From positions 1-28,122 of IMG/VR virus record IMGVR_UViG_3300021356_000129: 28,122 nucleotides of DNA. One strand, written 5' to 3'. Shown one piece after another: positions 1 through 28,122 of this stretch. This DNA is from a virus (lineage: Duplodnaviria; Caudoviricetes). Every line of letters starts with the position of its first letter. Within the stretch, counting starts at the first letter, position 1. The translations under genes were made by a program, and so were the position numbers. The notes below the pieces were generated by a model. That model had not been told where the DNA came from and did no database searches. It saw only the letters and a program-made list of their open reading frames with translations.

Positions 1-109
1 TATGTGTGGTGAGGACGTTTCGTTCTGTCTGGATGCAATTGACGCAGGATATAAGATCTGGTGTGATCCACGGATTCGAGTTGGTCACGAGAAGACACGA
101 GTCATTTGA
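1..109 (+). CDS. 3' end of a GT2/GT-A-like glycosyltransferase family protein (partial, begins upstream of window)
   Basis: Frame +2 reads MCGEDVSFCLDAIDAGYKIWCDPRIRVGHEKTRVI* (TGA 107-109). 'GEDxxFC...G.kiw.Dp.i.vgH' is the typical C-terminal motif of GT2-like enzymes, and I recall it as a conserved T4-like cyanophage gene. Not in the ORF track. Confidence 0.7.
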   Translation, partial: MCGEDVSFCLDAIDAGYKIWCDPRIRVGHEKTRVI

Positions 110-114
110 TTCTC

Positions 115-145
115 AGGTGGGTTCCTTGACAGGACCCACCTTTTT
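115..145 (+). terminator. Rho-independent terminator after the glycosyltransferase-like gene
   Basis: Stem AGGTGGGT(115-122)-T-CCT, loop TGAC, then AGG-ACCCACCT(131-141), with a T-run at 141-145. It starts 5 nt after the stop codon. Confidence 0.8.
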
Positions 146-154
146 CAGTATGAT
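126..154 (+). promoter_or_regulatory. sigma70-type (host RNA polymerase, early) promoter
   Basis: Perfect -35 TTGACA (126-131), 17-bp spacer, -10 TATGAT (149-154), 23 nt upstream of the ATG at 178. Confidence 0.8.
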
Positions 155-177
155 ATGAGGGTACAAATGAGACAGGC

Positions 178-459
178 ATGACCTACCGACCAAAGAACGA
201 GTGTGACGATTGTGGTTACACTTGGTATCCAAGAGGAAAGAATCGTTCTTTAAGATGTCCACATTGTGGAAGTCGTGATATCATTAAATATGAAACTCGA
301 TACACCACTGATTGGAGTTTCAGGTTCTTCTTGATCATTATTATTTCTTTCCTGATTGGTGTGATGGCTCATGGTAAGAATGAAACTCTGACCAATTTGG
401 CTATCTTTAGTTTTATGGGTGGTGGGTTAGGTCTTGTAATTACACATCAAGGAGATTAA
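178..459 (+). CDS. Zn-ribbon membrane protein (CxxC...CxxC plus two predicted TM helices), 93 aa
   Basis: CDDC and CPHC pairs in 'CDDCGYTWYPRGKNRSLRCPHCGS'; hydrophobic stretches FFLIIIISFLIGVMA and LAIFSFMGGGLGLVI; directly behind a strong promoter. Confidence 0.7.
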   Translation: MTYRPKNECDDCGYTWYPRGKNRSLRCPHCGSRDIIKYETRYTTDWSFRFFLIIIISFLIGVMAHGKNETLTNLAIFSFMGGGLGLVITHQGD

Positions 460-605
460 TGGCAAAACTCAAAAAATCTTTGACTGGTCAGACAATGATC
501 GACTCGACTCCGAAAAAGACTCGTCAGGGCATGGGTAAACACACGAAACTTGCTGCAACTTCTGCTAATAAGAAGAAGAAACGTTATCGTGGTCAAGGAC
601 GTTGA
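459..605 (+). CDS. small highly basic peptide, 48 aa (MAKLKKSLTGQTMIDSTPKKTRQGMGKHTKLAATSANKKKKRYRGQGR)
   Basis: ATG overlaps the upstream stop (TAATG 457-461), SD-like AGGAG at 450-454, TGA 603-605. I recall the KRYRGQGR ending from small conserved proteins of marine T4-like phages. Below the ORF-track length cutoff. Confidence 0.8.
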   Translation: MAKLKKSLTGQTMIDSTPKKTRQGMGKHTKLAATSANKKKKRYRGQGR

Positions 606-976
606 TCGAAGGTTATAACCTGACTGTATACACTTATCTCGCTCCCAGTAAAGTCTGTGACGGGGTAGGTGTTTTTTCTTTGGTTGATATACCAAGAGAT
701 ACTATTATCTTCAAACCAAAGAGGTGTATTCAGATTACTGATGTGTCTCCTGAGATACAGACCTATCTGAAGAAGATGACTTACTATGATGATAATGGTT
801 ATTGGATTGATGATGATCTACAACGATTGGGTCAACAGTATTACATCAATCATTCACATCATCCAAATGTGGCTTACGAACGTAGTACAGGACAACTGTA
901 TGCGATTCGTGATATAATTAAGGACGAAGAACTCACTGATTATTATTTTCCAGGAGAAAGGGATTGGCTTACTTAA
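602..976 (+). CDS. SET-domain protein (putative protein lysine methyltransferase), 124 aa
   Basis: SET motifs in the correct order: GxG 'DGVGVFSLVDIPRDTII', 'YINHSHHPN' (NHS motif) and 'AIRDIIKDEELTDYY' (C-terminal catalytic Tyr region). The TTG start overlaps the upstream TGA (TTGA); exact start uncertain. Confidence 0.8.
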   Translation: MIEGYNLTVYTYLAPSKVCDGVGVFSLVDIPRDTIIFKPKRCIQITDVSPEIQTYLKKMTYYDDNGYWIDDDLQRLGQQYYINHSHHPNVAYERSTGQLYAIRDIIKDEELTDYYFPGERDWLT

Positions 977-1665
977 ATCACAGTTTACCTGATTGGTCTT
1001 GTTACATTCGTAATGAGTTCCTGTACAACCATAAGAAGGGACATGGAGAAGTCACTAAGGCTGATGTCCATAGTGTCGCGAGTATGGAGAAACGTGTCCC
1101 TTTGTTTGAGGCGTTTCTGGAGAATGGTGTCAATTGGACACGGAGACCCTTACATGCCTTCTGTTGGGATCCAGAGGCGAAGATAGAACCCTTAGAGGAC
1201 ATCATGTACTGGGATTGCTTTAGTCCTTATATTGATGTACAGAGACGACATCGACTTGCTGGTCTTCAGGCACAATTGATTCGACCTGATGGTAAGAAAG
1301 TATTGGGTGATTATATGTTCACGATGGATTGGTCCTGGGAGAATAAAGGTGTACCAGACCTGAACTATTCAGAAACTCCTGAACATAAGTGTGCACACCT
1401 GTTTAAGGTTGAAACTGGTAATTATTACGCCTATCCTAACAATCGGATCATTTGGTATGATAATGCATGGACATTCAAACGTATTGATAAGAACCCTGGT
1501 TTTGAGATTGATACCACTGTCTATAGTGTAGAGAATAAGAGAAAGATGGAAACATCTGATCACTACATGTATGAGGTGACTGATTTAGAAGAACCACAAG
1601 ATGATTTTGATGGTTTAGGTGATACTTGGAAATCACAAGAGTTTAGATACGCTGATCCGCAATAA
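964..1665 (+). CDS. conserved hypothetical phage protein, 233 aa
   Basis: Long ORF, TTG start with SD AGGAG at 952-956, 13-nt overlap with the SET gene. Trp/His/Cys-rich motifs (RRPLHAFCW, WDCFS, SETPEHKCAH, YAYPNNRI) that I recall from marine phage hypotheticals. Confidence 0.8.
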   Translation: MAYLNHSLPDWSCYIRNEFLYNHKKGHGEVTKADVHSVASMEKRVPLFEAFLENGVNWTRRPLHAFCWDPEAKIEPLEDIMYWDCFSPYIDVQRRHRLAGLQAQLIRPDGKKVLGDYMFTMDWSWENKGVPDLNYSETPEHKCAHLFKVETGNYYAYPNNRIIWYDNAWTFKRIDKNPGFEIDTTVYSVENKRKMETSDHYMYEVTDLEEPQDDFDGLGDTWKSQEFRYADPQ

Positions 1666-1668
1666 ATA
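1661..1668 (+). promoter_or_regulatory. T4-type late promoter (AATAAATA)
   Basis: One mismatch to the gp55 consensus TATAAATA; overlaps the upstream stop codon, 13 nt before the ATG at 1682. Confidence 0.6.
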
Positions 1669-1681
1669 ATCAAAAAGTGTT

Positions 1682-1837
1682 ATGGAAGATAAGAACTTTT
1701 TGAGAGAGATCAATCACGATCAAAAAACACCAAAGAATCAGAAGAAAGTCCGTCAAGATGGTTTCTATGAAGCGTCTGAAGCGGACTGGAAAGACTTCTG
1801 GGAGAATGAAGATAAAGCTGAAATTTTAACTGAGTAA
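1682..1837 (+). CDS. small hypothetical protein, 51 aa (MEDKNFLREINHDQKTPKNQKKVRQDGFYEASEADWKDFWENEDKAEILTE)
   Basis: ATG 1682 to TAA 1835-1837 fills the gap between two late promoters. Missed by the ORF track (under 60 aa). Confidence 0.65.
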   Translation: MEDKNFLREINHDQKTPKNQKKVRQDGFYEASEADWKDFWENEDKAEILTE

Positions 1838-1853
1838 TTTGTCGGGATACCCC

Positions 1854-1861
1854 TATAAATA
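1854..1861 (+). promoter_or_regulatory. T4-type late promoter (TATAAATA)
   Basis: Exact gp55 late consensus, 26 nt upstream of the gp25 GTG start. Confidence 0.85.
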
Positions 1862-1887
1862 ACCCTAGATTGTTGTAACATAGTTAA

Positions 1888-2289
1888 GTGCCAGTCCAAA
1901 GGGTAAGTAAAGGGTTCAAGGACGTTAGTGCAACGTTCAAGATCAACCCTATGAATTTCGACCTGATCTCAATATCAAATGAGACTGCGATTGCACGTGC
2001 AATTCGTAATCTTATCTCTACGATACCTGGCGAAAAACCATTTGAACCTAATATCGGTTCTAGGGTCACTGCTCTGTTATTTGAGAACCTTGACGTTCTA
2101 ACTGCTAGTACAATTCAAAGTGAGATTGAATCTACAATCATCAACTATGAACCTAGAGTAGAATTAGTACAGGTTAGAGTAACACCTGATTATGATAATA
2201 ATGCATTTGATTGTTACATCAAATATAATATTGTTGGAATCGATGTTCCGCAACAACAATTATCATTTGTATTACAACCGACTAGGTAA
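1888..2289 (+). CDS. gp25: baseplate wedge subunit gp25
   Basis: 'AIARAIRNLISTIPGEKPFEPNIGS...LFE...IINYEPRVEL' is the gp25/GPW family signature; located before gp6. Confidence 0.92.
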   Translation: MPVQRVSKGFKDVSATFKINPMNFDLISISNETAIARAIRNLISTIPGEKPFEPNIGSRVTALLFENLDVLTASTIQSEIESTIINYEPRVELVQVRVTPDYDNNAFDCYIKYNIVGIDVPQQQLSFVLQPTR

Positions 2290-4335
2290 ATGCCTCTAGT
2301 TAATTTCGCAAACTTAGATTTTGATCAGATCAAGGAATCCATCAAGGATTACCTTCGTACAAACTCGAACTTCACTGACTATGATTTTGAGGGATCGAAT
2401 CTAAGCACAATTATCGATACGTTAGCATATAATACGTACATTACCTCATACAATGCCAATATGGTATCTAATGAGGTATTCATTGATAGCGCCACTCTCA
2501 GGGAGAATGTGGTGTCTCTCGCGAGGAATATTGGATATGTACCAAGATCTAGAAAGAGCTCTGTAGCAAATGTATCTTTCGTTGTAAATGCATCTGGTAC
2601 AACAGCAGTTGCACTGACACTTAAAGCTGGTGCTGTATTGACTTCAAGATCAACACAGTCTGATAGAAATAGAAATTATATCTTCTCAATTCCAAATGAT
2701 GTTACCGTTCCTGTAGGTTCGGACGGTTTTGCACGTTTTACCATTGATGTATACGAAGGAACATTCATAACTCAGACGTTTACTGTCGATACTGGTAACC
2801 CACAACAGAAATTTACCCTTCCAAACTCTGGTATTGACAGTGACACCTTGTCAGTAATCGTTAAAGATACTGAACTTTCGACAGTTTCAAGAAAATTTGA
2901 ACTTTTTGACAGTCTTTTTGACGTTACTAAGGATACGAGGTGTTACTTTATCCATGAAATTAATCAGGAGAGGTATGAATTACTGTTCGGAGATGGAATT
3001 TTTGGCGTCAAACTTGATAATAATAACTTTGTTCAGGCAACATACATTGTTTCCAACGGTTCAGCCGCCAACAATATCAATAATTTCACTTATATCGGCA
3101 ATATCGTAGACAATAACGGTTCAAGTGTAAGTCAAGGAGTCTCGATTGTCTCCACAAACGTCCCTTCTTACGGTGGAAAGGAGATCGAAAGTGTCGAATC
3201 GATCAAAAAATACGCTCCGCAGATCTATGCATCGCAAAATAGAGCAGTTACAGCAGCAGATTATGAGGCCTTAGTTCCTCAAATCTACCCAGAAGCCGAA
3301 TCTGTGTCTGCTTTTGGTGGTGAAGACTTGAATCCACCTGAATTTGGTAAGGTTTTCATCAGTATTAAGCCCTATAACGGTGTATTTTTGTCAACTGCCA
3401 TCAAACAAAACCTCCAACAACATATTAAAAAGTACACTGTTGCAGGAATTAGACCCGAAATCATCGATCTTAAGTATCTTTACGTCGAAGCAGACGTTGA
3501 AGCGTACTATAATCCAAATAAAGCACCATCTGGATCGTTTGTTCAGAATTTGGTGACTCAAAATATTGCAAAATATGCAGATTCTTCAGAATTAAACCAA
3601 TTTGGTGCTCGATTTAAGTATTCAAAATTCCAAAAAGTCGTAGATAGTAGTAATGAATCGATGACATCGAACATTACGACCATCAAAATGAGAAGAGACA
3701 TGCAAGCGAGGCTGAATACCTTTGCTGAATACGAACTTTGCTTCGGAAATCGCTTCCATGTCAAGAATCATGGTCATAGTCCAGTCTATGATGGTACTTT
3801 ACTCGGTTATAATATCAGATCAACTGGATTTACAGTAAGTGGAATTAGTGGAACTGTATATCTTGGTGATAGACCCACTGGAAACCTTCAACAAGGAACA
3901 GTTTTCCTTTTCAAACTTAATTCTCCAACCGAACCAATTATCGTTAAACAGAATGTTGGTACGATTGATTACATGAAGGGAGAAATAAGATTGAATCCCA
4001 TCAATATTATTAGTACACAGGTAAATAAGAACTCTCCTATTGTCGAAGTATCTGCAAATCCTTTCTCAAATGACGTAATTGGTCTCCAAGATCTCTTCTT
4101 ACAATTGGATGTAAATAATACAACAGTGAGTGCTGTATCTGACAACATTTCTTCTGGAAATGATGTTTCTGGTACGAATTATATTGTATCTTCAAGTTAC
4201 AGTGTGAATACATTGGTAAGAGGAAATCCAATTGTCACCATTGATGTGGATTCAGAGACTGCGGCCGCAACTTCTGCGTCACAAACGGTAACACCTTCAA
4301 CAACATCTTCTAACACCTTCGGTAGATCCTACTAA
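2290..4335 (+). CDS. gp6: baseplate wedge subunit gp6
   Basis: 'LDFDQIK..DYL....FTDYDFEGS....DTLAYNT', 'FIDSATLRENVVSLARNIGY', 'FGDG' and 'QNRAVTAADY' match T4 gp6; 681 aa. Confidence 0.95.
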   Translation: MPLVNFANLDFDQIKESIKDYLRTNSNFTDYDFEGSNLSTIIDTLAYNTYITSYNANMVSNEVFIDSATLRENVVSLARNIGYVPRSRKSSVANVSFVVNASGTTAVALTLKAGAVLTSRSTQSDRNRNYIFSIPNDVTVPVGSDGFARFTIDVYEGTFITQTFTVDTGNPQQKFTLPNSGIDSDTLSVIVKDTELSTVSRKFELFDSLFDVTKDTRCYFIHEINQERYELLFGDGIFGVKLDNNNFVQATYIVSNGSAANNINNFTYIGNIVDNNGSSVSQGVSIVSTNVPSYGGKEIESVESIKKYAPQIYASQNRAVTAADYEALVPQIYPEAESVSAFGGEDLNPPEFGKVFISIKPYNGVFLSTAIKQNLQQHIKKYTVAGIRPEIIDLKYLYVEADVEAYYNPNKAPSGSFVQNLVTQNIAKYADSSELNQFGARFKYSKFQKVVDSSNESMTSNITTIKMRRDMQARLNTFAEYELCFGNRFHVKNHGHSPVYDGTLLGYNIRSTGFTVSGISGTVYLGDRPTGNLQQGTVFLFKLNSPTEPIIVKQNVGTIDYMKGEIRLNPINIISTQVNKNSPIVEVSANPFSNDVIGLQDLFLQLDVNNTTVSAVSDNISSGNDVSGTNYIVSSSYSVNTLVRGNPIVTIDVDSETAAATSASQTVTPSTTSSNTFGRSY

Positions 4336-4345
4336 TTAATAAAAA

Positions 4346-7300
4346 ATGGCAGTAGATAGAGTAAAATTCCAGGAAATTGTCACCAGCCAACTTCCAAGAT
4401 ATGTTAGAGAAGATTTTCCTCTTCTTTCGGATTTTTTAGAGCAATATTATATTTCCCAAGAGTCTCAAAGTGGACCTGCTGACATTATTCAAAATATTGA
4501 TCAATATGTTAAGGTAGAAGAGTTATTTGATATTGTAGATAATACGACTTTATCGTCGAATCTCAGTCTGACGGCGAAAACCATCCCTGTATCGTCAACT
4601 ATTGGTTTTCCTGAAAATAACGGTATCGTTCAAATTGACAATGAGGTCATATTTTACTCTGGTGTCACTCCAACCTCATTAACTGGTTGTAAAAGGGGAT
4701 TTAGTGGTATCACAACCTATATCACTACAGGAAATCCTGATGAATTGACTTTTAGTCAAACTGATTCCGAAACACATAGTTCAGGTGCAGAGGTAAAGAA
4801 CCTTAATGTGCTGTTTTTGAAGGAATTCTTCAAAAAACTCAAAAAACAGGTCACACCAGGCTATGACGATAGAAATTTTTACGGAGATTTAAATAAAAAG
4901 AATTTTATCTACAATGCGAAGAGTTTTTACTCTTCAAAAGGTACAGATCAGTCATTTGAAATTTTATTCAGAGCATTATATGGTGAAGATGTCGAGATTC
5001 TGAAACCATCCGAGTTTCTTTTTACTCCATCTAATGCAAACTATAAAGTTACTAAGGATTATGTTGTTGAAGAACTTCAAGGCGATCCCTTAGACTTAAA
5101 AAATCTCACTATCTTCCAAAAGAGGACAGGGGCAAGGGGTGCAGTCACAAATGTACAAAGAATTCCCTATGCAGACTATCAATTCTATCAAATCAGTATT
5201 GATCAGGGTTTTGATTACACCAGTGACACTGCTTCAATCTATGGTGAATTTAAACCAAACCCATTGACGAAAATTCTTGAGAGTGTCAGTGTTGGTGCAT
5301 CAATTATCAGTGTTGACTCTACCATAGATTTCCCTGAATACGGAAATTTGGCTATCAATGACGTTGATGGTCAAGAAATGTCCATCGGATATTCTGGAAA
5401 GACATCAAACCAGTTTTTCAATTGTGATGGGATCGTTAAAGATATTGATAAGACTGAAGATGTCAAACTTGATGACTATTCTTATGCATATGTTGGAATT
5501 AATACTGATACTGAGATTCAGGTACGTTTTACTTCAACTCTGAAGGATTTTGTTCAAAACGAAAAGACCAATTACTTCAGACCTCTTGATACTATTCAGA
5601 TAAAATCTCTTGGTTATGAGGCTACAACCAAAAAGAATAATAATTGGTTTCTCAACATCAAACCAAAGTATAGAGTTGGTGATACTACGGTTATTGATCC
5701 TCTTGCGTTTATATATCAGTTTAAATTTCTAGAAACTCACTTCTTTAGTGAAGGATACGAGTTAAGGTATGAAAATCCCGATCAAAACATATCCTTGCTG
5801 GGAACAGTTGTTAGGGTTATTTCAAAAGATACGGTCAATGTAAGATTTTCTTCTCAAATTCCTCTCACAGGCGAATTTTATGTAGAAAATCAACTTTTGA
5901 AGGGATCTTCAACAAGATATCCATATATCGAAGAATTTGTTGCAAACGTTCAGAATACGTATGCCAAGTTTGATGGTGAGGTGATGGTTTCATCGAACTC
6001 AATTCCGAAATTCGATGATATTTTAACCAATACCTACAATTGTAGTGTAACCTTCTCAACGACACTTCAAAGCACACAAATCCTTACTCTTCCAACTAAC
6101 CCAACGACTTTACCTGATCATGGTTTCCATACAGGTGACTCTGTTTATTTTCAGTCAGCTGGTAGGGGTTTTGAAGGTGTATCATCAGGATCTTATTTCG
6201 TAAGAAGAATCAATGAGAGTCAGATTAGTCTCTCAAGAAGTAAGGCAGATTTATTCAAAGGGACATATCTAACTTTCAATGGTAATGTTGTTAATGCCTC
6301 TCTAACATTACTTGAATTCTATAAGAAAAATATCAAACCCCAGGGTATTTACAGAGAAATACTTGAACCTACTAATAATAGAATTGACAATCAATTTACA
6401 AAATCTGGTACTACTGGTATTTGGAATAATGGTGTTGAACTGTTAAATTATAAATCCACAAATAGTGTATACTATGGTGACATTATTAGTTTTAATGTCA
6501 CGAGAGGTGGAGAAAATTATGACATCATCAATCCTCCTATTGTCAAAATATCTGATGAAACTGGTGTTGGTGCTACAGCTATCGCTAACGTAATTGGAAG
6601 TCTAGAAAGACTTGACGTTATTGACACTGGTTTGGGTTATTATGAGCCACCGACTATTACAATTAAGGGTGGTAATGGTGTAGGTGCAGCAGCAAAACCA
6701 AGAATGGTCTCAATTGTACATGAGAATCCATTTAATGCAAATTCAAATGATGTAAATCTTGCAACTGACACATTTACCTTTAAAACAGATCACAAATTAC
6801 TCGATGGTGAAAGTGTCATCTATCAACCAAGAGGTACAAAAGGTATTGCTGGTCTTACAACCGATTCTGAATATTTTGTATTTGTTACTGGTCAAAAAAC
6901 CCTTAAACTTCATAGAACAAAACCTGAAGCTGTTGCAGGTATTAATACCATAAATTTAACTCAATTTGGTGATGGTGTTCAGTACATCACTGCATCTAAA
7001 CTGAAATCCGTTGTCTCCAGTGTCGTAATCACTAATCCTGGAACAGGTTATGAAAATAAGAAGAGAACAATTCCATCTGTTGGTGTCAATACCGTTTCAA
7101 ACAGAGTTGAGATTGTAAACCATGGTTATAAAGATAGAGAAATTGTAAGATACACAAGGGATGATTCTTTACCAAGAGTTGAAGGACTATCTGAAAATAA
7201 AGATTATTATGTTTTGAAAATTAATGATGATGAATTTGCTCTGACTGAAGTTGGAACTGGTACTAAAAATAACTCATATTTTTTTGACAGAAGAATAACA

Positions 7301-10300
7301 GTCGATTTTATCAATGCTGGTAGGGGATCCTTCAACTATCCACCTATTACCGTTGAAGTAGAAGGTGCAGCAGCATCATTCGATAAAACTTTTGTTGAGG
7401 ATTTCCAAGAACTATACGTAATTGAATCTCCGATTACTGAAAATATTATTACACCACCTGCAGTTCTTGCCTGGACAGACACGGAAGCAGAGATTCATAA
7501 TCCATATTATGTTCTCGTCAGTGAAGATGCAAACTGGCTTATTAGTGATGATCCATTTATTGGCAATATTCTTCTGTATGAGGCAAAATTACAACCTGTG
7601 TTTAGAGGTTCCATTCAAACCATCGATACGGTAAATGGTGGTGTTGGATATGGTGCATCGACAATTATCGATTTCAATAGACAACCAGAAGTTACCTTTG
7701 AATCAGGACAAAGTGCCATATTGACCCCCATTATCAATAATGGACAGATTTCAGAAGTTGTTATTAATTCACCTGGAAGTGGATACAACTCCCCACCAGA
7801 TTTAATTGTCAGGAGTTTAGATGACAAAGGTGATTATGCTATTCTTGTTCCAATCATCAAGGATGGTAAAATTGATAGTGTCGTCGTCCAAAAAGGTGGA
7901 GTAGGGTATACTGTAGGTAAGACTTCTATTGATGTTATTGCTGCGGGTCAAGGTGCAAGAGTTCAAACAAATGTAAGAGGTTGGAACGTTAATCTGTTCG
8001 AAAAGAGCTTTAACAATATCTTAGATGATGATTGTGTATTGACGGAGAATATCGCCAACACATCTTTACAATTTGCATCCTTCTTTGCACAGAGACCTCT
8101 CAGAGCAGCTTCTAATTCAATCAATGGATTTGAAGAAGATAATCTCAAGTATGGTCTTTTTGACTTACAACTGACCACAGGTGGTGAGGAAACATCCAGT
8201 GGATTCCACTCTCCTATTCTTGGATGGGCATACGATGGAAATCCAATTTATGGTCCATATGCATACGAAAATATCAACGGATCTGGTAACATTCGTAGAA
8301 TGCAAAGTGGATATAAGTTAAAGAATACCCCTGTCAACAGACCATCATACACTGCATTCCGTAATGGATTCTTTGTTGATGACTACGAGTTTGCTGGAGA
8401 TGGTGACCTTGATGAATACAATGGTAGATTCTGTGTCACACCCGATTATCCAAATGGTGTGTATGCTTATTTCTGTACCATTAGTAATGATATTGAGTCT
8501 TCGGGTCCTTTCAATAATTATAGACTTCCACAGTTCCCATACGTTATTGGTGAAAAGTTCAAGTCTTTACCGAATGCATTCAACTTCAGGGCATCTTCTA
8601 ATCAAACCGAATATGACATTACCAAAAACAATTGGTTGAGAAACACCAGATTCTATTTTACTAACGGTGGAAATAATGGATATGATTACATCTTCAATTC
8701 AGATCTGATAAGAAATTCATCTGTCGATATTACTGCAACTTCCTTGGGTGGTATTGATAAAGTTGAAATTAAAGATCCAGGAGAAAACTATAAAGTAAAT
8801 GATAGAGTTATTTTTGACTCATCTCAAACTGATGGAAGAGGGGTCAACTGGAGAGTTGCTCAACTTAAAGGTAAGACTGTCAATCAAGTAAGTCTGGCAA
8901 CAACTATATTCGAAGACAGTGAAATTGTTGGAGGTATCTCTAGAAATGAATTTGTTGGATTTACTTCAGTCCCTCATAATTTATTACCAAATGATGTTGT
9001 CTATATTGATGGCCTGTCTGAATTCTATAGGGGTATTGCTGGACCATATAGAATTGGTGTATCAAGTGAAAGATGGTATACGTCCGTTGGTATCAGGACT
9101 GGTACAGCCACGGGTATTGTAACATTTATCTATCTTAATGGTTTTATCGATTTGATCTCCGTAAGACCAAACGACATTTTAAGAATTAATCGTGAACAAT
9201 TCAAGGTATTGAACCTTGATGCACTTTCTGGAAGAATAAGAGTTGAGAGAGGATATAACGGTTCACCACAAACTGTTCATCCAGCTGGTACTCTCGTAAG
9301 AGACGATCCCAGAAAAGTAAGATTTACTACTATTGGCATTAGTACAAACAAACCTTCAAACTTAAACAAGACTCATTACTTCATGCCTAATGAGTCTGTG
9401 GGTCTTGGTTCTGTAACTACAGGCACTGCAACAACAATTACATTCTCAAACCCTGGTGTCGGATTAACACAAGTAAGACTTCAACAACAGCAGTTCTTCT
9501 ATCCAGATCACGGGTTTGAACTCAATACTCCACTTAAGTATTACAAAGGTGATGGCACTTCTTTGGCAGTTTGGAGTGGTATTCAATCCTCTTCAATATT
9601 CAATCTTGATGAGACAAGAGATCTGTTTGCGGTTCCAATTTCCAAAGATATTATTGGTCTGGCATCGGATAGAGTTGCATTAAGTACAGTAACTGATCAA
9701 TACGTAGGTGTTGATAGTTCAAAGGGTGGTTTATTATATTTTACCAACTCCACAAATCTTGGACAGACACACAGTCTTGTAACTGTTCTTCCATCAGTTC
9801 TTACGGGTAGAATCTCCCAAAACATAGTGACAGTTTCCACTGGCGAAACTCATGGAATGTTGAGAGGGGATAGGATACAAGTTGATGTAAATCCAACTGC
9901 TACGAAAACTATCAAAGTAATTTACGACGATTTTAATAGAAGAATCGTATTTGATAGAGATACCATTGAACCATCAGGTATCAACACAGTTAGTAATATG
10001 CTCACTGTCCCACCAAATAAGTATAGAACTGGCGATAAAGTCATCTATACTTCTGGTGATCCATCAGAGGGTCTGACAGCAAATGGAATGTATTATGTTT
10101 ACGTCTACAAGAATGACGAAATCAAACTTACAGAAGAAGTTTACCAATTGTTCTCAGAAAACCCAACCTTTGTTAATGTTGGATCTGCAACAACTGGTAG
10201 TATTGCAAGAATAAATCCAAGAATTGAAGTTTATAGAAATGAGAATTTAAAGTTTGATTTATCTGACCCATCGTTGTCGTTTGTTGATAAGGGAATTACT

Positions 10301-13300
10301 TATTCTGCATATGAGATGTTTATTTACAGTGATTCTCAGAAGATTAATAAATTCTACACAACAAAAACAGATTCATCATTTGAAGTTACAACTTCAGGAA
10401 AAATTGGTATTGATAGCACAGCAAATCTTACTTTAAGAGTAAGTAACGAACTTCCTCAGAACCTGTATTATGGTTTTGAACCAGACAACCTCGATATTAT
10501 ACCACCAGTCAAATTAAGAATATTTGAAGATGACCGAGTATTCAAACATAATACTATTGGAGTAGTTCCCAATAAATTTGATGGTATTTACAATATTATA
10601 GGGATAACGTCAGATACTTTTGATTACGATATTCCATATAATAGTGATACCATAGTATCTTATGGTTCAACTAATTCTACAATCACTTATAACACCAATT
10701 CATTAACTGCAGTTGGTCCTATCGACAGGCTTAATGCAGTCAATGAAGGAACGGGATATAAAACTCTTCCAGGGTTTACATCTGTCAGAAGTGCAAAAGG
10801 AACTGGTGCATTATTAGAACCAAAGAGTACAACAATCGGTTCGGTTCTTAAACAGAAGATGAACTACATTGGGTTTGGTTTCCCGTCAGACAATACTCTG
10901 AACATTGTTGCAAATCTTCCACAGGTTCTTAGAGTCGATCCACTTGGTTCATTCGAACAGATTGGTATTTCTTCAGGTGGTGTAAATTATAGTCAACCAC
11001 CACAATTAGTAGTTCTTGATGGTTTGACAGGATTACAAATTTCTGACCTTGATCTGAGATTTGATCCTAATGAGAATTTTGTCAATATTGTCCAGAATAC
11101 ACAATCCCTGAATGATGTTGAACCAGATATTATTCCTATTCAAAACACTAATGGTTTCAGTATTAGTTCAATTACGTACAATAATACTTCAAAAATTGTA
11201 CGTTTGACCTTCTCTCACCAATTCAGTGATCCTGAAGATTGGCCATTCAAGGTTGGTGAGGAATTCCTTGTAGAAAACGTTGCGATTGGTTTTGGAACCA
11301 TAGGTAAGGGTTACAACTCTGAGGATTATGGATACAAACTCTTCAAGGTGACTTCATTAGATAGTCAGCTCGGAGGAAGTGGTGCATTTATTGAATATAG
11401 TCTTTCAGACGTTCTTGGTACAGGTGAAGTTCCTGGAGCAGTTGTCAGTTCAATCTCTGGTACTGTAACTCCTAAGGTATACTTCCAAATTGTTGATCCT
11501 GTGATCAGAACTTCACCTCTGTTGGCTGGAGAAAAGGTTACAAATGAAGGAAGATCTGGTGTTGTTGAAAGATTTGATGAGGTAAGTAGATATCTCTTCG
11601 TTTCTGCCGAAGACGATTTTGTAGTTGGTACAGATGTGGTATCTGAAACATCTGGTGTAAGGGCAACAATTTTAGATAGAACTGTTTTTGATTCAACGAT
11701 CAAACTTGGTGTTGGTGCAACGTTTATTGATGGTTGGCAGACAAACTCTGGTTTCTTGAATGAAAACCTTCAAGTCATTCCTAATAATGAATACTATCAA
11801 AACTTCTCATACTCTCTCAAATCGAGAGTTGCTTTAGACACATGGGATGATGCAGTAAGTTCTCTGAACCACACCGCAGGTTTTGAAAAATTTGCTGACT
11901 TGGTAATTGATAATAATGCACCTGGTATTGTAACAGCAGCAGATATTGAGATTTCTACTGTTGTCGATCTTATTGGTGAGGGAATGCTCAACTGTTTCCC
12001 TGACTTTGATGGCGCAACTGAAAGGACATTGGATATTTCGAATGGAAGAACGATCTCCAACGAAATTGTATTTGAAAATAAAGTTCTTGTTGATTACTTC
12101 GAATCAAGAGGTAATAGAGTTCTTCGAATTGATGACTTTAGTGGTGAGTTTGATAGTGATCCAAGAGACACACCTTATTCAATCATCAGTTTCTTTGATA
12201 ACAAGTATGCATGGAATAAGTTCTTTACTCTTATTCAAGATACTGAAATTAGAAATAGAAAACAGTTTGGTATTGTCACTCTTCTCCAGAATGGTTCAGT
12301 CGGTTTCTTAAATCAATACGGTACGGTCGATACAGGTAAAGCACTTGGTTCATTTGAACATGTCAGTATTGGTACAAGTCAGTTTGGTCTCGCTTGGTAT
12401 CCAAATCTGTTTGAATACAACAACTATGAAGTATCTTACTTCAACTTTGCTGGTGTAGAAAATCTGACTGGAATTGGATCGACTGCAATCGGTAGTATGG
12501 TTTCAATTGCATCATCTTCTGTTGCTGTTGGTGTTGGTACTACAACCACATTGTTAGAACTTCCAACTGCGACTAGATCTGCAAAAGTTCACATTCAGAT
12601 GGAAGATGGTAATGACAACTACTTCTATAATGAACTGAACGTCCTTTATGATGATGTAAATGTACAACTCCTTCAATATGGTGATATTGATACCACTACA
12701 GATCCATCTTCAGGATTTGGAACTTACACTGCTAACATAAGTGGTAGTAACATTGAGATTGACATTCATCCTACCGTAGGAACTGCTGTAACGGCGAATA
12801 TCCTGTCAGTCGAAGTACATGGTACAAACACTGGTGTTGACACCACTGGAATGATCGTGACTAACCTCTCATCATACCATACAAGTATCTCTTCATCTGG
12901 TACACCTACTGCAAACGAGATTGCTTCATTTAACAATCCGTTTGCTGCAGAGTACTTCATGGTAACTGTCCATGATACTACGAATGAAGAGTATGAGATG
13001 TTTGAGTGTCATGTCTTGGACTCCAGTAGTAATCAAAATATTACTAAGTACGGTAGAATTGACACTATCTCTGGTGTAGGACTTGGTACGGTTGGCATGA
13101 CCAAGACTGGAAGTTCGATTCGTTTGAACTTTACTCCAAATGCAAACATCGCTGTTGAGGTGAAGGTATTTGGTATTGGTCTGAAGAACTTTGACAATAT
13201 TACTGGTATCACTTCAATCAGTGATCTTCAAAATAACATTCTCTTCTCTAACCACGGTACTTACACAGGTACCAAGTTCGACACAAGAAGAGCATTTAAT

Positions 13301-16300
13301 CTGAAGCACAATGATCTTCCAATCTTCCAGAGAGCATTCCTTGGAAATGATTCAAGTATTGTAGATCTTACAAATAATTTGATCACCGTTCCTGATCACT
13401 ACTTTGTCACTGGTGAAAAACTCATTTACAGCTATGAGAATTCATTATATGAGTCTACTAATGCAATCGGAATTGTCACACAATCAATTGCGGGTGTTTC
13501 TACTGACAAACTTCCAACAGAAGTCTATGCAGTTAAAGTAAGTGACACTCAGGTTGGTCTTGCAACAAATGCAGCTGCTGCACTTAAAGCTACTCCTGAC
13601 ACTATTGACCTTTTGACTCTTGGTATTGGAACATTCCACAAGTTGACATCAACCAACCAAAATGCAAGAGCATTGTTGGCTATTGATAATATGATTCAGG
13701 CTCCAGTCACTGAGGTTGTAGTATCAACAACTCTGAATGAAGAAGTTATATTTGATGTTGACTTTGAAGTCACTGGAATCACATCATTCAAAGCAAATGA
13801 TCTGATTAAGATTGATGATGAAATCATGTTGATTCAGAACGTTGGTGTGACCACAGCAAATAGTTTCAAGGTTCTGAGAGCACAGATGGGTACTGGTGTT
13901 GGTACTCATGCAAACGGTACTACGGTTCAGAAACTTGGTGGTAATTATAACATCATCGACAGCACCATTCACTTTGCATCTGCACCTTTCGGTAATATTC
14001 CAATCGGAACAGATACTGCAGGTCCTGATAATGTTGATTGGTCAGGTATCACCACTCATTCTACATTCCAAGGTAGAACATTCATGAGAAGTGGTATTGA
14101 AGATGAAACCACAAGTACTTACAGCACTAACTTCACTTTTGATAATATTCAAAAGGATTTCAATGGTCAGAAGAAGGTATTCTCACTTGTTCAGAATGGA
14201 AGTAATGTGACTGGATTTGCAACTAACCAAGCAATCGTCCTGAACTCCAATATTCTTCAAGAACCACAGGGTGCTCAGGCAACCACTGGTGACTTTACTC
14301 TTACTGAAATTGCAGGTGTCACTAGTATCAGATATCTTGGTGAAAGTAGTTCTTCGGAAGATGATCCTAACAGAGCAACTCTTCCAAGAGGTGGTACGAT
14401 TATCTCGGTTGCATCAACACCAGGTTTTGGTTTCCAACCTCTGATCTCTGCTGGTGCTTCATGTTTCGTCTCTGGTGGTGGTACAATCACTTCAATCGAA
14501 ATTGGTAACCCTGGATCTGGATACAGAGTTGGTGTTCAGACAGTTCAGGTTGGTATCATTACAACCAACGTTGGTTTTGCAACCGTCGTTAACATCGGTA
14601 CTGCAACCGTTCAAAATGGTGAAGTTGTTGCAATCACGACATCGTTCTTCGGATCAAATCTTGATCAGAATAATCCACCACAGGTTGTAATTGATGCACC
14701 TCTTCCATATCAAGGTATTCCACTTGTATATGCAGATGGATCAACTGGTATAGGTACAGGTGCCAGGGTTGATGTCAAGGTTGGTCAAGGTTCAAGTGTA
14801 ATCAATTTTGAAATTGTAAGTGGTGGTCTTGCTTATGGTGAGAGTGAAGAACTCAGACTCGCCATTGGTGGCACGACAGGTATCCAAACAACCTCAAGTG
14901 CATCATTCGAACACTTCAAACTTACTGTAACGGATGTTTATCGTGATACCTTCAACGGATTCACAATTGGTGAACTCGATGTATTTGATAGGCTTGACCC
15001 TCTGTTTGATGGTGTCAGAAAGACATTCCCGCTTGAAATCGCAGGAAACTTATTTGCAATCGAAACCGCAGTCGGTTCAAACATCAATATTGCACAGTGT
15101 TTAATTGTCACCATTAATGACATTCTTCAGGTTCCTAATGCAGCATATAAGTTTAATGGTGGTAGTATCATTGAATTTACAGAACCACCTAAGGAAGGTG
15201 ATGTTTCTAAAGTTATCTTCTATAAAGGTACTCCAGGTGTTGACGTTGTTCTGGTTGATGTTCTTGAAACCGTCAAGATTGGTGATACTTTACAACTGAA
15301 GAACGACTCTGGAAAGGGTCAAACAATAGGATTACTCCAGGAAGAAAGAATTGTCACAGGTATCACAACCTTGGATACTGTCACAACTTTTGCTTATGAT
15401 GGTCCTGGTATTACGACAAATCAGTCTCTGGTAAGACCATTAACATGGTGTAAGCAGATTGACGATATTGTTATTAATGGTTCCTTTGTAACGAAGGATA
15501 GAGTTGATTATGAACCATCGATCTATCCTTATGGATATATCACTCAATATATTGGTGTGAATACTACTGACGCATATGTTGATAGTATTAGACCATTCTT
15601 CAATTCAACAAATGAAACTGCACTTCTTGATTATAACGATAGAGTGACGATCATCGACCAGTCTCCTATCGTTGGTGCAGTCGCAACGGTCTCAATCAGT
15701 ACAACTGGAACGGTTTCTGGATTTACTATCAGTAATGTTGGTTCTGGCTATTCTGGATCAGCTGTTGTCTCTATCTCACAACCATTTGATATTGTGGGTG
15801 GTACAAGAGCAACTGCAACGGCTAACATTTCTGGTGGTGGTGTGACATCGTTCACAATCACAAATGCTGGTGCTGGTTATTCTGCTGCTAATCCCCCTCA
15901 AGTTCTCGTTGAGGTTCCTGAGGCAAGAAGAGAAGAAGTTGGTGTCAATTCGTATTTCGGTGATCAAGGTATTATCGTTGGTTATGCTCAATCCGCTGGT
16001 GCTTTGGGAATCCTTGAACTGTATATTCCATATGATTCGTTCATGAGAGATACTACCATTGTAGGAACAGCTCTTACAGTCAGTACACTCAGAACTGGTG
16101 ATTTGTTTGTTGTCAATCTTTCCAACTTCGGAGTATCTACAAATACTAGTGATGGCATCTATCGTGCACATAATGTTTATGACCATACGGTTGATTTGAC
16201 ATCTGTTGGTATCGGAACAACCGTAGTCAAGAGAGTTGAAATTGAAAATGTTGGATTGGGTACAACTGCAGTTGGATCATTTACAAGAGGTAAGGATCTG

Positions 16301-16447
16301 GGTGAATACACCTGGGGTAGAGTTCAATTCAAGAATAGAGTTGCTAGTAAAGCTCTCACATTTACACCAAATGGATATGCTGGATTGACCACATCTCCAA
16401 TCATACAGAGGACCAGACCTCTGAAGTTCAACAACTATCTAGTTTAA
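4346..16447 (+). CDS. gp7: giant baseplate wedge initiator (gp7-like) structural protein, 4033 aa
   Basis: Lies between gp6 and gp8. N-terminal 'QLP.YVREDFP...FLEQYY' and 'FYSSKGT..SFEILFRALYG', and internal 'YYQNFSYSLKS....W...V..LNH.AGF', resemble cyanophage gp7-like proteins. Many repeated beta-rich modules. Confidence 0.8.
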   Translation: MAVDRVKFQEIVTSQLPRYVREDFPLLSDFLEQYYISQESQSGPADIIQNIDQYVKVEELFDIVDNTTLSSNLSLTAKTIPVSSTIGFPENNGIVQIDNEVIFYSGVTPTSLTGCKRGFSGITTYITTGNPDELTFSQTDSETHSSGAEVKNLNVLFLKEFFKKLKKQVTPGYDDRNFYGDLNKKNFIYNAKSFYSSKGTDQSFEILFRALYGEDVEILKPSEFLFTPSNANYKVTKDYVVEELQGDPLDLKNLTIFQKRTGARGAVTNVQRIPYADYQFYQISIDQGFDYTSDTASIYGEFKPNPLTKILESVSVGASIISVDSTIDFPEYGNLAINDVDGQEMSIGYSGKTSNQFFNCDGIVKDIDKTEDVKLDDYSYAYVGINTDTEIQVRFTSTLKDFVQNEKTNYFRPLDTIQIKSLGYEATTKKNNNWFLNIKPKYRVGDTTVIDPLAFIYQFKFLETHFFSEGYELRYENPDQNISLLGTVVRVISKDTVNVRFSSQIPLTGEFYVENQLLKGSSTRYPYIEEFVANVQNTYAKFDGEVMVSSNSIPKFDDILTNTYNCSVTFSTTLQSTQILTLPTNPTTLPDHGFHTGDSVYFQSAGRGFEGVSSGSYFVRRINESQISLSRSKADLFKGTYLTFNGNVVNASLTLLEFYKKNIKPQGIYREILEPTNNRIDNQFTKSGTTGIWNNGVELLNYKSTNSVYYGDIISFNVTRGGENYDIINPPIVKISDETGVGATAIANVIGSLERLDVIDTGLGYYEPPTITIKGGNGVGAAAKPRMVSIVHENPFNANSNDVNLATDTFTFKTDHKLLDGESVIYQPRGTKGIAGLTTDSEYFVFVTGQKTLKLHRTKPEAVAGINTINLTQFGDGVQYITASKLKSVVSSVVITNPGTGYENKKRTIPSVGVNTVSNRVEIVNHGYKDREIVRYTRDDSLPRVEGLSENKDYYVLKINDDEFALTEVGTGTKNNSYFFDRRITVDFINAGRGSFNYPPITVEVEGAAASFDKTFVEDFQELYVIESPITENIITPPAVLAWTDTEAEIHNPYYVLVSEDANWLISDDPFIGNILLYEAKLQPVFRGSIQTIDTVNGGVGYGASTIIDFNRQPEVTFESGQSAILTPIINNGQISEVVINSPGSGYNSPPDLIVRSLDDKGDYAILVPIIKDGKIDSVVVQKGGVGYTVGKTSIDVIAAGQGARVQTNVRGWNVNLFEKSFNNILDDDCVLTENIANTSLQFASFFAQRPLRAASNSINGFEEDNLKYGLFDLQLTTGGEETSSGFHSPILGWAYDGNPIYGPYAYENINGSGNIRRMQSGYKLKNTPVNRPSYTAFRNGFFVDDYEFAGDGDLDEYNGRFCVTPDYPNGVYAYFCTISNDIESSGPFNNYRLPQFPYVIGEKFKSLPNAFNFRASSNQTEYDITKNNWLRNTRFYFTNGGNNGYDYIFNSDLIRNSSVDITATSLGGIDKVEIKDPGENYKVNDRVIFDSSQTDGRGVNWRVAQLKGKTVNQVSLATTIFEDSEIVGGISRNEFVGFTSVPHNLLPNDVVYIDGLSEFYRGIAGPYRIGVSSERWYTSVGIRTGTATGIVTFIYLNGFIDLISVRPNDILRINREQFKVLNLDALSGRIRVERGYNGSPQTVHPAGTLVRDDPRKVRFTTIGISTNKPSNLNKTHYFMPNESVGLGSVTTGTATTITFSNPGVGLTQVRLQQQQFFYPDHGFELNTPLKYYKGDGTSLAVWSGIQSSSIFNLDETRDLFAVPISKDIIGLASDRVALSTVTDQYVGVDSSKGGLLYFTNSTNLGQTHSLVTVLPSVLTGRISQNIVTVSTGETHGMLRGDRIQVDVNPTATKTIKVIYDDFNRRIVFDRDTIEPSGINTVSNMLTVPPNKYRTGDKVIYTSGDPSEGLTANGMYYVYVYKNDEIKLTEEVYQLFSENPTFVNVGSATTGSIARINPRIEVYRNENLKFDLSDPSLSFVDKGITYSAYEMFIYSDSQKINKFYTTKTDSSFEVTTSGKIGIDSTANLTLRVSNELPQNLYYGFEPDNLDIIPPVKLRIFEDDRVFKHNTIGVVPNKFDGIYNIIGITSDTFDYDIPYNSDTIVSYGSTNSTITYNTNSLTAVGPIDRLNAVNEGTGYKTLPGFTSVRSAKGTGALLEPKSTTIGSVLKQKMNYIGFGFPSDNTLNIVANLPQVLRVDPLGSFEQIGISSGGVNYSQPPQLVVLDGLTGLQISDLDLRFDPNENFVNIVQNTQSLNDVEPDIIPIQNTNGFSISSITYNNTSKIVRLTFSHQFSDPEDWPFKVGEEFLVENVAIGFGTIGKGYNSEDYGYKLFKVTSLDSQLGGSGAFIEYSLSDVLGTGEVPGAVVSSISGTVTPKVYFQIVDPVIRTSPLLAGEKVTNEGRSGVVERFDEVSRYLFVSAEDDFVVGTDVVSETSGVRATILDRTVFDSTIKLGVGATFIDGWQTNSGFLNENLQVIPNNEYYQNFSYSLKSRVALDTWDDAVSSLNHTAGFEKFADLVIDNNAPGIVTAADIEISTVVDLIGEGMLNCFPDFDGATERTLDISNGRTISNEIVFENKVLVDYFESRGNRVLRIDDFSGEFDSDPRDTPYSIISFFDNKYAWNKFFTLIQDTEIRNRKQFGIVTLLQNGSVGFLNQYGTVDTGKALGSFEHVSIGTSQFGLAWYPNLFEYNNYEVSYFNFAGVENLTGIGSTAIGSMVSIASSSVAVGVGTTTTLLELPTATRSAKVHIQMEDGNDNYFYNELNVLYDDVNVQLLQYGDIDTTTDPSSGFGTYTANISGSNIEIDIHPTVGTAVTANILSVEVHGTNTGVDTTGMIVTNLSSYHTSISSSGTPTANEIASFNNPFAAEYFMVTVHDTTNEEYEMFECHVLDSSSNQNITKYGRIDTISGVGLGTVGMTKTGSSIRLNFTPNANIAVEVKVFGIGLKNFDNITGITSISDLQNNILFSNHGTYTGTKFDTRRAFNLKHNDLPIFQRAFLGNDSSIVDLTNNLITVPDHYFVTGEKLIYSYENSLYESTNAIGIVTQSIAGVSTDKLPTEVYAVKVSDTQVGLATNAAAALKATPDTIDLLTLGIGTFHKLTSTNQNARALLAIDNMIQAPVTEVVVSTTLNEEVIFDVDFEVTGITSFKANDLIKIDDEIMLIQNVGVTTANSFKVLRAQMGTGVGTHANGTTVQKLGGNYNIIDSTIHFASAPFGNIPIGTDTAGPDNVDWSGITTHSTFQGRTFMRSGIEDETTSTYSTNFTFDNIQKDFNGQKKVFSLVQNGSNVTGFATNQAIVLNSNILQEPQGAQATTGDFTLTEIAGVTSIRYLGESSSSEDDPNRATLPRGGTIISVASTPGFGFQPLISAGASCFVSGGGTITSIEIGNPGSGYRVGVQTVQVGIITTNVGFATVVNIGTATVQNGEVVAITTSFFGSNLDQNNPPQVVIDAPLPYQGIPLVYADGSTGIGTGARVDVKVGQGSSVINFEIVSGGLAYGESEELRLAIGGTTGIQTTSSASFEHFKLTVTDVYRDTFNGFTIGELDVFDRLDPLFDGVRKTFPLEIAGNLFAIETAVGSNINIAQCLIVTINDILQVPNAAYKFNGGSIIEFTEPPKEGDVSKVIFYKGTPGVDVVLVDVLETVKIGDTLQLKNDSGKGQTIGLLQEERIVTGITTLDTVTTFAYDGPGITTNQSLVRPLTWCKQIDDIVINGSFVTKDRVDYEPSIYPYGYITQYIGVNTTDAYVDSIRPFFNSTNETALLDYNDRVTIIDQSPIVGAVATVSISTTGTVSGFTISNVGSGYSGSAVVSISQPFDIVGGTRATATANISGGGVTSFTITNAGAGYSAANPPQVLVEVPEARREEVGVNSYFGDQGIIVGYAQSAGALGILELYIPYDSFMRDTTIVGTALTVSTLRTGDLFVVNLSNFGVSTNTSDGIYRAHNVYDHTVDLTSVGIGTTVVKRVEIENVGLGTTAVGSFTRGKDLGEYTWGRVQFKNRVASKALTFTPNGYAGLTTSPIIQRTRPLKFNNYLV
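8207..8551 (+). other. YHYH-like domain embedded in the gp7-like protein
   Basis: 'HSPILGWAYDGNPIYGPY...GDLDEYNGRFCVTPDYPNGVYAYF...FPYVIG' matches the conserved blocks of the YHYH family. Confidence 0.65.
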
Positions 16448-16455
16448 AATAAATA
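16448..16455 (+). promoter_or_regulatory. T4-type late promoter (AATAAATA)
   Basis: Immediately after the gp7 stop, 26 nt upstream of the ATG at 16482. Confidence 0.7.
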
Positions 16456-16481
16456 AAACATAGAAAAGGATCCTACAGTAG

Positions 16482-18017
16482 ATGGCATACCAAGGTATTA
16501 ATACTGGCACAACGCCAAATGATGGTACTGGTGACTCTCTAGTTGCTGGTGGTATAAAAATCAACAGTAACTTCACTGAGATTTATAGTCTCCTTGGTAA
16601 TGGTTCTACCTTGGTAAGTGGAATTGTATCTTCGATAATTGCAGGAACAAATATTACGGTTGATTCTTCAACTGGCGATGTAACAGTATCTGCACCAACC
16701 CCAGTCTCTATTGCAACCACTGACGTTGATATTTCGAGAAACCTCAAGGCTGCTGGGATCACGACCTTAGGAGTTACCACCACAACTTCACTTCTGACTT
16801 CTGGTATCACAACTCTTGCAAGTCAAGGTGGTGTGACTACAACTGGTGGTGATTTATATGTTGGTGGAGATTTGTATGTACAAGATGATGTTGTCTATGA
16901 TGAAGTAACTGGTAGAAATCTCACTATTACTGGTGTTGGTATAATTACTCATGTGTCTGCCACTACAATAAGTGCTAGTGGTATCGGAACTGTTCGCGAA
17001 TTGTACTTAGATGATGTTATAGTATTAACAAATGGAAGACAGCTTAAGAATATTACTTCGCTTGACGCAATTACAACAAATACGATTGAAACTACCATTG
17101 CAAATTCACCAAATAATTTTAGTGATTTAAATGTAACAGGTGTCACGACGACAGATACACTCAGAGTAGTGGGACTTGCTACAGTCGGTAGTTTCCAAAG
17201 TTATGGAGAATCATCATTTGATACTCATGTCACCATTGGTGGTTCTGTTTACGTTGGTTCTGGTTTAAGTGTAACTGGTATTTGCACTGCTCAATCTTAT
17301 CTTGGTGATGGTTCAAATCTTTCTGGTGTTGTAACAACTCTGACTGGTGCTGATGGTTCTGGTCTGACTGGTATTACTACATTAATTTCTGCTGGTAGTA
17401 ACATCACAGTCACAACAAGTGCTGGTATTACAACCATCTCATCAACAGGTGGTGTCGGTGTAGGTACTACAAACGTTAGTACAAATTCGTTGGTTGTCTC
17501 TGGGGTATCAACGTTAGGTGTGGTAACTGGAGCCACATATTATGGTGATGGATCAAACCTGACAGGTATTTCTGTTGGTGTCGGAACTACAGCAAATGTC
17601 AGTACAAATACTTTGGTCGTCTCTGGAGTTTCTACCGTAGGTGTAGTCACTGGAGCTACATATTATGGTAATGCATCTTATATCACACATTCCAAGTGGG
17701 ACCTTGGTGCAGATGGATCCACACACTATCTCTTTACGGGCCCAGCTGGATTAAGTTCTACAGCAGATCCAGTCATCTACTTGGCAAGAGGACAGAATTA
17801 CGAATTTGTCAATAATATGGGTGCTCATCCATTTGAAATTCGTTCTTCAAATGGCGGATCTGCATTCTCAACAGGTGTTACAAATAATGCAGTGTCTAAC
17901 GGAACTCTGAGATTTGAAGTTCCATTTAGTGCACCAAACTCATTGTACTATCAATGTACATCTCATGCTGGTATGGGTGGAACGATTGTCATCTATCCAA
18001 ACCTGTTTACGGTCTAA
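16482..18017 (+). CDS. fibre/appendage-like virion protein with gp9/gp10-type N-terminus and C-terminal cupredoxin-like domain, 511 aa
   Basis: N-terminal 'INTGTTPNDGTGDSL..GGIKINSNFTEIY' is the T4 gp9/gp10-type N-terminal motif. Gly/Thr/Ser/Val-rich shaft with GDGSxLTG motifs. C-terminal 'HPF...LYYQCTSHAGMGG'. Confidence 0.75.
   Translation: MAYQGINTGTTPNDGTGDSLVAGGIKINSNFTEIYSLLGNGSTLVSGIVSSIIAGTNITVDSSTGDVTVSAPTPVSIATTDVDISRNLKAAGITTLGVTTTTSLLTSGITTLASQGGVTTTGGDLYVGGDLYVQDDVVYDEVTGRNLTITGVGIITHVSATTISASGIGTVRELYLDDVIVLTNGRQLKNITSLDAITTNTIETTIANSPNNFSDLNVTGVTTTDTLRVVGLATVGSFQSYGESSFDTHVTIGGSVYVGSGLSVTGICTAQSYLGDGSNLSGVVTTLTGADGSGLTGITTLISAGSNITVTTSAGITTISSTGGVGVGTTNVSTNSLVVSGVSTLGVVTGATYYGDGSNLTGISVGVGTTANVSTNTLVVSGVSTVGVVTGATYYGNASYITHSKWDLGADGSTHYLFTGPAGLSSTADPVIYLARGQNYEFVNNMGAHPFEIRSSNGGSAFSTGVTNNAVSNGTLRFEVPFSAPNSLYYQCTSHAGMGGTIVIYPNLFTV
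17451..17676 (+). repeat. tandem ~40-aa duplication inside the fibre gene
   Basis: GVGVGTT-NVSTNSLVVSGVSTLGVVTGATYYGDGS (from 17451) versus SVGVGTTANVSTNTLVVSGVSTVGVVTGATYYGNAS (from 17571); the DNA differs mostly at synonymous positions. Confidence 0.85.
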
Positions 18018-18024
18018 ATTAACG

Positions 18025-18032
18025 TCTAAATA
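18025..18032 (+). promoter_or_regulatory. T4-type late promoter (TCTAAATA)
   Basis: TAAATA core in the short intergenic gap, 20 nt upstream of the gp8 ATG. Confidence 0.6.
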
Positions 18033-18052
18033 AGAAAAAAGTCCTCTAACAA

Positions 18053-19612
18053 ATGGCTGCGATAATTACTGATCAACTGCGTATTTTGAATGCGAAGAAT
18101 TTTGTAGATTCTGTACAAGATTCTTCTAATTCCTATTATGCTTGGATTGGTCTTCCAGATGCTCCTGAGTTTCAGAGTGATTGGAATACTACTCCTCCTG
18201 CACCAAAGGATAGTTTGGATGACTCCAATTATTATTGGGACACCATGTTGGCTCTTAAAAAGATCAATGGTGGTGATGTAAGTCAGGTTGTAAGAAAGAT
18301 TTCTTGGCAGTCAGGTACCACATATGATATGTGGAGAAATGATATTGATAGGGATAACCCGTCTCAACCATCTGGAGCATTTGATATCTATGACTCCAAC
18401 TTCTATGTAATGAATAGTGAGTTCAAGGTTTATATTTGTCTATTCAATAACGCAAATCCAGAGAATAGCTTTAGAGGTGGTCCTTCTCTTGATGAGCCTA
18501 ACTTTACTGACTTAGAACCAAGAGAAGCTGGAAGTAGTGGTGATGGTTATATTTGGAAATATCTTTATACTATCAAACCAAATCAAATTATTAAGTTTGA
18601 TTCGACAAATTATATTCCTGTTCCAACTGATTGGGACACAAATGCATCGTATCAATCAGTCAGAGAAAATGCAGGAACAAGTGGTCAGTTAAAAATTGTC
18701 ACGATTAGAAATCGTGGTGTTGGTATAGGAACAGCAAACGTAACCTATACGAGAGTTCCTATTCTTGGTGATGGTAGAGGTGGTGAAGCAACTGTTGTTA
18801 TCAATAATGACTCTAAGGTAGAATCTGTCACTGTCTCAAAGGGTGGTGAAGGATATTCATTCGGTACACTTGATCTCGAAAGAGGTGGTGTTCCTACAGG
18901 AACAATTGCTCCAGTATTTGATATAATCATTCCTCCTAATGGTGGTCATGGTGCTGACGTTTATCGTGAGTTAGGTGCATATAATGTTCTCTCTTATGCA
19001 AGATTTGAAAATGACACTCAAAACCCAGACTTTATCACTGGTAACCAGTTTGCACAAGTTGGTATTGTCAAGAATCCAAAGGCATATAATTCTACAACCA
19101 ATTTGACACTTGATAAAGCAAGTGCAGTATATGCATTGAAATTAGTTGGTACTGGATACAGTGAAGCAAAATTCACAGCAGATACTTTTGTTACCCAAAC
19201 TGTTGGTCTTGGTTCAACTGCTGTTGGTAGAGTTGTTTCATACGATCAACAAACTGGTATTTTAAAGTATTGGCAGGACAGAAGAACTGCTGGTTTCAAT
19301 ACTGATGGAACAAAACTTACTACACCTCAGTATGGATTCGAACAATTAAAGTTCACTGCAGACCCTGTATCTGGTGGTAGCGTAGATATTATTCCTACAT
19401 CTGGTAATACGCTTCAAATTGACGGCGCTTTTACGGGTGTCTCAACGGTAATAAATAATCGTACCTACTACCTGGGTCAGGACTTCATTAAAGGAGTCTC
19501 TAATCCAGAGTCTGACAAGTACTCTGGTGACATCATTTATGTTGACAACAGACCTTCAGTTACTAGATCAGCTTCACAGAAAGAAGACGTTAAAGTTATC
19601 TTGCAATTCTAA
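18053..19612 (+). CDS. gp8: baseplate wedge subunit gp8
   Basis: 'MAAIITDQLRILNAKNF', 'W.SGTTYDM', 'FYVMNSEFKVYICLFN', 'DGYIWKYLYTI' and C-terminal 'YSGDIIYVDNR...R...QKEDVKVILQF' match gp8 of T4-like cyanophages. Confidence 0.92.
   Translation: MAAIITDQLRILNAKNFVDSVQDSSNSYYAWIGLPDAPEFQSDWNTTPPAPKDSLDDSNYYWDTMLALKKINGGDVSQVVRKISWQSGTTYDMWRNDIDRDNPSQPSGAFDIYDSNFYVMNSEFKVYICLFNNANPENSFRGGPSLDEPNFTDLEPREAGSSGDGYIWKYLYTIKPNQIIKFDSTNYIPVPTDWDTNASYQSVRENAGTSGQLKIVTIRNRGVGIGTANVTYTRVPILGDGRGGEATVVINNDSKVESVTVSKGGEGYSFGTLDLERGGVPTGTIAPVFDIIIPPNGGHGADVYRELGAYNVLSYARFENDTQNPDFITGNQFAQVGIVKNPKAYNSTTNLTLDKASAVYALKLVGTGYSEAKFTADTFVTQTVGLGSTAVGRVVSYDQQTGILKYWQDRRTAGFNTDGTKLTTPQYGFEQLKFTADPVSGGSVDIIPTSGNTLQIDGAFTGVSTVINNRTYYLGQDFIKGVSNPESDKYSGDIIYVDNRPSVTRSASQKEDVKVILQF
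19450..19457 (+). promoter_or_regulatory. candidate internal late promoter (AATAAATA) in the gp8 3' end
   Basis: Same octamer as the intergenic late promoters, ~160 nt upstream of the 19618 gene, which has no intergenic space for its own promoter. Confidence 0.45.
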
Positions 19613-19617
19613 GAGAT

Positions 19618-22600
19618 ATGCCACAGGAAACTAATCTCAATGTCGCTCCGTATTTTGACGACTTTGATCCGCAATCGAATTACTATAAGGTTTTATTTAA
19701 ACCTGGTTTCCCAGTTCAAGCAAGAGAACTGACTGGCCTGCAGTCTATTCTGCAAAATCAAGTTGAACAAATGGGCAACCATTTCTTCAAAGAAGGTGCA
19801 AAGGTTATTCCTGGTGATACAACGTATATTAGAGATTATTATGGTATTCAAATTGAACCAGAATTCTTAGGTATTCCTGTTGGTATCTACCTTGATCAAA
19901 TTGTAGGTACTGTTATTACTGGTGCCACTTCTGGTGTCACTGCAAAAGTCGTAAAATATATTACTAATGAAGAGTCGGAGAGGGGTGTATATACTCTTTA
20001 TCTGAGTTACGAAAACTCTCCAACTTCTGATGAAGAAGTGAGTACTTTCTTGAGTGGAGAAATTTTATTAACAAGTAAAAATATTACATATGCATCAACC
20101 TTCATTTCAGCAAGTGAGGGTTTTGCAACTACTATTCCACAAAATGCACCGATTATTGGTTCATCATTTAATATTTCTGAAGGTGTCTATTTCTTAAGGG
20201 GTTACTTTGTTAACGTTAATGCTGAGACTCTTATTCTCGATCAATACAGTAATACACCTTCGTATAGAGTTGGTTTAAATGTTGTTGAAGAGATTATATC
20301 ATCAGATATTGATGAATCACTTGCAGATAACGCTCAAGGTTTTAATAATTACACTGCTCCTGGTGCAGATAGATTAAAAATTGGTACAAGTCTTGCCAAG
20401 AAATCGTTAGACAATTTTGAAGATGCAAATTTCGTTCAATTGTCCGAAATCAAGGACGGTATTCTTAGAGTAATAAACAAGAATACTGATTACAACTTTA
20501 TTGGTGATGAGTTTGCGAGAAGAACTTTTGATGAGTCAGGAGACTATTACGTTAGAGCATTCAGAACTTCGGTTAAAAATAGTCTTAATGATAATGAAGG
20601 AAATAGAGGTCTATTTCAAGAAGATCAATCCACCGATGATGGTACAATCCCAACCGAAGATCTTGGTATCTACAAAGTAAGTTCTGGTAAAGCATATATT
20701 AAAGGATATGAGGTTGAGACACTTGCTCCTGTTCTAGTAGATTTCCCAAAACCAAGATCAGTAAAGTCTGCTGAAAATCAAGCAATAAACTTTGGTTTTG
20801 GTCCTACTCTCACAGTAAATAGAGTTTATGGTTCTGCGAGTATCGGTATCAACACAGACGGAACATTAAGTTTAAGAAGCGAAAGGGTAGGTTCCGATCA
20901 ACTGGCTGCTGCTGGAAAAGAAATCGGTATTGCAAGAGTATATGATTTTGCCCTTGAGTCTGGTTCTTACGACTCAACTATTCCCAATATCAACCAATGG
21001 GACCTATCATTGTTTGATATTCAAACATATTCTGATATTTCATTAAACGAGGCTGTCACTCTTACGACATCGACCCACATTAAGGGTGAGTCAAGTGGTG
21101 CAACAGGATTCCTCAAGTACAATGTTTCTGCAGGGACAGCATTAACTGCATACAATGTCAATGGTAATTTCCATAAAGGTGAGAGACTCATCTTTAATGG
21201 TGTCTTGGATGATGCTCGATTCGTAACCAGTGACATCAATTATTCACTTGCAGACGTGAAGTCCGTTCACGGTATTGTAGGTGCTGCAAATACATTTAGT
21301 GGAGATCTTGTTCAAAAATCCATTAGGGATTTTGGTTCTGCAAATGTTGCCGCAGCAAGTGGTTCTCAGTCAAAGGTTTCTATCCCTGCTGATGCTGGAT
21401 TCACTTTTGTTGGTATTGTTACCGTAGGTAATATAGTTAGCTATTCTAGAAATTCACTGGATATTCAAAGTTTTGGTAGAGTTGTTGGTGTTGCAGCAAC
21501 AAATTTTGATATCGAAGCTGTTGAAACTGTAAATGGTGTATGTAATGGTGCACTTCCAACGTCATCCGAGACAGTTCAAAACTTAAAATTAGTCTCAACT
21601 AAAGCTTCTGGTGGTTCGGGATCTGGTAACCTTGCAAATAACGAGGCCTTATTCAGTATATTCCCCAAACAGAATATCGAATCAGTAAGTCTTGTAGGCT
21701 CTGATATTACAATCAGAAGACAATACACTACCAATATTTCAAATAATTCTACTGCCTCGATCACTGCGGGAGCTAATGAAGTATTCTTACCATTTGATGA
21801 AGAAAGATATACTCTTATAAGATCAGACGGTGCAACTGAAGTTTTAACAGAGGATAAGTTCTCTCTGACAAATGGATCAACAACTTTGACCATCAATGGT
21901 CTGGGTTCGAATGATTCGGGGTCACGATTGATTACTACTCTTAGAAAGAGTGATCTTAAATCAAAAGTTAAGACAAGAAGTATTTCAAAGGATCTTGTCA
22001 TTAACAAGTCAAGAGAAGCTGCTTCTGGTATTGGTTCTACAACCTTAGATGATGGTCTTGAATATGGAAACTATCCATATGGTACAAGAGTTCAGGATGA
22101 AGTAATTTCACTGAACGTACCAGATGTATATAAGATCTACGGTATTTTTGAATCTGAAGATTCCAATAATCCAGTTTGTCCTAGTATGACATTGGGACAA
22201 CTTGATGGTGAATCTTCGAATACTAATGATCTAATTGTAGGTGAAACTTTACTTGGTCAGACAAGTGGCGCAAAAGCAATACTCTTGTCAAAACTGGATG
22301 ATACCCAGATTGCTTTCACATACTTGAATGGTTCAACATTTGCTAATAATGAAATTATTAAGTTTGAAACTTCTAATGTAAATGGTGTTTCATCTGGCGT
22401 GCAAGTTGGTTCGAAAGAAATCACAAATGACTTTAAATTTGATAATGGTCAAAGACAAGCAATTTATGATTACTCTCGTATAGTAAGAAGAACTGATGTA
22501 CCAACACCTTCAAGAAGGATAAGAGTTTATTTTGCGTCTGCGGGATATCAAAATTCTGATGACGGTGATATTACCACAATTAGTTCTTATGAAGGATTTA

Positions 22601-25600
22601 ATTATGCCAAGGACATTGGTGTAGTTGGAGATTCTAGAGTCTCCGATATTATTGATGCAAGACCAAGAGTTACTGAATATTCAATCGCAGAAGGAGCAAA
22701 CTCTCCATTCGAATTTAGTGGAAGATCTTTTGCGGATGGCCAAAATGGAAGAACACATAGTTCATCACATATCATAGCATCTGACGAATCTTTAACTCTT
22801 GATTATACTTACTACTTAGGAAGAATTGATAGATTATACATCGACACACACGGAAAGTTAGGTTACATTACAGGTACAGCAGCAGACAATCCAAAGGCAC
22901 CTGATTCATTGAGCAATTCCATGAGCATTGCTACGGTATATCTACCACCTTTTCTTTATAATGTTTCTGACGCCAAAGTAACATTTATTGATCATAAGAG
23001 ATATCAGATGTCTGATATCGCCAAACTTGATCAAAGAATTTCTAATCTTGAGTATTATACATCTTTGAGTTTAATTGAAACTCAAACTTTGAATATGTTT
23101 GTTAGTGATGCTAATGGACTTAATAGATTTAAGTCTGGAATCTTTGTTGATAACTTCTCAACCCTAACACCTCAAGATACATCAGTTGGTATTAGAAATA
23201 GTGTTGCTAGAAAAAAAGGTATTTTGAGACCATCTCATTATACCACGGCACTCAATCTTCAGCTCGGTACTAATGCAATCAGTGGTGTCGGAACAACATC
23301 CAACACTAATCAAGACATTGAATTTGCGGATCCTGTAGGTGTTAATGTAAGAAGAACTGGTCAAGTTGTGACTCTTGATTATGAAGATGTTGAGTGGTTG
23401 CATCAACCATATGCCACGAGAGTGGAAAATGTTACACCATACTTGGTGCAATTCTATCAAGGAAATATTGAATTAACTCCAAATGCTGACGTATGGATTG
23501 ACACTACTTTGTTGGAAGTTAATTCTGTTCAAATGGAAGGTTCCTTCCAAGGAATTGCTGAAGCACTTGGTGCAGAAATCACCACAAATGCAGATGGTCA
23601 GAGTGTAGGTGTTACTCCAATCATTTGGAACTCCTGGGAAACGACTGGTGTCAACTTGGATATATCCTTGTCAAATGATGTCAATCAAAATACCACAACT
23701 TCTTCAAACACAGTATCTGGTAGCGGTAGTGGTAGTAGTGGAGGTGCATCTGCAAGTGTAGATGTTTCTCTTACTCAACAAACGACAACAACTACTACAA
23801 CAAATAATATCTCTGCAACAACATCAATTGGACTTGACCAACAAAGAAGTGGTCAACAGTTCACTGTTAATGAGAGTATTGATACTGAGTCACTGGGTAC
23901 TAATGTAATCAATACTGAGATCATCAACTTTATGAGGTCTCGTAATATTGCTTTTGATGGTAAAGCATTCAAACCATTTACTAGATTATATTCATTCTTT
24001 GATAGTGTTGATGTCAATAGATTCTGCACTCCAAAACTTATTGAAATTGAAATGATGCACGGTACATTTACCGTAGGAGAAAGTGTAGCAGGTACCATGC
24101 TTAACGGTGGTGCAGTTCCTCTCAATGCTGCTACAGTTCCAGCAATAACATTTAGAGTTGCTAATTCAAATCATAAGTTTGGTCCTTTTAACAATCCTAC
24201 CGATACTTACACATCAAACCCATATAATCGTGATGTTACTATTCCTGCAAATTATTCAGAATCATCTTCAACAATCAATATAGATCTTTTTAGTCTGCAG
24301 TCTCAGGAAACTCCACAATTTAATGGATTTATTGAAACTGATATGATCTTGACAGGTCAATCAAGTGGTGCTCAAGCAAGAGTAGTTAATAGGAGATTAC
24401 TGACCGACAATGTTGGTACTATACTTGGCACGTATTGTGTTCCACCTACTGGTAACCCAGCGAATCCAACATTTGAAACTGGTACAAACACACTAAGACT
24501 TACAAGTGACTCTATAAACACATCAATTGAAGGAATCGTCACTACTGCTGGTGAAGCACTCTTCTATTCACAAGGAACACTTCAAACAACTCAAGAGACT
24601 ACTTTGTCCTTGAGAAATGCAAGTGTCAACACACAAGACTTTACTCAGACACGAATCATTGGTGATAGCGCAACCTCAAATACAATTCAAGTTATTTCAA
24701 CAGATACAAATACCACAGTTACAGGTGTTGACGCTGATGTAAGTATTGACGTTCCACAGCCACGTGGCGGCGGTGGCGGTGGCGGTCGTGAACGCCGTGA
24801 AAGAAGAGAAAGAAGAGAGAGAAGAGAAGGTGAAAGAGAAGCGATTCGTATACCTGAGGTCCGAAACCCACCTTTTCAGCCTGACCCACTTGCTCAGACA
24901 TTTGTTGTTGACGATGAATCGGGTATCTACATTACGAAGGTTGATTTCTTCTTTAGAACCAAGGGAGAAAATGCTCCAGTTACATTTGAACTGAGAGAAA
25001 CAAATCTTGGTACACCAAGTTCCAAAATTCTTCCTTTCTCACAGTTAAATCTTGATCCAGATCAGGTAAACCTCAGTGATGATGGTACAGTCCCAACAAC
25101 TTTCACCTTACCAGCACCAGTATATCTTGAGGGAGGGAAAGAATATGCAATGGTATTGAAGTCTCACTCTACAGACTACACTGTTTACATCAGTAGACTT
25201 GGAGAAGCAGACATCACATCACTGGGTGGTAATGAGTCTGATCAGGTTATTGTTACAGAACAGCCTTTACTTGGTTCATTGTTCAAATCACAAAATGCTT
25301 CTGTTTGGACACCAAGTCAATATGAAGATCTTAAGTTCAGAATGTATAGAGCAGATTTTGCTGCAACTGGTACTGTTAACTTCTTCAACCCAGTATTACC
25401 AGAATCTCTTGGTGTAATTGATCCTAATGGTCTTACACTTGAACCAAGACAAATCAGAGTTGGACTTGGTACAACTGTCAATGATGCTAGTGTACCTGAA
25501 AGACTAACACTTGGTAATACCGTCAAACAGTTAAGTATTGGAGCAAAAGGTACTCTTGTCGCTTTAGCTGGTTCTGCAACAGGTGATCTTTCACTGACAA

Positions 25601-27375
25601 ATGTTGGTGCTGGTTACACCCCTTCATCAGGTCCTGGATTTACTTACACTGGTGTTGCACTTACGGCAATCACGGGTAAGGGAATCAACGCTACTGCAGA
25701 TATTACAATTAATAGTGGTGTTGCAGTTGGTGCAACAATTAGAGCTGGTGGTACTGGTTATGTAGTTGGTGATGTATTGACTCCAGTCAGTGTTGGTTCT
25801 CTTGATCTTGGGTCTAATATTCAACTTTCAGTACAAGAAATTCTTGGAAACAATACTCTTGTTCTCGAAAATGTTCAGGGTAACTTCTCCACCAGTTCTG
25901 CATATCCATTGTATTATGAAAACAATGTTGGTTTCACTACAGAACTCAACGGTGTAGGTGGTAATGTCGTTCCTACATCACCTATTAATGTAACTCATCA
26001 AGGTGATTACATTAGAGTATTCAAGAGAAATCATGGTTTATACTCTAATGTCAACAGAGCCACTATCTCGGATGTAAGAAGTGATGTTATTCCAAATACC
26101 ATTGCACAAGAATATACATTTGATACCACATCATTCATTACTCTTGAAACTGTAGCAACAGAATTCAGTACATTTGAAAATCTTGGAGTTGGTGGTACTA
26201 ATCCTGGATATGTTAGAATTGGTGATGAAATCATTGGTTACACTGGAGTTAATGGAAGAACACTTACAGGTGTTACAAGAGGTGTTGATAACACTACGAT
26301 CGCAACCCATGCTTCTGGAGAATTAATTTATAAGTACGAATTGAATGGTGTATCACTCAGAAGAATCAATAGAGAACATCAACTGATTCAGGTAAATTCA
26401 TCTGATCTTGAGGAACCACCAATTGGACTTGATTACTTCTATGTCAAACTCCAAATGAATGCAAATGGAACCAACAGAGCACCTTCAAACTCTGAAGGAT
26501 TCCCTCCACTCTACTTTAATGAGAGAAAAGTTGCTGGTGGTCCTGATGCAAAGACTACTTATAACTTACCATTCCACTTAATTACTCCGAGAGTTACAAA
26601 TATAACACCTCTTGGTACTGCTTTGATTCCTCAGGCAAGAACAGTCACCGCATCAAGTGTTTCTGGTAACCAGGAAAATATGCTTGATCAAGGATATCAG
26701 AGGGTTAATCTGGCGACTGAGAATTACTTTGATTCTCTCAGAATGGTTGCATCTGCAAGAAATGAGGAACTCTTATTAGATTCCGATCTCTTCCCTGGTG
26801 ACAGATCATTCTCTATGTTGTTCAATCTTGTGTCTTTAGATTCCAGATTGAGTCCAGCAATTGATCTTGATAGTGCATCTGTTTTATTCACATCGAATAG
26901 AGTCAATCAACCAATCACCAATTATGCTGATGACTTCAGAGTATCTACGACAACAGATGATCCAAACAGATTCTTCTATGTTTCTAAGAACGTCGTTTTA
27001 GAAAATCCTGCAACATCTATTGAAGTATTGTTGGATGGTTATTGTACGACTAGAAATGATATCAGAGTTTTCTATTCTGTTGATCAAGACTCACCAGCTT
27101 CTGAAACTGTCTTCATACCATTCCCTGGATATGCAAACATTGGTCCAAGTGGTGCAATTCTTGAACGCGGTAATAGTAATGGAACCTCTGACACCCTTGT
27201 TCCTAAGAGAGACTCATACGAAGTCAATCCTTCGGTGAATCTTTTCAAGGAGTATCAATATACTGTTGAAGACTTAGTTCCCTTTAAGTCCTTCAGAATC
27301 AAAATTATTGGAACTTCTACTGATCAAGCAGTTGCACCAATGATTAGAAACTTAAGAGCAATAGCATTAGCATAA
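19618..27375 (+). CDS. large VrlC/DUF4815-like virion structural protein, 2585 aa
   Basis: N-terminal 'TNLNVAPYFDDFD...YYKVLFKPGFPVQARELTGLQSILQNQ' plus 'APGADRLK', 'RI.NLEYYTSLS', 'FKSGIFVDNF', 'DPLAQTF' and 'GSLFKSQN' are blocks typical of this family, which follows gp8 in T4-like cyanophages. Confidence 0.85.
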   Translation: MPQETNLNVAPYFDDFDPQSNYYKVLFKPGFPVQARELTGLQSILQNQVEQMGNHFFKEGAKVIPGDTTYIRDYYGIQIEPEFLGIPVGIYLDQIVGTVITGATSGVTAKVVKYITNEESERGVYTLYLSYENSPTSDEEVSTFLSGEILLTSKNITYASTFISASEGFATTIPQNAPIIGSSFNISEGVYFLRGYFVNVNAETLILDQYSNTPSYRVGLNVVEEIISSDIDESLADNAQGFNNYTAPGADRLKIGTSLAKKSLDNFEDANFVQLSEIKDGILRVINKNTDYNFIGDEFARRTFDESGDYYVRAFRTSVKNSLNDNEGNRGLFQEDQSTDDGTIPTEDLGIYKVSSGKAYIKGYEVETLAPVLVDFPKPRSVKSAENQAINFGFGPTLTVNRVYGSASIGINTDGTLSLRSERVGSDQLAAAGKEIGIARVYDFALESGSYDSTIPNINQWDLSLFDIQTYSDISLNEAVTLTTSTHIKGESSGATGFLKYNVSAGTALTAYNVNGNFHKGERLIFNGVLDDARFVTSDINYSLADVKSVHGIVGAANTFSGDLVQKSIRDFGSANVAAASGSQSKVSIPADAGFTFVGIVTVGNIVSYSRNSLDIQSFGRVVGVAATNFDIEAVETVNGVCNGALPTSSETVQNLKLVSTKASGGSGSGNLANNEALFSIFPKQNIESVSLVGSDITIRRQYTTNISNNSTASITAGANEVFLPFDEERYTLIRSDGATEVLTEDKFSLTNGSTTLTINGLGSNDSGSRLITTLRKSDLKSKVKTRSISKDLVINKSREAASGIGSTTLDDGLEYGNYPYGTRVQDEVISLNVPDVYKIYGIFESEDSNNPVCPSMTLGQLDGESSNTNDLIVGETLLGQTSGAKAILLSKLDDTQIAFTYLNGSTFANNEIIKFETSNVNGVSSGVQVGSKEITNDFKFDNGQRQAIYDYSRIVRRTDVPTPSRRIRVYFASAGYQNSDDGDITTISSYEGFNYAKDIGVVGDSRVSDIIDARPRVTEYSIAEGANSPFEFSGRSFADGQNGRTHSSSHIIASDESLTLDYTYYLGRIDRLYIDTHGKLGYITGTAADNPKAPDSLSNSMSIATVYLPPFLYNVSDAKVTFIDHKRYQMSDIAKLDQRISNLEYYTSLSLIETQTLNMFVSDANGLNRFKSGIFVDNFSTLTPQDTSVGIRNSVARKKGILRPSHYTTALNLQLGTNAISGVGTTSNTNQDIEFADPVGVNVRRTGQVVTLDYEDVEWLHQPYATRVENVTPYLVQFYQGNIELTPNADVWIDTTLLEVNSVQMEGSFQGIAEALGAEITTNADGQSVGVTPIIWNSWETTGVNLDISLSNDVNQNTTTSSNTVSGSGSGSSGGASASVDVSLTQQTTTTTTTNNISATTSIGLDQQRSGQQFTVNESIDTESLGTNVINTEIINFMRSRNIAFDGKAFKPFTRLYSFFDSVDVNRFCTPKLIEIEMMHGTFTVGESVAGTMLNGGAVPLNAATVPAITFRVANSNHKFGPFNNPTDTYTSNPYNRDVTIPANYSESSSTINIDLFSLQSQETPQFNGFIETDMILTGQSSGAQARVVNRRLLTDNVGTILGTYCVPPTGNPANPTFETGTNTLRLTSDSINTSIEGIVTTAGEALFYSQGTLQTTQETTLSLRNASVNTQDFTQTRIIGDSATSNTIQVISTDTNTTVTGVDADVSIDVPQPRGGGGGGGRERRERRERRERREGEREAIRIPEVRNPPFQPDPLAQTFVVDDESGIYITKVDFFFRTKGENAPVTFELRETNLGTPSSKILPFSQLNLDPDQVNLSDDGTVPTTFTLPAPVYLEGGKEYAMVLKSHSTDYTVYISRLGEADITSLGGNESDQVIVTEQPLLGSLFKSQNASVWTPSQYEDLKFRMYRADFAATGTVNFFNPVLPESLGVIDPNGLTLEPRQIRVGLGTTVNDASVPERLTLGNTVKQLSIGAKGTLVALAGSATGDLSLTNVGAGYTPSSGPGFTYTGVALTAITGKGINATADITINSGVAVGATIRAGGTGYVVGDVLTPVSVGSLDLGSNIQLSVQEILGNNTLVLENVQGNFSTSSAYPLYYENNVGFTTELNGVGGNVVPTSPINVTHQGDYIRVFKRNHGLYSNVNRATISDVRSDVIPNTIAQEYTFDTTSFITLETVATEFSTFENLGVGGTNPGYVRIGDEIIGYTGVNGRTLTGVTRGVDNTTIATHASGELIYKYELNGVSLRRINREHQLIQVNSSDLEEPPIGLDYFYVKLQMNANGTNRAPSNSEGFPPLYFNERKVAGGPDAKTTYNLPFHLITPRVTNITPLGTALIPQARTVTASSVSGNQENMLDQGYQRVNLATENYFDSLRMVASARNEELLLDSDLFPGDRSFSMLFNLVSLDSRLSPAIDLDSASVLFTSNRVNQPITNYADDFRVSTTTDDPNRFFYVSKNVVLENPATSIEVLLDGYCTTRNDIRVFYSVDQDSPASETVFIPFPGYANIGPSGAILERGNSNGTSDTLVPKRDSYEVNPSVNLFKEYQYTVEDLVPFKSFRIKIIGTSTDQAVAPMIRNLRAIALA
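24766..24840 (+). repeat. low-complexity Gly7-(ERR)n repeat in the VrlC-like gene
   Basis: GGC/GGT x7 (24766-24786) followed by ~9-nt GAAAGAAGA-type repeats encoding RERRERRERRERREGERE; purine-only run at 24799-24830. Confidence 0.9.
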
Positions 27376-27608
27376 TGTCAAAATTTATTCCAGTTGAAGG
27401 CAAGGACGGGTATTATAGAGATGCCCGTTCTGGTGCCATTGTCAATAAAAACAATAATGACTTTGAATCATATGTGAAACGTCGTGAGGCTTTACATGAA
27501 CAACAACAAAGTTTTGATGATTTACAAGGTGAAGTTGAAAACTTGAAAACTGATGTGAATGATATCAAGAATATGCTCCATACTATCACGGATTTATTAA
27601 ATAAATAG
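27375..27608 (+). CDS. small coiled-coil hypothetical protein, 77 aa
   Basis: Start overlaps the upstream stop (TAATG). 'VEG....RD..SGAIVN' N-terminus and heptad C-terminus (LQGEVENLKTDVNDIKNML). I recall it as a usual companion of VrlC-like genes. Confidence 0.8.
   Translation: MSKFIPVEGKDGYYRDARSGAIVNKNNNDFESYVKRREALHEQQQSFDDLQGEVENLKTDVNDIKNMLHTITDLLNK
27600..27607 (+). promoter_or_regulatory. T4-type late promoter (AATAAATA)
   Basis: Overlaps the end of the 77-aa gene, 25 nt upstream of the gp13 ATG. Confidence 0.7.
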
Positions 27609-27632
27609 ACATATAGATAGGTCTAATTATAG

Positions 27633-28122
27633 ATGGCACAGCCAAGTACTAGACAAGAACTTATTGATTATTGTTTGAGACAGTTGGGTGCTCCTGTATT
27701 GGAGATCAACGTTGCAGATGAGCAAATCGAAGATCTTGTAGATGATGCCATCCAGTATTTCCAAGAGAGACACTTTGATGGTGTAGGACAAACATATCTC
27801 AAGTATCAAATCACTCAGGCTGATGTTGATAGAGGAAAGGCAAGACCACCTGGTGCCGCTGCTTTAAGTTCTGGTAGACCATCGGTTGGTATTGCTTCAA
27901 CTGCAGCAAGTACTAATATTGTAGGAACTGCAACGACGTTCACATATTACGAAAATAGTAATTATCTTCAGATTCCACCTAACGTTATCGGGATCAATAA
28001 AGTATTTCAATACGATGATGCTCAATCAATTAGCTCATCGAACATGTTCAGTTTCAAGTATCAACTGTTCCTGAACGATATCTACTATTGGGGTAACACA
28101 GATTTGTTGAGTTACTCAATGG
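27633..28122 (+). CDS. gp13: neck protein gp13 (5' part, runs off the window)
   Basis: Frame from ATG 27633 reads MAQPSTRQELIDYCLRQLGAPVLEINVADEQIEDLVDDAIQYFQERHFDG..., the gp13 N-terminal signature. No stop before the window end, so it is absent from the ORF track. Confidence 0.92.
   Translation, partial: MAQPSTRQELIDYCLRQLGAPVLEINVADEQIEDLVDDAIQYFQERHFDGVGQTYLKYQITQADVDRGKARPPGAAALSSGRPSVGIASTAASTNIVGTATTFTYYENSNYLQIPPNVIGINKVFQYDDAQSISSSNMFSFKYQLFLNDIYYWGNTDLLSYSM

Follow-up and report, generated by a model that had tools for sequence, protein, structure and literature searches.

Does a marine phage display, at the end of one of its virion fibres, a domain built like a small blue-copper protein, and what could such a domain be for? 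The question is raised by a viral DNA of 28,122 nucleotides (hereafter the window), for which a sequence-only reading had proposed a type-1 copper cupredoxin domain in the last ~105 residues of a fibre protein with a gp9/gp10-type head. The window was identified as the baseplate module of a T4-like marine phage, with the order gp25, gp6, a gene for a gp7-like protein, the fibre gene, gp8, a VrlC-like gene and a neck gene (Table 1). A fibre gene occupies the same slot in RB11-B, S-B05, RN05-S, S-B43 and S-SM1. Because the window is collinear with the genome of RB11-B, a cultured Synechococcus phage, with ~72–76% nucleotide identity over most of its length, its host is probably a marine Synechococcus. 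The heptamer upstream of the fibre gene was called late-promoter-like by comparison with TATAAATA, the T4 late-promoter consensus. Other features of the neighbourhood are a SET-domain protein just 5' of the baseplate module (602–976; PF00856, E 2e-12), annotated as a methyltransferase in RB11-B, a 233-aa ORF (964–1665) matching phrog_3704, where it is labelled 'ferredoxin' while RB11-B labels it 'PurM', so that the labels disagree, and a YHYH domain at residues 1286–1380 of the gp7-like protein (PF14240, E 3e-26), a His-rich candidate metal module on the baseplate.

Table 1. Positions in the window of the fibre gene, its parts and its neighbours
Feature	Position	Strand	Basis
gp7-like baseplate wedge protein, 4033 aa	4346..16447	+	PHROG_2885
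ATAAATA, T4-late-promoter-like, upstream of the fibre gene	16449..16455	+	motif likeness
Baseplate-anchored fibre gene, 511 aa, 'gp9' slot between gp7-like and gp8	16482..18017	+	PHROG_677 (phrog_677 E 3e-51)
T4 gp10/gp9-type N-terminal anchor, aa 1–44, helix 18–38	16482..16613	+	Pfam, profile, model
Gly/Thr/Val-rich repetitive shaft	16614..17696	+	sequence; monomer model of low confidence here
Shaft repeat unit, tandemly amplified in MW02 phages; RB11-B/RN05-S DNA match stops here	17303..17372	+	DNA comparison
Cupredoxin-fold domain, aa 406–511, confident core to ~aa 505	17697..18014	+	AF2, Foldseek, VIA
His449, first predicted metal ligand, followed by Pro (HPF)	17826..17828	+	conservation
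Ligand loop Cys492-x2-His495-x2-Met498	17955..17975	+	sequence, conservation
Conserved intergenic stretch with late-promoter-like CTAAATA before gp8	18026..18047	+	RB11-B/RN05-S DNA matches again from the equivalent place
gp8 baseplate wedge gene	18053..19612	+	PF09215, phrog_438

The N-terminus of the fibre protein was examined by profile comparison. Pfam T4_gp9_10_N (PF07880) matched residues 4–44 above its cut-off (E 2.4e-6), and a profile built from the orthologues matched the solved structures of T4 gp10 (E 1.5e-12) and gp9 (E 2.9e-8), in agreement with the proposed gp9/gp10 head. The anchor helix is also present in the predicted model of the protein. T4 gp9 and gp10 are trimers, six of which are found per baseplate. 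By analogy, the fibre of the window would be a trimer present six times per baseplate, which would give ~18 metal sites per particle from this gene, and the gp7-like protein is the likely docking partner of the anchor. Homology to the T4 proteins consists of the anchor and of the position among the wedge genes. It is confined to the first ~45–90 residues, whereas beyond them the protein consists of a variable shaft of repeats and of an exchangeable tip, so that 'tail fibre connector' should be read as a putative database name only. The length of the shaft differs strongly among orthologues, in which whole proteins measure 215–1189 aa. It is expected to form the fibre; the full-length monomer model reached pLDDT 56, and Foldseek returned cupredoxins only with this model, none of the matches belonging to the shaft.

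The C-terminal domain was modelled separately with AlphaFold2, using an alignment of 59 sequences as input. The model shows nine strands with pLDDT 96 and pTM 0.89, and among the Foldseek matches listed all were cupredoxin-fold proteins, 33 of them with E<=0.001. The best structural match was the N-terminal cupredoxin of the nitrite reductase of Hyphomicrobium denitrificans (PDB 2dv6, 6tfd), with a Foldseek E of 3.7e-6 and, as top match in VIA, a Z of 10.8 and an rmsd of 2.5 Å over 96 residues. The identity to this domain is 17–18%; it is part of a periplasmic enzyme with catalytic copper, whereas the window domain ends a virion fibre and is devoid of a catalytic site. The profile of the 59 sequences pointed in the same direction, as 39 of the 40 solved-structure matches listed were copper proteins and plastocyanins were matched with E 0.003–0.02. 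In the ESM Atlas, the domain adjoins viral clusters automatically named 'blue (type 1) copper domain' (score 0.90). The cupredoxin fold suspected from the letters is thus well supported by the structure prediction. 'Beta-sandwich' proteins of Pithovirus and Marseillevirus also appeared as structural look-alikes, compared by fold only.

Translation of the plus-strand ORF places Trp406, His449, Cys492, His495 and Met498 at nucleotides 17697, 17826, 17955, 17964 and 17973, and the coordinates and C-x2-H-x2-M spacing given earlier proved exact. The loop alone was rejected as proof, since the loose pattern C-x(1-4)-H-x(1-4)-M is matched six times when the window is read in all six frames. What lifts the motif above chance is the fold, the phmmer alignment of His449, Cys492, His495 and Met498 with all the copper ligands of plastocyanin 1b3i, and the conservation of these residues. 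From this alignment to solved sites, the four ligands would be expected to converge in a tetrahedral arrangement. The complete H/C/H/M set was retained in 281 of 305 domains from 251 fetched proteins (the His449 position being His in 293), and the four residues are among only seven invariant columns of the 59-sequence alignment, in which identities range from 28 to 98%. Two or more ligands were lost in 15 of 302 domains, against a mean of 3.4 and a maximum of 9 in shuffles; these cases are not independent, several sharing a protein, but ligands tend to be lost together. Between the window and RB11-B, pN and pS of the domain amount to 0.029 and 0.30, and in 15 orthologues all variation at the ligand codons is synonymous. 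Judged from these data, the four ligands are under purifying selection.

The residues surrounding the ligands allowed a closer assignment. In plastocyanin and amicyanin, the first His is followed by an Asn, the amide of which forms a bond to the sulphur of the Cys; in amicyanin, Cys+2 is a Pro. This second-sphere pattern is reversed in multicopper-oxidase sites. Among the 285 domains with intact H/C/H, Pro directly follows the His449 position in 281 and never occurs at Cys+2, while the x2/x2 spacing is found in 272. By sequence, the second sphere of the family reverses the amicyanin pattern and resembles multicopper-oxidase sites, and the domain is read as having an amicyanin-length loop without being an amicyanin, because of the Pro after His449 and its constant absence from Cys+2. 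Amicyanin itself (PDB 1aac; NCBIfam TIGR02657) shares the loop and the upstream His and was matched by VIA with Z 6.1. In contrast to amicyanin, the window domain scores 12.5 bits with TIGR02657 against a cut-off of 110.2, lacks a signal peptide and an amine-dehydrogenase context, and is fused to a fibre. The native metal is probably copper. Zinc has to be considered as the alternative, because the cytoplasm, in which the particles assemble, keeps free copper very low.

Type-1 sites are outer-sphere electron-transfer centres. The particle could accordingly be imagined to carry a redox shield, as in the oxidative protection suggested by the sequence-only reading, with Cu(II)/Cu(I) exchanging single electrons with superoxide, photo-generated radicals or oxidoreductases of the host surface, and thereby prolonging infectivity in sunlit water. 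The apparently tuned second sphere described above is consistent with this proposal, as are the hosts of the matches, which are cyanobacteria of the sunlit ocean and Pelagibacter. It is nevertheless rather improbable, as a type-1 site on its own performs no catalysis and ~18 one-electron sites make a small sink. Moreover, across the 305 domains the residues around the exposed His are small, polar and variable, with no conserved hydrophobic docking patch, and searches of the window with Pfam and PHROG found neither a partner oxidase nor any redox partner gene encoded near the fibre gene.

The same ligand set raised the question of whether the domain might be a plastocyanin-like auxiliary metabolic gene serving host photosynthesis, or a supply or sink of copper for the host. 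Support for this consists of the weak similarity to PF00127 and of COG3794 type, and of names, some family members being annotated automatically or in their sources as 'plastocyanin' or 'blue copper'. All four ligands align with those of plastocyanin and cyanophage PetE, but the window domain scores 14.7 bits with PF00127 against a cut-off of 21.2. Neither PF00127 nor TIGR02656 was found above cut-off, and the protein has neither a thylakoid signal peptide nor the stand-alone length of ~100 aa. It is fused to a baseplate anchor in a late-module context. Cyanophage PetE, by contrast, carries a signal peptide and a C-x2-H-x4-M loop, and true phage PetE aligns with the domain over the ligand loop only (11 of 28 residues). 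RB11-B possesses a separate true petE (PF00127, E 4e-20); a petE match was not found in the S-B43 record. On these grounds the petE reading was rejected, in line with the distinction from petE that had been drawn earlier, and an auxiliary or nutritional role is extremely unlikely. The inferred ~18 sites per particle would be too few to matter as a nutrient, and the same stoichiometry makes the metal scavenging that had been suggested unlikely.

A published case shows where the confusion may lead. ORF202 of phage S-SCSM2R was counted as a second petE among the photosynthesis genes, and its rows in the supplement give COG3794 with E 1.1e-5 and 'tail spike protein' as top database match (PMC12801897). 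This protein of 168 aa (L083:5788-6294) has intact ligands and is 40% identical to the window domain (E 8e-22). It sits among fibre-like genes, and neither a signal peptide nor a real match to the PetE of the same phage was found in it. The text available for that phage does not name ORF202 among the virion proteins (PMC12801897). Judged by sequence and gene context, ORF202 is a member of the fibre-domain family and not a petE. Some phage 'petE' calls are thus structural domains, which should not be counted as photosynthesis genes. The soluble plastocyanins described from archaeal viruses (PMC12998224) are, as far as that account shows, a different thing from the fibre domain.

Many phage fibres end in chaperone domains which are released. 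S-SZBM1_206, an orthologue that shares the anchor and has its C-terminal domain intact, is listed in the proteome of CsCl-purified particles with 9 peptides, 24.9% coverage and an emPAI of 0.98 (PMC9146016 Table 1), similar to the emPAI of 1.37 of gp8 in the same virions (PMC9146016). Because of this orthologue, the presence of the window protein in the virion, as had been claimed, is probable. An intact copy of the domain also occurs in a different fibre, S-SCSM1 gp141, which its record labels 'virion protein' (PMC9602691). The peptides of S-SZBM1_206 are known at the level of the whole protein only, which is compatible with a clipped folding aid that leaves mature particles without the domain, as is the C-terminal position of most copies. 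Internal copies and an allele with a plain knob speak against clipping, no match to peptidase S74 or another chaperone family was obtained with Pfam, and this explanation is considered very unlikely.

In order to define how constant the domain is, orthologues were collected by the anchor and, independently, by gp8. The 80 anchor-selected loci yielded 53 complete, distinct proteins after removal of truncated and duplicate ones. The domain was present in 32 of them, always with intact ligands, and absent from 21. It was internal in six of the 32, with further shaft and a knob at the end behind it. With gp8 as anchor, 17 of 21 complete anchor-headed upstream genes contained the domain, while in 44 of 80 loci, scored by eye, the gp7-like gene directly preceded gp8 with no anchor-headed gene in between. 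A core, essential tip was ruled out by the 21 proteins without domain and the 44 loci without the gene. The placement at a fibre tip holds in that the domain forms the C-terminus of a gp9/gp10-anchored protein, but the tip is not intrinsic, the domain being internal or absent in close orthologues.

The clearest comparison came from four cultured phages of Synechococcus MW02 (RB11-B, S-B05, RN05-S and S-B43), the gp8 of which are 99.8–100% identical. The fibre of RB11-B ends in a cupredoxin domain 96% identical to that of the window, and in S-B05, RN05-S and S-B43 a plain knob of ~30 aa takes its place. Between RB11-B and RN05-S, DNA identity is 98.9% as far as the tandem shaft repeats and 99.6% from the intergenic stretch onward, which delimits a swapped cassette of ~640 bases. 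On this comparison, the shaft repeat and the intergenic stretch before gp8 are the likely upstream and downstream crossovers (Table 1). In the comparison of window and RB11-B, the synonymous divergence of the domain (23 of 76 sites) falls below that of gp8 (0.48–0.71) and gp6 (0.69). From 76 sites of a single pair, this suggests that movement between lineages is more recent for the tip than for the DNA on either side. The slot gene of S-B43 (L234:4001-5490) is annotated as two overlapping CDSs split within the tandem shaft repeat, which may reflect either an error of assembly or genuine slippage of the repeat.

Searches of the whole genomes of S-B05, RN05-S and S-B43 revealed a single member of the family per phage. 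It is a ligand-dead copy (F/A/V/M) within a fibre of 782 aa, and the same fibre with an identical copy is present in RB11-B (L237-L240). A codon-pattern search of the three genomes found no other in-frame x2-3/x2 loop, a search that very divergent copies could escape. As these three phages were isolated on the host of RB11-B, infection of MW02 does not require the tip, and the retention of the ligand-dead copy in all four phages implies that the fold is useful without metal. The domain is consequently regarded as accessory, being internal or absent in orthologues, persisting in ligand-dead form and missing from phages that grow on the same host. RB11-B and its three relatives offer a natural on/off comparison of the tip, testable without genetics.

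These phages also bear on a possible redox or pH switch. In reduced amicyanin, the His dissociates; His495 might likewise come off when the site is reduced at the host surface, and could then serve as sensor of the host state or as trigger. The predominance of the amicyanin-length loop would fit such a switch, but phages without the tip infect the same host and no path is evident from a swappable tip to sheath triggering, which makes it a very improbable role.

An explanation in purely structural terms is the main rival of the one favoured below, although it is less likely than not. The cupredoxin would then be a compact beta-sandwich decorating or capping the fibre, with Cu or Zn only stiffening it, and without specific partner or chemistry. 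Ligand-dead copies do persist in fibres, those of P-SSM type and others being among the 305 domains; insertion is possible in-line, terminally or in tandem, and core residues other than the ligands show equal conservation. A simple bead does not readily account for the retention of the full set in 281 domains, including a weak axial Met that a structural Zn site would not obviously need, nor for the intact ligands of all 32 domain-bearing orthologues selected by the anchor. In addition, a much smaller knob finishes the fibre equally well.

The explanation favoured here, regarded as about evenly poised between right and wrong, is a likely trimeric baseplate fibre with an optional, swappable tip of predicted cupredoxin fold which would hold one metal, likely copper, and likely serves as an auxiliary attachment surface and not as an electron carrier for the host. 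The anchor, the shaft, the predicted fold and the selected ligands rest on sequence and model, and the presence in purified particles on the orthologue. In cupredoxins both termini lie opposite the metal end, and the site would therefore point away from the shaft with His495 exposed. Each domain would bind one metal ion and meet a putative partner on the host surface, with a benefit for attachment that may depend on host or water chemistry. Swapping of distal tips is a pattern known for fibre adhesins. An attachment role is suggested by the exchange of tips between otherwise 99% identical phages, by the seemingly recent date of this exchange relative to the divergence of gp8 and gp6, and by the occurrence of the family on many fibre scaffolds of myo- and podoviruses and in a surface-type protein of Patescibacteria. 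Several observations stand against it. Receptor-binding tips usually diversify, whereas the domain is the most conserved part of the fibre protein, a comparison biased by loci that were chosen by the domain. The plain-tip phages share the host MW02 with RB11-B, the domain is not distal in the six orthologues with internal copies, and a ligand-dead copy is kept in all four MW02 phages.

A further-reaching version appears unlikely as it stands. Abundant marine phages would display redox-active blue copper on interchangeable tips and, with the help of copper, recognise or sense the surface of the host. The tip would move between lineages as conditions favour it, and the virions in seawater would amount to a store of strong copper ligands that has gone unrecognised. 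It resembles the 'Ferrojan horse' proposal, in which metal sites of marine phage fibres, HxH iron motifs, were considered for host contact and as metal ligands of the ocean (PMC11705849). As described there, those sites are three-fold, axial, six-His iron sites (PMC11705849), unlike the self-contained His/Cys/His/Met site in a globular domain proposed here.

The fold and the type-1 site are textbook matter; the virion context is new to the literature searched, in which no virion-displayed type-1 copper site was found, subscription journals being outside the scope. Also new are the tip as an optional, swappable allele in near-identical cultured phages, the cultured on/off set that they form and the miscalled petE of S-SCSM2R. 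Should the site bind copper, the apparatus with which very common ocean viruses contact their hosts would bear a bioinorganic redox centre. This would have a bearing on how they adsorb to picocyanobacteria, which are copper-sensitive, and on the speciation of copper in the sea. Relatives of the domain are widespread: 3831 representatives clustered at 50% identity match it at E<=0.001 (the 150 best of which were fetched), and so do 347 records of cultured phages of Synechococcus, Prochlorococcus and Pelagibacter, many of them redundant isolates.

Cellular relatives were looked for with the window domain, in a scan that sees close relatives only, and two loci were found among 248 pattern matches. 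P0139, a bacterial-type protein with signal peptide, contains three domain copies with Phe as axial residue, and a scan with it, again limited to close relatives, found no cellular ones. Single copies were observed inside a surface-type protein of 2587 aa in a Patescibacteria genome (L229:1593-9356) and as a secreted, stand-alone cellular-type relative of 141 aa with intact ligands (L230:4887-5312). In P-SSM2, two adjoining fibre genes (L231:13687-23111) carry three intact copies of the domain.
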